From NCBI GenBank assembly GCA_965116145.1, contig OZ220482.1, forward strand, positions 1,916,143-1,980,142: a stretch of 64,000 nucleotides of DNA, written 5' to 3'. Each line of letters begins with the position of its first letter. Position 1 is the first letter of the stretch. This document shows positions 1 through 64,000 of this stretch, one piece after another. Position numbers and translations under genes: made by a program. This stretch comes from Thermoanaerobaculia bacterium (GTDB lineage Bacteria > Acidobacteriota > Thermoanaerobaculia > Multivoradales > Multivoraceae). The notes below the pieces were generated by a model. The model did not search any database, had not been told where the DNA came from, and worked only from the letters and a program-made list of their open reading frames with translations.

Positions 1-461
1 GGGTCTCCGGGCTTGATCTCGCCGCTCCGCTGGTGGGCTTCGATGACACCGGTCAGATACTCCAGCAGGGCGCCGGCGGCCTCGCGCAGTTCCGGTTCGT
101 CCTGGCGCGCGATCGCTTCCTTGCCCCACATGAGACGGTAGTGTGCGGGATGCTCCAGCGAGAACCGCACGTACTCTTCGCCCATGCGCCGAAGCCGATC
201 CAGGCCGGCCGGCGAACCAGCGGCGTCCAGCGCCTCAAGTCGGCGGCGAAGACGCACGAATCCCTCGACCGCCACCGCCACCAGAAGAGCGGCCTTGTCC
301 GGAAAGTGGCGGTAGGGTGCCGCCCTGGACACACCGAGCCGGCCGCCGATCGCCCGCATCGTCACAGTGGCGGCGCCGCCCTCCGAGACCATGGCGGCGG
401 CTTCTTCGACAAGAGAAGCCCTGAGATCCGGGTGATGGTACGCGCGGACTCCCTCGGCCAT
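1..461 (-). CDS. TetR/AcrR-family transcriptional regulator (partial; C-terminal end beyond window start)
   Basis: Minus-strand ATG at 461..459 opens MAEGVRAYHHPDLRASLVEEAAAMVSEGGAATVTMRAIGGRLGVSRAAPYRHFPDKAALLVAV..., a typical TetR N-terminal HTH. No stop inside window, so not in ORF track. Confidence 0.65.
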   Translation of the reverse strand, partial: MAEGVRAYHHPDLRASLVEEAAAMVSEGGAATVTMRAIGGRLGVSRAAPYRHFPDKAALLVAVAVEGFVRLRRRLEALDAAGSPAGLDRLRRMGEEYVRFSLEHPAHYRLMWGKEAIARQDEPELREAAGALLEYLTGVIEAHQRSGEIKPGD

Positions 462-517
462 GAGCGATTATGGCAAGTTGGCCGGCGACCCGGTCGGCGT
501 GTTCCCGCAGTGCGGCG

Positions 518-1084
518 ATGAGCGGCAGCGCGAACCGCAGGCTGCCGTGGGTGCTGGTCACCGGGAACCCCGACAAGAGTCGGGAGGCCGAGCGGATCGT
601 GGGTCGGCCGATCGAGACGGCGGCGATCGACCTGCCGGAGATCCAGTCCGGCGATCTGATCGAGGTGCTCCGGTTCAAGGCCGGCACCGCCTGGCGGCGG
701 CTCCGGCGACCGGTGGTGGTGGAAGAGACCGGGCTGGAACTCGCCTGCATGAACGGGTTTCCGGGACCGCTCGTGAAGTGGATGCTGCAGGCAGTGGGCG
801 GCGAGGGGATCGCGCGGATCGCCATCCGGGCGGGCGACCCGGCCGCCGTGGCCCGTTGCGCGCTGATGCTCGTCGACGGCGACCGCGAGGTGATCGCCGA
901 GGGCAGAATGAACGGTCGGCTCGTCCATCCGCCTCGGGGCGAACGGGGGTTCGGGTGGGATCCGGTGTTCGAGCCCGACGGGCACGAACAGACCTGCGCC
1001 GAACTCGGCGTTGACGTCAAGGACCGGATCGGCCACCGCGGCCGCGCCTGGCGCCGGTTCCTGGGAACGTCGGGGACCGGCTGA
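518..1084 (+). CDS. rdgB: non-canonical purine NTP pyrophosphatase (RdgB/Ham1 family)
   Basis: LVTGNPDKSREAE..., GFGWDPVFEPDGHEQTCAEL...KDRIGHRGRAWRRF match Ham1 motifs. Internal ATG 518 (MSGSANRRLPWVLVTGN) chosen over track start 470. Confidence 0.7.
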   Translation: MSGSANRRLPWVLVTGNPDKSREAERIVGRPIETAAIDLPEIQSGDLIEVLRFKAGTAWRRLRRPVVVEETGLELACMNGFPGPLVKWMLQAVGGEGIARIAIRAGDPAAVARCALMLVDGDREVIAEGRMNGRLVHPPRGERGFGWDPVFEPDGHEQTCAELGVDVKDRIGHRGRAWRRFLGTSGTG

Positions 1085-1108
1085 CCGGGGGAACCTGCGG
1101 GCGCGGGT

Positions 1109-2680
1109 TCAGGAAAGGTCGAACAGGTCGACCGAGATCGACTCGTCCAGGGCCAGGAGAGCCGACAGGCACTCGTCGTCGGGCGGCTGATCGAGCCGCA
1201 GGACGGCCAGGGCGTGGCCGCCTGGCTCGCGGGCCAGGTGGATGTCCGCGATGTTGATGCCGTCGTTGCCGAGCAGCGTGCCGAGGCGCCCCACGAAGCC
1301 GGGAACATCGCGGTTGCGGACGACGAGAAGCAGACCCCGCGGCTTGAACTCCAGCCGGAACCCGCCGAAGGACACCACGCGCAGGTCGCCCTGCCGATAG
1401 ACGGTACCGGACACCGGGATCGAGCGGCCCTCGGCGTTGCTCGCATCGACCTGCACGAGGTGCGCGAACGAGGTCCGGTCGTTGTGGACGGCCTGCACGT
1501 GCTCGATCGAGCGATCGGCCGCAGTTCGCTCAGCGTTCACGTAGTTCACCGCCTCGCCGCACGAGGGCGCCAGGGCTCCCTTCAGCGCAGCCACGGCCAC
1601 CGACTTCCGCAGATCCTCCTCGACGCCCCAGAGATCGACCTGCACCCTCTGCAGGCTGCCGCCGACCGCTGCCGCCGCCAGACGGCCGAGCTGCTCGCCC
1701 AGACGCAGGAACGGCTCGCCGCGAGCACCCGACGAACGAAAGGGCAGGTTCACGGCCGAGACGGCAAGGGAACCCTCGAGCGCCGCCAGCACCATGCGTG
1801 CGGTCTCGGTGGCGATCCGCTCCTGTGCCTCGGAGGTCTGCGCGCCGATATGGGGTGTCGCGACGACCCGAGGATGGGCAGCCAGCCGGTAGTCCGTCGG
1901 CGGCTCCTCCGGGAACACGTCGAGGCCGGCGCCCGCCAGCTTGCCCGAATCGAGCGCTTCGAGCAGCGCTTCCGCGTCCACGACACCACCCCGGCCCACG
2001 TTGATCACCGCCGCACCGTCCTTCATCGAGGCGATGCGCTGCCGGTTCAGCATCTTCCGCGTCTGATCGGTGAGCGGTGTGTGGAAGGTGATGAAGTCCG
2101 AGCGTCCGAGCAGGTCGTCAAGCGAGGTCGGTTCGACATCGAGCCGCTGAGCCACCTCGGCCTGCAGATAGGGGTCGGCGGCCAGTACGTCCATCTCGAA
2201 CGCGCGGGCGCGCCCGGCGACCCGCCGACCGATCTGTCCGAACCCGATGATCCCGAGGGTCTTGCCGTGGAGCTCACTGCCGACGTGGCTCTTCCGGTCC
2301 CAGCGCTTCGCCTTGAGCGACGCATCCGCCGCAGGAATCCGCCGTGCCAGCGCCAGCAGCAGCGCGAGAGTGTGTTCGGCAGCCGAGAGCGAGTTCGCGG
2401 TCGGCGCGTTGATCACGAGGACGCCGCGCTGCGTCGCCGCAGCGATGTCGATGTTGTCGACACCGACGCCGGCGCGGCCCACCACCCTGAGGCGACTTCC
2501 ACCCGCCAGGACCTCGCGCGTGATCTGCGTGCCGCTGCGGACGATGACCGCGTCGTAGTCGGCGATCAGCTCTGCCAGGCGCGGCCGGTCTTCGTCCTGC
2601 AGCACGTCGACCCGGGCGCTGCGGCGCAGGACCTCGGCGCCAGCCGGCGCCAGGGAATCGGCGATCAGGATCCGCTGCAT
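1109..2680 (-). CDS. serA: D-3-phosphoglycerate dehydrogenase with C-terminal ACT domain
   Basis: 524 aa from ATG 2680 (MQRILIADS...). NAD-binding GIIGFGQIGRRVA, catalytic HTPLT..., VINVGRGGVVD; C-terminal ACT region. Track ORF 1109..3121 trimmed at N-terminus. Confidence 0.9.
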   Translation of the reverse strand: MQRILIADSLAPAGAEVLRRSARVDVLQDEDRPRLAELIADYDAVIVRSGTQITREVLAGGSRLRVVGRAGVGVDNIDIAAATQRGVLVINAPTANSLSAAEHTLALLLALARRIPAADASLKAKRWDRKSHVGSELHGKTLGIIGFGQIGRRVAGRARAFEMDVLAADPYLQAEVAQRLDVEPTSLDDLLGRSDFITFHTPLTDQTRKMLNRQRIASMKDGAAVINVGRGGVVDAEALLEALDSGKLAGAGLDVFPEEPPTDYRLAAHPRVVATPHIGAQTSEAQERIATETARMVLAALEGSLAVSAVNLPFRSSGARGEPFLRLGEQLGRLAAAAVGGSLQRVQVDLWGVEEDLRKSVAVAALKGALAPSCGEAVNYVNAERTAADRSIEHVQAVHNDRTSFAHLVQVDASNAEGRSIPVSGTVYRQGDLRVVSFGGFRLEFKPRGLLLVVRNRDVPGFVGRLGTLLGNDGINIADIHLAREPGGHALAVLRLDQPPDDECLSALLALDESISVDLFDLS

Positions 2681-2702
2681 GGCGGCGGATTGTTGCAGCG
2701 CT

Positions 2703-3887
2703 TCAGGTGTACAGCAAGACCGATTCGCACTCGGCTCGGAATTCCTGCTGGTCCTGCGGCCATGCAGTGAACCAGCGCTCGACCGAGCCAGGGGTCTCGA
2801 GACCGAGTCGGAAACGATCCGTTCCCGCCAGTAGATCGATCGCCGGCGTGTTCTCGACGAACTCGTAGGGCTCGTGCCGCCAACGGAAGTCCTCACCCAG
2901 AACGTCGCGAAAGGCCAGCAGCAGCTCGAAGCCCAGCCGCACCGGCCGCAGGAGCCCTGCATCCAGGAGCCGCAGCTCGACGCCGGCGCACACGGAGCCG
3001 GCGTGCTTCTGGAACTGGGGCCTGAACATCGCGGGAACCACGGAGACTCCCTTGATCCCGGCAGCCGCCAGGCGCTCGCCGCAGCGTGCCGCCAGAGCCG
3101 GAGCGTCGGCGCCCGGGACACCCAGAAGCTGAAACGGCCTTGTCGTCCCGCGTCCCTCGGACACCGTGGTCGCTTCGAACAGGCACAGGCCCGGGTAGAG
3201 ATGCACCGTCTCCGGTGTCGGCATGTTGGGCGACGGTGCCGTCCAGGGCCAGCCGGTGTCCCGCCATGCCTGCTGTCGGCGCCAGCCGCCGACCTCGAAG
3301 ACCGTCAGCAGGGAGGCGTCCCAGCGCCGGCGGCGGGCCTCCAACCGCAGGATCTCCGCAACCGTCAGACCATGGCGCTGCGGCATCCGGAAGGCGCCGA
3401 CGAAGGACGCGAACCCGGTCTCGGTGAGGTTTCCCTCCACTTCCAGACCGCCCAGCGGATTGGGTCGATCGAGGACCCACACTTCGCATCCCGAGCTCAG
3501 CGCCGCCTCGGCGGCCCAGACCGCGGTGGCGGCGAAGGTGTAGTAGCGCGCACCCACATCCTGGAGATCGATCACCAGCAGATCGCAGCCGTCGAAGATA
3601 CCCGGCCTCGGCCGGAGGCTGCGTATGTCGTCGCCGTAGAGCGACACCAACGGCCGGCCGGTCCACGGTTCGCGCTGGTCGCCCGACGCGACCATGTCCT
3701 GTTCGACACCATGGAATCCATGCTCGGGCCCCAGAAGGACCTCCGCGGGTTGGATTTCGTCCAGGGCCACGTGGGCGTGGACGCCGGCAAGGCTCAAGGA
3801 CGCCTGGTGGCAGAGCAACGCGTAGCGTCGTCCCCTGAGGCGCCCGGAGTCGTCGAGCAGGCGGTCGAGTCCGGACCGGATCGGCAC
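2703..3887 (-). CDS. DUF1343 / NamZ-like exo-beta-N-acetylmuramidase family protein
   Basis: 394 aa, GTG start. Resemblance to the DUF1343 (YbbC/NamZ) fold (RYALLCHQASLSL..., SLYGDD..., VLDRPNPLGG). Assignment from memory of the family, not searched. Confidence 0.55.
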   Translation of the reverse strand: MPIRSGLDRLLDDSGRLRGRRYALLCHQASLSLAGVHAHVALDEIQPAEVLLGPEHGFHGVEQDMVASGDQREPWTGRPLVSLYGDDIRSLRPRPGIFDGCDLLVIDLQDVGARYYTFAATAVWAAEAALSSGCEVWVLDRPNPLGGLEVEGNLTETGFASFVGAFRMPQRHGLTVAEILRLEARRRRWDASLLTVFEVGGWRRQQAWRDTGWPWTAPSPNMPTPETVHLYPGLCLFEATTVSEGRGTTRPFQLLGVPGADAPALAARCGERLAAAGIKGVSVVPAMFRPQFQKHAGSVCAGVELRLLDAGLLRPVRLGFELLLAFRDVLGEDFRWRHEPYEFVENTPAIDLLAGTDRFRLGLETPGSVERWFTAWPQDQQEFRAECESVLLYT

Positions 3888-3900
3888 GATCGCCGGGTCG

Positions 3901-4380
3901 TCAGGAGGAGGCGCCGCGACGATACTCGCCGCTGCGGCCGCCGCTCTTCGCCTCCAGCCGCAAGTCCGAGATGACCGCGCCGCGTTCGACCGACTTGACC
4001 ATGTCGTAGAGGGCGAGGGCAGCGGCGGCGCAGGCAGTCAGTGCTTCCATCTCGGCCCCCGTGCGAGCGGTCGCAACGACGCGGCTGCGTATCTCCACAC
4101 CGCCTGCCGCCGGCTCGATGTCCACCTCCACCTGATCGAGTGCCAGCGGATGGGCCAGGGGAACCCAGGTCGCCGTGCTCTTCGCCGCCTGCACGCCGGC
4201 GATCCGGGCGACGGTCACGGCGTCGCCCTTGGGCAAGGTCTGCAGGCGTTCGACGGTCAGGTCGGAGATCAGGACGCGGCAGGAAGCCTCGGCCGCGCGC
4301 CGGGTCACGTCCTTGGCGGAGACATCGACCATGGCGGCCCGGCCGCGGCGGTCCAGATGGCTGAAGCTCTCGTTCTTCAT
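3901..4380 (-). CDS. moaC: cyclic pyranopterin monophosphate synthase accessory protein MoaC
   Basis: SHLDRRGRAAMVDVSAKDVTRR, GDAVTVARIAGVQAAKSTATWVPLAHPLAL are MoaC signatures. 159 aa, ATG start. Confidence 0.85.
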   Translation of the reverse strand: MKNESFSHLDRRGRAAMVDVSAKDVTRRAAEASCRVLISDLTVERLQTLPKGDAVTVARIAGVQAAKSTATWVPLAHPLALDQVEVDIEPAAGGVEIRSRVVATARTGAEMEALTACAAAALALYDMVKSVERGAVISDLRLEAKSGGRSGEYRRGASS

Positions 4381-4425
4381 CGCGGCAGCCCGGCGCGCAC
4401 AAGGGCGCCGGCGCCGCTCGCTAAC

Positions 4426-4596
4426 CTAGCAGCCTGTCGCAAGGGTCACGCCGTACTCGTTTCCGCCATGCATCTCCGTCCGGCTGCGTTGCTTTTCACT
4501 CAGACATGCACGACATGCGTCGCCATGATGAAGCCTTGCCGGACGGGCGCCTGACCGCTCCCGGTGCGACACGAACGTCCGCCACGGATTGCCAGG
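4426..4596 (-). repeat. MITE-like element copy (full length, orientation B), in divergent moaC/GT2 intergenic region
   Basis: ctagcagcctgtcgc...gccatgcatctccgtccggctgcgttgcttttc...ccttgccggacgggcgcctgaccgctcccggtgcgacac...ccacggattgccagg. Shares both conserved cores and terminal inverted repeats with the 8555..8722 copy. Confidence 0.7.
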
Positions 4597-4601
4597 AGGA
4601 G

Positions 4602-5285
4602 ATGCGAGTCGCGATCGTCATGCCGGTGCTGGAGGAGGCGGCACGGGTACAGGACGCCGTCGACGCGGCCCGCGCTCACTGCGACGAACTCCTCGTCATC
4701 GACGGCGGCAGCACGGATCGGACCGCGGAACTGGCCGCCGACAGGGGCGCCCGGGTTGTCACCCTGCCGCGGGCCGGGCGCGGGCTGCAGCTCCGAACGG
4801 GCGCTGACCTGGCCCTCCGGACCGGCGCCGATGTGCTGCTCTTCCTCCACGCCGACACGCGGCTGCCGCCGGCCGCCAGGTCCGGCCTGGAGGAAGCGGT
4901 GCAGGCCGGTGCGGTCGGCGGCGGTTTCCTGATCGACTTCGAGCCGACATCGCCGCTGTTGCGGCGCGGCCGGGTCCTGGTCGATTTCCGCACCCGCCGG
5001 CTGCGTCTGCCGCTCGGCGACCAGGCCCAGTTCGCCACGGCCGCGGCCTACGCCGCCAGCGGCGGCTTCTCCGACCTGCCGATTCTCGAGGATCTCGACT
5101 TCATCGGCCGTCTCCGCCGGCAGGGACCGATCTCCATCGTCGAGCAGCGCGCGACGACGTCATCCCGACGCTTCGCCGAACGAGGCGTGGTGCGCACCGT
5201 CGCGACGAACTGGCTGATCTGGTTGCTGTTCGCGGCCGGCGTCAAGCCGACCCGGCTGGCCAGCCTCTACCCCCTGGTGCGCTGA
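4602..5285 (+). CDS. family-2 glycosyltransferase
   Basis: ATG 4602 preceded by AGGAGGAG. MRVAIVMPVLEEA..ELLVIDGGSTDRT..RGARVV is a GT-A fold N-terminus. The track N-terminal 32 aa are read-through of the upstream MITE copy. Confidence 0.7.
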   Translation: MRVAIVMPVLEEAARVQDAVDAARAHCDELLVIDGGSTDRTAELAADRGARVVTLPRAGRGLQLRTGADLALRTGADVLLFLHADTRLPPAARSGLEEAVQAGAVGGGFLIDFEPTSPLLRRGRVLVDFRTRRLRLPLGDQAQFATAAAYAASGGFSDLPILEDLDFIGRLRRQGPISIVEQRATTSSRRFAERGVVRTVATNWLIWLLFAAGVKPTRLASLYPLVR

Positions 5286-5442
5286 CCGGGGGGGCTCCGG
5301 CCCCGAAGCCTCGAGACGACCTCCTCCCCGCACCCGCTGTCCTCGCGGTGTTCCGTTCGTTGGAGCGAACGCGGAACTCCGCGAAGCTGGTTCTTCGGAG
5401 CGCGGTCGTGACGAGGTCCTGAGGGCCGGGACCGGACCCGGA

Positions 5443-5718
5443 CTAGTTGAGCGCGTCCTTCAGCGGACGGCTGACCTTGAACCGAACACTGTTGCTGGCC
5501 GCGATGGTCAGCGACGCGCCGGTCTGCGGGTTGCGCCCCGTGCGGGCGCCGCGGTGGGACACGGAGAAGCTCCCGAGGCCCGGAAGCTGCACGCGGTCAC
5601 CCTTCTGCAGGTGGCTCGAGATGCTGTCGATCAGAGAATCGACGGCATCCACCGCCTGCTTCTTGCTCAGACCCGCGCCCTCGGCCACGGCGTCTACGAT
5701 GTCTGCCTTTCCGGCCAT
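5443..5718 (-). CDS. hup: HU/IHF-family DNA-binding protein
   Basis: MAGKADIVDAVAEGAGLSKKQAVDAVDSLIDSISSHLQKGDRVQLPGLGSFSVSHRGARTGRNPQTG, 91 aa. AGGAGGAG RBS upstream of ATG 5718. Confidence 0.85.
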   Translation of the reverse strand: MAGKADIVDAVAEGAGLSKKQAVDAVDSLIDSISSHLQKGDRVQLPGLGSFSVSHRGARTGRNPQTGASLTIAASNSVRFKVSRPLKDALN

Positions 5719-5916
5719 CGAACGTCTCCTCCTGAGTTGGGTTATGGATGTCGAGCCCGTCGGGCTCCCCGAGTTGAACCGAAGCACCGGCACGAGACCG
5801 GAAGCCAAGCCGACGCAGCGTTCCAGACGGGCGGCTCCGACGCACGGCTCCTAGTGTCCGATGGCATCTTCAGGTATGCTCGGTTGTTTTGCTTCGTGAT
5901 ACCCGCGAAGCGCCGC

Positions 5917-5947
5917 AAATGTACGCCGAAGAAAGCCGAACTGTCAA
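5917..5947 (-). promoter_or_regulatory. putative sigma-70 promoter for hup (TTGACA-N19-TACATT)
   Basis: On minus strand TTGACA (5947..5942) and TACATT (5922..5917) in an AT-richer stretch. Would give a ~190-nt 5' UTR. Confidence 0.25.
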
Positions 5948-6010
5948 TACTGGCCGACACTTCCGGCCGTCGGAAGGGTCCACGAACCGGTTCACGCCGT
6001 CGTGCAGCCG

Positions 6011-6107
6011 CCTGGCAGTCCGTGGCAGAAGTCCGTGTCGCACCGTCGCACCGGGAGCGGTCAGGCGCCCGCCCGGCAAGGGTGCGATAGTCGTGCATAC
6101 TGCCAGG
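6011..6107 (+). repeat. MITE-like element copy (internally deleted, orientation A) just downstream of rsmB stop
   Basis: cctggcagtccgtggcagaagtccgtgtcgcacc(gtcgcacc)gggagcggtcaggcgcccgcccggcaagg...gcatactgccagg. Left TIR plus core 1 (with an 8-bp duplication) joined to a right-TIR remnant. Confidence 0.6.
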
Positions 6108-6130
6108 CCGATCCCGCTGCGTCTGCAAGC

Positions 6131-7537
6131 TCACTCGGCGGCGCGCTGAAGAACCTGGACCGTGAACCCGTCATGACCTTCGGCCGGAAGCAGTCGCCAC
6201 AACCCGGGCCCCGCCACATGGCCGTCCGCCGGCCTGCCGAGATCGGCGTGCAGGTCCCGCCGCCTGAAGTCGGACCGTGATCCCAGGAAGGCCGCCGCGA
6301 CCTCCTCGTTCTCCTCGGGCTCGATCGAGCAGGTGACCACGACCAGCAATCCGCCCGGCCGCACGCAGTCGGCAGCGCCAAGGACCAGCGAACGGGCCTG
6401 TTCCGCCAGCCGGTCGATCTCCTCGGCGCTGATCCGCCACTTGAGTTCGGGGTGCTTGCGCAGGGTGCCGGTACCGCTGCACGGCAGATCGACGACGACG
6501 CGGTCGAAGCGGTCGCGGAACGGAAGGGCAGCGCCGTCAGCCGCGCAGAACGACGGCGCCAGGGCCAGGCGGGAGGCGTTGCCACGCATCGTCCACAGAC
6601 GCGCCAGGGACACGTCACAAGCCACGCAGCGGAGATCCGGCTGCTCCGCGAGCGCCGCGAAGGTCTTGCCGCCCGGCGCCGCGGCGATGTCGAGCACCCG
6701 CTCCCCCGGCGCCGGCGGCGGCACGATCGCTGCCAACTGGCTGGCCTCGTCCTGAACGTAGAAGGCGCCGCGACGGTAGGCCTCCGAGAGCAGCGGGTTG
6801 CCCCACTGGACGGTCACGCTGTGCGGCGCCAGGGCCGACGGCTCGACGCCCACATCGTCGTCGATCAACTGCTCGGCCAGCAAGCCGCGGCCGCCGCGAT
6901 CGCGGAACGCCAGCAGGTGCAGCGGCTTCGGGCGGTTGTTCGCGGTCAGGATGGCGAGCGTCTGCTGCTCGCCATAGGTGCGCAGCCAGCGCTTGACCAG
7001 CAGGTCCGGATGGGAGTGCAGGAGGCCCAGTCGGGCCGCCGGATCGACCTCCTCGACCGGCCAGGCGTCTCGACGCGGCGAACGGGCAATGCGCCGCAGC
7101 ACGCCGTTGACGAAGCTGGCGCCGCCGGAATGGGTGCGGTTCGCCGCCTGCTCCACCGCCTCGTTGACCGCCGCGTGGTTGGGAATACGGTCCAGAAAGA
7201 ACAGCTGGTACACGGCAATCCGCAACGGCGCCAGCAGCGAGCGTTGAACCCGGGAAAGAGGACGCCCGGACGCGGAGGCGAGCACATGGTCGATGAAGCG
7301 CAACCAGCGCAGCGTTCCCAGAACGAGTTCCCGCAGCAGTCCGTGGTCCTTCGGGTCGCAACGTTCCAGAGCATCGTTCAGAAACGTCGACACCGGCGCC
7401 CTGGACTCCAGCGTGCGCTCGAGAACGAAGGCGGCCGATTCCCTGACCCTGGCGTGAACGGTGAGCGGAGCATCGGACCGACGGCGGCTCCAGCCCGAGG
7501 CGGAGCCCAGGTTTCGGATCGGCCGCCGACGCGTCAC
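6131..7537 (-). CDS. rsmB: 16S rRNA (cytosine967-C5)-methyltransferase
   Basis: C-terminal SAM MTase motifs DIAAAPGGKT, DRVVVDLPCSGTG, PGGLLVVVTCS; N-terminal NusB-like region. GTG 7537 overlaps fmt stop (GTGA). Track N-terminus trimmed. Confidence 0.85.
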   Translation of the reverse strand: MTRRRPIRNLGSASGWSRRRSDAPLTVHARVRESAAFVLERTLESRAPVSTFLNDALERCDPKDHGLLRELVLGTLRWLRFIDHVLASASGRPLSRVQRSLLAPLRIAVYQLFFLDRIPNHAAVNEAVEQAANRTHSGGASFVNGVLRRIARSPRRDAWPVEEVDPAARLGLLHSHPDLLVKRWLRTYGEQQTLAILTANNRPKPLHLLAFRDRGGRGLLAEQLIDDDVGVEPSALAPHSVTVQWGNPLLSEAYRRGAFYVQDEASQLAAIVPPPAPGERVLDIAAAPGGKTFAALAEQPDLRCVACDVSLARLWTMRGNASRLALAPSFCAADGAALPFRDRFDRVVVDLPCSGTGTLRKHPELKWRISAEEIDRLAEQARSLVLGAADCVRPGGLLVVVTCSIEPEENEEVAAAFLGSRSDFRRRDLHADLGRPADGHVAGPGLWRLLPAEGHDGFTVQVLQRAAE

Positions 7538-8535
7538 GCCTGTGTCCTGAAGCGCTCGCCGGCCGCCAGCCGCAGACCGTTCGCGAAGTCCACGCCACCG
7601 ATCGGACGACGGCCCGGCCGCTGCACGCGGACCAGCACCAGGGCAGACGGGCCGCCGCAACGCACGACGGCCGCCCGGCCGAGACCTTCCACCTGGAGAC
7701 ACCCAAGGAACGCGCCCGGCCGATCGTCCCGGGCGTCGAGGCCGTCCGGACGGGCGAACGCAGCCAGGGGCCTCACCTCGAGGATCCTGATGGCCTCGCC
7801 CCGCAGCCTGGTCCGCGACCCCGGCCACGGTTCGTAGGCGCGCACGCGGCCCGCGATCGCGGAGGCCTCCCGGGTCCAGTCGACAACGCCGTCCTCCGAC
7901 CGCAGCATCGGAGCATGGCTCGCCGCGTCCTCGGACTGCGGGCGGGGTTCGACCTCACCGGCTTCCAGACCGTCGAGAGTGCGGACGAGCAGGCGCGCGC
8001 CCACCGCGGCAAGGCGCGGCGTCAACTCGCCCGCCGTCTCGCAGGGGCCGATGGCGACCTCCTCGCTCAACAGGATCGGCCCGGTGTCGAGGCCTTCCTC
8101 CATGACCATCGTGGTCACTCCCGTCACTTCTTCCCGGTTGGCGATCGCGGACTGGATCGGTGACGCCCCGCGGTAGGCCGGCAGCAGGGAGGCGTGGACA
8201 TTCAGGCAGCCCCGGGACGGCAGCTCGAGCAAGGCCCGAGGGAGAATTCTGCCGTAGGCCACGACCACGGCCAGGTCAAGGTCCAGTGCACGGATGCGGC
8301 CGAGAAACTCGCCATCGAGCAGCCGCACCGGCTGCAACAGGTCCACCTCGTGAGCCAGCGCCCAGCGGGCCACCGGAGGTTCGACCACCCTGCTGCCCCG
8401 GCCCGCCCGCCGCGCCGGTTGGCTGACGACGACCACCGGGCGGCGACCCGCCGCGTCCAGTGCCGCCAACGACGGCACCGCGAACTCCGGTGTGCCGAAG
8501 AACGCGATCCTCCGGAGTCTCGGCCGCGCAGACAT
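7534..8535 (-). CDS. fmt: methionyl-tRNA formyltransferase
   Basis: MSARPRLRRIAFFGTPEFAVPSL..., HASLLPAYRGASPIQ. ATG 8535 (track shows GTG 8541). Confidence 0.9.
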   Translation of the reverse strand: MSARPRLRRIAFFGTPEFAVPSLAALDAAGRRPVVVVSQPARRAGRGSRVVEPPVARWALAHEVDLLQPVRLLDGEFLGRIRALDLDLAVVVAYGRILPRALLELPSRGCLNVHASLLPAYRGASPIQSAIANREEVTGVTTMVMEEGLDTGPILLSEEVAIGPCETAGELTPRLAAVGARLLVRTLDGLEAGEVEPRPQSEDAASHAPMLRSEDGVVDWTREASAIAGRVRAYEPWPGSRTRLRGEAIRILEVRPLAAFARPDGLDARDDRPGAFLGCLQVEGLGRAAVVRCGGPSALVLVRVQRPGRRPIGGVDFANGLRLAAGERFRTQA

Positions 8536-8554
8536 CGACACCGTGAGCCTAGCC

Positions 8555-8722
8555 CTAGCAGTCCGTGGCAGAAGTCGCGTGTCGCACCGAGAGCGGTCAG
8601 GCGCCCGTCCGGCAAGGCGCGAAGGTTACGCATATTGGGGCATATGTGACCGAAGAGCAACGCAGCCGGGCGGGATGCATGGCTGAAACGAATGCAACGT
8701 GACTTCTGCCACGGACTGCTAG
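8555..8722 (+). repeat. MITE-like element, full-length reference copy (orientation A)
   Basis: 168 bp. TIR ctagcagtccgtggcagaagt ... acttctgccacggactgctag. Core 1 gtgtcgcaccgagagcggtcaggcgcccgtccggcaaggcgcg; core 2 gaagagcaacgcagccgggcgggatgcatggc. Sits 20 bp upstream of fmt start. Confidence 0.8.
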
Positions 8723-8797
8723 CTAGTACCTCACCGATCACCGGCTCAAGCCGTGCTCCGCCCGCTGCGGACCCCGTGGCCAGCCAGGCTGCAACCG

Positions 8798-11173
8798 CTA
8801 CTCGAAGGCGATCCGGGACTGGTCGATCTCCTCGAAGTAATCCGGCGGCACGAGGACCTCCCGCGGCTTGCTGCCCTGGGCCGGGCCGAGAATGCCGTCC
8901 TGCTCCATCAGATCCACCAGGCGAGAAGCACGGGAGAAGCCCACCCTCATGCGGCGCTGAAGGAAGCTCGCCGACCCCATCCGTTCGGCAACGACCAGCC
9001 GCGCGGCCTCGTCGTAGAGGACATCGGCCCCGCCGTTCTCGTTTCCGGCCGCCGCTCGATCCTCCGGCGGCGGCTCGAGCACCGCCGGATCGAGGTTCGG
9101 CGAGCCCTGCCGCTTGAGCCAGCGGACCAGCGCCGCCGTTTCCTGTTCGGTCACGAAGGCGCCGTGGAGACGGAGCATGCGGCCGCTGCCGGGCGGCATG
9201 AACAGCATGTCGCCCTTGCCGAGCAGCTTCTCGGCGCCGACCTGGTCGAGGATGGTCCGCGAATCGTGCCGGGTAGCCGCGGCGTAAGAGATCCGGCAAG
9301 GGAAGTTCGCCTTGATCGTGCCCGTCAGGACGTCGACCGAGGGCCGCTGGGTGGCGACGATCAGGTGGATGCCGACGGCGCGCGCCATCTGCGCCAGGCG
9401 GGCGATCGACGTCTCGACCTCGGACGAAGCGACCATCATCAGATCGGCCAGCTCGTCGATGACGATCACGTAGTAGGGAAGCGGCTCGAGGCTCCTGGGT
9501 TCGGCGTCTTCGTCGGCCTCCTCGTCCCGAAGGCGCAGGCGGCGGGCCACGTCCGGATCGGCGATCGCCTGGTTGTAGAAGTCGATCGACCGAACGTGAA
9601 CTTCGGCCAGCAGACGGTAGCGGCGCTCCATCTCGGAGACGGCCCAGCGCAGTGCGTTCGCGGCCTGCTTCGGTTCCACCACGACCGCCGTCTTCAGGTG
9701 CGGGATGTCCGCGTAGACACCGAGCTCGATCCGCTTCGGGTCGATCAGGATGAACTGGACCTCGTCACTCCGGGCCCGGTACAGGATCGAAGTCAGCATG
9801 CCCTGGAGGCCGACACTCTTCCCGGCGCCGGTGGCACCCGCCACCAGGAGATGCGGCATCTTCGCCAGATCGGCGAAGTAGGGCTCGCCGCGGAGAGTGC
9901 GTCCGAGCGCCATGGTGAGCGGGGACCCGCTGTTCCTGAACTCCGATTCGGCGAGAAGGCCGCCCAGGAGGATGACCGTTCGGCTCCTGTTCGGGACCTC
10001 GATGCCGAGCGTCGACCGGCCGGGCATGCGCTCGACCCGGATCGCCTCGGCCTTCAGGGCAAGCGCAAGATCGTCCTGAAGGTTGACGATCTGAGCCACC
10101 TTCACGCCCGGCGCCGGCTGAAACTCGAACACGGTGATGACCGGACCGGGGCTGATGCCCTCGACCGAGCCTTCGACTCCGAACTCGGCGCAGCGAGCGC
10201 AGATGAGTTCGCCGAGTTCCCTGAGTTCGTCCTCGTTGACCTCGGCGCTCACCTCCTCGGTAAGGAGCAGGTCGAGCGGCGGCAGTTCGGTGCTCTCTGC
10301 CTTCGGCCGTGTGTTCTCAGCGGTCGCGTCCGCCGGCGGCAGGGACGCTTCCGGCGCAGCGGGCGCCGGCTTCGCCCCGACAGCGGGTGACAGCTCCACC
10401 TTCGGCTCGCTGGCTCCGCGGATGGCCGCCTTCGCCTTCCCATCTCGCGGCGTCCCGCGCAGCGGCAGCTCCGCGAGCGGTGTCCCGTTCTCCGGCGGCG
10501 CCGACTTCGCCTGACCGCGGCGCGCGGTCCGGGGCGATGTCCTGGCCCGGGACCTGCTCCTGGACTTCGGCTTGACCAGGTCGAGGAACGTCCTGAGCCG
10601 GCTCCAGCCGCCGGCAACGGACTCGCCCAGGCTGGCCCGCAGCATCAGTGCAATCCCGAACACGAAGCCCGACACGGCGATCACTCCGGCCCCGAGCACA
10701 CCCAGCTGACCCTCGACTGCGCTGGCGATCGTCGATCCCAGCAGTCCCCCGGCGACCAGGGACTCGCCTCGGAACGCGACGTCGCCCGCGGCCAGGGCGA
10801 TCAGGGTCGGCGTCGCAATCAGGGTAACGAAGATACCCGCCGCCTGAAGCGGCGACGGAACTTCGGCGCGTGCGCGAACCAGCCGGTAGCCCAGACCGAG
10901 GACCGCCAGAGCCACCGCGAGAACGGCGAACCCGAGCAGCCCGTAGCCGGCGGCTGCAACGTGGGCGCCGATCGGCCCGATGAGGTTGGCGGTCTCGGCC
11001 GCGCCCTCGACACTCCGCATGAAGCTCGGGTCGCCCGGCTGGTAGCTCAGCAGGCTGAGGAGCAGGAGCGCTCCGAGCATGAGCAGCAGCAGACCGACGA
11101 GCTCGGCGGCCTTGCCCGCCGGCAGACCGGTGCTCAGCGCAAACCGCCGGGGGCTGTCGTCCGAACGAATCAC
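8798..11173 (-). CDS. ftsK: DNA translocase FtsK
   Basis: N-terminal TM helices, Pro/Ala-rich linker, Walker A GATGAGKSVGLQ, HLIVATQRPSVDV, C-terminal gamma domain (LYDEAARLVVAERMGSASFLQRRMRVGFSRASRLVDLME). GTG start. Confidence 0.9.
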   Translation of the reverse strand: MIRSDDSPRRFALSTGLPAGKAAELVGLLLLMLGALLLLSLLSYQPGDPSFMRSVEGAAETANLIGPIGAHVAAAGYGLLGFAVLAVALAVLGLGYRLVRARAEVPSPLQAAGIFVTLIATPTLIALAAGDVAFRGESLVAGGLLGSTIASAVEGQLGVLGAGVIAVSGFVFGIALMLRASLGESVAGGWSRLRTFLDLVKPKSRSRSRARTSPRTARRGQAKSAPPENGTPLAELPLRGTPRDGKAKAAIRGASEPKVELSPAVGAKPAPAAPEASLPPADATAENTRPKAESTELPPLDLLLTEEVSAEVNEDELRELGELICARCAEFGVEGSVEGISPGPVITVFEFQPAPGVKVAQIVNLQDDLALALKAEAIRVERMPGRSTLGIEVPNRSRTVILLGGLLAESEFRNSGSPLTMALGRTLRGEPYFADLAKMPHLLVAGATGAGKSVGLQGMLTSILYRARSDEVQFILIDPKRIELGVYADIPHLKTAVVVEPKQAANALRWAVSEMERRYRLLAEVHVRSIDFYNQAIADPDVARRLRLRDEEADEDAEPRSLEPLPYYVIVIDELADLMMVASSEVETSIARLAQMARAVGIHLIVATQRPSVDVLTGTIKANFPCRISYAAATRHDSRTILDQVGAEKLLGKGDMLFMPPGSGRMLRLHGAFVTEQETAALVRWLKRQGSPNLDPAVLEPPPEDRAAAGNENGGADVLYDEAARLVVAERMGSASFLQRRMRVGFSRASRLVDLMEQDGILGPAQGSKPREVLVPPDYFEEIDQSRIAFE

Positions 11174-11179
11174 CGGAGC

Positions 11180-11346
11180 CCTGGAAACCTGCCGCGGATG
11201 TGCGTGTCGCGCCGGGAGCGGTCAGGCGACCGTCCGGCAAGGCGCGGCGAGAGAACGTGCGGGGACGATTGCGACCGAGGAGCCGTGCAGCCGGGCGGCA
11301 TGCAGGGGTGCTCGCATGCGACGCGACGTTCGCCGCGGACTGCCAG
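11180..11346 (+). repeat. MITE-like element copy (orientation A) between ftsK start and ksgA stop
   Basis: cctggaaacctgccgcggatgtgcgtgtcgcgccgggagcggtcaggcgaccgtccggcaaggcgcg...gcagccgggcggcatgcag...gacgttcgccgcggactgccag. Ends 7 bp from ftsK GTG. Confidence 0.7.
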
Positions 11347-11391
11347 ACCGGTCATGGCTGGAACATGCACGAGCATGTGATTGTAGCCCGC

Positions 11392-12192
11392 TCAGTCGAA
11401 TATGGCTATATACGGCTTCATCTGGCGAAACAGCCTGACGAACTCCGGCACATCGAGGCTCTCGGCGCGCACCCTGAGCGGCAGGCCCAGCGCCGCGAGG
11501 GCCGCCTCGGCTGCAGGCCGACCCACCGTCGGCCGGAAGTTGTTGACGAGGGTCTTGCGTCGCTGGCTGAACGCGGTGCGCACGAAGCCGGCAAAGGCCG
11601 ACCACTCCGTGTCGTCGACTGGCGGCGCCTTGCGCTCGAATCCCACGAAGGCGCTGGTCACTGCCGGCGGCGGCACGAAACTGCCGGGAAGAACGACCGA
11701 CAGTCGACCCACCCTTGCCCGCGCACCGACCAGGACACTCAGTCCGCCGTAGTCCGAATCGCCCGGAGATGCCGCCAGCCGGTCCGCAACTTCCCGCTGC
11801 ACCAGAAACGCTGCACGGGCGCCGATCGGCGCCCGCTCGAGAACGGCGAGAACGATCCGGGTGGCGGCGTTGTACGGCAGGTTGCCGGCGATCCGGGTCG
11901 AAGCCGGCAGTGTTTCGTAGCGAAGATCGCAACCGTCGCCTGCGGCCAGGACCAGACGCGAATCGGCGATCCTCCGGCGCAGCTCCAGTGTCCAGGCCAG
12001 GTCGAGCTCGCAGGCGATCACCCGGCTCGCGCCGTACTCCAGGAGCAGGCGCGTGAGCACGCCGCCGCCGGGGCCGATCTCGACGACCCTGCAGCCGGCG
12101 ACATCCAGGAACTCGACCGCGGGAACCGCGGAACCCGGGTGCCGAAGGTGATGCTGACCAAGGGACTTCCGAAGCGGGGGAACGCGGCTCAC
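11392..12192 (-). CDS. rsmA: 16S rRNA (adenine1518/1519-N6)-dimethyltransferase
   Basis: LRKSLGQHHLRH, VVEIGPGGGVLT, IAGNLPYN. GTG 12192 chosen (266 aa) so the gene does not overlap the divergent GGDEF gene; track ATG 12300 is the alternative. Confidence 0.8.
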   Translation of the reverse strand: MSRVPPLRKSLGQHHLRHPGSAVPAVEFLDVAGCRVVEIGPGGGVLTRLLLEYGASRVIACELDLAWTLELRRRIADSRLVLAAGDGCDLRYETLPASTRIAGNLPYNAATRIVLAVLERAPIGARAAFLVQREVADRLAASPGDSDYGGLSVLVGARARVGRLSVVLPGSFVPPPAVTSAFVGFERKAPPVDDTEWSAFAGFVRTAFSQRRKTLVNNFRPTVGRPAAEAALAALGLPLRVRAESLDVPEFVRLFRQMKPYIAIFD

Positions 12193-12239
12193 CGGATCGC
12201 ACGGTACCAGCGAGAACCGGGAAGAACACGCAAGGGCAT

Positions 12240-13097
12240 ATGCTTGAAGTGCGCCCCTTGGGCTGGACGTCTCGGGCAGGCTCCGGACCGATGCCGACAC
12301 GCGTGCCCGGCTCCGGCAGACTGCGGCGTCCGTCAGGAGGTTGTCATGAGACCGGGAAACGCGACCCGCAACCCCACCTCGGAAGCCCCTTCCCGGAAGC
12401 CGGCTGCCTCCATCTTCTGCGAGTGCAACTGCGCACAGTGAGCCTCGGCACGAAGAGCTCGGCCCGCACCCTGGCGTCTCGGGCGGCGGCCGCGATCGGC
12501 AGCGTCGTCGTTGCCCGGCCCGGCGGATCGGGCCGGGGCAGAGACAGTCTGACCGGTCTGCTCGACGGCCGCGCTCTGCACGAAGCCCTCGTCGAGGCCG
12601 TGGCGGCCGCGGAGCGCCGCGGCGACGATGTGGGCCTGCTGTTTCTCGACCTCGACGGCTTCAAGCGGATCAACGACGAGCACGGCCACCAGGCCGGCAG
12701 CCGCATCCTGCGTCACGTCGCGGCGCTGCTCCAGGGAGCCGCCCAGGACGCGGGCGGCTTCTCTGCGCGCTATGGCGGCGACGAGTTCGTGGTTGTCCTG
12801 CCCGGCATGGACCTCGACCGGGCGTTCGGCCGAGGCGAGCGGCTGCGCACTCGGTTGGCGGCAACCGGGTTCACCGGCGATCCCGGCGCCGAGCCGGCGG
12901 CGGCCAAGGTCCGTCTGACCTGCTCCATCGGCGCCGCCGCTCTGCGCCGCCTGCCCGCCGTCAGCCGCAGAGCCGGCGCCGAAGCAGACGCCGCCGCCCG
13001 GCTGCTCCGCAAGGCCGACGATGCCATGTACGCAGCGAAACGAGCCGGCCGCAACCGGGTCGCCCCGGCCGACGCCGCGATCAGCGGCGCCGCCTGA
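12240..13097 (+). CDS. GGDEF-domain diguanylate cyclase
   Basis: GLLDGRALHEAL..LLFLDLDGFKRINDEHGHQAGSRIL..RYGGDEFVVVLPG..DDAMYAAKRAGRNRV. About 110-aa low-complexity N-terminus with no recognisable sensor domain. ATG 12240 with AAGGG upstream. Confidence 0.7.
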   Translation: MLEVRPLGWTSRAGSGPMPTRVPGSGRLRRPSGGCHETGKRDPQPHLGSPFPEAGCLHLLRVQLRTVSLGTKSSARTLASRAAAAIGSVVVARPGGSGRGRDSLTGLLDGRALHEALVEAVAAAERRGDDVGLLFLDLDGFKRINDEHGHQAGSRILRHVAALLQGAAQDAGGFSARYGGDEFVVVLPGMDLDRAFGRGERLRTRLAATGFTGDPGAEPAAAKVRLTCSIGAAALRRLPAVSRRAGAEADAAARLLRKADDAMYAAKRAGRNRVAPADAAISGAA

Positions 13098-13108
13098 CGT
13101 CCCGGGGG

Positions 13109-15277
13109 TCAGCCGTTCCCGAGCCCGCAGAGCCGGCGCCAGAACGGGTCCGGCTCCGTCCCGGGCAACCGGGTCGCCGCCGGCAGGTCGTGAGCCACGA
13201 TGGCGGCGAGGCGGCTGCTGCGCAGCGGCGCCGCGCCGATCGAGAGCGGCCATGGGGGCCGACGAAAGGCAAACAGGCTGAAGGAGACCGCGGCGCGCCG
13301 ATCGGCGTCGATCGAGAGCACATCGTGCGGCGGCCCCTCCCCTCCGTTGGACCAGTCCAGTTCGAACCACAGCTCTTCAAACGCCGCGAGCCAGCCCGAC
13401 GGCAGCCCGGGCCACGCCCGAATCTGCCGATGGAGCTCGATCCGCAGATCCGGATCTCCCTCGAAGGCGAGCGCCGCCAGGAGCCGCGGCTCGGCGAGGA
13501 TCGCCCACGCCGCCCGCACCGACACCTGCCGAGCCGACGCCGGGGCGCCGCCCTCACGTTCGAGGCGCATCAGCTCGAACGGAGCGAGCGCCGACAGCGG
13601 ATCGAGGTCGCAGGCCCGCTCCAGCGCTGCCCTCCTGCGGTCAGTGTCGGCATCCTCGTCGACGCCGGCGAGGAGCCACAGCGGCGCCAGCCCGGACGCA
13701 GCCTCCGCAGCCGACCGGGCATCCAGCCGGACCTGGTAGAGAGGGAAACGCGGATCCGCCGCCGCCGCCGCGCGCAGGCGGCGGGCCGTTTCGTCGGCCA
13801 CAACGCCGTCCTGAAGTTCTCCGCCCGGCGAGGCCGCGATCGCGCGCTCGTAGAGTCTCGCGGCCCAGGCCCGCTCCAGCGACCAGGCGAACGCCGCAGT
13901 CAACCAGAGAAGGAGAACGACCCGTCCGCGCAGCCGGGGCCAGCTCCGCCAGCCCTCCGGAACCGGCCCGCCGCAACGGGCGGCGGCGGCCAGACCCAGG
14001 TTCAGGATCAGGACTGCCGGCACCGCCGTGACCACCGCGAAGACACCGAATACCACACAGCTTCCGGCGCCCAGCAGGCCAAGCAGCGCCGCGGCCAGCA
14101 ACTCGGGATCCCGAACCTCCCCGCCGCTCCGGAACCCCGCCCCGGAGCCGGCGGCAGCTCGCGCTCGGGCGGACGCGCGCAGCAGTTCCACTACGCGACG
14201 CTGACCGTAGCGGCCGATCACAGCGAGCAACAGCAACGAGCCGACCACACCCACCTCGTAGAGCGTCTGCGCCAGCAGGCTGTGGGAATCGGTGACGACC
14301 TCTCCCGGCGGGTGAACGCCGGGCGCCGGCCGCCAGTGGCGGGCAAGAGTCCAGCTCGACGCACCGGGACCCCAGCCCAGAACGGGCCGCTCGGCGAAGC
14401 CGCGAAGCGCCGCGGCGGCGTAGGTGCGGCGCGCGAGGAGCGAGGGATCCTCCAGGCGCAACACCGCGCCGAGCCGATCCACCGGTCCGGGAACGTCCAG
14501 CCGCACTCCCGCCCATGCCGCCGCGCACGCGAGCGCCGCAAGCAGACCGAGGCTCGCAGCAGCTCGACTGAACCATCTCCGGCCGCCGCACCGCCAGAGC
14601 GTCCAGGCGGCCGCCGCCAGCGCCTGAAGCGCCAGTGCCAGCAGGCCCGACAGCGAGCCGGTGGCGCCAACGGTCCAGATCACCAGCGAACTCACCCCAA
14701 GGGCTGCAGCGAGGCGGAGCCGCAGTCCGGCGGAGCCGGCCAGGCGCCAGACACCCAGCACCGCCGACGGCAGCAGGGCGACGAGCACCAGGGCCAACTG
14801 GTTGTGATGACCGATCGGCAGCGCGGCCCGGCCCTGTTCGTGCAGCGGCTGCTGGATCAGGGCCCAGCTCGACGCCGCCACGGCAACCGCCGCACAGCCG
14901 GCAAGAGCCCATCGCCGCGCTGCCGGCCGAGCGAGCACAAACCCTGCTCCCGCCGACGCCCAGACCGCGGGCAACAGGAAGAGGACGATCGACTCCCCGG
15001 CGCGCCCGACCGGAGACAGAAGCCAGCTCGCCGTGACCGACATCCAGAGCGCCGGCAGCAACCAGCGCCACCAGCCCGCGCCGGCTGCCGCCAGCGCCAG
15101 CGGGTCCCGAAACGCCACAGCCCCCCGGAACGCCAGCGTCAGCAGCAGCACCGCTCCCGTGACCAGGGATGCTGCCGCGGCGCCGTGATGGAAGGTCCCC
15201 GCCCGGAAGACCATCGCCGCCAGCGCCAGCGTGACGAGCACCGCCGCCGCGCGGTCCCGCCAGGGGCGTTCAGCCAT
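13109..15277 (-). CDS. O-antigen ligase (Wzy_C) family polytopic membrane protein with C-terminal TPR-like soluble domain
   Basis: ATG 15277 (MAERPWRDRAAAVLVTLALAAM...). About 10 hydrophobic helices, TDSHSLLAQTLYEVGVVG signature, about 280-aa Ala/Leu/Arg-rich C-terminus. Track ORF 13109..16429 trimmed; its upstream part is an alternate frame of rho. Confidence 0.6.
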   Translation of the reverse strand: MAERPWRDRAAAVLVTLALAAMVFRAGTFHHGAAAASLVTGAVLLLTLAFRGAVAFRDPLALAAAGAGWWRWLLPALWMSVTASWLLSPVGRAGESIVLFLLPAVWASAGAGFVLARPAARRWALAGCAAVAVAASSWALIQQPLHEQGRAALPIGHHNQLALVLVALLPSAVLGVWRLAGSAGLRLRLAAALGVSSLVIWTVGATGSLSGLLALALQALAAAAWTLWRCGGRRWFSRAAASLGLLAALACAAAWAGVRLDVPGPVDRLGAVLRLEDPSLLARRTYAAAALRGFAERPVLGWGPGASSWTLARHWRPAPGVHPPGEVVTDSHSLLAQTLYEVGVVGSLLLLAVIGRYGQRRVVELLRASARARAAAGSGAGFRSGGEVRDPELLAAALLGLLGAGSCVVFGVFAVVTAVPAVLILNLGLAAAARCGGPVPEGWRSWPRLRGRVVLLLWLTAAFAWSLERAWAARLYERAIAASPGGELQDGVVADETARRLRAAAAADPRFPLYQVRLDARSAAEAASGLAPLWLLAGVDEDADTDRRRAALERACDLDPLSALAPFELMRLEREGGAPASARQVSVRAAWAILAEPRLLAALAFEGDPDLRIELHRQIRAWPGLPSGWLAAFEELWFELDWSNGGEGPPHDVLSIDADRRAAVSFSLFAFRRPPWPLSIGAAPLRSSRLAAIVAHDLPAATRLPGTEPDPFWRRLCGLGNG

Positions 15278-15327
15278 CGCCGCGGAAAGGCCGGCCTGGA
15301 AGCCGGACCCCCGGCCCCCTCCCGGAC

Positions 15328-16671
15328 TCAGTTCGACGCTCCCCTTGCCCCCCTCGACATCGCGGCCAGGAACTCGGCGTTCGACGGCGTGTTCTTCAGG
15401 CGCTCCTGAAGCACCTCCATCGCCTCCACCGTGGGCAGCGGATGCAGGACCTTGCGCAGCACCCAGACCCGCTGCAGATCGTCCGGTGACAGCAGCAGCT
15501 CCTCCTTGCGGGTCCCGGACTTCTCGATGTCGATCGCCGGAAAGATCCGCTTGTCGACCAGCTTGCGGTCGAGGTGCAGCTCCGAGTTGCCGGTCCCCTT
15601 GAACTCCTCGAAGATGACGTCGTCCATCCGGCTGCCGGTGTCGATCAGCGCGGTCGCGACGATGGTCAGGGAGCCGCCGCCCTCGATGTTCCGGGCAGCC
15701 CCGAAGAACCGCTTCGGGCGCTGCAGCGCGTTCGCGTCGATGCCGCCTGACAGCACCTTGCCCGAAGGCGGCTGCACGGTGTTGTAGGCGCGCGCCAGCC
15801 GAGTGATCGAGTCGAGCAGGATGACCACATCCTTGCCGTACTCGACCAGCCGCTTGGCCTTCTCGATCACCATCTCGGCGACCTGGGTGTGACGCGAGGC
15901 CGGCTCGTCGAAGGTGGAGGACACGACCTCCCCGCGCACCGATCGTTCCATGTCCGTCACTTCTTCCGGGCGCTCGTCGATCAGCAGGACGACGAGCACG
16001 ACCTCCGGGTGGTTCGTGGCGATCGAGCGCGCCAGAGACTGCAGGAGCATCGTCTTGCCGGTCCGCGGCGGCGCCACGATCAGCGCCCGCTGGCCCTTGC
16101 CCATCGGCGTCACCAGGTCGGTCACCCGCGACGACAGGTCGCCGGAGACCTCCAGGCGAAGCCGCTCGTCGGGGTACAGCGGCGTCAGGTTGTCGAAGAA
16201 GATCTTCTGCCGCACCGCGTCCGGATCCTCGAAGTTCACCGCTTCGAGCTTGATCAGAGCGAGGTAGCGCTCGCCCTTGTTCATCGGCTGCCGCACCTGA
16301 CCCGACACCGTGTCGCCGGTCCGCAGATCGAACCGCCGGATCTGGCTGCGGGAGATGTAGATGTCGTCCGGTCCCGGCAGATAGCTGTACTCGGGTGCAC
16401 GCAGGAAGCCGAAGCCGTCGCTCAGGCATTCGAGGACCCCTTCGCCGAACAGCAGCCCGCTCTTTTCCGTCTGGGCCTCCAGGATCTTGAAGGTCAACTC
16501 CTGTCGGGGCATCCCCGCGGCGCCGACGACCTCCAGCTCGCGAGCCAGCTTGAGCAGATCGGGGTTGCTCAGGTCCTTCAACGCGTTCAGATCAAAGGCG
16601 AGATCGGCGCTTTCGGCCGCCCTCGCCCCACCACCGCTACGCCCTGCTTCGCGGGCTGTATCCACCGTCAT
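15328..16671 (-). CDS. rho: transcription termination factor Rho
   Basis: N-terminal RNA-binding domain ([14 protein letters not shown]), Walker [10 protein letters not shown] and R loops. ATG 16671 with AGGAGGT RBS. Confidence 0.95.
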
Positions 16672-16720
16672 CCTCGTACCTCCTGAGGCCGGGAGAAGCT
16701 CCAGTCGCCCCTTGGCTGGG

Positions 16721-17299
16721 TCAGGCGCCGAGCAACTCGGAGAAAAGACGCGACACTCCTTCGCCAGTTCGAGACGACACGGGAAACAGCTCTGCCGCGG
16801 ACGGCATTCCCAACAGCGCCGCCACACCGGCAAGGGCCCCGGCGCGAGCCCCCCGCTTCACCCGGTCGATCCTGGTCACCGCCACGACGGGCTCGAGACC
16901 CAGCCCCCGGAGGTATCCGTGCGCTTCGGCGTCGAGCGCAGTGCCAGCAACCTTGGCGTCGACCAGCAGGACGACCCGGACCAAGCCGGCCGCCGAACGG
17001 AAGTACCGATCGACGCTCCGCCCCCAGGCCTGCCGTTCCCGCTTCGAGACCCGGGCGTAGCCGTAGCCCGGCAGGTCGACGAGGTACCACGATTCGTTGA
17101 CCAGGAAGAAGTTGATGCTCCGCGTGCGGCCGGGCGTCGAACTCGTGCGGGCAAGATCCCTGCGTCCGAGCAGCCGGTTGATCAGGCTCGACTTGCCGAC
17201 GTTCGAACGACCGGCGAAGGCGATCTGGGGCCGGCCATCCCGGGGGAGATCGACCGCCCGGACAGCAGACACGACAAAGCGGGCGTCACGGACCCTCAA
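16721..17299 (-). CDS. engB: ribosome-biogenesis GTPase EngB/YihA
   Basis: [27 protein letters not shown] start with GGAGG RBS overlapping the lon stop. Confidence 0.85.
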
Positions 17300-17314
17300 G
17301 GTCCATCGACCTCC

Positions 17315-19783
17315 TCAGTGGGCGACGTTCGCGGGCGGCGCCTCGTCGACCGGCTTCTGGAACTCGGCCGCAACCTCGGGCGGCCGCTGCACGACGCCCT
17401 CGAAGACGATGTCGAGCACCTCGTCCATGGACTCGACGAGGTGGAACTTCATCTTGTCGCGGACCTCCTCGGGCACTTCCTCGAGGTCCTTCTCGTTCTC
17501 CTTCGGCAGGAGCGCCTCGAAAATCCCCGCACGATAGGCGGCAAGCACCTTGTCCTTGATGCCGCCGACGGGCAGCACCTTGCCGCGCAACGTGATCTCG
17601 CCGGTCATCGCCACGTCACCACGCACCGGCGCCCGCAGCAGGGAGGAGATCAGGGCCGCAGCCATCGTGATGCCGGCCGACGGTCCGTCCTTGGGGATGG
17701 CGCCTTCGGGAACGTGAATGTGGAGGTCACGGTCGGCATGGAAACCGGGTTCCAGGCCGAAGCCGTCGGCGCGGCTGCGCAAATAGGACATCGCGGCCCG
17801 AGCCGATTCCTTCATGACGTCACCCAGCTTGCCGGTGAGGATCAGCTTGCCGGAGCCCTTCATCAGACCGACTTCGCTCTGCAGCAGCTCGCCGCCGGCC
17901 TGGGTCCAGGCCAGCCCGGTGGCAACCCCGATCTCGGGCTGCTCGAGCTTCTTCCAGGGCCGGAACTTCGGCTTGCCCAGGAGGTCCCCGACCAGCTCGC
18001 GGTCGACCGCGATCGCGGGCGGCCGCTCCGTGTCCCTGGCCCTGCCCCTGGCCTTCGCCGCGGCCTTGAGCTTCTGCGTGCGGCCCTCTTCGACCAGACG
18101 GCGGGCCAGCTTGCGGCAGACGGCCGCGATCTCGCGCTCCAGGCTGCGCACGCCCGCCTCCCGGGTGTAGGAGTCCATCAGGTAGCCGAGACTGTCCTCG
18201 CCGAAGCGCACGGCCTCTTCCGTGAGACCGTGGCTGTCGAGCTGTCTCGGCACCAGGAACTGGCGCGCGATCTCGAGCTTTTCGTTCGGCGTGTAGCCGG
18301 CGAGCTGGATGACCTCCAGGCGATCGCGAAGCGCCGGAGGAATCGGGTGCTCGACGTTCGCTGTAGCGATGAACAGGACCTTGGACAGGTCGTACTCGAC
18401 GTCCAGGTAGTGATCGACGAAGGCATCGTTCTGCTCCGGGTCGAGCACCTCGAGCAGCGCGGACGACGGGTCGCCGCGAAAGTCCGTCGACATCTTGTCG
18501 ACTTCGTCGAGCAGGAAGACCGGGTTCACCGTGCCTGCCCGTTTCATCATCTGGACGATCTGTCCGGGAAACGCACCGATGTAGGTCCGGCGATGGCCGC
18601 GGATCTCCGCCTCGTCGCGCACGCCGCCAAGTGACAGGCGCACGAACTTGCGGCCGGTAGCGGCCGCGATCGACCTTGCCAGCGACGACTTGCCAACCCC
18701 TGGAGGTCCGACAAAGCAGATGATCGAGTTCTGGTTCTTGTGGGTGAGCTGGCGCACGGCCAGGAACTCGAGCACCCGCTCCTTGACCTTCTCCAGACCG
18801 AAGTGCCCCTCGTTCAGGATCCGCGCCGCCTTGTTCAGGTCCTTCAGCTCGCGGCTGCGCTTCTTCCACGGCACGGACATCAGCCAGTCGACGTAGTTCC
18901 GCGACACGGTGGCTTCGGCCGACACCGGCGGCATCGCCTCCAGCCGCCGCAGTTCCTGCGCCGCCTTCTCGCGCACCGGCTTCGGGGCGCCCGACTTCTC
19001 GATCTTCTGCTTCAACTCGGCGATCTCGTCGCCGCGATCGTCCTTGCGTCCCAGCTCGTGGTGAATCGCCTTGATCTTCTCGTTGAGGTAGTACTCCTTC
19101 TGAGCCTTCTCCATCTGTTTCTTGACCTGCACGTTGATCCGCTTGTCGATGTTGATCTTCTCGACCTCGACATCGAGCAGGTCGTGCACGGCCTGCAGAC
19201 GCTCGTAGGGATTCAGCGTCTCCAGCAGGGTCTGCTTCTCGGCCGTGGAGACGGTCAGATGGGCGGCCAGCGCGTCGGCGAAGCGGTCGGGGTCGTCGAG
19301 CTTCAGGGTCGACATCAGGCTCTCGAAGGCCAGGTGATGGGACATCTTCGCGTACTGCTCGAAGCTGTTCAGCAGCCGGCTCATGTAGACCTGCACCTTG
19401 TCGTCCGCCGGGTAGTGGATCTCGTAGACCTCCACGTCCGCCTCGAAGGCCTCGTCCACTTCCTCGAGCGTCTTCAGCTCGGCCCGCCGCAGCCCCTCGA
19501 CCATCACCTTCACGTTGCCGTTCGGCAGCTTGACGTTCTGCACCACCCGAGCGACGACGCCGATCCGGTGGATGTCGTCGATTCCCGGGTCGTCGACCTT
19601 CGGATCGCACTGGGCGACCAGGAAGATCTGCTTGCCGGCGGTGCGCAGGGTCCGCTCCAGCGCCAGCACGGAGCCGCGGCGGCCGACGATGAAGGGCGCC
19701 ATCATCTGCGGGAAGACCACCATGTCCCGCAGGGGCACGACCGGCAGCCGGTCGCTTGAAGTCGATACGTGTCCCGAGGCCAT
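17315..19783 (-). CDS. lon: ATP-dependent Lon protease
   Basis: LON N-domain ([13 protein letters not shown]), AAA+ [16 protein letters not shown]16 protease domain with [18 protein letters not shown] 19783, 822 aa. Confidence 0.95.
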
Positions 19784-19785
19784 CC

Positions 19786-21015
19786 CTATCCCGCTTTCTC
19801 GTAGACCGTCAGCGGCTGAATACCGTTCAACACCACATCCTCGTTGATCACGCACTCCTTGATGCCGGGCTCGGAGGGGAGGCCGTACATCAGTTCGAGC
19901 ATGAGTTCTTCGAGGATGATCCTGAGCCCACGGGCGCCCACGTTGCGCTTCATCGCCTGCCGGGCGACCGCCCGCGCGGCTTCGGCCGTGAAGGTGAGCT
20001 TGACGTCCTCGAACTTGAACATCTCCTCGTACTGGCGCACCAGGGAGTTCTTCGGCTCGGTCAGGATGCGGACCAGGGCGTCCTCGTCAAGCCGCTCCAG
20101 GACGGCCACCACCGGCAGACGCCCGACGAACTCGGGAATGAGGCCGTACTTGATCAGGTCCCCCGGCAGGACATGCCGGAGCATCTCGCCGGCCCGTCCG
20201 GCGCGATTCCGGATCTCGGCGCCGAAGCCCATCGCCTTCTCGTTCATCCGCCCTTCGATGCGCTCCTCGAGACCGACGAAGGCGCCGCCGCAGATGAAGA
20301 GGATGTTCGTCGTGTCGATCTGCAGGAACTCCTGGTGGGGGTGCTTTCGCCCGCCCTGGGGCGGCACATTGCAGCACGTGCCCTCGAGGATCTTGAGCAG
20401 GGCCTGCTGGACGCCCTCGCCCGACACGTCCCTGGTGATCGACGGGTTGTCGCCCTTGCGGCAGATCTTGTCCACCTCGTCGATGTAGACGATGCCGCGC
20501 TGCGTCTTCTCCTTGTCGCTGCCGGACGCCTGGTAGAGCTTGAGGATGATGTTCTCGACATCCTCGCCCACGTAGCCCGCCTCGGTCAGGGTGGTCGCAT
20601 CCGCGATCGTGAACGGGACGCTCAGCAGCCGCGCCAGCGTCTGCGCCAGCAGTGTCTTGCCGGTGCCGGTCGGACCGATGAGCAGGATGTTCGACTTCTG
20701 AAGCTCGACGTCGGTCCTCGACCGCTCGCTGAAGTCGATCCGCTTGTAGTGGTTGTAGACCGCGACCGCGAGCTTCTTCTTGGCCTGCTCCTGGCCGATC
20801 ACGTAGTCGTCGAGGAGGCTCTTGAGTTCCTGGGGCTTGGGCAGGGCCGCATCCTGACGCTGCTCCATCCGGTCCTCGGCGATGATGTCGAGGCAGATAT
20901 CGACGCACTCGTCGCAGATGAAGACGGTCGGGCCGGCGATGAGCTTCTTGACGTCGCGCTGGCTCTTGCTGCAGAACGAGCACTTCAGCGTGTCGTCGCT
21001 GTCCTTCTTGGCCAC
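19786..21015 (-). CDS. clpX: ATP-dependent Clp protease ATP-binding subunit ClpX
   Basis: Zn-finger CSFCSKSQ...CDEC, Walker [12 protein letters not shown]-like loop, sensor motifs. GTG start. Confidence 0.95.
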
Positions 21016-21184
21016 GGTTCGTCGTTCCGGCTTCAGCTATCGGCGTCTGTTCGGACGGTTGCGGGAGCATAACGGGCCGCCCGCGCCGCAGGATGGTAAC
21101 ACGGAGCGGCAGCCGGAGGGTTCCGCCGAAGCTCCGTAGGGCGGGAGCCGGCGCCCCGCCTTGCCTGGAGCCCGCGGCCGCCGG

Positions 21185-21775
21185 CTAACCGGGTCCGCGG
21201 CGCTCGACCACCCGGTCCGCCAGGCCGTACTCGACCGCCATCTCCGCCGTCAGGATCTTGTCCCGTTCCGTATCGGCGTGAACCTCCTCGGTCGACTTCC
21301 CCGTGTGCAGCGCCAGCAGTTCGTCGATCCGCCCGCGCATCCGCAGCAGGTCCCGGGCGTGGATGTCGATGTCCGACTGCTGGCCGCCCAGGTTCTGCAC
21401 CCAGGGCTGGTGAATGAGGACCCGGGCGTTCGGCAGCACCATCCTCTTGTCCTTCGCGCCTCCGGCAAGCAGAACCGCCGCGAACGACGCGGCCTGGCCG
21501 ACGCAGAGGGTCGACACGTCCGGCTTCACGTGCTGCATCGTGTCGTAGATCGCGAAGCCGGCGGTGACCGAGCCTCCTGGAGAATTGATGTACAGCGAGA
21601 TGTCCTTCTCCGGATTCTCGGACTCCAGGAAGAGCATCTGGGCGATGACCAGGTTCGCCACGTCGTCGTCGATCGGCCTGCCGATGAAGACGATGTTGTC
21701 CTTGAGCAGCCGCGAGTAGATGTCGTAGGCCCGTTCGCCGCGGTTGGTCTGCTCGACCACCATCGGTACCAGCAT
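21185..21775 (-). CDS. clpP: ATP-dependent Clp protease proteolytic subunit ClpP
   Basis: [32 protein letters not shown]...[11 protein letters not shown]...HQP. ATG 21775 with GGAGAGGA RBS. Confidence 0.95.
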
Positions 21776-21779
21776 CGCT

Positions 21780-23141
21780 CTAGTCCTCTCCTTCCCCGGC
21801 ATGCGCACCTGCCGCAGTTGCCGGTTCTCCGGGAAGCGGGTTGGCGGCCAGCATGGCCTCCATCGCCAGATTTCGAGTCAGATCGGCCTTCAACGTCTCC
21901 AGACCGTCCTTCTGCTCCAACTCCCGCCGCAGCCTGCCGCGATTCGTGTTGCGCGCACGCGCCATGACGTCAAGAGCCTCTTGCAGATCCTCCGCAGACG
22001 CCTCGACGCCGTCCTTGCGGGCGATCCGGTCCAGCAGGAACGAGGCGTGCACTCGCTCCTTCGCCCGCGGCCGCAGGCTCTCCATCACCTGCTCCCAGGG
22101 CACCTGCTGCTTCTCGAAGTCGAACCCCTGGCGAGCGAGCTCGTTCGCGTAGGACCTGGCCATGTCGACCGCTTCGCGCTCCACGGCCGCCTCCGGCAGG
22201 GCCACCGGGTAGCGTTTCCTCAACTGGTCGAGTACCGCCTCGACACGCTCCTTCCTGGCCTGCTCGCCCAGCTGCGCCCGTGCCTGATCGGCGAGCCGCC
22301 GCCGCAGATCGCCGACGGTCTCGAACGCCGACGACAGACTGCTTGCCCATTCATCGTCCACATCAGGCAGCTTGCGCTCGAGAACCTCCTCGACCTCGAC
22401 CTCATAGCTGCGCTGCCGCTCGATGTCGCCGTCCGTTTCCGCGTGGTCGAAGGTCGCCTTCTGTCCCGCCGACACGCCTGCCAGGACATCCGTCAGCTCG
22501 GGCCAGGCCCCCTCGTTGCCGAGCTCGAAGTCGATCTGCCGGGTCGCCGGACCGCGGTCGTCGTTGTCCGGGTCGCGATCGTTGGTATCCGCGGCCGCCT
22601 GCGGAACGTATCCCGGGATCGCGGAGCGGTGCATCCGGCCCCTTATCCTGTCGCCGCGCGCTGCCGGCCGCTCGACCGGTGTCCAGGTCGCATGCTGGCG
22701 CTGCACCTGTTCGAGAAGTCCGTCGACTTCGGCCTCGTCGGGCTCCAGCCTGGGTTCGGGCAAGTCGAAGGTCCGGTTGTCGTCGATCTCCACCTCGGGC
22801 TCGACATCCGCGGTCACCGTCAGCCGCAACGGCTGGCCCGGGACGGCCTGGGCCGGCTCCACGGTCGGCGGCAGCATGGCGCGCACACCCTCTTCCTCGG
22901 CTGCCTTCCGCCAGTACTTCGGGGCCAGACGCTCCGCCACGTCCCCGGCGATCAACCCGGCGAACTGCTTCCGCACCAGATCGAGCGGCGCCTTCCCCTT
23001 GCGGAAGCCGTCGATACGCACCCGCCGACGGTAGTCCCGAGCGACCCGCACGTACTCGGCGTCCACGTCGACGACGGGCACTTCGATCTCGAACTCGTGC
23101 CGGCAGACGCCGACCTCCCGCCTGGAAACCACCAATGTCAT
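21780..23141 (-). CDS. tig: trigger factor
   Basis: N-terminal ribosome-binding motif GFRKGKAP, central FKBP-like PPIase region, C-terminal helical arm. 453 aa. Confidence 0.9.
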
Positions 23142-23241
23142 GGTCGGACAGGAGATTCAGAAGATACCGGATGCGGGACGCGCAGGAGTCGAACGGGAAG
23201 CAGAGAGTCTAACCCCAGAGGTCCGGCGCCCCGCAGCGGAA

Positions 23242-23323
23242 TGCGAAAGGGGGGACTCGAACCCCCACCCCTGCCGGGACCAGATCCTAAGTCTGGCGCG
23301 TCTACCAGTTCCGCCACTTTCGC
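23242..23323 (-). tRNA. tRNA-Leu (anticodon TAG)
   Basis: Reverse complement GCGAAAG-TG-GCGGAACTGGTAGACGCG-CCAGA-CTTAGGA-TCTGG-long variable arm-GGGGGTTCGAGTCCCCC-CTTTCGC-A. Perfect 7-bp acceptor stem, class II variable arm, no encoded CCA. Confidence 0.8.
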
Positions 23324-23373
23324 CCGATCGCAACCAGTCCGACAGCGCTGCGGCAGCCGTCGCGGGAGAAGCT

Positions 23374-23449
23374 TGGTGAGCCGCCTAGGAATCGAACCTA
23401 GAACCCACAGATTAAGAGTCTGTTGCTCTGCCAATTGAGCTAGCGGCCC
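23374..23449 (-). tRNA. tRNA-Lys (anticodon CTT)
   Basis: Reverse complement GGGCCGC-TA-GCTCAATTGGCAGAGC-A-ACAGA-CTCTTAA-TCTGT-GGGTT-CTAGGTTCGATTCCTAG-GCGGCTC-ACCA. Cloverleaf with encoded CCA. Confidence 0.85.
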
Positions 23450-23745
23450 AGCCTCCGCGCCGCGTGTCGAGCCACATCCGGCGTCCGGCAGCGGCGTGCG
23501 ACTATACCTGATCGCGAGCCGCCCGAACCACCCTGGACAAAGCGGACGATCTCCACCCGGTCGCCGTCCCGGAGCCGGGTGTCGCCGAACCGGACACGGG
23601 GCACCAGCTCGCGGTTGACCTCGACCGCCACCGTCTTCGGGTGCTGATCCAGGCTCGCCAGCAGATCGAGCACGCTGGCATCGGCCCCCGGCGCCGCCAG
23701 CTTCCGTTGGCGGCCGTTGACCTGGAGTCGGAGCGAGGACGCCAT
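23440..23745 (-). CDS. ThiS/MoaD-family sulfur-carrier-like protein with C-terminal extension beyond the Gly-Gly
   Basis: MASSLRLQVNGRQRKLAAPGADASVLDLLASLDQHPKTVAVEVNRELVPRVRFGDTRLRDGDRVEIVRFVQGG, then 35 more residues (SGGSRSGIVARRCRTPDVARHAARRLGR) before the stop. The 3' end overlaps tRNA-Lys by 10 nt. Confidence 0.5.
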   Translation of the reverse strand: MASSLRLQVNGRQRKLAAPGADASVLDLLASLDQHPKTVAVEVNRELVPRVRFGDTRLRDGDRVEIVRFVQGGSGGSRSGIVARRCRTPDVARHAARRLGR

Positions 23746-23757
23746 CGCAGACCTGTG

Positions 23758-24162
23758 TCAGCCCGGAGCCAGCTCCGCCGTGCGGTCCGGCGCATCGGAC
23801 CACAGTCGCTCCAGCCGGTAGAGCTCCCGCCGTTCGGGGTCGAACACGTGGACAATGACATCGCCGTAGTCGAGCAGCACCCACTGCCCGCGGCCGGCCC
23901 CCTCCAGATGCAGAGGCCGGGCGCCGCCGGACCGCAGCCGCGCCTCAACGGCTTCCGCGATGGCGCTCACCTGACGCGCGTTGGCGCCGCTGCAGATGAC
24001 GAAGTAGTCCGTGAAATCGCTGACATCCGCAAGCTCCAGCACCCGCACGTCCCGAGCCTTGCGGTCAAGCGCCGCGGCCGCGGCCGCGCGGACACGATTC
24101 AGGGAGTCGCGGTGCCCGTCCGGGTCTGGCTGTGGGGCCTGGAGCGTCTGCGTTTGCGTCAA
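23758..24162 (-). CDS. rsfS: ribosomal silencing factor RsfS (Iojap)
   Basis: DYFVICSGANARQVSAIAEAV, WVLLDYGDVIVHVFDPERRELYRLERLW. Start uncertain; TTG 24162 overlaps nadD stop (TTGA). Confidence 0.8.
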   Translation of the reverse strand: MTQTQTLQAPQPDPDGHRDSLNRVRAAAAAALDRKARDVRVLELADVSDFTDYFVICSGANARQVSAIAEAVEARLRSGGARPLHLEGAGRGQWVLLDYGDVIVHVFDPERRELYRLERLWSDAPDRTAELAPG

Positions 24163-24806
24163 CGGTACAACCCGTACTTGCGACAGTACCGCAGCACGGC
24201 GGCAGGCATCAACTCGGCATCCACCTCGTCGCCGCGAGCCAGCCGCCGGCGGATGGAGCTCGAGGAAGCGTCGACCGAGCGATGCCGGATCAGGTCGAGC
24301 CCGCGGGCGCCCTCGGCCACCGCCACGACAGCAGGATCCAGCCCTCGCTCGCCCGGTCGGGCCAGGACCACCAGCCTGACAGCGCCGATCAGGTCCTCGC
24401 ACCGCCGCCACGACAGCAGGGTATTGAAGCTGTCGACGCCGAGCAGCAGGTGCAGGTCGGCAGCCGCGTCCTCCGCCGCGAAGCGTTCCACGGTGTCGAC
24501 CGTGTACATGGTGCGGCCGAGGTCGAGCTCGGCGTCCGAGACGACGAGCTCGGGCCAGGGCAGAAGCGCCAGTTCGACCATCGTGTTCCGCTTGAGCGCG
24601 GACACCTTCGTCCCCCGGGGCTTGTGCGGCGGACAGGCAGTCGGCAGATAGTGGACGACGTCCAGGCCAAGGAGCTCCCTTGCGGCAAGCACCGGCAGGA
24701 TGTGGCCGTTGTGGATCGGGTCGAAACTGCCGCCGAACAGCCCGATCTTCACGGCAGGCCCCGCGGCCGCCCGTGGCGAAGGTCTCGCTGCGCCGGCTTC
24801 AGCCAT
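24159..24806 (-). CDS. nadD: nicotinate-nucleotide adenylyltransferase
   Basis: IGLFGGSFDPIHNGH..., SSIRRRL. ATG 24806 lies inside a MITE copy; GTG 24749 (VKIGLFGG) is the alternative. Confidence 0.85.
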   Translation of the reverse strand: MAEAGAARPSPRAAAGPAVKIGLFGGSFDPIHNGHILPVLAARELLGLDVVHYLPTACPPHKPRGTKVSALKRNTMVELALLPWPELVVSDAELDLGRTMYTVDTVERFAAEDAAADLHLLLGVDSFNTLLSWRRCEDLIGAVRLVVLARPGERGLDPAVVAVAEGARGLDLIRHRSVDASSSSIRRRLARGDEVDAELMPAAVLRYCRKYGLYR

Positions 24807-24933
24807 GCATCCCGTCCGGCGGCGTTGCTCTTCGCTCACCTGTGCCCCGGCACGCTCACTCACCGCGCCCTGGCCGGAACGGGCGCCTGACCGCTCTCGG
24901 TGCGGCACGCGCGTTCACCACGGGCTGCGCAGG
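24803..24933 (-). repeat. MITE-like element copy (orientation B) in obg-nadD junction
   Basis: gccatgcatcccgtccggcggcgttgctcttc...ccctggccggaacgggcgcctgaccgctctcggtgcggcacgc...cacgggctgcgcagg. Contains the obg stop (24860) and the nadD ATG (24806). Confidence 0.7.
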
Positions 24934-25984
24934 CAACCGCCGCCTCGTCGACCAGGTCGACGGCGTCGGCCGCATCCAGGAGACGGCGCAGCTCGCGGAC
25001 AAGGCAACCCAGGCCGGCGCCTTCGACCGCCGATATCTCCAGCTTCGGCACGCCCTCCCGGCGGGCCAGCTCGGCCAGGCCGCGGCGCCGCTCCGGCGAC
25101 GCGATGTCGAGCTTCGAGCCGCACAGCAGGCGGGGTCGGCGGAGAAGATCGTCGTTGAACTCTCCCAGCTCGGCGCAGACCGTGTCGAAGGCCCCCTCGA
25201 CCGTAACGGCGGCTCCCTCCGGCTGCGGTCCCAGGTCGACCAGGTGGAGCAGGACACGGCAACGCTCCACGTGGCGCAGGAATCGGGCGCCCAGCCCCGC
25301 ACCCTGCGCCGCGCCGGCGATCAGCCCAGGCAGGTCGGCGATGACGAAGGGCTCCGCTTCGACCGGCACTGCCGGCGGACCGACGACGCCGAGCTGGGGA
25401 ACCAGCGTGGTGAAGGGGTAGTCCGCGACCCGCGGCCTTGCGGCGGTCAGCCTGCTGATGAGTGTCGACTTGCCGGCGTTCGGGAGGCCGACGACGCCGA
25501 CGTCGGCCAGCAGCTTCAACTCCAGGCGGAGACGGCGTTGCTCCCCCGGCGTTCCGGGTTCAACCCGTCTCGGCGCGCGCTGGCGTGCACTCCTGAAGCG
25601 GGCATTGCCGCGGCCGCCGGCGCCGCCGCGCGCCACCACGAGCTGTTCGTCCTCTGCCAGGACCTCGCCCAGGCGCTCACCGGTCCCGGCATCACGGACT
25701 TCGGTGCCGAGCGGCACCGGAATCACCAGGTCGCGGCCGCTCCTGCCGGTCCGGTTCGACCCCTCGCCGTGCCGGCCGCCGTCAGCCTGATATGCCGCCG
25801 GAAAGCTCAGACGATAGAGAGTGCCCAGACCCGTTGCGCCGACCAGGACGACATCACCGCCGGCGCCGCCGTCGCCGCCGGAGGGACCGCCGCGCGGCAC
25901 GAACTTCTCCCGCCGGAACGCCAGACAGCCGTCTCCACCGGAACCCGCGAGGACATCGATGACGGCCTCGTCGACGAAGTGCAT
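24860..25984 (-). CDS. obg: GTPase Obg/CgtA
   Basis: MHFVDEAVIDVLAGSGGDGCLAFRREKF, GGRGGDGG-type glycine-rich fold, G-domain GLPNAGKSTLIS, DLPGLIAGA. ATG 25984. Last ~20 aa (TESGQAPVPARAR) are encoded by the MITE copy. Confidence 0.9.
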   Translation of the reverse strand: MHFVDEAVIDVLAGSGGDGCLAFRREKFVPRGGPSGGDGGAGGDVVLVGATGLGTLYRLSFPAAYQADGGRHGEGSNRTGRSGRDLVIPVPLGTEVRDAGTGERLGEVLAEDEQLVVARGGAGGRGNARFRSARQRAPRRVEPGTPGEQRRLRLELKLLADVGVVGLPNAGKSTLISRLTAARPRVADYPFTTLVPQLGVVGPPAVPVEAEPFVIADLPGLIAGAAQGAGLGARFLRHVERCRVLLHLVDLGPQPEGAAVTVEGAFDTVCAELGEFNDDLLRRPRLLCGSKLDIASPERRRGLAELARREGVPKLEISAVEGAGLGCLVRELRRLLDAADAVDLVDEAAVACAARGERACRTESGQAPVPARAR

Positions 25985-26018
25985 CAGCCGCTCCCGGCGG
26001 CGCTGGCAGTCCTGTCCC

Positions 26019-26276
26019 TTACCCGGCCGGGTGGACGTTGACCACCGTGCCGCGGCGACCGCGGTTGCGGAACTCGACCACACCGTCCGCACGCGCGAAC
26101 AGCGTGTCGTCTCTGCCCCGGCCCACGTTCTCACCAGGGAAGAAGCGCGTACCGCGCTGGCGAACGATGATCGTGCCGCCGGTCACGCTCTGCCCCGCGT
26201 AGCGCTTCACGCCCAGGTTCTTGGGGTTCGAATCGCGGCCATTGCGACTTGAGCCCTGGCCCTTCTTGTGCGCCAT
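26019..26276 (-). CDS. rpmA: 50S ribosomal protein L27
   Basis: [48 protein letters not shown]. Confidence 0.95.
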
Positions 26277-26307
26277 CTCTCTGGACCTCCGTTGCTCCGG
26301 CGAGCAG

Positions 26308-26637
26308 CTACGCCCCGCCGGTCCGCTCGATCGTCTCGATCCGGAAGCGCTGCAACTCCTGCCGGTGCCCGCGGCGCCGACGGTAGCCCTTGCGGCGCTT
26401 GAACTTGAACACGACGATCTTCGGACCGCGCAGGTCGCCGACGAGCTGCGCCCGCACTCGGGCGCCCTCGACGACGGGCTCGCCCACCTCGGGCTCGCCC
26501 TCGCCGCCGCCGATCATCAGCACCCGGTCGAAGAACACCTCCGAGCCGGTCTCCGCTCCGCCAAGCCGCTCCAGGTCGACAACATCGCCTTCCTCGACCC
26601 GGACCTGCTTGCCGCCGGTCTCTATCACTGCGTACAT
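26308..26637 (-). CDS. rplU: 50S ribosomal protein L21
   Basis: [25 protein letters not shown]...[21 protein letters not shown], 109 aa. Track ORF trimmed to ATG 26637. Confidence 0.95.
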
Positions 26638-26803
26638 CGTTGCTCTCTCTGCGGCGCTCGGAGTGCGTCCAGCGCCGAACATCGTCATCTGCTGTCGCCG
26701 GTCATCTCGACACGCGCAGAGGACAGATCCGGCAACCTGCGCCACGCTGCCGGAGCGGCGAGGCAATTCGACGACAGACAGTAGCACCGGCCCGGTCATT
26801 CGG

Positions 26804-28174
26804 TCAACGCGCGACGCTGGCAGCCCGCCCCGATCGCGACGCACCCGGCGACAGCGGCAGCTCGACCTCGAAGGCCGCGCCGGGTCGCTCGTCTTCGCGG
26901 ACGCGCGCCTCGCCGCCATGGGTGGCGGCAATCCGTCGGACGATCGCCAGGCCGAGACCGGTGCCGCCGCGCCGCCCCGAATGGAACAGGTCGAAGACCC
27001 GCTCCCTCTCCGCGGGGTCGACTCCCGGCCCGTTGTCGCACACCGCGAGCACCACACCTCCCGGCCGGTTCTCCGCTTCGAGACGAAGAACCGGCCGGTC
27101 GCAGTCGCTCATCGCCGCCAGCGCATTGTCGATCAGGTTGAGCAGCAACTGGTTCGCCTGCTCGCGATCCACCTGGAACGGTGTTCCGCCCGTGCGGTCG
27201 TCGATCTCAACCGGGATGCCGGCGGACCGGAGCTTGCCGGCCACGACCTCGGCGCCGTGGCGCAGCAACTCGTCCGCCGTCGTCTGTTCGAGCTTGAGCG
27301 CGGCCGGACGTGCGTACCTCAGAAAGTCCGACACCAACCGCTCCAGCCGGCCGACTTCGGACCGCGTGATCGCGATCAGACGACCCGAGGAGCCGCCGAC
27401 GGCCGACGCGCCGGTGGACATCTCTTCCTGCAGCATCTGCATGTTCAGGTTCAGGGAGTTCAGAGGGCTGCGAATTTCGTGGGCGAGACCCGAGGCGAGA
27501 GTGCCGACATAGGCCATCTGCTCTGCCTCCTGAGCCTGCCGTTCGGCCAGAGCCGTTCGCCGCGCCAACCGGCTGTACAGCAGATAGCCCACCGCGAACA
27601 GCGCCACGGTCAGGACCGCGACGATTGCCGTCTGCCGCAGCAGTTCCTGGCGCAGGGTCGCCAACCGCTGCTGCAACTCGGATCTCGAGATCCCGATCTG
27701 GAACGTGCCGACCGTGCCGACCGGCACCTCGACGTACTCGAAGGGCACCTGCCGGCTGACGGTGTCGGCGACCAGTGCCGGCGACTCCAGGTTCGGAGGA
27801 TTCTCGCCGTCGGTGCGGGTTTCCTCCCGGCGGTTGCGGAACACCAGGTGGCCTTCGCGATCGAAGACCTCGACCGTCTCCACGATGTCGCGCTGGATCA
27901 GGACCGAATCGATGTAGCGCCGGGTCTCGGACTCGGTCGCCATCGCCGTATAGAGATCGCGGCCGGTGCTCTCGACCCGGCCGGCGATCCGCTCCGCCAG
28001 CTCTTCAGCTTCCGTTCGCGCCTCGATCACGATCCGGTTCAGCTCCCGTTGCGACAGCGACCGGAAGATCAGCCAGCCGAACAGGGAGAGATCGGCAAAC
28101 AGAAAGGCGCCCAGCACCGCGGCGAGGATGCGTCGACGCCGCTGGCCGCCGTCGCTGCCGAGCCAATCCCGCAC
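26804..28174 (-). CDS. sensor histidine kinase (orphan in this window)
   Basis: Two TM segments flanking a periplasmic region; HisKA H-box LASGLAHEIRSPLNSL; HATPase N/G boxes LLNLIDNA, DNGPGV, GGTGLGLAIV. GTG start. Confidence 0.8.
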   Translation of the reverse strand: MRDWLGSDGGQRRRRILAAVLGAFLFADLSLFGWLIFRSLSQRELNRIVIEARTEAEELAERIAGRVESTGRDLYTAMATESETRRYIDSVLIQRDIVETVEVFDREGHLVFRNRREETRTDGENPPNLESPALVADTVSRQVPFEYVEVPVGTVGTFQIGISRSELQQRLATLRQELLRQTAIVAVLTVALFAVGYLLYSRLARRTALAERQAQEAEQMAYVGTLASGLAHEIRSPLNSLNLNMQMLQEEMSTGASAVGGSSGRLIAITRSEVGRLERLVSDFLRYARPAALKLEQTTADELLRHGAEVVAGKLRSAGIPVEIDDRTGGTPFQVDREQANQLLLNLIDNALAAMSDCDRPVLRLEAENRPGGVVLAVCDNGPGVDPAERERVFDLFHSGRRGGTGLGLAIVRRIAATHGGEARVREDERPGAAFEVELPLSPGASRSGRAASVAR

Positions 28175-28183
28175 GCTCGGACG

Positions 28184-28213
28184 CTAGCAGCCCGTGGTGG
28201 ACGTTCGGGTTGC
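28184..28213 (+). repeat. MITE-like element fragment (terminal repeat only)
   Basis: ctagcagcccgtggtggacgttcgggttgc, 10 bp upstream of the kinase GTG start, in the divergent intergenic region with the ABC substrate-binding gene. Confidence 0.45.
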
Positions 28214-28257
28214 TTCAGGCGGTGTACGATGAGGCCGTGCGTGGCGCGCTACCGTCG

Positions 28258-29841
28258 ATGCGGCTGCTGGCGGTCGCCGGGCTGGCCGTGGCCTTCGGTT
28301 CGGGTTGTACGTCGCCCGCGCGGCGCGACAGCAACCGGCTCAACGTCGGCATGCGCTTCGAGTACACGACGCCGAACGAGCTGATCGGGCCGGCGACGCT
28401 CTCATACAACGCGATCAACGGCCAGTTCTTCCTTCCCCTGATGGAAGAACGACCTGACTTCCGCGACGCGCCGCCGACCTGGGCGCCGGGGCTGGCGTCC
28501 GGCTGGGAGTTCTCGGAAGACCGCCGCCAGCTGACCGTGCGGCTGCGTCCCGACGTGCTGTGGAGCGACGGTCGGCCGGTGACCGCCGAGGACGTCCGGT
28601 TCACCTGGCGGGCGCAGACCGACCCGGATGTCGCCTGGAACTACTCGTTCTCCAAGGAGTCGATCACCGATGTCGAGGCGGTCGACGCCGGCACGGTCCG
28701 GTTCCACTTCGACACCGCCCTGGCCAGCGTGCTCGACGACGTCTCGACCGGACGGATCCTGCCCCGGCATGCCTGGGAGACGCGGCCCCTCGCCGAGTGG
28801 CGCAGCGACCCGGGCTGGTTCTTCGAGCACCTGGTCACCAACGGCCCCTTCCTGCTCGAGGACCGAACGCCCGGCCAGGAGCTCGTTCTCGGCCGCAACC
28901 GGAACTACTTCGCAACCGGCTTCCCGCGGCTGGACCGGGTCGTTCTGCGGGCGGCTGCCGACGGCGCGGCACTTGCCAACCGGCTGCTCTCCGGCGAACT
29001 CGATGTGGTCAGCGGACTCGGCGCCACGGAAGCGCAGCGACTGGAGGGCCAGCCCGGCGTCGTCGTCACCGCGTACGCCAACCGCCAGTTCACCTTCGTG
29101 TCGTGGAACACCCGACGGCCCTGGTTCCGGGACGCCGCGACCCGGCGGGCGCTGGCGATGGCGATCGACCGGCAGGCGATCGTGGACACCATCTGGCACG
29201 GCTACGCCGAGGTCGGCAACAGCCCCATCATCTCGAGCGTCTGGGCGCACGACCCGGAGATCGAGCCCTGGCCCCACGACCCGGGGGCCGCTCGCGACGC
29301 GTTGACCGAAGCCGGCTGGGAAGACGGTGACGGCGACGGCATCCTGGAGCGGGACGGCAAGCCGTTCCGGTTCGAACTGGCGACGTTCGCCGGAGCGGCC
29401 GCTCGCTGGAACGCGATGCAGATGATCCAGGCCGATCTTCGCGCAGTCGGCATCGACGCGCGGCCCCGGCGCGTCGAAGCCAACGTCCTGATTCAGCGGA
29501 TGCGCGGCAAGAACTTCGACGCCGCGGCTTCCTCCTTCGCGATCGACACCGGTCTCGACCTCCGCTACGCCTTCCACAGCCGGGAGATTCCCGGCGGCCA
29601 CAACTACGCAGCCTACGCCGACTCCGAGGTCGATCGGCTGCTCGACGCCTTCGCCGCCCGCCTCGACCCGATGACCGGCCTGGGTGATCTCCACCGGCTG
29701 CAGCGCATCCTGCACGAGGACCAACCGATGCTGGTGCTCTGGGAGCCGCTGAGTCTGGCGGCCTTCGACGAGGACGTCGAATCGGTGGCGCCGAACGTGC
29801 TGAGTCCACTCGCGAACCTCAAGGAATGGGCCTGGCGCTGA
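28258..29841 (+). CDS. ABC transporter substrate-binding lipoprotein, family 5 (peptide/nickel/opine type)
   Basis: Lipobox signal MRLLAVAGLAVAFGSGC. SBP_bac_5-like body (WSDGRPVTAEDVRFTW, NRNYF..FPRLDRVV, GWEDGDGDGILERDGKPF). Confidence 0.8.
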   Translation: MRLLAVAGLAVAFGSGCTSPARRDSNRLNVGMRFEYTTPNELIGPATLSYNAINGQFFLPLMEERPDFRDAPPTWAPGLASGWEFSEDRRQLTVRLRPDVLWSDGRPVTAEDVRFTWRAQTDPDVAWNYSFSKESITDVEAVDAGTVRFHFDTALASVLDDVSTGRILPRHAWETRPLAEWRSDPGWFFEHLVTNGPFLLEDRTPGQELVLGRNRNYFATGFPRLDRVVLRAAADGAALANRLLSGELDVVSGLGATEAQRLEGQPGVVVTAYANRQFTFVSWNTRRPWFRDAATRRALAMAIDRQAIVDTIWHGYAEVGNSPIISSVWAHDPEIEPWPHDPGAARDALTEAGWEDGDGDGILERDGKPFRFELATFAGAAARWNAMQMIQADLRAVGIDARPRRVEANVLIQRMRGKNFDAAASSFAIDTGLDLRYAFHSREIPGGHNYAAYADSEVDRLLDAFAARLDPMTGLGDLHRLQRILHEDQPMLVLWEPLSLAAFDEDVESVAPNVLSPLANLKEWAWR

Positions 29842-29857
29842 TTCTGCGACCGCGCCG

Positions 29858-30823
29858 GTGATCCGCTTTCTCCTGCGCCGCCTGCTGGCCGCAGCGGTGC
29901 TCTTCGTGATCGTCCTTACCCTCGCGTTCGCCGTGGTGGCGCTGGCGCCCGGCGATCCGATGGCGCCCGCCGACCCGCGGCTGCCGCCGGAGCAGGCCGA
30001 TCGGTTGCGCGCGCTCCACGGGCTCGATCAGCCGCTTCCCCTGCAGTACCTCCGCTGGCTGGCGGCGGTCGTCCTGCACTGGGACTGGGGACAGTCGTAC
30101 CGGACCGGACAGCCGGTCGCCGAACTCCTGTTCGACGCCCTGCCGCCCACCCTGCTGCTGGCCGGCGCGGCCTCGATCGCCCAGTACCTGCTCGGGATCG
30201 GACTCGGCCTGATGGCGGCGGCCCGTCCGAACTCGTGGCTCGATCTGGGTGTCCGGATCGCGAGCCTGGCTGTCTACGCGATGCCGACCTTCTGGCTCGC
30301 CCTGATGGCGGTGCTGGTGCTCGCCGTCGGCCTGGGCGCGGCGCCGGCCGGCGGCATGACCTCCGCCGCGGCGTTCGAGCTCGGCCCGGCCGCGGCGGTT
30401 CTCGACGTGCTGGCGCACCTCTGGCTGCCGGCGCTGGTGCTAGGTCTGTCGATGGCCGGCGACATCGCCCGCTACACCCGGAATTCGCTGATCGAATTCC
30501 AGGTCAGGGAGGCCGGGCGCGCGGCGCGCGCGCGCGGTCTGTCCGAGGCGCGGATCCTGCTGGTGCACGGCCTTGCCCACGCCGCCCCGCGCCTGCTGCA
30601 GATCGCCTCGGTGTCGACGCCGCTGCTGCTCTCGGGCGCCGTCGTGGCCGAGGTCGTGTTCGCCTGGCCCGGCCTCGGCACCGCAACGCTCGTGGCAATC
30701 CAGGCGCGCGACACTCCCGTGGTCCTCGCGGCCACCGCCTACGGCGCCGCCCTGGTCATCGCCGCGTCGTTGACCGCAGACCTCCTCCTCGCACGCCTGG
30801 ACCCGAGGATCCACGCGCCATGA
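29858..30823 (+). CDS. ABC transporter permease (DppB/OppB-like)
   Basis: Six TM helices, permease EAA-like motif (ARARGLSEARILLVHGLAHAAPRLL). GTG start 16 nt after the SBP stop. Confidence 0.85.
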   Translation: MIRFLLRRLLAAAVLFVIVLTLAFAVVALAPGDPMAPADPRLPPEQADRLRALHGLDQPLPLQYLRWLAAVVLHWDWGQSYRTGQPVAELLFDALPPTLLLAGAASIAQYLLGIGLGLMAAARPNSWLDLGVRIASLAVYAMPTFWLALMAVLVLAVGLGAAPAGGMTSAAAFELGPAAAVLDVLAHLWLPALVLGLSMAGDIARYTRNSLIEFQVREAGRAARARGLSEARILLVHGLAHAAPRLLQIASVSTPLLLSGAVVAEVVFAWPGLGTATLVAIQARDTPVVLAATAYGAALVIAASLTADLLLARLDPRIHAP

Positions 30824-31863
30824 GTCGTCCTCCCCTCCCAGCCGCGGTTCGCATCGGCGCCGGCATCCTGGGCGCTCTCGTGCTGCTCGCGGCCGCCGCA
30901 CCGCTGCTCGCTCCGATCGACCCGGCGGAGCAGCTCGATGCCGCCGAAGCCAGCCGCCGGCCTCCCCTTTCCTCTCTCCTCGTCGTTCGCACACTCGACC
31001 GCGGGCCGTTCCTGGCGGAACGGGTATCGGTCGACGGCGACGATCTGGTGCTCGAGCGGCGCTCGGGTTCCCTGCGCATACCGCTCGGTTCCGCCGCCAA
31101 CGTCCGCGACGACCGCATCACCGAGCGACGGCGGAACTGGCTGGGTACCGACGCCCTGGGCCGGGACATCTTCTCGCGGCTCCTCCATGGCGCCCGGGTA
31201 TCGCTGGCCATCGGCCTGCTTGCCGCCGCGCTGGCGCTGGTTGCCGGCACCCTCGTCGGAGCCTGCGCCGCGATCGGCGGGCGGTTGGTGGATCAGGTGC
31301 TGATGCGCGTGGTGGACGGCCTGCTCTGCTTCCCCCACCTGGCCCTGGTGCTTCTGCTGGCGGCGCTCTACCGGCCCGACACCACGCTCCTCGTCCTGCT
31401 CATCGGCGGTACCGGCTGGATGGGACTCGCGCGCCTGGTCCGCGCCGAGCTGCTGCGGCTGAAGCAGGAGCACTTCGCCCTCGCCGCGGCCGCCGCCGGC
31501 CGCTCGCCGACCGGCGTCCTCGTCCGCCACCTGCTGCCGAACGCCGCCACGCCGCTGCTGGTCGACGCGAGCCTCCGGGTAGGCGCCAGCATCCTGGTCG
31601 AGTCGGCTCTGTCCTTCCTCGGGCTGGGCGTCCAGCCGCCGCACCCGAGCTGGGGCTCGATGATCGCCGACGGCCAGGACCACCTCGCCACGTCGTGGTG
31701 GATCGCCGCCTTCCCCGGTCTGATGGTCGTCGCCGCCGTGCTCGGCTCGAGCCTGCTCGCCGACGGCCTGAACGACCGGCTCGCCGGCGTCCGGATCGGC
31801 GGCAGCGGCGCCGTCCGTCGGCGCTCGCCGTGGGCCGTCCGCACCTGGCTGGGCGAAGGATGA
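30820..31863 (+). CDS. ABC transporter permease (DppC/OppC-like)
   Basis: ATG 30820 overlaps the upstream stop (ATGA). N-terminal TM, extended periplasmic loop, LGTDALGRDIFSRLLHGAR. Track ORF 30235..31863 trimmed. Confidence 0.85.
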   Translation: MSRPPLPAAVRIGAGILGALVLLAAAAPLLAPIDPAEQLDAAEASRRPPLSSLLVVRTLDRGPFLAERVSVDGDDLVLERRSGSLRIPLGSAANVRDDRITERRRNWLGTDALGRDIFSRLLHGARVSLAIGLLAAALALVAGTLVGACAAIGGRLVDQVLMRVVDGLLCFPHLALVLLLAALYRPDTTLLVLLIGGTGWMGLARLVRAELLRLKQEHFALAAAAAGRSPTGVLVRHLLPNAATPLLVDASLRVGASILVESALSFLGLGVQPPHPSWGSMIADGQDHLATSWWIAAFPGLMVVAAVLGSSLLADGLNDRLAGVRIGGSGAVRRRSPWAVRTWLGEG

Positions 31864-32891
31864 CCGGCAGGCCCCCGCTCGCAACTTCGAGCTTCGACTA
31901 CGACCTGCCGCCGGCAGCGATCGCTCAGCACCCCGGCAGACGTGGAGAGAGCCGCCTTCTTGTGCTCGGTCCGGCAAGCGAGGAACGCCGCTTCGCGGAC
32001 CTGCCCGACCTGCTCGATTCCGGCGACCTGCTGATCGTCAACGACACCCGGGTCATTCCGGCCCGGCTGCGGGCGCGGCGGCGCACCGGCGGCCGGGTGG
32101 AGGTTCTTCTCGTCGAGCGGGAGGGCGCCGCTTCTTGGTGGTGCCTGCTCCGCCCGGGCCGGCGCATGACCACCGGTACTCAGCTCGCGATCGACGGCGG
32201 TCCGGCAGCGCAGGTCGAAGAACGCGCGGACGGCCGCTTCCTGCTGGCCTTCGAGCAGCCGGTAGAACCCCTGCTCGACGCGATCGGCGAGACTCCCCTG
32301 CCGCCCTACATCGAGCGGCCGGCCGCGCCGCAGGACCGGGAGCGCTATCAGACGATCTACGCCGCGCAGCCGGGCGCGGTCGCGGCGCCCACCGCCGGCC
32401 TCCACTTCACTCCCGCGATCCTGGAGGCGCTCGAACGGCGCGGGGTCCGGCAGGCGAGTCTGACGCTCCATGTCGGTCCGGGCACCTTCCGACCGGTCAG
32501 GACGGAGAATCCGGCAGCGCACGTCATGGACACCGAGCTGTTTGCTGTTCCGGACGCCACGGCGGCAGCGATCGCCGCCGCGCGGCAGGGCGGCGGCCGC
32601 ATCGTGGCCGTCGGCACGACCGTGGTCCGCGCTCTCGAGACCGCCGCGGCCGACGCCGGACAGGTTGCCGCGGGCGCCGGACGCACCGCGCTCTACATCC
32701 GCCCCGGCTTCGAGTTCCGGGTCGTCGACCGCCTGATCACGAACTTCCACCTGCCCCGATCCACCCTGCTCATGCTGGTCTGCGCGTTCGCCGGACGCCG
32801 CCGCATCCTCGACGCCTACCGTGAGGCGATACGGAGCGGATTCCGCTTCTGTTCCTACGGCGACGCGATGCTGGTCGACAGGATGCGGTGA
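31860..32891 (+). CDS. queA: S-adenosylmethionine:tRNA ribosyltransferase-isomerase
   Basis: FDYDLPPAAIAQHP, LLIVNDTRVIPARL, ETPLPPYIERP, GLHFTPAILEAL, GTTVVRALE. ATG 31860 overlaps the permease stop (ATGA). Confidence 0.9.
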   Translation: MTGRPPLATSSFDYDLPPAAIAQHPGRRGESRLLVLGPASEERRFADLPDLLDSGDLLIVNDTRVIPARLRARRRTGGRVEVLLVEREGAASWWCLLRPGRRMTTGTQLAIDGGPAAQVEERADGRFLLAFEQPVEPLLDAIGETPLPPYIERPAAPQDRERYQTIYAAQPGAVAAPTAGLHFTPAILEALERRGVRQASLTLHVGPGTFRPVRTENPAAHVMDTELFAVPDATAAAIAAARQGGGRIVAVGTTVVRALETAAADAGQVAAGAGRTALYIRPGFEFRVVDRLITNFHLPRSTLLMLVCAFAGRRRILDAYREAIRSGFRFCSYGDAMLVDRMR

Positions 32892-33613
32892 GCCAGCGCC
32901 GCCGCGCCGAACCCGCTGTCGATGTTGACAACGGCGACGCCGGGAGCACAGGCCGTGAGCATGGTCAACAACGGTGCGATCCCCTCGAAGCTCGCGCCAT
33001 AGCCGACGCTCGTCGGCACCGCCACGACCGGACAGGGCACGAGACCGGCGACCACGGTCGGAAGGGCGCCGTCCATGCCCGCCGCGACGACGGCCACATC
33101 GGCACGGCGAACCGAGTCGATCGAATCGAGAAGACGCCCGAGTCCGGCAACACCGACATCGCGAATTCGCTCGACCTCGTGCCCCAGCCACTCGACACAG
33201 ACGGCGGCCTCCTCCGCGGGTCGGGCATCGGCCGTGCCGGCGCTCAGCACCGCCACCCTGCGTCCGGACGGCGGCCCGAACCGCCCCGCGCTCCAGACCC
33301 TCGCACGCGGCTCGAAGCGGCCGTGAGGAAGGGCGGCGTTCAGCAATTCCGCGGCGGCCGCCTCCACCCGGGTGACCAGCACCCGGCCCGATGCTCCCGC
33401 CATCGCCTCGACGATCCGAACCAGCTCTTCGTCGCTCTTGCCCTGACCGAAGACGACCTCGGGAAGACCGGTCCGAAGCTCCCGCTGCAGATCGAGCCTG
33501 GCGGCGCCCAGATCGAGGCAGGGCCGCCGGGCGACCTGTTCGTGCGCCTCCTCGGGCGAGACGTCGCCGGCGGCCACTCGCTGAAGCAGTTCGAGGAGCT
33601 GTTGCGGCTTCAT
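32855..33613 (-). CDS. larB: nickel-pincer cofactor biosynthesis protein LarB (PurE-like carboxylase/hydrolase)
   Basis: MKPQQLLELLQRVAAGDVSPEEA...LDLGAARLDLQRELRTGLPEVVFGQGKS N-terminus. PurE-like core VLSAGTADARPAEEA...VVAAGMDGALPTVVAGLVPCPVVAVPTSVGYG. 252 aa from ATG 33613. Confidence 0.65.
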   Translation of the reverse strand: MKPQQLLELLQRVAAGDVSPEEAHEQVARRPCLDLGAARLDLQRELRTGLPEVVFGQGKSDEELVRIVEAMAGASGRVLVTRVEAAAAELLNAALPHGRFEPRARVWSAGRFGPPSGRRVAVLSAGTADARPAEEAAVCVEWLGHEVERIRDVGVAGLGRLLDSIDSVRRADVAVVAAGMDGALPTVVAGLVPCPVVAVPTSVGYGASFEGIAPLLTMLTACAPGVAVVNIDSGFGAAALAHRILSTSIASP

Positions 33614-33636
33614 CGCAATGGCCGGTGACAGCGCCC

Positions 33637-34422
33637 TCAGGCCGCGTCGGCGCCGCCGGCCCGATAGCCGCGCGGATCGAGCGCCGCCTGCTCGAAGCCG
33701 AGCTCGACCAGGCGCTCTTCGATCCCGCGCCACTGCCGCTCGGCTGCAGGCAGCTCGCCCTCACCCACTTCGACGCGGGCCGAACCGCGGTCGTGGCGCA
33801 CCCTGAGCACACGGAAGCCTCGGCGCCGAAGTTCATCCTCGGCGGCCTCGATCCGGCGAAGCCGGGGGAGGGTGACGAGCTGGCCGTGCGGTATCCGCGA
33901 GGACAGGCAGGCGTTCGCCGGCCGGTCCCAGACCGTGAGGCCCAGTGCCCGCGCCAGGCGGCGGACGGCCGCCTTGGTCACGCCATGCTCCAGCAGCGGG
34001 CTGTAGACGCCTCGCTCGCGCACCGCCCGCAGGCCGGGGCGGTCCGGTCCCGGATCCGAGGCGTTCGTACCGTCGCAGACCGTGCGGAAACCCTCGCGCC
34101 TCGCCATCTCCAGCATGCGGTCCATGCGCAACCCCTGGCACACGTAGCATCGGTGCCTCGGGTTGGCCCGGAACTCCGGCTCGTCGAGCTCGCTATAGGT
34201 CAGAACCTCGTGGCGGATGCCGATCTCGGCCGCCAGCCGGCGCGCATGGTTCAGCTCCGACCCGGCAAGGGTCTCGGCCGCCGCCGTCACCGCGACCGCC
34301 CGGTCACCGAGAGCGCGCTGCGCCAACGCTGCGACCAGCCCCGAATCGACGCCTCCGGAGAAGGCAACCAGCACCGGGCCGCGGCGGCAGAGGTCCGCCT
34401 CCAGCGGTTCGAGCAGCAGCAT
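33637..34422 (-). CDS. larE: ATP-dependent sulfur transferase LarE (PP-loop ATPase)
   Basis: PP-loop VLVAFSGGVDSGLVAALA; CYVCQ; WDRPANACLSSRIPHG; RVRHDRGSARVEV; LDPRGYRAGG. Matches the COG1606/LarE family as recalled. ATG overlaps upstream stop (TGATG). Confidence 0.65.
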   Translation of the reverse strand: MLLLEPLEADLCRRGPVLVAFSGGVDSGLVAALAQRALGDRAVAVTAAAETLAGSELNHARRLAAEIGIRHEVLTYSELDEPEFRANPRHRCYVCQGLRMDRMLEMARREGFRTVCDGTNASDPGPDRPGLRAVRERGVYSPLLEHGVTKAAVRRLARALGLTVWDRPANACLSSRIPHGQLVTLPRLRRIEAAEDELRRRGFRVLRVRHDRGSARVEVGEGELPAAERQWRGIEERLVELGFEQAALDPRGYRAGGADAA

Positions 34423-34898
34423 CAGTCCCGGCCTGCGCCCAGGCCGAGCTTGCGGCGCGGAACGGCGGCGCCCCGCAGCAGAACAGGCACCGCGAACAGG
34501 ACGGCGTAGACGCCAAGGGTCAGGATCGGCACCAGCGGCATCGCCTCGACCTGTTCCCGGCGCGCCATGGACCGAACCAGGTAGAGCCAGCCCGGCGGTC
34601 CGAACAGATAGAGCACGAACAGAAGCCGGGTACGGGCCACCTGCAGAATGACGTCGTCCAGGCGGCGGCGGCCGGCGTGACGAACCGGACCCCTGCGCTG
34701 AACGTAGACGTTGCCGAAGAACCAGCCGGTGAACGCGGCCAGGATGTAGAGAGGATAGAGCGCCAGCTCGAAGGTCAGGTTCCAGCGCAGGACGCCGATC
34801 TGGGCAAGGATGCCGACCGACCACGCCGCCAGGCTGGACGAAAGGACGATCGTCTCCAGCAGTCCGTGGCGAACGTCGCGCTGCAATCGTTTCGGCAT
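34422..34898 (-). CDS. small polytopic membrane protein of unknown function (co-operonic with larE/larB)
   Basis: 158 aa, four predicted TM segments (LETIVLSSSLAAWSVGILAQIGV, LALYPLYILAAFTGWFF, LLFVLYLFGPPGWLYLV, PLVPILTLGVYAVLFAVPVLL). ATG is the second ATG of the MITE-terminal ATGCATG. Confidence 0.45.
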   Translation of the reverse strand: MPKRLQRDVRHGLLETIVLSSSLAAWSVGILAQIGVLRWNLTFELALYPLYILAAFTGWFFGNVYVQRRGPVRHAGRRRLDDVILQVARTRLLFVLYLFGPPGWLYLVRSMARREQVEAMPLVPILTLGVYAVLFAVPVLLRGAAVPRRKLGLGAGRD

Positions 34899-35022
34899 GC
34901 ATCCCGTCCGGCTTCGTTGACCTTCGGTCAGAGCCGGCCCGGTATTCTCACCCACGGCGCCGTGCCGGAGGGGCGCCCGTCCGTTGTCCGCGCGGCACGG
35001 ACGTTCACAACGGACTGCCAGG
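34894..35022 (-). repeat. MITE-like element copy (orientation B) between the membrane-protein gene start and gcvH stop
   Basis: ggcatgcatcccgtccggcttcgttgaccttc...ggaggggcgcccgtccgttgtccgcgcggcacggacgttcacaacggactgccagg. Confidence 0.7.
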
Positions 35023-35046
35023 TCTGCCCGGCGGCTCAGCGCCCGA

Positions 35047-35424
35047 TCAACCCGCCAACTGCGCCTCGTACTCTGCGGCGGACATCAGCGCCTCCAGCGG
35101 CTCATCTGCGCCGAGTCGCAGCTTCACCAGCCAGCCTTCTCCCCAGGGATCCTCGTTCACCCGCTCCGGAGCGTCCTCGAGGCCGTCGTTCACCGCCGCG
35201 ACGGCGCCGGCGACGGGGGTGTAGATCTCCGCCACCGCCTTGACCGACTCGATCGCGCCGATCTCGGATCCGGCGGCAAACTCCTCCCCCGCTGCCGGCA
35301 GTTCGACGAACACGACGTCGCCTAGTTCCTGCTGGGCGAAGTCCGTGATGCCAAGCACGGCCTCACCGTCCTCGACCCTGAGCCACTCGTGCTGCGCCGT
35401 GTACAGACGGTCGTCGGGAATCAT
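35047..35424 (-). CDS. gcvH: glycine cleavage system H protein
   Basis: YTAQHEWLRVEDGEAVLGITDFAQQELGDVVFVELP...ESVKAVAEIYTPVAG (lipoyl-lysine context SVKA), 125 aa. Confidence 0.9.
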   Translation of the reverse strand: MIPDDRLYTAQHEWLRVEDGEAVLGITDFAQQELGDVVFVELPAAGEEFAAGSEIGAIESVKAVAEIYTPVAGAVAAVNDGLEDAPERVNEDPWGEGWLVKLRLGADEPLEALMSAAEYEAQLAG

Positions 35425-35448
35425 CGAAACCTCATGTTGCCTCAGACG

Positions 35449-35614
35449 CTAGCAGCCCGTGGCAGAAGTGCGCGCCGCACCGAGAGCGGTCAGGCGCCCG
35501 TCCGGCAAGGCGCGATGAACGAGCATATTGAGGTATATGTGAGAGAAGAGCAACGCAGCCGGACGGGATGCATGGCCGATCGAATGCAGCGCTACTTCTG
35601 CCACGGGCTGCGAG
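35449..35614 (+). repeat. MITE-like element copy (full length, orientation A) overlapping the 3' end of gcvT
   Basis: ctagcagcccgtggcagaagtgcgcgccgcaccgagagcggtcaggcgcccgtccggcaaggcgcg...gaagagcaacgcagccggacgggatgcatggcc...ctacttctgccacgggctgcgag. Its terminal repeat encodes the last 7 aa and the TAG stop of gcvT. Confidence 0.8.
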
Positions 35615-36722
35615 CCTTCGGACGCCGGTAGAAGGGGAGTCTGACGATACGGCAATCGAGCCGTCTGCCGCGAACCTCGACCGAGGCTGCGCTGCCCGGC
35701 GCCGGCGGCTCGCCGTCCGGGCAGACCACGCGGGCGATGCCGACCGCCCGGCCCAGGGTGGGCGCGAAGGCGCCGCTGGTCACCGGCCCGGCGCATCCGG
35801 GAGCGTCCCGGACGGTCAGACGGTGGCCGTGACGGGCGATGCCGCGGCCTGCGACCTCGAAGCCGACCAGCCGCTGACGGCAGCCGTCCTCTCGCTGACG
35901 GACCAGGGCGTCCCGACCGACGAAGCCGCCCTTCCGCCACTTGACGATCCAGGACAGCCCGGCCTCGATCGGCGTCGTCTCCTCGTCGATGTCCTGGCCG
36001 CACAGCAGCATCCCGGCCTCCAGCCGAAGCGTGTCGCGGGCGCCCAGTCCCGCCGGCTGAAGACCCCGGCCCTGGCCCCGCTCCAGGAACTCGACCCACA
36101 GGTCCTCCGCCTGCTCCGTCGGCGCATAGACCTCGAAGCCGTCCTCGCCGGTGTAGCCGGTCCGCGACACCACACGGCGCGCTGCCGCCTGATGAAGGAA
36201 CGAGTAGTAGCGGAGGCCCACCGCCTCGGCGCCCACCACGTCCGCCACGACCTCCGGCGCCCGCGGCCCCTGCACGGCGATCAGGGCAGTCGCGTCGCTC
36301 TGATCGTCGACCCGGATGTCCTCACCTTCCGCCGCCGCTGCAGCCTGCAGGAGCTTCAGATCACGCTCTCTCGAAGCGGCGTTCACCACCAGAAGGTAGT
36401 ACTCCGGGTCGAAGCAGTAGACGAGCAGGTCGTCGATGAACGTCCCCCGCTCGGTCAGGAGGGCGCTGTACTGCGCGCGAAACGGCTGGAGAGCCGCCAC
36501 ATCGTTCGGCGTCAGCCGCTGGAGCAGCGGCAGGGCCCCCGGACCGCGCACCCGAATCTCGCCCATGTGAGACACGTCGAACATCCCTGCGCGCTCCCGC
36601 ACCGCACGGTGCTCCGCCAGCACGCCCTCGTACTGGATCGGCATCTCGTAGCCGGCAAAGGGCCCCAACCGGGCGCCCGCCTCGACATGGCGCCCATGGA
36701 GCACCGTCCGCTTCAACGTCAT
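35592..36722 (-). CDS. gcvT: glycine cleavage system aminomethyltransferase T
   Basis: MTLKRTVLHGRHVEAGARLGPFAGYEMPIQY, GMFDVSHMGEI, RTGYTGEDGFE. ATG 36722. C-terminus (ARSPWQK*) is specified by the MITE copy. Confidence 0.9.
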   Translation of the reverse strand: MTLKRTVLHGRHVEAGARLGPFAGYEMPIQYEGVLAEHRAVRERAGMFDVSHMGEIRVRGPGALPLLQRLTPNDVAALQPFRAQYSALLTERGTFIDDLLVYCFDPEYYLLVVNAASRERDLKLLQAAAAAEGEDIRVDDQSDATALIAVQGPRAPEVVADVVGAEAVGLRYYSFLHQAAARRVVSRTGYTGEDGFEVYAPTEQAEDLWVEFLERGQGRGLQPAGLGARDTLRLEAGMLLCGQDIDEETTPIEAGLSWIVKWRKGGFVGRDALVRQREDGCRQRLVGFEVAGRGIARHGHRLTVRDAPGCAGPVTSGAFAPTLGRAVGIARVVCPDGEPPAPGSAASVEVRGRRLDCRIVRLPFYRRPKARSPWQK

Positions 36723-36924
36723 CACCACCTCAGGAGCAGGCATCAGCTCGGAAGAAGCCCTGCCAGCGCCGACAGAACTCGTGGCTGCGCCCACCTTCCA
36801 CGACGGATTCTATACGCTACAGCCCCATCTCCGCGACAGCGGAACAGCCGTCACCGTGGGGCACCCAGACCAAACCGGAACAGCGAACGCGGCACCCGCA
36901 GCGCTGACGTAGAGAAAGCCCAAT

Positions 36925-36953
36925 TTGACACGCAAATCTCCCTGTGCTAGAAA
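36925..36953 (+). promoter_or_regulatory. putative sigma-70 promoter (TTGACA-N17-TAGAAA) for the M23 peptidase islet
   Basis: Consensus -35 hexamer TTGACA at 36925..36930 and TAGAAA at 36948..36953, in an AT-richer stretch about 30 bp upstream of TAGGAGAG-N6-ATG(36985). Confidence 0.4.
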
Positions 36954-36984
36954 CCCTAATTCTCACAATAGGAGAGCCCCCACA

Positions 36985-37764
36985 ATGAGGAATAACAGCT
37001 GGTTTCGGGGCGCGCTGCCGAGCGCGCTGTTCTTCGGATTGGTGACTGGAGGCCCTGCCCTTGGCCAGCAGCTTGACCCCGGCAAGCTGTACACGGACGG
37101 GAACACGAGCTGCGACTCGAACAGCAACTGCGCGTCCAACAGCAACAAAGTGAACGTGACGCCGAACTACGGAGGTACGCCCGGCGCCGGTAATCCGACC
37201 GCCCCAGGCAGTGGCAGCGGGTATGAAGGCACGGGCATGGGAGGCGGCACCTACGTAAGCCAAGAAGAGGTGAACAAGACCTTGACGGCAGTGACCGACT
37301 GGGAGATCGTCGACACCGAGGATCGCTGTGGCAAGAACTTCGATTTCAACGATCGGCTGGGCAGCGATCACGGCGGTCCGAACACGCAGCGACCGCACCA
37401 CGCGGGGGTTGACATCCAAGGAGACCCAGGTGACGCCATCTACGCTTGGAAGGGAGGGTATCTCGCTTTCCGTACCAAATGGGACGGTCTACCTTACGAC
37501 ACTACCAATACTGCGTGCGGACACGGTGTCACAATTAACCACATAGACGGCAGCAAGACATGGTACTGTCATCTGGCTGCACTTCCCAGGACGAGCGGCT
37601 GGATCAGCGCTGGCGACGTGGTTGGCCGCGTGGGATCCACTGGCAAGTCGTGGGGTCCCCACGTCCATGTCGGCCACACGGACACTGATGGTAACCACGC
37701 TGAGTACTTCGACTACACGTCCGATCGGCCTGAGGACAGCGAGCTGAATCCTGATGGCTGTTGA
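36985..37764 (+). CDS. secreted M23-family (LytM/lysostaphin-like) metallopeptidase
   Basis: Signal peptide MRNNSWFRGALPSALFFGLVTGGPALGQQ. Gly/Ser/Asn-rich linker. M23 catalytic motifs HHAGVD (HxxxD) and HVHVGH (HxH). Strong RBS TAGGAGAG. GC visibly lower than flanks. Confidence 0.8.
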   Translation: MRNNSWFRGALPSALFFGLVTGGPALGQQLDPGKLYTDGNTSCDSNSNCASNSNKVNVTPNYGGTPGAGNPTAPGSGSGYEGTGMGGGTYVSQEEVNKTLTAVTDWEIVDTEDRCGKNFDFNDRLGSDHGGPNTQRPHHAGVDIQGDPGDAIYAWKGGYLAFRTKWDGLPYDTTNTACGHGVTINHIDGSKTWYCHLAALPRTSGWISAGDVVGRVGSTGKSWGPHVHVGHTDTDGNHAEYFDYTSDRPEDSELNPDGC

Positions 37765-39022
37765 CGTGAATCCTTTCGCAATCCTGCGGGGCATGGCGTT
37801 CTGCGGGCTGTCTCTGGCAGCGGCAACCGCCGCGACGGCTCGACCTGCGGAGTCGATACCTGTTCCCGGCGTAGAAGAGCCCGATGGACCGAGCGGGTTC
37901 GTCGGGAACGACGGACAGGTAGTCCTTCTGGCGAAGAACGACTCCGGTCAAGTGCACCTCCTGATCTGGAAGGGAACCGGTGTGCGCAGGCTCGATCTGC
38001 CTGGAGCACTCGACGGTCTTCTGCATGGAACAGAGCCTCTGTCGGACGACCGATTCGTTCTCCGTAGCGTGCCGGACGATGGTTCCAGTCACGGCGGGCC
38101 GGTCTCCACTCAAATCTACCGCCTTACCGGGACAGGCAAGGCAAGGCTGCTCTGGACGGCAAGCGAGGCGGACTACGCACGCTCTCGCATTCGGATCTCG
38201 GGCGACGGCAAGGTCTGGGGCGTCATGGCACCCAGTCGTGCTGCGAAGAAGACGAACGACGGCCGCAGAATCCGGTCGAAGTCCCGCAACGTGGTGTCAG
38301 GAATCCACTTCGCGTTCGGCAACTTCAAGTCCCCGAAGATTCGTCGGAAGTATGCCGTGATGTTTCATGATTGGGTCGACGATCGCGACATTGAAGGGAC
38401 CGGCCAAGCCACGAACTTCATTTTTCTGGATTCCGATGGTCCCGTTCTCGTGGCTCCCTATGCGGACTATATGTACCTTCTGCGCTTCGGGGACTCCGGG
38501 GTCACCTCGCAGCAGATTGAACCGATGAAGCCGCTGATGAAGGCGGTAGCGGGTGTGGTCTGGTTGGAATGGCAGGATGAGGATCGGGTTCTCTGGTCGG
38601 GCGGCACCGGAGAGTGGTTGGCCTGGAACCTGTGGGATCTCGGCCTGTCCGGCTTTCCCGAAGAGCCTTTTCTGAGTTTCTCGGACAGCTACTCGGGAAG
38701 ACCGCATCGCATGCGAGGGTTCGTCAGGACGATCCGCGATGGAGACCGCTACCGCGTCGAGCATCTCTGGCAGAACCCCCAGAGCCCGAACTGGAAGGAG
38801 CGTCGCATCTCCGACTGGCAGCAGGGAACGCCCATCGGATTTCCGGACGTCAGTCCCGACGGTCGTCATGTCCTGGTGTTCGAGCAGCGACTGCCGGACG
38901 AGGACACGAGCGGTCAGCCGATTGTGGAGGGCGAGCAGGAAGCGGAGAGGCTGCCTCGCTACTACGCAACGCGCTTCGAGCTGTTCCCGGCGCCGGTCGA
39001 GCCGCCCGAACCGGCGCCGTGA
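37754..39022 (+). CDS. secreted hypothetical protein (beta-propeller/TolB-like features)
   Basis: Signal-like N-terminus MAFCGLSLAAATAATARPAE. Repeated SPDG/DG motifs (DVSPDGRHVLVFEQ) reminiscent of TolB-type propeller blades. Overlaps the M23 gene by 11 nt. Lower GC. Start uncertain (ATG 37754 or 37793). Confidence 0.55.
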   Translation: MAVDVNPFAILRGMAFCGLSLAAATAATARPAESIPVPGVEEPDGPSGFVGNDGQVVLLAKNDSGQVHLLIWKGTGVRRLDLPGALDGLLHGTEPLSDDRFVLRSVPDDGSSHGGPVSTQIYRLTGTGKARLLWTASEADYARSRIRISGDGKVWGVMAPSRAAKKTNDGRRIRSKSRNVVSGIHFAFGNFKSPKIRRKYAVMFHDWVDDRDIEGTGQATNFIFLDSDGPVLVAPYADYMYLLRFGDSGVTSQQIEPMKPLMKAVAGVVWLEWQDEDRVLWSGGTGEWLAWNLWDLGLSGFPEEPFLSFSDSYSGRPHRMRGFVRTIRDGDRYRVEHLWQNPQSPNWKERRISDWQQGTPIGFPDVSPDGRHVLVFEQRLPDEDTSGQPIVEGEQEAERLPRYYATRFELFPAPVEPPEPAP

Positions 39023-39101
39023 CCTCAGCGGCATCGGCGACCGGGCGCTTCCGTCAAGCTGCCGGCCCCCGGAGAGCCCGGGCCGTGCCTGGCGCCGTGG
39101 A

Positions 39102-40409
39102 TCACCGGTCCGCCGAAGCCGGGCCCGGGAGGCCCACCGTGACGAACATCCGGTCCGGGTCCAGGTGTCGGCGCGCCGCCTGGAAGACGCCGTCGGGGCA
39201 GAGCCGTTCGATCCGTTCCAGCCGCCAGGAACGTCGATAGCTCGGCAGGTCGAAGAGCAGCGCGTCCACGAGCTGTCCGGTCCACAGGCCGGCGGTCTCG
39301 GTCAGGAACGCCTCGCGGCCGAACATGCCGGTCCGGCACGCCTCGAGGACGGCGGCTTCGGGCGGGCGCTCCAGCACCTCGAGCAGCGCATCGCGCACCA
39401 GCTCGAGGGCGCGCTCGACGTGGTCCGGGTGAGTGCCGAGATAGACCGAGAGCGCACCAGGATCGGCGCCGGCGCCGGCCAGCAGGTCGACGTGGGCGGC
39501 GTACGCGAGCCCCTCCTGTTCGCGAATGCGGTTGGGAATCAGCCCGGCCAGACCGTCCGACCCGAGCAGGATGCCGAGGGCGCGCAGCTCCGGCAGGTCG
39601 GGATGCCTCCGATCGACGGTGAAGTGACCGGTGTACACGTGCGCCTGCTCGCGCGAACCGGCGGCGACCTCGATCCGCCGTTCAGACCGACCTTGCGGCC
39701 TGGGCGGTTCGGCGCGGAGGACTCCACCGGCGGCCGCTTCCGGCGCGGCGCCGCCGCCGAACAGTCGGTCCAGGTCCGAGAGCACCGCCTCTTCGTCGAT
39801 GTCGCCGGTCACGGCGACCACACCGCCGCGCGCCACGGCCTGCTCGTGGAATTGCCGGCAGTCGCGGGGCGTCAACCGCGCCAGCGATTCGGCTGTCCCC
39901 TGGCTCGGCGACGCCAGCGGGTGCGGGTGGTAGAGCTGATCGCGGAAGGTCCAGCCGGTGACGACGTCAGGTCGGTCCGCCAGACTTCGGAGTTCGCCCA
40001 GGGTCTGGTCGCGCAGGAGTTCGAAGCGTGCCCGATCGAAGGCGGGTTCGAGCAGCAGTTCGGCCAGCCAACCGAGCGCAAGCCCGGCATCGTCGGCCAG
40101 CGCATTGATCGTCAGGCCATGGACCTCGGCGGTTGCCAGCCCGCTCAGCGAGACGCCGCGCGCCTCGGCCTGCTCGGCGATCTCGCTCCAGGTTCGCCGG
40201 GAGCTGCCCTCGACCAGCATGCGGCCGCACAGCAAGGACAGCCCGGGCAGCGGCTCGCGCCGGCCGCCGCCGCGCAGCCAGGCCTGCGCCGCAACCACGC
40301 CGGAGTCCGGCACGCGAAGCGCGGCAAGCCGGAGTCGGCCCGACCAGAGGTCGAGCCGCAGCGGCTCGCGCCCACGGGAGAGGGACACCCCGGCACCACT
40401 CGCGGTCAC
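39102..40409 (-). CDS. M16-family peptidase, non-catalytic-type subunit
   Basis: Insulinase fold (paired with upstream M16 gene) but no HxxEH motif. 435 aa. GTG start overlapping the upstream stop (GTGA). Confidence 0.7.
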   Translation of the reverse strand: MTASGAGVSLSRGREPLRLDLWSGRLRLAALRVPDSGVVAAQAWLRGGGRREPLPGLSLLCGRMLVEGSSRRTWSEIAEQAEARGVSLSGLATAEVHGLTINALADDAGLALGWLAELLLEPAFDRARFELLRDQTLGELRSLADRPDVVTGWTFRDQLYHPHPLASPSQGTAESLARLTPRDCRQFHEQAVARGGVVAVTGDIDEEAVLSDLDRLFGGGAAPEAAAGGVLRAEPPRPQGRSERRIEVAAGSREQAHVYTGHFTVDRRHPDLPELRALGILLGSDGLAGLIPNRIREQEGLAYAAHVDLLAGAGADPGALSVYLGTHPDHVERALELVRDALLEVLERPPEAAVLEACRTGMFGREAFLTETAGLWTGQLVDALLFDLPSYRRSWRLERIERLCPDGVFQAARRHLDPDRMFVTVGLPGPASADR

Positions 40410-41698
40410 GGCGCGTCGACCGGCAGCGACCAGCCGACAACCCGGGTCGCCGGGGCCAGCCAGTCCGCGCAGGCGGCGCGGACGTCGGCGGCGGTGGCGC
40501 GGGCGAGCACCTCGTACGAGTCACGACTGAAGCCGGGAAAGAAGAGAGCGTGCTCGATGGCGGCCGAGATCGCCCGTTCTGCGACTCGCTCGTGCAGGAA
40601 CACCCAGTCGGCGAACAGCACGCGCTTCGCCCGATCGAGTTCCGCCGCGGACGGCGGGCTCGCGGCAAGCTGGTCGATCCGTGCGCACACCTCGGCTTCC
40701 AGGCGAGCAGGCTCGACCCCGATCGCCGTTTCCGCCGCCAGGGTCGACATGCCGCCGAGCCGGTGACCGCTGGACGCGCCGGCGGCCCACAGCGCCAGCG
40801 GCTCCAGTTCGACCAGGTCGTGCTGGATGCGGCTCGCACGGCCGCTGGCAAGGACGGTCAGAGCAAGACGGACATGGACGTGGAGCGGGTCATCGGCGGC
40901 CGGCGCCGGATGCGCAACCAGGAGCCGTGCCGTATCGCCCCGGCGCAGCTCGACCCGGCAGGCAGACCCGCGAGCGAAGACGGGCGGCCCGGCGCGGTCG
41001 CTGCAGGCGGACGGCCGCGGGACGCAGGCGTCCTCGGAAACGCCGTTGCCGAGGATCGCCTCGATCCGATCCGCCGCATCCGGCGGCAGACCTCCGGCGG
41101 CGGCAAGAACTGCCCGGTCGGGGCGATAGTGGCGGCGGTGAAACGAACCGAGGGACGCACCGTTCAGCCGGCGCAGGCTCTCCCTGGTCCCGAGCACGGG
41201 GCGGCCATACGGATGGCCGCCGAAGACGCGCTCTGCCACTGCCTGCCCCAGAACGTCCCAGGGATCGTCCTCGACCATCCGGATCTCCTCGACGATGACC
41301 TCGCGCTCGCTCTCGACCTCTTCCGGCAGCAGGCTCAGGCTCCGCATCCGATCCGCCTCGATCCTCAGCGCCTCCTCCCAGAAGCTGCAGGCGAACCGGA
41401 AGTGGTAAGCAGTGACGTCGTGCGAGGTGAACGCGTTGTTCGTGCCGCCGAAGCCCTGGGTCACGCGGTCGATCGCTCCCGGCGGATAGCGCGTCGAGCC
41501 CTTGAACATCATGTGCTCCAGGAAGTGCGCGAGCCCCGCCTCGTCCGGGACCTCGTCCCGGCTGCCGGCCCGGTAGCACAGGACGGTCACGATCGACTCG
41601 GCGTCCGCCTGCGGCAGCAACACGACCGTCAGACCGTTATCCAGGACCTGCGCCTCGGCGGTCACCCGGTCGAACACGCTCAGATCGATCGTCGTCAC
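40406..41698 (-). CDS. M16-family zinc peptidase (HxxEH inverzincin motif)
   Basis: GLAHFLEHMMFKGS (HxxEH) ... EREVIVEEI. GTG 41698 overlaps the phosphoesterase stop (GTGA). Track N-terminal 62 aa trimmed. Confidence 0.8.
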   Translation of the reverse strand: MTTIDLSVFDRVTAEAQVLDNGLTVVLLPQADAESIVTVLCYRAGSRDEVPDEAGLAHFLEHMMFKGSTRYPPGAIDRVTQGFGGTNNAFTSHDVTAYHFRFACSFWEEALRIEADRMRSLSLLPEEVESEREVIVEEIRMVEDDPWDVLGQAVAERVFGGHPYGRPVLGTRESLRRLNGASLGSFHRRHYRPDRAVLAAAGGLPPDAADRIEAILGNGVSEDACVPRPSACSDRAGPPVFARGSACRVELRRGDTARLLVAHPAPAADDPLHVHVRLALTVLASGRASRIQHDLVELEPLALWAAGASSGHRLGGMSTLAAETAIGVEPARLEAEVCARIDQLAASPPSAAELDRAKRVLFADWVFLHERVAERAISAAIEHALFFPGFSRDSYEVLARATAADVRAACADWLAPATRVVGWSLPVDAP

Positions 41699-42555
41699 GC
41701 CAGCTCGCAGTCGTGGACCGCTCCGACCTCGAAGCGGCCGCGGCCCTCGGACCAGACCAGTTGCTCCACCCGGGCGTTTCGGTCCCCGGGTCCCGCCGCC
41801 AGGGTGATCCAGTTGCAGCTCCGGCTGCCCTGCTCCACTCCCCGGCCCCGTCTCGACGTGGACGTTCCACTGTGGACCAGCCATGGCCGCCGGGGGCCCT
41901 CAGGCGCCCGGCCCAGGGCGGCGACATGGACATGCCCCGACAGGACCAGATCGACATCGGCCGCGGCGAACGCGGCCAGCGCCTCGCCGCTGCGTCGGGC
42001 CACGGGCCAGCCCATGAGTTCGGGCAGGGCCGCCAGCGGGTGGTGGGCGACCGCGACGCGCACCGGACGCAGCGGCGCCGGCGGCGACGGATCTCCAGTC
42101 GACAGATCGGGCGCCGGTTGCGCGGCGCCAGGCCTGCGGGATCCGAACCGCTCGCGGATGCGGGCCAACTGCCTGGCGGTGAAGCGGCCCCGGTCGATCG
42201 TCAGGTGGAAGGCCGTGTTGAAACCGACGACCTCCATCTCGTCGTCCGCGAAGGCCGGTTCGAGATCGGCGCTGAAGTGACGGCGGTACGCACCGTAACT
42301 GTCGGCCAGCCGTTCCCAGAACCGGTACATGGGAACGTCGTGATTGCCCGGCACGGCAAGATACGGGCATCCCAGACCGTCGAGAAACCGGCGCGCCTGC
42401 CGGAACTGCGCCACCCGGGCGCGCTGGGTCAGGTCGCCCGAGACGACGACGAGGTCGGGCCGCTTCTCGGCAACCAGCGCCTCGACGCCCGCAGCCGCCG
42501 ACCGGTCGTGCGGCGGCCCGAAGTGGATATCGGAGATGTGGAGCAGGCGGCGCAG
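41695..42555 (-). CDS. calcineurin-like metallophosphoesterase (start codon unresolved; possible CTG start or frameshift)
   Basis: In-frame sequence upstream of track start 42414 continues without stop: SLRRLLHISDIHFGPPHDRSAAAGVEALVAEKRPDLVVVSGDLTQRARVAQFRQ...GNHD. These are the conserved phosphoesterase motifs I and II. No ATG/GTG/TTG in frame; a CTG at 42555 gives MRRLLHISDIHFG with GGGGA 9 nt upstream. Confidence 0.55.
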   Translation of the reverse strand: MRRLLHISDIHFGPPHDRSAAAGVEALVAEKRPDLVVVSGDLTQRARVAQFRQARRFLDGLGCPYLAVPGNHDVPMYRFWERLADSYGAYRRHFSADLEPAFADDEMEVVGFNTAFHLTIDRGRFTARQLARIRERFGSRRPGAAQPAPDLSTGDPSPPAPLRPVRVAVAHHPLAALPELMGWPVARRSGEALAAFAAADVDLVLSGHVHVAALGRAPEGPRRPWLVHSGTSTSRRGRGVEQGSRSCNWITLAAGPGDRNARVEQLVWSEGRGRFEVGAVHDCELA

Positions 42556-42582
42556 CGATGTCGTCCCCGACGATCCCGGGTC

Positions 42583-42846
42583 CTACCGGACCAGGAAGCT
42601 GCGTGCGCTCTCATCAATCCGCTCGCCGGCGAAATCGCCCAGAATCCCGAGAATCTCCTTGCCGCGGGCGCACCCGATCAGGAAGCCGACCGAGGCCGCC
42701 ACCGCCACCGAGGCCAGCGGATACTCGCGCACGAGCGACACCCAGTCGAGACCGGGCGTCAGGCTGCCGACGATCCGGTCTTCGATTGCCGGCTGTTCAG
42801 GATCGCCGGTCACGACGCAGCACAAGGCCCAGCGCGAACCCCGCAA
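42583..42846 (-). CDS. small hypothetical membrane protein (possible YqjE-like partner of the ElaB-like gene)
   Basis: 87-aa ORF with one hydrophobic segment (PLASVAVAASVGFLIGCA). Overlaps the upstream gene's 3' end by about 50 nt; no strong RBS. Confidence 0.25.
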   Translation of the reverse strand: MRGSRWALCCVVTGDPEQPAIEDRIVGSLTPGLDWVSLVREYPLASVAVAASVGFLIGCARGKEILGILGDFAGERIDESARSFLVR

Positions 42847-43189
42847 CGGCGGCGATCAGCACCGCCCTGCCGGGGTTGTCCCGGACATACACGTTCACGT
42901 CACCGATCAGTTGATCGAGGTCCTTGCGCGCGCGCTCGTAACCGTGGCCGAGCTTCTCCCTGGCCGCGCCGTAGCCTTCCCGGGCCGCCTCGCCGGCACG
43001 GGTGGACGCCTTCTTGACCCGCGCCGAGAGCCTCGACTCCCGCATCTGCTCGCGCGCCGCGTCCACGCCGTGACCTACCGCCGAGCGGGCCTTCTCGACA
43101 CCCTCGGCAACCGCCTCCCGGGCGAGATCCATCGACGTCACGTTGCTGCCGCCGTCCTCGTCGCCTTCCGTCTTCCTGGCGTTGCTCAT
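42797..43189 (-). CDS. DUF883 (ElaB/YqjD/YgaM-like) membrane-anchored protein
   Basis: MSNARKTEGDEDGG..., repeated A/R/E-rich helical region, C-terminal anchor RDNPGRAVLIAAVAGFALGLVLRR. ATG 43189. Confidence 0.6.
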   Translation of the reverse strand: MSNARKTEGDEDGGSNVTSMDLAREAVAEGVEKARSAVGHGVDAAREQMRESRLSARVKKASTRAGEAAREGYGAAREKLGHGYERARKDLDQLIGDVNVYVRDNPGRAVLIAAVAGFALGLVLRRDRRS

Positions 43190-43347
43190 GTTCGTCTTCT
43201 TCGTTGATCGTGGTTGATGGTCGGGGATACCTGCCGCCGACGGGGAACGCCGCACGACAAGCCCCATGTCAGCCCGCCGAGCATACACCCTGCGCTGCTA
43301 CAATCGAACGCCCCGACGGTCCGGCGGCGCATCCGGGGACGTCTCGT

Positions 43348-43423
43348 GGGGCAGTAGCTCAGCTGGGAGAGCACCACGTTCGCAACGTGGGGGTCGAGGG
43401 TTCAAGTCCCTTCTGCTCCACCA
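43348..43423 (+). tRNA. tRNA-Ala (anticodon CGC)
   Basis: GGGGCAG-TA-GCTCAGCTGGGAGAGC-A-CCACG-TTCGCAA-CGTGG-GGGTC-GAGGGTTCAAGTCCCTT-CTGCTCC-ACCA. G3:U70 Ala identity pair; CCA encoded. Confidence 0.85.
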
Positions 43424-43563
43424 TTCCACGATCGCGCCTCCGCACGCGGGTCGGTCAGACGCGTCGTCGACTCCGGGCTCGGCCCCCGCTTCCTCACGAC
43501 CTGGCGTTGTGGAATCGCTGCACCGCGTTCTGCAACGCAGGTTCCTCCTGGCCGGGTAGCTGC

Positions 43564-44328
43564 CTAATCGTCCGGCCCCCGGCCGTCCGGGTCTTCCTGC
43601 GCGCGCCCCATCATGGGCACGAATCGCACGACATCGACCTGGCGGCGCTCGAGCCCGTCGGGGGTCTTGCGAATGACCACCAGGTCCTGGAGGGTTCCGC
43701 CGACCGGGGCAACCAGGATGCCGCCCACCTTGAGCTGCTCGATCAACGGCGGCGGCACTTCGGCCGGCGCCGCGGACACCAGGATACCGTCGAAGGGCGC
43801 CTCCTCCGGCCATCCCCGATAGCCGTCGCCGACCCGCACCTCCACGTTCCGGTAGCCCAGTTCGTCCAGAACGGCCTGCGCCCGCTCCGCCAGGTCGTCG
43901 ATGATCTCGATGGAGTAGACGCGGCGGGACATGCGCGCCAGCACCGCGGTCGTGTAGCCCGAGCCGGTGCCGACCTCGAGCAGCTTCTCGTCGCCGTCGA
44001 GTTCGAGCAGGTCCGCCATCAACGCCACCAGATAGGGCTGGGCAGAGGTCTGGCCGGATCCGATCCGTACCGGTCGATCGCCGTAGGCATCGTTGCGCAG
44101 AGGGTCCGGCACGAACTCGTGACGGGGCACCGCCCTGAGCGCGTTCAAAAGTCTCGGTTCCTCGATGCCCCGACCCACGATCTGCTCTTCGACCATGTCG
44201 CTGCGCTGTGCCTCGAACAGGTCGTTGGCGCCAGGCGGCTGCGCCGCGGCGCCCGCCGCAGCGAAACCGCAGACGCCGGCAAGCGCAACGACGGCCGACA
44301 GCGAAGCCCGACCCGACCTGGCCCGCAT
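43564..44328 (-). CDS. pcm: protein-L-isoaspartate O-methyltransferase with N-terminal signal peptide
   Basis: Signal MRARSGRASLSAVVALAGVCGFAAAGAAAQ. VPRHEFVP, LLEVGTGSGYTTAVLA, GGILVAPVG. Confidence 0.8.
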   Translation of the reverse strand: MRARSGRASLSAVVALAGVCGFAAAGAAAQPPGANDLFEAQRSDMVEEQIVGRGIEEPRLLNALRAVPRHEFVPDPLRNDAYGDRPVRIGSGQTSAQPYLVALMADLLELDGDEKLLEVGTGSGYTTAVLARMSRRVYSIEIIDDLAERAQAVLDELGYRNVEVRVGDGYRGWPEEAPFDGILVSAAPAEVPPPLIEQLKVGGILVAPVGGTLQDLVVIRKTPDGLERRQVDVVRFVPMMGRAQEDPDGRGPDD

Positions 44329-44440
44329 CGATCTCGGCGTCAACGGACAGATCCCTTCACGACACGATTGCACAACATCCTGCCCAGTTCCCTGCACACT
44401 CGCCTATTGTAGGCAAACATCGTGCCGGATCGTCACGCGG

Positions 44441-46108
44441 TCAGCGCACCGACGGGCCGTCGGGCCGGTAGCGGGTCAGCACGACCGTCTGATCGTCCCC
44501 CTGCGGCAGGCCCGCGCCGAAGCGGCGCACCTCGACATCGATGCCGGCCACGATCTCCGACAGGGGGCGCTCGCGGTGTTCCCGCAGGAACGCCTCCAGC
44601 CGGCCCTGTCCGTACTCCTCGCCGTCCGGCGACTCGCATTCCGTGATGCCGTCGCTGTACAGACAGAGGAGGCTGCCCGGCTCCATCTCCACCGGTTCTA
44701 CCCGATAGCTCGCGGAGGGAAGCAGGCCCAGCGGCAATCCGCTAGCCGGAAGCGGGCTGACCTCGCCGCCGCCGTCCACAAGCAGGCCGGGGTTGTGTCC
44801 CGCGTTGAGGTACCGGACGGCGCAGGTGCGCGGATCGATCTCGGTGAGGATCAACGTGATGAAGCGGTTCGTAGCGCTGGTTTCGACGATGTGCTTGTTC
44901 AGGCGGTCGAAGAGCTCCGGCGAGAGCTCGGCTCCCGCACGTTCTCCTACCCGTCGGCAGTCGTCGACGAGCAACCGCAACGCCGAGTCGAGAGTGGACA
45001 CGAGGAGCGCGGCCGGCATGCCCTTGCCGGTGACATCGGCGACCACGAGACCGCGACGCGCCCCGGCGAACCGAAGCGAACCGTAGTAGTCGCCGCCGAC
45101 CTGGCGCGAAGGGCGACTCCAGCCCACCGTCTCGAAGCAGCCCGCGTTCGGCATCTCGGCGGGCAGGATGTTGCGCTGGATCTCGGCCGCAAGCTCCACT
45201 TCCCGCTCCAGGCGTTCCTTCTCGAGCGCCTGCTGGTGGAGCTTCGCGTTGGTCAGTGCAATGGCAGCCTGGTTGGCGAACAGCGACAGCGCCCGATGGT
45301 CGGACGCGGCGAAGGGACCCACTCCCGTCCGGCTCTCCTTGTCGGCGACCACCAGCAGGCCGACACTGCCGCGGCCGCCGTCGCCTTCGACTGGAACCGC
45401 GAGCGAGTGTTCCGCGGCCGGGATGACGCCCGCCGCCGCTGCGCTCGGATCGGCGTCCTTGTGGCCCGAATCCGCGTCGTCCGGCATCCCGGCTGCCGAC
45501 GCCTCGATCACCTCGCGGGCGCCGCCGCCGATGGTGCCGGCAAGAGCGAGACGGCCCTCGGCGTCCCGCAGATAGAACGCGCCCCGCCGCGCGTCCAGCA
45601 GGGACACCGCTCGCAGCAGGATCTCCTCGGTCAGTTCGTCCAGGTTGAGGGTCGAGGCGATCGCCAGTCCCACGTCGTAGACCGCCTGAAGAGTCACGAC
45701 GTTGTAGTTGTCCTGGAACTTCCGATCCTTCAGTTCGTCCGCCAGCTCCCGCAGGCGCAAGCCGATGGCCAGCACCCCGGCCAGGGCGGTGTCGGCGGCC
45801 GCGCCCTCGAGGGTCCCGCCGGCGCCGTCACCGGCGCAACAGAGGACCAGGTCGTGCCCGAGACTGCGTTCACGCCTGCCAAGCGCTCCCCACGACGCGA
45901 TCGGGCCGCCGTCGCGCCGGTAGATCTGGGCGCCGTCCAGACCGACGGCCCGACACCAGTGCCTTACCAGCCGCGTCTGGGCGGCGCCGCTCTCCCAGGC
46001 AGCGATGTCCGCTGACGCCGCCAGCCGCCAGAGCTCGAGGTCCAGCCCGGCGCCGGCCGTCGATGTCGACACGGACCCCCGGGCCGAACCGGCGGCCGCC
46101 GAGGTCAC
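44441..46108 (-). CDS. GAF-domain PP2C-type serine phosphatase (RsbU/SpoIIE family)
   Basis: N-terminal GAF-like region; C-terminal PP2C/SpoIIE core (RNILPAEMP, GGDYYG, VADVTGKGMPAALL, LYSDGITE). GTG start overlaps the STAS gene stop (GTGA). Confidence 0.8.
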   Translation of the reverse strand: MTSAAAGSARGSVSTSTAGAGLDLELWRLAASADIAAWESGAAQTRLVRHWCRAVGLDGAQIYRRDGGPIASWGALGRRERSLGHDLVLCCAGDGAGGTLEGAAADTALAGVLAIGLRLRELADELKDRKFQDNYNVVTLQAVYDVGLAIASTLNLDELTEEILLRAVSLLDARRGAFYLRDAEGRLALAGTIGGGAREVIEASAAGMPDDADSGHKDADPSAAAAGVIPAAEHSLAVPVEGDGGRGSVGLLVVADKESRTGVGPFAASDHRALSLFANQAAIALTNAKLHQQALEKERLEREVELAAEIQRNILPAEMPNAGCFETVGWSRPSRQVGGDYYGSLRFAGARRGLVVADVTGKGMPAALLVSTLDSALRLLVDDCRRVGERAGAELSPELFDRLNKHIVETSATNRFITLILTEIDPRTCAVRYLNAGHNPGLLVDGGGEVSPLPASGLPLGLLPSASYRVEPVEMEPGSLLCLYSDGITECESPDGEEYGQGRLEAFLREHRERPLSEIVAGIDVEVRRFGAGLPQGDDQTVVLTRYRPDGPSVR

Positions 46109-46464
46109 GAAGCCTCGGTCCGAAGCTCGATCACCGCCGACTGTTCGTCCGGGAAGATGCTGGAGTACTGCGACAGACCCATGATACGGAAGGTCTTCTC
46201 GATGGTCGGGGTGAGATTGCAGAAGGACAACCGGCCCTCCACCTCGATCATCCTCTCGATGATCTCGATCAGGATGGAGATGCCGATCGAGTTCACGATC
46301 TTCGTGCCGGCGAGGTTCAGCAGCAGGGTCCGGTAGCCGTCGTCCAGCAGAACATACGCTGCCTCTGCGATCTCCTCACCGCCCTGGTTGTTGATGTAGC
46401 CGTCGGTATAGATCACCGCCAGGCCGTCGCGGCGTTCCACCTTCAATCTGAGTACTTCGGTCAT
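46105..46464 (-). CDS. STAS-domain anti-sigma-factor antagonist (RsbV/SpoIIAA-like)
   Basis: MTEVLRLKVERRDGLAVIYTDGYINNQGGEEI... STAS fold with phosphorylatable Ser context (KIVNSIGISIL). ATG 46464. Confidence 0.75.
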   Translation of the reverse strand: MTEVLRLKVERRDGLAVIYTDGYINNQGGEEIAEAAYVLLDDGYRTLLLNLAGTKIVNSIGISILIEIIERMIEVEGRLSFCNLTPTIEKTFRIMGLSQYSSIFPDEQSAVIELRTEAS

Positions 46465-46497
46465 GGCTGCCACCAGACTTCCTCGCTCGGCAGAGCG

Positions 46498-46941
46498 TCA
46501 GACTACCTTCGACATCACGACGGAGGTGCCGCCCTCGCCCGAGAGCACGCTCACCTCGTCCATCAGCCCTTCGATGATCTTCAGTCCCCAGCCGCGCTTC
46601 CGGATCGCCTTGAGGTTGTCCTCGATCCTGGGCGTCGCCAGTTTCGAACGATCGAAGCCGACGCCGTGGTCCCGAATCGTGAGGCGAAGCGCCTGCGGCG
46701 CCTCAGCCTCGGCAGACCCCAGCACCGCAAGCGCGAGGTGAAGCTGGCCGTCGGCGGCACGGCTGTGCTCGATCGCGTTGATGCACGCCTCCACCACCGC
46801 CATCCCCACTTCCTCGACCTTGTCGGTGCTCATGCCGATGGACTGGGCCATCTCGCAGGCGCAGGCCCGCACATCCAGCTCCATATCCGGCCCAAGCCGG
46901 AACGTCAGGCGGGTCTCTTCGAGAACTCCGAGCTCGGACAT
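46498..46941 (-). CDS. anti-sigma-factor/serine kinase (RsbW/SpoIIAB-like, HATPase_c_2)
   Basis: EVGMAVVEACINAIEHS, LTIRDHGVGFD, GWGLKIIEGLMDEV. 147 aa. Confidence 0.75.
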   Translation of the reverse strand: MSELGVLEETRLTFRLGPDMELDVRACACEMAQSIGMSTDKVEEVGMAVVEACINAIEHSRAADGQLHLALAVLGSAEAEAPQALRLTIRDHGVGFDRSKLATPRIEDNLKAIRKRGWGLKIIEGLMDEVSVLSGEGGTSVVMSKVV

Positions 46942-46990
46942 CGGGGAAGAAGCGGCCGGCTATCCTTCCATGCTGATTGCAGCGATCCTC

Positions 46991-47209
46991 TCAGGCTACA
47001 AGGAAGAGCTTGAGGCAGTAGATCACCGCAGGATGAATCCGGTCGTTCAGCAGAAACCACACGAAACTGCCAACCACCACGGAAGACCAGAGCAGACCGG
47101 CGGAGACAGAACCGAGAGCCCAGGACAGGACACCCGACACGCTCTCCGGCCGCAAGACCTGCGCGGCGACGCCTCCACGGCCCAGGAAACTGAACGGCGA
47201 TCCTACCAT
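46991..47209 (-). CDS. small two-TM membrane protein upstream of the rsbW-like gene
   Basis: 72 aa: MVGSPFSFLGRGGVAAQVLRPESVSGVLSWALGSVSAGLLWSSVVVGSFVWFLLNDRIHPAVIYCLKLFLVA. GGAGG 8-10 nt upstream of ATG (GGGGGAGGTCGACGTGATG). Locally lower GC. Confidence 0.4.
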   Translation of the reverse strand: MVGSPFSFLGRGGVAAQVLRPESVSGVLSWALGSVSAGLLWSSVVVGSFVWFLLNDRIHPAVIYCLKLFLVA

Positions 47210-47504
47210 CACGTCGACCTCCCCCGTTGATGACGCCGCAGGGAAACAGCAAGCGCCTTGCCAGTCCGGCATGCAACCGGGCCAGCCGGGCGGAAAGCCC
47301 AGGTTTCATGGGGATCCTGGCGAGCAACCGCGTTCGCCGTGCCCTGACCGGCGACCAGTCATCAACGGGGCATTTTGTCTCACCAAGACGGCTCGATAAC
47401 GGTCTCAATCTCGACAGCAGGACCTTGTGCCCACCTTTTCCAACATCAGGGGCACATTGTCGCGTAATGAGCCATTTTGTCCCGACGCCGCGGGTCCGGC
47501 CGGA

Positions 47505-48995
<1,491 letters not shown>

Positions 48996-49008
48996 GCTCG
49001 ACTTCCCC

Positions 49009-51855
49009 TCAGCTCGCCCTTCGCGCCGGGGTCGGCGCTGCCAGCACCTGGCGCAGGAACGCCCCGGTGTGGCTCTCCGGCGAGGCCGCCACCTGTTCCG
49101 GCGTTCCGGCCGCCACCAGCCGGCCGCCGGCCGCACCGCCCTCCGGGCCGAGATCGATGATCCAGTCCGCGTTCTTGATCACGTCGAGGTTGTGTTCCAC
49201 CACCAGCACCGTGTTGCCGCGGTCCACGAGACGTTGCAGCAGACCGACCAGACGCCGGACATCGTCGAAGTGGAGACCGGTGGTCGGCTCGTCGAGAAGA
49301 TACAGACTCCGGCCGGTCGCCCGCTTCGACAGCTCGGTAGCCAGCTTGACCCGCTGCGCCTCGCCGCCCGAGAGCGTGGTCGCGGGCTGCCCGAGGCGGA
49401 TGTAGCCGAGCCCGACTTCGTCCAGGGTCGAGAGGATGCGGTCGATGGCCGGAATGCTGGCGAAGAACTCGCGCGCCGTCTCGACGCTCATGGCCAGGAT
49501 GTCGGCGATGTTCCTGTCCTTGTAGCGGACCTGCAGGGTCTCGCGGTCGTAGCGCAGGCCGCCGCAGACGTCGCAGGTGACGTAGATGTCGGGCAGGAAG
49601 TGCATCTCGATCTTGTTCTGGCCGTCGCCGGCGCAGGCCTCGCAGCGACCGCCCTTGACGTTGAAGCTGAAACGGCCAGGCTTGTAGCCGCGGGCGCGCG
49701 CCTCGGGAGTCTTCGCCATCAGGCCGCGGATCGGCGTGAACACGTTGGTGTACGTTGCCGGATTGGAGCGCGGGGTGCGGCCGATGGGGCTCTGATCGAT
49801 CGCGATCACCTTGTCCAGGTGCTCCAGGCCGTCGATCCGATCGTGGTCGCCGGCCGCATCGACGGCGCGGTAGAAGTGCCGGGCCAGAGCCTTGTACAGC
49901 ACCTCGTTGACCAGACTGCTCTTGCCCGAGCCGGAGACCCCGGTCACCAGAACGAAGCAGCCGAGAGGCACCTCCACGTCGAGATCGGCGAGGTTGTTCT
50001 GGCGCGCGCCCCGGATGCCCAGCGAGCTGCCGTTGCCGGGCCGCCGGGCCGCCGGCAGCGGCACCTCCGCTTCGCCCCGAAGGTAGGCGCCGGTCAACGA
50101 GCGCGGCGCCTGCTCGACCGTCTCGATCGGGCCTTCCGCCACCACCTCGCCGCCATGCACGCCGGCTCGGGGACCCAGGTCGACGATCCAGTCGGCCTCG
50201 CGGATCGTTTCCTCGTCGTGCTCCACCAGCAGCACCGAGTTGCCGAGGTCGCGCATTCCCTTGAGGGTACGGAGCAGCTTCGCGTTGTCCCGCTGGTGCA
50301 GGCCGATCGAAGGTTCGTCCAGCACGTAGAGCACGCCCTGGAGCTTGCTGCCGATCTGCGTCGCGAGCCGAATCCGCTGGCTCTCGCCGCCGGAGAGTGT
50401 CCCCGATCCCCGATCGAGGTGCAGGTAGCCGAGCCCCACATCCTCCAGAAAGGCCAGTCGGTCCTCCACTTCCTGCAGGATCTTGCCGGCGATCTGCCGT
50501 TCCTTGGCGCTCAGCCCCAGGTCTGCGATCACCCGCCGGAGGTCGCCGATCGGCGCCGAGGTCAGTTGGTCGATGGAACGGCCGTTCACCGTCACCGCCA
50601 GCGCCTCGGGACGAAGCCGCCGGCCCGAGCAGGAACCGCAGACGCTCACCGACATGTACTTCTCGATCTCCGCGCGCACGGCCGGGGACTCGGTCTCGGC
50701 ATGGCGCCGGGTGAGCATCGGCACCACGCCCTCGTAGCGCCCGCGCCACTGGTAGGACGACCTCCTGCCCTTGATCCGGAACGCCATCTCGCGGCTGCCC
50801 GAGCCGTGGAGCACAATCTGCTGCGCCTCCTCGGCCAGCTCGCACCACGGCGTCGACAGGTCGAACCCGAGCTCCGCGGCGACTGTCCTGAGCATCCTGA
50901 GCCGCCACGAAGAAGAGCTCGTCGGAAAGGGACGGAGCACGCCGGACTCGATCGATCGCCGCGGATCGTCCAGGATGCGCTGCTCGTCGACCGCCATCGA
51001 TGAGCCCAGACCGCCGCACTCAGGACACGCGCCGTAGGGGCTGTTGAACGAGAACAGCCGAGGCGAGATCTCGGCCAGACTGGAACCGCAGTCGGCGCAG
51101 GCGTAGTGCTGCGACATCGTCTCCTCAGGCAGCCCCTCGGGCGCCACGACGACCAGCCCCCGCCCGACGTCGAGCGCGGTCTCGACGGAAGCCGCGAGCC
51201 GCTGCTCGATGCCGGGCCGCACGACGAGCCGGTCGACCACGATCTCGATCGTGTGCTTCCGGTTCTTGTCCAGGGTCGGCAGCTCGGCCGAGAGCTCGCA
51301 CAGTTCGCCGTCGATCCGGGCGCGCAGAAATCCCTCGCGCACCATCTGCTCGAGCTGCCGCCGGTACTCGCCCTTCTTGCCCCGCACGTACGGCGCGAGC
51401 AGCAGCAGGCGGGCGCCCTCCGGCAGGCCGGCCACCCGATCGACCATCTGCTGCACGGTCTGCGGCCGGATCACCTTGCCGCAGCCCGGACAGTGGGGCA
51501 CCCCCACCGAGGCATACAACAGCCGCAGATAGTCCTGGATCTCGGTCACCGTCCCCACCGTCGACCGCGGGTTCCGGGACACCGACTTCTGCTCGATCGA
51601 AATCGCCGGCGACAGTCCCTCGATGGAATCGACATCGGGCTTCTCGACCTGGTGAAGGAACTGGCGGGCGTAGGCCGACAGGGACTCCACGTAGCGGCGT
51701 TGCCCCTCGGCGAACAGCGTGTCGAACGCCAGGGAGGACTTGCCCGAGCCCGAGACGCCGGTGACGACGACCAGGCGGTCGCGCGGGATCTCTACCGTGA
51801 GGTTCTTCAGGTTGTGTTCGCGGGCGCCGCGAACGATGATCTTCTTTCCCGTCAC
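49009..51855 (-). CDS. uvrA: excinuclease ABC subunit A
   Basis: Two ABC ATPase modules ([10 protein letters not shown] twice), zinc-finger Cys clusters, 948 aa. GTG start overlaps the smpB stop (GTGA). Confidence 0.95.
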
Positions 51856-52373
51856 GGCGTGTTCTCCGAGGGTTCCGAGCGCATCCGGCGACGGCCGCGG
51901 AACACCTCGCCAGCCTCCCGATCAAGCGTCCGCTGCCGCTCCCGGTCGCGCTTGTCGTGCAGCTTCCTGCCTTCGGCCAGGGCCAGTTCCACCTTGATCC
52001 GGTTGCCCTTCAGGTAAACCGCCAGCGGCACCACGGTCAGGCCCTTGTCGCGGGTGCGCCCGAACAGCCGGTCGATTTCCCGCCGGTTGAGAAGAAGCCG
52101 CCTGGGCCGTTCCAGATCGTGGTTCTCCCGGTTGCCGTGGCTGTAGGCCGAGATGTGGGCGTCCAGCAACCAGGCCTCGTGGTCGCGAAAGCCGACATGG
52201 CTGTCGCGAAGCTGAATCTTGCCGTTGCGGATCGACTTGACTTCAGTGCCCAGGAGCTCGATGCCCGCTTCGAACCGCTCGAGGACGCGAACCTCCCGGT
52301 GCGCCTTCCGGTTCACCGCCAGGGCATGGCTCCCCGCAAACGACCGCTGCTTCTGTTTGCTGCGCCTGGCCAT
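51852..52373 (-). CDS. smpB: SsrA-binding protein
   Basis: [64 protein letters not shown]. 173 aa. Confidence 0.9.
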
Positions 52374-52430
52374 CCGTGTCGATCTCCAGCGTCAGGTGCA
52401 TCTTCCCGGTGAGCTCCGCAGGTTCGATCA

Positions 52431-52462
52431 GGAAAAAACCGCGGCCAGACGAAGGCCGCAGG
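52431..52462 (-). terminator. rho-independent terminator (minus-strand orientation) upstream of smpB
   Basis: Minus-strand RNA reads CCUGCGGCC-UUCGUCU-GGCCGCGG-UUUUUUCC: 8-bp GC-rich stem, 7-nt loop, then U6. On the plus strand the tract is A6 before the hairpin, so it works only for minus-strand transcripts. Confidence 0.6.
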
Positions 52463-52628
52463 GCGAGTCTACTCCCGAGGCGGACGGGTGCGATGCGGCT
52501 GGTACGCCACAGAATGTGACACGGATGCCACACCCCGGGTTGCCACAAGTTCCTCGGAACCGACACAAACCCAACAGGAACAAGGGCCTGCCAGCAGGCC
52601 GAAGGCCTTCGACAGGCTGGCACGATCC

Positions 52629-53651
52629 ATGCTGAATCGTCGGTCGGTGTCCACGACAACGCACGTCAACGGAACCGGCAGGAGCTGCGGTCGACCGCCC
52701 AGCGCCACGGCTGACCGCCTGTTTCGCCAGCAGACGATCCGGCGGCCGACGGCGATTTCCGGTGTCGGAATCCACACCGGCAGAGAGACGAACCTGCGAA
52801 TCCTGCCGGCGCCGGCGGGGACGGGCATCCGCTTCCGCCGTTCGGATGCCGGCAACGTGGAGATTGCGGCCAGCCTCGGCAGCGTCAGCTCCCTGGAGCT
52901 CGCCACCACCCTCGGCCGCGACGATGTCACCGTATCTACCGTCGAGCATCTGCTGGCCGCCGCCTACATCCTCGGTATCGACAATCTGGTGGTCGAACTC
53001 GACGGCCCCGAAGTGCCGATCCTCGACGGGTCGGCGAGGCCCTACGTGCTGCTGCTGCAGGCGGCAGGAACGCGGCCCCAGAACGCGGAACGACGGATTC
53101 TCGCCATCACCTCGGCGCTCGAGATCGAGCGCGGCGACAAGTGGCTGCGCGCCTCGCCCTTTCCCGGTCTGCGCCTCGACTACACGATCGAATTCGCGGC
53201 CTGCGCCGTGGGCCGGCAGCGGCTGCAGATCGACATCGACGCGAAGAGCTTCGAGCACGGTCTGGCGCCGGCGCGGACGTTCTGTCGGCAAGGGGACGTG
53301 GAGCAGATGCAGCGCGCCGGGCTGGGCCTGGGCGGATCGGTCGACAACTGCATCGTGTTCGACGATCAGGGAGCGGTGAACACGGCACTGCGCTTCCCGG
53401 ACGAGCCGGTCCGCCACAAGGCGCTCGACGCGGTGGGCGACTTCACTCTCCTCGGCGCACCGATCTGGGGCCACTTCGAGGTTCTTCGGGGCGGACACCA
53501 GCTCCACTACGAGTTGCTGCAGGCGCTGGCAGCCAACCCGGACTGCTGGACCTGGATGCGGGGCAGCCGCCTGCCCACGCATGCCGACTCGCCCTTCGGC
53601 GGCGATCGGCCGCCAGCCTGGCTCTCCGACCCCGCCGGCCCGCCGGCGTAG
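52629..53651 (+). CDS. lpxC: UDP-3-O-acyl-N-acetylglucosamine deacetylase
   Basis: RQQTIRRPTAISGVGIHTGRETNLRILPAPAGTGIRFRRSD..TVSTVEHLLAAAYILGIDNLVVELDGPEVPILDGSA..GDFTLLGAPIWGHFEVLRGGHQLHYELL. First in-frame ATG 52629 gives a 30-aa extension. A CTG at 52719 gives MFRQQTIRRP, collinear with canonical LpxC N-termini. Confidence 0.85.
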   Translation: MLNRRSVSTTTHVNGTGRSCGRPPSATADRLFRQQTIRRPTAISGVGIHTGRETNLRILPAPAGTGIRFRRSDAGNVEIAASLGSVSSLELATTLGRDDVTVSTVEHLLAAAYILGIDNLVVELDGPEVPILDGSARPYVLLLQAAGTRPQNAERRILAITSALEIERGDKWLRASPFPGLRLDYTIEFAACAVGRQRLQIDIDAKSFEHGLAPARTFCRQGDVEQMQRAGLGLGGSVDNCIVFDDQGAVNTALRFPDEPVRHKALDAVGDFTLLGAPIWGHFEVLRGGHQLHYELLQALAANPDCWTWMRGSRLPTHADSPFGGDRPPAWLSDPAGPPA

Positions 53652-53693
53652 CCGCCGCAGTTCACCGGCGGAGCGGAGGCGCGCCCGGCCCCG

Positions 53694-53757
53694 AAGAGCA
53701 ACGCAGCCGGACGAGCGTCTGACCGCATCTCGGTACGACGCGCCACGGACTGCTAGG
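53694..53757 (+). repeat. MITE-like element half copy (core 2 plus terminal repeat) 8 bp upstream of the DUF4390 start
   Basis: gaagagcaacgcagccggacgagcgtctgaccgcatctcggtacgacgcgccacggactgctagg. Confidence 0.55.
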
Positions 53758-53765
53758 GTCGCGCC

Positions 53766-54371
53766 ATGAGAGTCCCGCGGGCGGGACGGCTGATCTGCGC
53801 ACTCGGCCTGTCGAGCGTTCTGGGCTGCGGCGCACTTGCAGCCCAGCCTCCGCGTGAAGCGGCCGGCCGGTACGCCGCTGCCGCCATCGTCGGGCTCGCG
53901 GCGGTGCGCGAGGGTCCGGTGGTTCTGGTCAGTTTCCGGCTGGACCACGCGCTCGACGAACGCACGTGGGAAAAGATCGAGAGCGGGCTGCCGACCGGCT
54001 TCACCTACGACATCGAGGTCCGGCGGGCCAGACGGAACTGGTTCGACCGGACCGTCGCCGCCACGCGCCTGCAGGTTGTAGCGATGTACAACGCCCTGAC
54101 CCGGGACTACCGGGTCAGCTTCAAGCGCGACGGCGAGCTCTACGCCAGCCGCGTCGTGACCTCACCGGAGGACCTGGAACAGGCGTTGACCTCATTCGAC
54201 GGGTTGTCGGCCGTCGAGCTCGAAAACGAGGAACCCGGGCCGTTGATCGTGCGGGTGCGCGCCGAGCTGCGAACCCGGACCCGCCTCGGTCTGATCCCGG
54301 ACCGGGTCCACACCGCCTGGGCGCACACCGGACCCATCCGGCGTCGGGCCGGGAGCGGAGAGGCAAGGTGA
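53766..54371 (+). CDS. DUF4390-family periplasmic protein (signal peptide)
   Basis: Signal MRVPRAGRLICALGLSSVLGCGALAAQ. 201 aa. Positioned directly upstream of, and translationally coupled to, the ntrY-like kinase, as in rsmB-DUF4390-ntrYX loci recalled from other bacteria. Confidence 0.55.
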   Translation: MRVPRAGRLICALGLSSVLGCGALAAQPPREAAGRYAAAAIVGLAAVREGPVVLVSFRLDHALDERTWEKIESGLPTGFTYDIEVRRARRNWFDRTVAATRLQVVAMYNALTRDYRVSFKRDGELYASRVVTSPEDLEQALTSFDGLSAVELENEEPGPLIVRVRAELRTRTRLGLIPDRVHTAWAHTGPIRRRAGSGEAR

Positions 54372-56640
54372 CCGTGCGCTCGACCATGCGCAACCCGCCC
54401 GTGCGGGAGCTCATCAAGACCAACCGGTTCCTGGTCTGGCTCCTCGCTCTCGCCCTCGCGGTGCCGACGGCCGGCTACTACGCGCTCCAGCGCGGCCGCG
54501 AGATCGATCCCACGGCGCTGAACAACAGCATCCTGCTGTTCGCCCTGCGCAACCTGAACGTGGTGCTGATCCTGATCGTCGCCTTCGTGCTCGTCCGCAA
54601 CCTGACCAAGCTGTGGATCGAGCGGCGCCGCCAGCGTCTGGGCGCCAAGTTCCGCACCAAGCTCATCCTCACCTACGTCGGTCTGTCGCTGATTCCCGGA
54701 ATCGTCCTGTTCGCCTACGCCACGGAACTGCTTCAGGGCTCGATCGACCGCATGTTCCGCACCGACATCGACGATCTGCTGGAGCCCGCGAATCAGGTCT
54801 CCCAGGCCCTGACCTCGACCCGACAGGACGAGCTCCTGCGCGACGCCAGGCGCTTCCTGGAACGCACCGCGAACCTGGATCCGGAGAGCGCGCGCGGACG
54901 CGGCCAGCTGCTGGGGGCACTCGGCGAGGCCCTTTCCGAAGCCGACCTCGACTACCTGGCGGTCTACCGGGACACGGCCTTTCTTCACGCCACGGTCAAC
55001 TCGCAGGCCCTTTCCGAAGTACCCGAACCCACCCGCGGCATGCTGCTCGAAGCAGTCCGCACCGGGGCCGCCCGGGCCATCGGCGAAGTCGCGGGCAGCG
55101 AGGAGAGGCTGATCCTCGCCGCGGCCGCAAGGGAGGACGGCGCCGAGGCGACAGTGGTCGTTGCCGGCAGACTGCTCGACGCCGAGCTCGCCGGCAACAC
55201 GGAGGCGCTGATCGCCGCCTACCAGTCCCGGCGGCAACTGCATGCACAGCGCGACGAGATCAGGGCCGCATACTGGCTCCTGTTCCTGACGGTGACCCTG
55301 TGCATTCTGCTCGTCTCGTGCTGGGTCGGCCTCTACCTCGCAAACCGCGTGACCGGCCCGATCGAGGCGCTGGCGGACGGCACCCGGAGGATCGCCGGCG
55401 GCGACCTGGGGCACCGGGTCGAGGCGGCCGCGGACGACGAAGTGCAGGTCCTGGTCGATTCGTTCAACCGGATGACCGACGCGCTTCAGGAGTCGAACCG
55501 CGACCTGGTGGCAACGAACCGGCGCCTGGACGCCGAACGCGCCCGCATCGAGGCCGTGCTCGAGAGCGGACCGGCCGGCGTGCTCTCGCTCGACCGCGAC
55601 GGACGCATCCTGACCTGCAACCGGGCCGCGCTGGAGATGCTCGGTCTGCCGGACCACGTCTCGCTCGCCGGCGCTCCGCCCGAAGCCCTGAGCGAACTGC
55701 TCCCCGAGCGCGGAATCGAGGCCGTGTTCGCCGACCTGCCCGAAGCGAGCGTCCCGCGGCGTTCGGCAGCGGCGCCGGCCCGCCGCGAAGTCAGTCTCGG
55801 CAGCAAGGACGATTGGCGGACACTTGAGGTCAAGACGAGCCCGCTGCGCGCTCCGGACGGCAGAGGCGGCTTCGAGCTGCTCGGCCACGTCATCGTGATC
55901 GAGGATCTCACCGCGCTGCTCGATGCGCAGAAGACGGCGACCTGGACCGAGGCCGCACGGCGGATCGCGCACGAGATCAAGAACCCGCTGACTCCGATCA
56001 GGCTGGCGGCGGAACGGCTTCAACGGAAGGCTCGAAGCAACGACGCAGGCCTCGGAGCGGCGGTCGAGGAGGGAGCGCAGATCGTCGTCCGCGAAGTGGG
56101 GAACATGCAGAACCTCGTGGACCAGTTCGCCCGCTACGCCCGCATGCGGCGGCCACAGCCGCGTGATGTCGATGTGGCAAGGCTCATCGACGAAACGGTC
56201 GATCTCTACCGCGAGGTGAAGCCCGGAGTCGACGTCGAGGGGCGCATCGAGACCGGCGAGAACGGTCTCCACGCCCGGTTCGACGCCGATCAGATGCGGT
56301 CGGCTCTCGTCAACCTGCTCGACAACGCCATCGCCGCCACCGACCCGCCCGGCCAGGTCACCGTTCGGGCCGGCCGCCGCAACGGCGTGGTCGACCTCGC
56401 CGTGACGGACACCGGCTCGGGCGTACCCAAGGGGGCCCGTGAGAAGCTCTTCCTGCCGTACTTCTCGACCAAGGGACGAGGTTCGGGGCTGGGCCTCGCC
56501 ATCGTCCAGCGCATCGTCAGCGATCACAACGGTTCCATCCGGGTCGAGGACCACGCCCCTCGGGGCACGACCTTCACCATCGTGCTGCCGCAGACCGAGT
56601 CGCAGCAGGTCGACGGCAGTCGCAGGCCGGCCGGCGGAAG

Positions 56641-56644
<4 letters not shown>
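54368..56644 (+). CDS. ntrY: nitrogen-regulation-type sensor histidine kinase (NtrY-like: 4TM-HAMP-PAS-HisKA-HATPase)
   Basis: N-terminal TM helices, HAMP (PIEALADGTRRIAGGDLGHRV), PAS (LSLDRDGRILTCNRAALEMLG), H-box IAHEIKNPLTPIRL, N/G boxes NLLDNAIAAT, DTGSGVP, GSGLGLAIVQRIV. GTG 54368 overlaps the upstream stop (ATG 54386 is the alternative). Confidence 0.85.
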
Positions 56645-58001
<1,357 letters not shown>

Positions 58002-58005
<4 letters not shown>

Positions 58006-59924
58006 GCGCAACCGCCGCCAGCCGTTTCGTCGTCGGCACGGCCGGCCACGTCGACCACGGCAAGACGCGGCTGGTCGAGGCCCTGACCGGAGTCGACTGC
58101 GACCGCTGGGAAGAGGAGAAGCAGCGCGGCATAACGATCGACCTCGGCTTCGCTTCGACGATCGAGGACGGCTGGCAGATCGGCTTCGTCGATGTGCCCG
58201 GACACGAGAGGTTCGTCCACAACGCGCTCGCCGGGCTCGGCGGTATCCAGATGATGATGATGGTCGTCGCCGCCGACGAAGGCGTCATGCCCCAGACCCG
58301 GGAACACCTCGCGATCTGCTCCCTGCTCCGGATTCCGGCCGGCCTCGCCGTCCTCTCCAAGACAGACCTCGTGCCCGCCGATCTCGCGGAGCTGGCCGCG
58401 CTGGAACTCGAGGAGACGCTCGCGGAAACTCCGTTCGCCGGCGCGCCGATCCTGCCGGTGTCGGCCCGGACCGGGGAGGGCCTCGGGCGGCTTCGCGCCG
58501 CCCTGCTCGACCTCGCCCGATCGGCCAGTCCGATCGACCGCCAGCGCCGCCTGCCCGCGCGGCTGCCGATCGACCGCGCCTTCCACCTGCGCGGCCTCGG
58601 AGTGCTGGTCACCGGAACGCTCGCCCGGGGAACGGTCAGCGTCGGCGACGAACTTGCCGTCCTGCCCGCGGACCGCCCGGCCCGGGTACGCAGCATCGAG
58701 GTCCACGGCGACCGCCGGCAGCAGGCGGAGGCCGGCGAGCGGACTTCGGTTCAGCTCGTCGGCGTCGACCTCGAACAGGTCGCCCGCGGCCACGAGCTGG
58801 CCGCGCCCGGCGTCTACCGCGCCACGAACTCGCTGCTCGTCCGCTGCCGGCTGCTTGCCGACGCTCCGGAACCGCTTCAGGGAAGCTGTGCCGTGCGAGT
58901 CCACGTCAACGCCGCGCAACGCATCGGCAAGCTGCGTGCGCTCGACAGCGAACGTCTGGCGCCGGGAGACGAGGCGCTGGCGGAGATCCGGCTGGACGAG
59001 CCGCTGGTGACGATCCGGGGCGACCGCTTCGTCATCCGCAGGCCCTCGCCCCAGACCACGCTCGGAGGCGGCGAGGTGCTCGACCCGGCCTGGAGACGCC
59101 CCCGGAGGCAGAGTCTCGGAAACGCCCTCCGGGCGCTCGCCGCCAGCGACCGGCAGACGGCGGCCATCCAGTGGGCCGCCGACGGCCGAGAGGCCGGGCT
59201 CGCGGTCGGCGAACTCGGACTGCGGCTGGGCGTGGCCCCCGCCGATGCAGAGGACCTTCTGAACGGCGCCGAACGCGAGGGCCATCTGCTCAAGGCAGCC
59301 CCCCGACGCTACGTCATCGGGGCCGAAGTCCGCGGCGTGGTCCGCCGCGCCCGCCGCCTGGTCGAGGCGCACTTCGCCGCCGATCGCCTGTCCCGCGGCA
59401 TGCCGAAGGCCGAGCTCGTCCGGCGGCTGCTCGACACCCGCGCCGCCGACCTGGCGCCCGCCTACCTGGACTGGGCGAGCCGCGGCAGCAGCAACGAAGC
59501 GATCGCGATCGAGGGCGACCTCGCGACCCTGCCCGACCGCACCAGCGAACTGACCGGAGCCGAGTCGAAGCTCGCCCGGGACATCGTCCAGGGCTTCGAG
59601 CGCCAGGGCCTGACCCCGAACTCACCCGAGGACCTCTGCCGCACCCTGAACGCCAAGCCGCAACTGTTCGACGGTGTGCTCCGGTACCTCGTCGACCGCG
59701 GCCAGATCGTCCGGCTTCCCGGCGGCCTGCTCGTCGCCGCCGTCTCCCTGGAGCGCCTCCAGGCCGACCTGCAGGCGACCGGCTGGGACACGTTCACCGT
59801 CGCCGACTTCAAGGACCGCTTCGGACTGACCCGCAAGTGGGCGATCCCGCTGCTGGAGTACACGGACCGGCAGCGTCTGACCCGGCGGGAGGGAGACCGA
59901 CGGCGGGTGCTGCGGCCGCCATAG
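58002..59924 (+). CDS. selB: selenocysteine-specific translation elongation factor
   Basis: VVGTAGHVDHGKTRLVEALTGVDCDRWEEEKQRGITIDLGFA, DVPGHERF, EF-Tu-like domains II/III, about 260-aa C-terminal winged-helix extension. 640 aa. GTG overlaps ntrX stop (GTGA). Confidence 0.8.
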
Positions 59925-60056
59925 GTCCGACGCCGCGGCCGGCCCCGGCCGCCGCGGCACTGACCGGGCCGGACTGGCCCGCGTTGCTCCTCGGTCTCCT
60001 GCTGCGGCCGCGGATCCGTTCGCTGCAGCGCGACGTTCTCCTTCGTGCCGGCTCTA

Positions 60057-62744
60057 CTACGCCTTCGCCTCGTACCAGTCGGCGCCGGAGCCGATATCGA
60101 CAACGAGAGGCACACCGAGGTCGGCGACGCCCTCCATCTCTTCCCTGACGAGGGAGGCAAGCGAGTCGATGTCCGCGGCCGGGGCCTCGAGCACAAGTTC
60201 GTCGTGAACGGTCAGCAGCAGCCGCGCGTCTTCGAGCTCCAACCGCAGGCGGCGGTCGACGGCGATCATCGCGAGCTTCAGCAGATCGGCGGCCGTGCCC
60301 TGGATGCGGGCGTTGACGGCCATCCGGCGGGCGTTCTCCCGCACCGCGCGGTTGCGGCTCCCGAGGTCGGGCAGGTACCGGACGCGGCCGTACAGGGTCT
60401 GGACCTGGAGCGTCTCCTCGGCCTCGGCGACGGTCTGCTCGGTGTAGGTCCGCACGCCCGGGAAGCGGTTGAAGTAGGCCTCGATGAAGGCCTGCGCCTC
60501 GCCGCGCGCGATGCCCAGTGCGCGCGCCAGGCCGAAGGCGCTCATGCCGTAGATGATGCCGAAATTGATCGTCTTTGCGGCGCGCCGCTGATCGTCGGTG
60601 ACCAGGGCCGGCGCCACGCCGAACACGGTGGCCGCGGTCGACCGGTGGATGTCGCCGCCGTGCCGGAAGATGTCGATCAGTGCGTCGTCGTCCGAGATGT
60701 GCGCGAGCACCCGGAGCTCGATCTGGCTGTAGTCGGCGACCAGGAGCCGGTAGCCGCCGCGGGCGCGGAAGGCTCGGCGCACTGCGCGCCCGATCTCCGT
60801 GCGGATGGGGATGTTCTGGAGGTTCGGGTCGTGCGAGGACAACCGGCCGGTCGCCGCCACCGCCTGGTGGTAGCGGGTGTGGAGACGGCCGTCGGCCGCG
60901 ATCACGTGCGGCAGCGCGTCGACGTAGGTCGACCTGAGCTTGGTGAGCTCCCGATACTGGAGGACCCTGGCCGGCAGGTCATGGCCGCGCTGCGCAAGTT
61001 GCTCGAGAACCTCCGCGCCGGTTGCGTACTTCTTCGTCTTGCGGGTGCGGCCGAGCACCGGCAGTCCCAGCTTCTCGAACAGGACGGCGCCGAGCTGGGA
61101 CGGCGACTGGATGTTGAACCTCTCTCCGGCGAGATCGAAGATCTCCTCCGCCAGATCTCCGCTGTCGAGCTCGAGGCGCCGCGACATCTCGGCCAGTACG
61201 TCCCGGTCGAGCTCGATGCCCTCCTCCTCCATGGCCGCGAGCACCGGCAGCAACGGCGCCTCGATCCTCTCGTAGACCGCGCGGGCGCCCGCCGACTCCT
61301 GCCACTGCCCGGCGAGAGCGGCGAGGATGAGCGCGGGCAGCACCGCCTGCTCGGCCGCGTAGAGGCGCAGGCCGGCGTCGCCTCCGAGGGCCGGCGACGG
61401 CGCCGCCGAAGCCGCCGGGTCCAGACCTGCGTCCGCCGGCGTCGAGACGCTGTACTGCAAGCGGTCGAGCGCGACCTCCGCCAGGCCGAAGCTGCGCACC
61501 GCCGAACGCAGCAGGTAGGCCATCAGCATCGTGTCGACCAGCCGCGCCGCCACCACCGGCCGGGCGTCCCGGTGCGGACACAGACGGACCACCTCCTTCA
61601 GGTCGTGGCCGATCAGCTCGATATCGGGATCGGCGAGCCAGGCCCGCAGCGTCGCGGCCACCGCCTCGCGCAGACCGGGCGTCTCGAAGCCGGCGAAGCG
61701 GGTCCGCCCGACCTCGATGCCCCCTCCGTCGGCGCTCTCGTCCACCGCCGCGAACGAGAACCCGGCCGGTGCGCCGCCGCGACGGTGCACGACCCCGACC
61801 GCCACCCCTTGCCCGATCTGCGCCGCCGCGTCTTCGAACTCCGAAACAGCCTGCAGCAGGATTGCCGGCTCGACCTCCGGGCCGCCGCTCTCGCCTTCGA
61901 GCTCCTTGAGCAGGCTCCAGAACTCGAACTCGCGGCACAGCTCCGCCAGCGCCTCGAAGTCCGGCGATTCCATCTCGAGCGCCTCGGCATCGAACGGCAC
62001 CTCGAGATCCGTGTGGATCGTCACCAGCTCCCTGGACAGCAGGGCCTGGTCCGCGTGTTCCGTCAGTCCTTCGCGGTAGGCCTTGCGCTTGAGCCCGGGT
62101 GCGGCGTCCAGCAACGCCTGGAGGCTGCCGTACTCACGGATCAGCGACTGCGCGCCCTTCTGGCCTATTCCGGGGACGCCCGGCACGTTGTCCACCTTGT
62201 CGCCGACCAGGGCGAGCACATCGGCCACCTGTACCGGAGGCACGCCGAAGTCCTGCTCGACCAGCGCCGGATCGTAGGTCTTCTCGCGGCCGGTGTGGAG
62301 CAGCGAGACGCGGTCGGAGACGAGCTGGAACAGGTCCTTGTCGGCGCTGACGATGGTGACCTCGTATCCCGCATCCTCCGCCCTTCGCCCGAGGGTGCCG
62401 ATGACGTCGTCCGCTTCGTAGCGCTCGAGCTCGAGGATCGGGATGCGGAAGGCCTCGATCGCCCGCCGGATGGCCGGCATCTGCGCTCTCAGGTCGTCCG
62501 GCATCGGCGCCCGGTTCGCCTTGTACTCGGCGTAGGCCTCGGTGCGGATCGTCGTCCGTCCGACATCGAGGGCGATGCCGAGCAACGGCGGATTCTCCTC
62601 GCGCAGCAGCTTGCGCAGCATGTTGATGAAACCGTAGATCGCGTTCGTCGGCTCTCCCTTCGACGTCGAGAGCGCACGGATCGCGTAGAAGGCACGGAAG
62701 ATCGTCGAGTAGCCGTCGATCAGATACAGGCGTTTGGCGGTCAC
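60057..62744 (-). CDS. polA: DNA polymerase I
   Basis: 5'-3' exonuclease N-terminus (LYLIDGYSTIFRAFYA), central 3'-5' exo-like region, polymerase motifs A (LLVADYSQIELR), B (RRAAKTINFGIIYG), C (QVHDELVLE). 895 aa. Confidence 0.95.
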   Translation of the reverse strand: MTAKRLYLIDGYSTIFRAFYAIRALSTSKGEPTNAIYGFINMLRKLLREENPPLLGIALDVGRTTIRTEAYAEYKANRAPMPDDLRAQMPAIRRAIEAFRIPILELERYEADDVIGTLGRRAEDAGYEVTIVSADKDLFQLVSDRVSLLHTGREKTYDPALVEQDFGVPPVQVADVLALVGDKVDNVPGVPGIGQKGAQSLIREYGSLQALLDAAPGLKRKAYREGLTEHADQALLSRELVTIHTDLEVPFDAEALEMESPDFEALAELCREFEFWSLLKELEGESGGPEVEPAILLQAVSEFEDAAAQIGQGVAVGVVHRRGGAPAGFSFAAVDESADGGGIEVGRTRFAGFETPGLREAVAATLRAWLADPDIELIGHDLKEVVRLCPHRDARPVVAARLVDTMLMAYLLRSAVRSFGLAEVALDRLQYSVSTPADAGLDPAASAAPSPALGGDAGLRLYAAEQAVLPALILAALAGQWQESAGARAVYERIEAPLLPVLAAMEEEGIELDRDVLAEMSRRLELDSGDLAEEIFDLAGERFNIQSPSQLGAVLFEKLGLPVLGRTRKTKKYATGAEVLEQLAQRGHDLPARVLQYRELTKLRSTYVDALPHVIAADGRLHTRYHQAVAATGRLSSHDPNLQNIPIRTEIGRAVRRAFRARGGYRLLVADYSQIELRVLAHISDDDALIDIFRHGGDIHRSTAATVFGVAPALVTDDQRRAAKTINFGIIYGMSAFGLARALGIARGEAQAFIEAYFNRFPGVRTYTEQTVAEAEETLQVQTLYGRVRYLPDLGSRNRAVRENARRMAVNARIQGTAADLLKLAMIAVDRRLRLELEDARLLLTVHDELVLEAPAADIDSLASLVREEMEGVADLGVPLVVDIGSGADWYEAKA

Positions 62745-62935
62745 GGCGACGGTCGCTCCAGGCTGTTTCCTGTCAGTGCCGCGGAGGAACTGCTGGTAAG
62801 ATGCGCCGCATCATTCGACTCGGCCGTGCGACGGCAGACAGTTCGGGACGGAAGGATGACTCATGACGAAGATGAGTGGCTGTCGCGAAGACGCCGGCAG
62901 CGCGCCGTTCGCAAGTGCGGCCTTGACTGTACCCT

Positions 62936-62952
62936 CCCCCCCCCCCCCCCCC
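62936..62952 (+). repeat. homopolymeric C17 tract
   Basis: accct then 17 consecutive C, ending at the ATG at 62953. TTGACT (-35-like) sits 8 nt upstream of the tract. Candidate slipped-strand (phase-variation) site or an assembly artefact. Confidence 0.6.
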
Positions 62953-64000
62953 ATGAAGTCAGGGCGCGGGGCTGAGCCGGTGCGCGCCCTCCGGAGAGCC
63001 GGACGCGGACTGAACCCGGCGGTCACCGCCGTCCTGATCCTGGCCCTGGCCGCCGCGGCCCTGCAGCCCCGGGCCGCCCAAGCCCAGGACAGCATCACCC
63101 TGACGGCCACCGGAGGCGACAGCGTCATCCACATCCAGTGGAAGTACAGCGGCGACAGACACTCATCGGGCCATACCTGGTGGCGGGTCCAGTACTTCGT
63201 TGGAACAGGCGGCGGCCCCTGGGTCTTCCCCGCCACGGATAACAAGTACAACTACTCGTACTACACGATAGGCCGCGGATCAGCGGACCTCCCGGCGACC
63301 AACGGACAGCGGTACGCCATCAACATCCAACTCGTGGACAGGAATGTCAACGTCCTGGCGGCAGCTGTCCGGAACAATCAGGGCTGGGTCTTCGCCACGC
63401 CCAGGGCGACGACACCGACGCTGATCTCGGGTGCAGACAGCACCGTCACGGTCGCCAGCGCCGGGGCGACGCCCCTGGTGTGCTTCAACCTGCTTTCGGT
63501 CTCGCAGAGCACGCCGGATGGAACGGTCACCTATCTTGAAGCGCGCAACGGCGAGACGGCCGTGTCCGCGCACTCGGTGCTCGCCGACTCGAGTTTCGGC
63601 GTCGAGATCACCCAGGCCCCCGCCGGCATCACCAAGGGTCGCCGCGTCAATCTCAGTCCCTGCGCCAATCTCGGGGTGGGCGCGCATACTGTCACCTGGA
63701 GCTGGACGGGCCGCGACGGCACCGCCGCGGCGGGCACGACCTCCACCACGGTCACCGTCGCGGTCAAGGACTACGGTCCGAAGAAGGTCACGCTGTCGGC
63801 GTCCCCGTCGACGACGATCACCGAGGGCGACTCCGGGTCGTCGGCCGTCACCATCACCGCCACCCTCAGCGAACCGGCGCCCGCGAACTTCTTCGTCGCC
63901 CTGACGGCCGACGCGAATGAAGGCTCAGCCACCTGGTCCGGCAAGGCGGCCAACGAGTGCGACCCGCCTCTGGACCCGGCGGACACCGACTGGTGCTGGC
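62953..64000 (+). CDS. secreted repeat protein (partial, continues beyond window): signal peptide plus Thr/Ser-rich Ig/FN3-like beta domains
   Basis: Open frame to window end, absent from track because it has no stop. MKSGRGAEPVRALRRAGRGLNPAVTAVLILALAAAALQPRAAQA|QD signal; GTG 62980 is an alternative start. Repeated T/S/V-rich beta-strand segments (TVTVASAGATPLVCF, TVTVAVKDYGPKKVTLSASPSTTITEGDSGSSAVTITATLSEP). Confidence 0.5.
   Translation, partial: MKSGRGAEPVRALRRAGRGLNPAVTAVLILALAAAALQPRAAQAQDSITLTATGGDSVIHIQWKYSGDRHSSGHTWWRVQYFVGTGGGPWVFPATDNKYNYSYYTIGRGSADLPATNGQRYAINIQLVDRNVNVLAAAVRNNQGWVFATPRATTPTLISGADSTVTVASAGATPLVCFNLLSVSQSTPDGTVTYLEARNGETAVSAHSVLADSSFGVEITQAPAGITKGRRVNLSPCANLGVGAHTVTWSWTGRDGTAAAGTTSTTVTVAVKDYGPKKVTLSASPSTTITEGDSGSSAVTITATLSEPAPANFFVALTADANEGSATWSGKAANECDPPLDPADTDWCW

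What the first reader, a model, noticed from the sequence alone, without database searches (positions are those of the whole stretch)
62923..62980. 17-C homopolymer between a TTGACT -35-like hexamer and the start of a secreted repeat-protein gene
C17 (62936..62952) directly abuts ATG 62953 and lies 27 nt upstream of the alternative GTG 62980 (MRALRRAGRGLNP... signal peptide). Long G/C homopolymers are classical slipped-strand phase-variation switches for surface proteins. Tract length would change either promoter spacing or the reading frame. The downstream partial ORF encodes a signal peptide followed by Thr/Ser-rich Ig/FN3-like beta repeats, i.e. a surface or adhesin-like protein. A tract of this length may also be an assembly or homopolymer sequencing artefact.
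Basis: partly seen in the sequence, partly recalled or inferred. Interest (0 to 1): 0.65.

Follow-up and report, generated by a model that had tools for sequence, protein, structure and literature searches.

The report
Variable poly-C leader of surface-protein gene
The 17-C run is real and marks the leader of a horizontally spread gene family for giant fibronectin-type surface proteins, apparently of sponge-associated bacteria from many phyla, where it most likely acts as a fast-mutating switch on translation rather than as a promoter spacer.

Summary
C17 lies at 62936-62952 and is the only homopolymer longer than 7 in the 64 kb.

It is not an artefact. Of 26 homologous loci in MAGs of at least eight phyla or classes, 24 carry a C run of 9-27. 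It ends 25-40 nt (mode 28) before the start of a 1300-1900 aa secreted FN3-repeat protein. Some members end in an autotransporter barrel. Nearly identical copies differ in run length (C18 vs C22, C13 vs C5).

- The gene starts at GTG 62980. ATG 62953 is coincidental.
- No -35/-10 pair spans the run. Promoter-like sites lie further upstream.
- A short upstream ORF (SD GGAAGGA, ATG 62863) reads into the run, which encodes proline in any frame.
- Run length decides where that ORF ends. C15/C18 stop at the invariant TGA 62973, 4 nt before the GTG. C16/C19 stop at TGA 62954. C17, as assembled, fuses it to the gene.

Best reading: a hypermutable tract in a translated leader that sets translation of a surface adhesin. 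Switching itself is inferred, not shown. It is a new variant of a known kind, and moderately to highly interesting.

The parts
60057..62744 (-). polA (DNA polymerase I), the divergent neighbour. It is not part of the element but marks its upstream limit.
   Evidence: Pfam DNA_pol_A, 5_3_exonuc_N and 5_3_exonuc. In a relative with 85% identical PolA the gene next to polA is a different one, so the FN3 gene is not ancestral at this place.
62794..62802 (+). TGgTAAGAT, an extended -10-like motif. It is the candidate promoter of the leader transcript. The call is weak because there is no good -35.
   Evidence: It aligns with -10-like hexamers of homologous leaders: TATAGT, TAAGGT, TATAAT, TATAAA. 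Sigma70-like pairs lie 30-220 nt upstream of the tract in L001/L009, L004, L010, L011, L012, L021 and L027. The tool's strict scan of the window found none.
62850..62856 (+). GGAAGGA, the Shine-Dalgarno sequence of the upstream ORF.
   Evidence: It lies 6 nt before ATG 62863. The same SD plus ATGACG start is conserved in at least 8 diverged lineages.
62863..62935 (+). Upstream ORF (MTKMSGCREDAGSAPFASAALTVPS...), from its ATG to the tract.
   Evidence: It is open into the tract here and in every lineage that has the conserved start. P(open) is 0.34-0.55 per lineage, about 1e-3 combined. Its peptide is poorly conserved, and frame-breaking indels occur in its 3' half.
62923..62928 (+).
   Evidence: It is present. 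No -10 lies 16-18 nt downstream, and the spacing to TGAAGT is 25 nt. Together with AGTCA at 62957-62961 it forms an inverted repeat around the tract, but such repeats are not general in the family.
62936..62952 (+). C17 tract (C3-T-C17 if counted from 62932). It encodes proline in all three frames of the upstream ORF.
   Evidence: Homologous tracts of 9-27 C are shown.
62954..62956 (+). TGA that would end the upstream ORF directly after the tract at C13, C16, C19 or C22.
   Evidence: In-silico change of tract length.
62968..62971 (+). GGGG, the weak Shine-Dalgarno-like element of the main gene, 8 nt before the GTG.
   Evidence: GGGG, GAGG or GGAG is conserved at this position in the family.
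62973..62975 (+). TGA stop for the upstream ORF, 4 nt before the GTG. It is reached at C12, C15, C18 or C21.
   Evidence: CTGA lies 4 nt before the start in all loci that have the GTG. In the Dehalococcoidia loci L025 and L027 it overlaps the ATG as CTGATG.
62980..63084 (+). True start (GTG) and signal peptide MRALRRAGRGLNPAVTAVLILALAAAALQPRAAQA|QD.
   Evidence: Homologues start M[GR]AL[GR]R... at this codon. The cleavage site is inferred from the AQA motif and its conservation, not from a predictor.
63085..64000 (+). Mature part of the protein, cut off by the window end. It holds an FN3-like domain, then a conserved family-specific beta domain (VCFNLLSV..GVEITQAPAGITKGR..NLSPC..HTVTWSW), then Ig-like repeats.
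   Evidence: Full-length homologues give Pfam fn3 at 1e-27 to 1e-74. P0131 has an Autotransporter beta-domain at its C-terminus (E 1.5e-9, 38.4 bits against a cut-off of 26). The window fragment itself reaches no Pfam threshold. The AlphaFold model is all-beta but of low confidence (pLDDT 57).

Best explanation
The C17 run is a genuine, conserved, slippage-prone tract in the transcribed 5' leader of a gene for a giant secreted FN3-repeat surface protein. Some full-length family members are autotransporters. The gene family has spread horizontally among bacteria of many phyla, at least one of them a sponge symbiont.

How it is built:
- The gene starts at GTG 62980, with only a weak SD (GGGG).
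- Upstream, a short ORF with a strong SD (GGAAGGA, ATG 62863) is translated into the tract.
- The tract reads as polyproline in every frame.
- The number of Cs therefore sets the frame in which ribosomes leave the tract.

The three outcomes:
- C15 or C18: the upstream ORF ends at the invariant TGA 62973, 4 nt before the GTG. This is the geometry of termination-reinitiation coupling.
- C16 or C19: it ends at TGA 62954, directly after the tract.
- C14, C17 or C20: it runs on into the gene and adds 39 residues in front of the signal peptide. This is the state in this assembly.

Gain or loss of one C by replication slippage would thus switch or grade translation of the surface protein. Polyproline stalling and shielding of the C-rich RNA could add further effects.

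What is shown: the anatomy, the conservation, the length polymorphism and the frame consequences. What is inferred: that the leader is transcribed from upstream, that the upstream ORF is translated, that coupling occurs, and that lengths vary within a population.
For: 1. Real and conserved. 24 of 26 homologous loci carry a C run of 9-27 that ends 25-40 nt (mode 28) before the start codon.
2. Hypervariable. Two paralogues in one genome have 97-98% identical flanks but C18 against C22. Two copies with 99% identical flanks have C13 against C5 at their first tract.
3. Start codon. GTG or ATG sits at the homologous position in all loci except L023 and L024.
4. The tract lies downstream of the likely promoters. 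Sigma70-like pairs lie 30-220 nt upstream, for example TTGACA-18-TAAAAT in L004, TTGAAA-17-TATAGT in L011, CTGAAG-17-TATAAT in L010 and TTGACA-16-TATTTT in L012. They sit at one aligned position in diverged leaders. No pair spans the tract in 17 of 19 distinct loci.
5. In L023 and L024 there is no start codon after the tract, and the ORF is open through it from an upstream GTG. There the tract must be transcribed and translated.
6. The upstream ORF has a conserved strong SD and ATGACG start and is open into the tract in every lineage, about 1e-3 combined. In L002 two such ORF-tract modules are chained by an ATGA overlap.
7. An invariant TGA lies 4 nt before the start or overlaps it.
8. The 9-27 range of lengths fits a modulo-3 or length-tolerant role. 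It does not fit a 17 +/- 1 nt promoter spacer.
9. Gene callers fused the upstream ORF to the gene in several database homologues, giving N-termini such as MTKKIGNLGMHGLRLSGRGASRAREPELFVPPPPPFFQESGRGAEPV-SAIGRTARRL.
10. The frame outcomes for C12-C22 were computed directly.
Against: - There are no transcript, ribosome or read-level data. The transcription start, translation of the upstream ORF, coupling and within-population heterogeneity are all inferred.
- The frames seen in the assemblies are spread about evenly over the three outcomes, roughly 9 fused, 8 at TGA -7 and 7 at +31. This shows no selection for one state. It is equally what one expects if frame does not matter.
- HiFi consensus lengths of long homopolymers are unreliable, so the assembled frames carry little weight.
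- The peptide of the upstream ORF is poorly conserved, and its 3' half tolerates frame-breaking indels.
- In G+C-rich DNA open frames are common, so the 1e-3 is only moderate evidence.
- A -10-like A-rich hexamer follows the tract in most lineages: AAGAGT, TAGAAT, GAAAAT, GAAATT. A Dehalococcoidia homologue (L028) clearly has its homopolymer in a promoter spacer. A transcriptional role is therefore not excluded.
- The window's own promoter call is weak.
Confidence: 0.45

Rival explanations
1. The tract is a fixed leader element, not a switch. The poly-C RNA and the polyproline it encodes work whatever the exact length. Possible roles are an EF-P- or proline-sensitive ribosome stall in the leader ORF, or an unstructured C-rich loading site for Rho that is shielded when the leader ORF is translated. 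Length variation would then be tolerated noise.
For: CCC codes for proline in all frames. Lengths of 9-27 are all tolerated, and the assembled frames are evenly spread. The RNA from the tract to the start folds less well than shuffled versions, with z from +0.9 to +2.4, so it is an open, C-rich stretch. From established knowledge: poly(C) is the classical activator of Rho, and consecutive proline codons stall ribosomes without EF-P, as used in the Salmonella mgtP and mgtL leader ORFs.
Against: No alternative RNA structures or covariation were found that would turn a stall into a read-out. The invariant TGA just before the start codon suggests that the exit frame matters. A fixed element gives no reason to keep an uninterrupted, highly mutable homopolymer rather than mixed proline codons.
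Confidence: 0.22
2. The tract acts on transcription, as in Neisseria opc/porA or Bordetella fim. It would be the spacer of a promoter, either towards the gene (-10 directly after the tract) or on the opposite strand, so that its length sets promoter strength.
For: An A-rich hexamer with A at position 2 and T at position 6 follows the tract in most lineages. TTGACT lies 7 nt before the window tract. On the minus strand the window reads CTGACT-25 nt-TACAGT. The L028 homologue has TTGACA-18 nt (including G15)-TAAATT, the only promoter-like site in 6 kb. L011 8916-8930 reads TTGACT-tca-C15-gg-TATTGT. TA directly precedes the tract in most loci.
Against: In 17 of 19 distinct loci no -35/-10 pair (at least 7 of 12 matches) flanks the tract on either strand. 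Where a pair is found, the spacer on the gene's strand is 12-23 nt and is 17 only in L002 (7 of 12 matches). On the minus strand L012 (15-16 nt) and L018 (18-19 nt) come within range, also at 7 of 12. The window spacer is 25 nt. The strict scan finds nothing in 62500-63300. A 9-27 nt length range is incompatible with a 17 +/- 1 nt spacer. L023 and L024 need the tract inside the mRNA. Promoter-like sites and a conserved SD and ORF lie upstream, with no terminator in between.
Confidence: 0.15
3. Classical intragenic frameshift switch. The protein really starts at ATG 62863, the tract lies in its 5' coding region, C17 is the ON state, and +/-1 C truncates the protein.
For: ATG 62863 has a good SD and is in frame with the gene through C17. 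L023 and L024 have no other start. Gene callers produced such fused proteins.
Against: GTG or ATG with its SD-like element is conserved at the signal-peptide start in 24 of 26 loci. A silent valine codon would drift. Only about a third of loci are in the fused frame. A 39-66 residue proline-rich extension in front of an otherwise canonical signal peptide is atypical. The extension is not conserved as a peptide.
Confidence: 0.08
4. The tract has no function. It would be a mutational by-product or a scar at the 5' boundary of a horizontally transferred cassette that simply persists.
For: In L004 and L012 the G+C content jumps from 0.40 upstream to 0.60-0.63 in the gene, and sequence similarity to the family begins at the tract. 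In several other lineages the sequence upstream of the tract is also unrelated.
Against: The tract is kept at a fixed distance from the start codon in lineages whose proteins are only 40-55% identical. A neutral homopolymer would be interrupted or lost quickly. Only L025 shows such decay, to C6.
Confidence: 0.07
5. Sequencing or assembly artefact, such as a poly-G/C read artefact or a chimeric join.
For: Long homopolymers are error-prone, and the exact length is uncertain.
Against: The same feature is found at the same position in 24 independent homologous loci on contigs of up to 4.5 Mb. Both flanks of the window tract are homologous to the flanks in those loci.
Confidence: 0.02

Closest known systems
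Poly-C or poly-G tracts in promoter spacers of surface-protein genes: Neisseria meningitidis opc and porA, Bordetella pertussis fim2/fim3 (from my own knowledge, not checked here)
   Same: A long C or G homopolymer lies just upstream of a surface-protein gene, and its length differs between strains by slippage.
   Different: Here no -35/-10 pair flanks the tract. The lengths span 18 nt. The tract lies downstream of the likely promoter and inside a translated upstream ORF. One family member (L028) does use the promoter-spacer layout.
Intragenic homopolymer frameshift switches: Neisseria pilC, the Campylobacter jejuni poly-G contingency genes, and the homopolymeric tracts surveyed in PMC2831843
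   Same: Tract length modulo 3 decides a reading frame near the 5' end of a gene for a surface structure.
   Different: The frame that shifts belongs to a separate upstream ORF. The gene has its own conserved start downstream of the tract. Two of the three frames end at stop codons placed around that start.
Helicobacter pylori tlpB and hp0102: a variable G-repeat in the mRNA leader targeted by the sRNA RepG (PMC8295292)
   Same: A length-variable homopolymer inside the 5' leader acts after transcription.
   Different: The run is C, not G. No partner sRNA is known or was searched for. Here the tract is inside an ORF.
Haemophilus influenzae hmw1A: a transcribed heptamer repeat in the 5'-UTR that pairs with a G-rich arm and is cut by RNase III (PMC12721329)
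   Same: A simple repeat is transcribed in the leader of a large adhesin gene, with a G-rich segment downstream (here GGGCGCGGGG).
   Different: No stable or conserved hairpin is predicted here. The leader folds less well than shuffles, and no covariation was found.
Proline-codon leader ORFs mgtP and mgtL of Salmonella mgtCBR and mgtA (from my own knowledge)
   Same: A short upstream ORF with consecutive proline codons precedes a host-interaction gene, and translation speed in the leader sets downstream expression.
   Different: There the read-out is through alternative RNA hairpins or Rho, with a fixed sequence. Here no attenuator structure was found, and the proline run is a mutable homopolymer.

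Membership tests
Slipped-strand contingency locus (phase-variable gene) | A homopolymer or short repeat long enough to slip (about 8 or more) in or next to the 5' end of a gene | tested here: met
   C17 lies 27 nt before the start codon.
Slipped-strand contingency locus (phase-variable gene) | Repeat number differs between closely related copies or strains while the flanks are conserved | tested here: met
   L011 has C18 and L013 has C22, with 97-98% identical flanks. L001 has C13 and L009 has C5, with 99% identical flanks. The family range is 9-27. The window's own strain could not be compared.
Slipped-strand contingency locus (phase-variable gene) | Length heterogeneity within one population (reads or colonies) | not testable with these tools
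   No reads are available. The window's proteins could not be located in the contig collection.
Slipped-strand contingency locus (phase-variable gene) | A change in repeat number changes expression | not testable with these tools
   Only the predicted frame consequences could be computed.
Slipped-strand contingency locus (phase-variable gene) | The product is a surface or secreted structure | tested here: met
   The signal peptide is conserved. Homologues have fn3 repeats. P0131 has an Autotransporter beta-domain.
Promoter-spacer type switch (opc, porA, fim) | The tract lies between a -35 and a -10 hexamer, giving a 16-18 nt spacer at the ON length | tested here: not met
   The window has no site in the strict scan. 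Its best pairs have 25-nt spacers. 17 of 19 distinct loci have no flanking pair.
Intragenic frameshift type switch (pilC-like) | The tract lies downstream of the gene's true start codon | tested here: not met
   The conserved start is GTG 62980, after the tract. The feature is met only in L023 and L024. An in-frame upstream ATG exists in the window.
Leader-ORF (uORF) controlled gene | A short upstream ORF with its own ribosome-binding site on the same transcript | tested here: inconclusive
   The SD and ATG are conserved, and the ORF is open into the tract in all lineages. Transcription and translation were not shown.
Leader-ORF (uORF) controlled gene | A structural or positional link between the end of the upstream ORF and the start of the gene | tested here: met
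   An invariant TGA lies 4 nt before the start or overlaps it. L002 has an ATGA overlap between its two leader ORFs.
Leader-ORF (uORF) controlled gene | Conserved alternative RNA structures (attenuator type) | tested here: not met
   RNAalifold gives a positive covariation term and only 1 compensatory pair in 23. The inverted repeat around the tract is not general. There is no Rfam match.
FN3-repeat autotransporter adhesin | fn3 domains in the passenger region | tested here: inconclusive
   Full-length homologues meet it at 1e-27 to 1e-74. The 340-aa window fragment reaches no Pfam threshold.
FN3-repeat autotransporter adhesin | A C-terminal autotransporter beta-barrel | not testable with these tools
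   The window ends inside the gene. P0131 has the domain, but P0128 instead ends in LRR repeats.

The most novel reading that the evidence does not exclude
The leader is a self-contained, mobile regulatory cassette: promoter, SD, a leader ORF that runs into a poly-C/polyproline tract, then a stop placed 4 nt before a weak GTG start. It would travel together with giant FN3 adhesin genes between unrelated sponge symbionts. It would work as a new kind of phase switch, in which homopolymer slippage re-frames an upstream ORF and so turns translational coupling to the gene on or off. That would make contingency loci a general, cross-phylum strategy of sponge symbionts for varying their host-facing surface.
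Probability: 0.3. Interest if true: 0.85.

Novelty: new variant of a known kind. Interest (0 to 1): 0.66.

Why it matters
Hypermutable homopolymers are known mainly from a few host-adapted pathogens. Here the same device sits in front of one rare gene family in uncultured bacteria of at least eight phyla or classes. Only 31 clusters among 1.84 billion representative proteins match the family's N-terminal part. At least one of the source genomes comes from a sponge.

The family encodes fibronectin-III ("eukaryote-like") surface proteins, the class long suspected of mediating recognition by the sponge host. If the tract switches these proteins on and off, three things follow:
- Symbiont populations inside a sponge would be phenotypically mixed with respect to a host-facing adhesin.
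- The switch and the gene would have been shared by horizontal transfer.
- The layout, with the tract inside a leader ORF and a stop codon just before the real start, would be a mechanism not described for phase variation.

All three can be tested with existing HiFi reads, metatranscriptomes and simple reporter constructs.

Tried and rejected
- Source contig. Exact look-ups of window proteins (PolA, the sigma-54 regulator, and the 100% identical P0003) to fetch the source contig, the rest of the gene and other samples all returned nothing.
- Metagenome scans. The protein-pattern scan found no relative. The DNA pattern GGGCGCGRRRYTGANCYGGTG was too degenerate: 120 chance hits, none with a C run.
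- Protein database. Word-indexed searches returned only 2 family members each time. The extra hit P0123/L150 is a fragmented FN3/Calx-beta gene with no tract.
- Inverted repeat around the tract as a hairpin or protein site. It is significant only in the window and the alphaproteobacterial group and absent elsewhere. Rejected as a defining feature.
- Conserved leader RNA structure. No covariation was found.
- Poly-C pairing with the G-rich SD region, as in hmw. The leaders fold less well than shuffles. Not supported.
- Known RNA families. Nothing relevant turned up.
- Promoter spanning the tract. Rejected for this architecture.
- Preference for one upstream-ORF exit frame across loci. None was seen.
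- Structure of the N-terminal domains. The model is too poor (pLDDT 57) to justify a fold search.
- Synteny. The relative with 85% identical PolA has a TPR/FG-GAP gene next to polA instead.
Full report
**1. The observation**

The window reads GCC-TTGACT-GTACCCT-C17-ATG-AAGTCAGGGCGCGGGGCTGAGCCG-GTG. C17 lies at 62936-62952, ATG at 62953 and GTG at 62980. It is the only homopolymer longer than 7 in 64 kb of 69.4% G+C DNA. C runs of 4, 5 and 6 occur 171, 36 and 5 times, and then nothing until 17. Chance is excluded.

The run sits in the 236-nt gap between polA (minus strand, 60057-62744) and a plus-strand ORF that runs off the window.

**2. The gene and its start**

Two database homologues, P0001 and P0002 (49-53% identical), begin MGALGR..., aligned to the window's V/M-RALRR encoded from GTG 62980. 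A scan of one genome per species found 26 related loci. In 24 of them the ORF begins with GTG (ATG in L027) at the homologous codon and encodes 1300-1900 residues.

ATG 62953, which touches the run, has no counterpart. Other loci read TCAAGAG or GAAAAT at that place.

Full-length homologues carry several fn3 domains. P0131 ends in an Autotransporter beta-domain (PF03797, 38.4 bits against a cut-off of 26). P0128 instead ends in leucine-rich repeats. The window fragment has a canonical signal peptide (n-region with Arg, hydrophobic core, AQA|Q) and then beta-rich domains. It reaches no Pfam threshold by itself, and the AlphaFold model is all-beta but poor.

An exhaustive HMMER search of 1.84 billion representative proteins found only 31 matches to the first 245 residues. 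The family is rare.

**3. Who carries it**

The 26 loci come from MAG chromosomes labelled Binatia, Arenicellales, Pseudomonadales, Alphaproteobacteria, Gammaproteobacteria, Thermodesulfobacteriota, Vicinamibacteria, Ca. Marinacidobacterium, Ca. Multivorans, Dehalococcoidia and Ca. Poriferihabitaceae.

The Poriferihabitaceae assignment appears in the data note on the sponge Phakellia ventilabrum, whose metagenome was assembled from PacBio HiFi reads with metaMDBG (PMC12859430). The other records have the same naming style as that project's sponge metagenomes (for example Petrosia ficiformis, PMC12648040). I could not tie accession numbers to hosts, so a sponge origin for them is an inference.

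The window's PolA is 84-86% identical to PolA of Acidobacteriota and Holophagales MAGs, and 100% identical to a protein on a 3.73-Mb contig. In a relative with 85% identical PolA, the SelB and sigma-54 regulator side is syntenic, but the gene next to polA is a different one.

In the two low-G+C hosts, L004 and L012, G+C jumps from 0.40 upstream to 0.60-0.63 in the gene, and similarity to the family begins at the tract. The gene is therefore horizontally acquired.

**4. The tract is a conserved, length-variable feature**

24 of the 26 loci have a C run of 9-27 upstream of the gene on the coding strand: 23, 17, 27, 13, 13, 11, 10, 12, 18, 11, 22, 11, 16, 9, 18, 13, 13, 13, 13, 14, 14, 9, 21. It ends 25-40 nt before the start, most often 28 (27 in the window).

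The sequence between run and start is conserved: tcAAGAGTCaGGGCGCGGGGCTGAgCCG-GTG.

- Two paralogues in one alphaproteobacterial genome (L011 and L013) have 97-98% identical flanks but C18 against C22.
- L001 and L009 have 99% identical flanks but C13 against C5 at the first of their two tracts.
- L014 and L017 have C11 against C18.
- L025 has only C6 at the homologous site.

This excludes an artefact and shows the tract changes length much faster than its surroundings. Because these are HiFi consensus sequences, exact lengths are uncertain by a base or so.

**5. Where the promoter is**

- The strict scan finds no sigma70-like site in 62500-63300.
- TTGACT (62923-62928) is 25 nt from the only -10-like hexamer downstream (TGAAGT), which lacks the key A.
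- I tested every distinct homologous locus for a -35/-10 pair flanking the tract on either strand. 17 of 19 have none. The few hits score 7-9 of 12. On the gene's strand only L002 reaches a 17-nt spacer, at 7 of 12, and on the minus strand L012 and L018 come within range, also at 7 of 12.
- In contrast, good pairs lie 30-220 nt upstream of the tract: L004 TTGACA-18-TAAAAT, L011 TTGAAA-17-TATAGT, L010 CTGAAG-17-TATAAT, L012 TTGACA-16-TATTTT, L021 TTGACA-16-GAAAAT, L027 CTGACA-17-TAAAAT, and L001/L009 TTGAGA-17-TAAGGT.
- In an alignment of diverged leaders the -10-like hexamers fall in one column. The window has TGgTAAGAT (62794-62802) there.
- In L023 and L024 no start codon follows the tract, and the ORF is open through it from an upstream GTG. 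The tract must be in the mRNA there.

I conclude that the tract is transcribed as part of the leader. This is an inference from motifs, not a mapped start.

**6. The upstream ORF**

About 75-100 nt before the tract, at least eight diverged lineages share a strong SD and start. Examples are GGGAGGATGGGGCC-ATGACG in the main group, GGAAGGATGACTC-ATGACG in the window (SD 62850-62856, ATG 62863), GGAAGGGTGAGGCC-ATGACG in L003 and AGGGAGGTTGAGGTC-ATGACG in L021.

In every lineage this ORF is open into the tract. Shuffling gives a probability of 0.34-0.55 per lineage, about 1e-3 combined.

Its peptide is weakly conserved (MTRMPGDVGMHDLRLFGRG..., MTKMSGCREDAG...), and its 3' half tolerates a 1-nt indel (L016 against L017). 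What is conserved is the act of translation, not a peptide.

CCC is proline in all frames, so the tract always encodes 3-9 prolines. After the tract the three frames meet different fates:
- a TGA 4 nt before the GTG (CTGAgCCG-GTG, invariant, and CTGATG in the Dehalococcoidia loci);
- a TGA about 31 nt inside the gene, or in the window a TGA directly after the tract;
- fusion with the gene.

For the window I computed the outcomes: C12/15/18/21 stop at 62973, C13/16/19/22 stop at 62954, and C14/17/20 give fusion.

In L002 two ORF-tract modules are chained by an ATGA stop-start overlap, and L001/L009 also have two tracts. Gene callers fused the upstream ORF to the gene in database entries P0127, P0128, P0131, P0132 and P0140, giving N-termini with PPPP(P)(P) followed by ...SGRGAEPV and then the signal peptide.

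The main gene has only a GTG and a weak GGGG/GAGG SD. That is typical of a start that depends on upstream translation.

**7. Mechanism proposed**

Ribosomes load at the strong upstream SD, translate into the polyproline tract and leave it in a frame set by the number of Cs.
- Termination at the TGA 4 nt before the GTG would allow re-initiation (coupled, high expression).
- Termination right after the tract, or inside the gene, would not.
- Fusion would give a protein with a buried signal peptide.

Slippage by one C would move between these states. Polyproline stalling (EF-P dependence), shielding of a C-rich Rho-binding RNA, frameshift-prone decoding of CCC-C and RNA polymerase slippage could all modulate or blur this. 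These points come from general knowledge and were not tested.

**8. What speaks against it**

- The assembled frames are spread evenly, about 9 fused, 8 at -7 and 7 at +31. There is no sign that one state is preferred. This fits very fast switching, unreliable consensus lengths, or irrelevance of the frame.
- No conserved RNA structure supports an attenuator.
- The inverted repeat around the tract in the window (CCTTGACT...AGTCAGGG) and in the alphaproteobacterial group is absent elsewhere.
- The RNA from tract to start folds less well than shuffles.
- An A-rich, -10-like hexamer follows the tract in most lineages, and TA precedes it. I cannot explain either under the translational model.
- One homologue (L028, Dehalococcoidia) has a different and unambiguous layout: TTGACA-ata-G15-TAAATT, an 18-nt spacer, about 130 nt before the ATG, and the only promoter-like site in 6 kb. 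Homopolymer control of this family thus exists in at least two forms, and a transcriptional component in the window's form is not excluded.

**9. Comparison with known systems**

- It behaves like a slipped-strand contingency locus. Three features were met: tract, polymorphism and surface product. Population heterogeneity and the effect on expression could not be tested.
- It is not the opc/porA/fim promoter-spacer type (tested, not met).
- It is not the pilC-type intragenic switch. The start lies after the tract, except in L023 and L024.
- The closest leader-located examples are the H. pylori tlpB G-repeat with RepG (PMC8295292) and the H. influenzae hmw1A repeat in a 5'-UTR hairpin (PMC12721329). 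Neither involves an upstream ORF.
- The proline-codon leader ORFs of Salmonella (mgtP, mgtL) resemble the polyproline aspect but are not mutable repeats.
- A full-text search found no paper linking sponge symbionts with homopolymer phase variation.

**10. Verdict**

The specifics change:
- The start is GTG 62980.
- The tract is in a translated leader, not between promoter hexamers.
- The frame that shifts belongs to an upstream ORF.

My confidence that the tract is a genuine conserved hypervariable leader element tied to this gene family is about 0.9. That it modulates expression, about 0.7. That it does so by the upstream-ORF frame and coupling mechanism, about 0.45.

It is a new variant of a known kind. 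It is interesting because of its cross-phylum spread with a host-interaction gene and its unusual layout.

Noticed in passing
L028 2476-2492, 4515-4529, 8190-8205 (Dehalococcoidia MAG OZ220477): There are three G runs (G17, G15, G16) within 6 kb. Each lies between a perfect TTGACA and a TAnnnT hexamer (TAAACT, TAAATT, TAGAGT), giving spacers of 20, 18 and 20 nt. Each is preceded by the direct repeats GAAATTTGCC-cc-GAAATTGCC. The middle one drives the family homologue. This looks like a cluster of promoter-spacer phase switches with a shared activator site.
   Followed up: partly
L011 8916-8930: A second tract (C15) lies about 190 nt after the FN3 gene. It is flanked by TTGACT-tca and gg-TATTGTCAAGG. 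Because the flanks are an inverted repeat (TTGAC...GTCAA), it looks like a promoter on both strands. The motif GTCA[AG]GG 4-7 nt after a C run recurs in L028, in L011 and in the window family.
   Followed up: partly
L001 1123-1135 and 1175-1184; L009; L002 5889-5894 and 5952-5967: The module of leader ORF plus tract is tandemly duplicated in some loci. In L002 the first leader ORF stops at a TGA that overlaps the ATG of the second (ATGA).
   Followed up: partly
L004 and L012, at the tract: G+C rises from 0.40 in the 3 kb upstream to 0.60-0.63 in the gene. Similarity to the family starts exactly at the C run, so the run marks the 5' edge of the transferred DNA in these hosts.
   Followed up: partly
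L001 1213-2463 and 2481-6800; L002 6001-7374 and 7371-9074; L025 around 4440: Several family genes are split or frameshifted in the assemblies. The C-terminal part of P0001 reads like out-of-frame sequence, while the near-identical L009 copy is one 1858-aa ORF. In L025 the ATG is out of frame with the gene. These could be HiFi indel errors, pseudogenes or further slippage sites.
   Followed up: no
window 58002-58005: The sigma-54 response-regulator gene (56641-58005) and selB (58002-59924) overlap by 4 nt (GTGA). The same gene order (HAMP/PAS kinase, regulator, selB, then polA) is kept in the relative L029, which has an extra luciferase-like gene between selB and polA.
   Followed up: no
most loci, 2 nt before the tract: TA (as GTA, CTA, TTA or ATA) directly precedes the C run in most loci, including ones whose upstream sequence is otherwise unrelated. 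In the window it is GTA followed by CCCT. A is the rarest expected neighbour in this G+C-rich DNA. This is unexplained.
   Followed up: partly
L006 about 4890-4915 and equivalents; L010 about 4575-4595: A short G+C-rich hairpin lies inside the leader ORF about 25 nt before the tract. Forms include GCGTGAG-cgc-CTCACGC, with variants GTGC-T-GAG/CTC-GCAC and GTGAGG/CCTCAC, and CATGCGC-acttg-GCGCATG in L010. It seems to be kept by changes on both sides, but it was not picked up by RNAalifold.
   Followed up: partly
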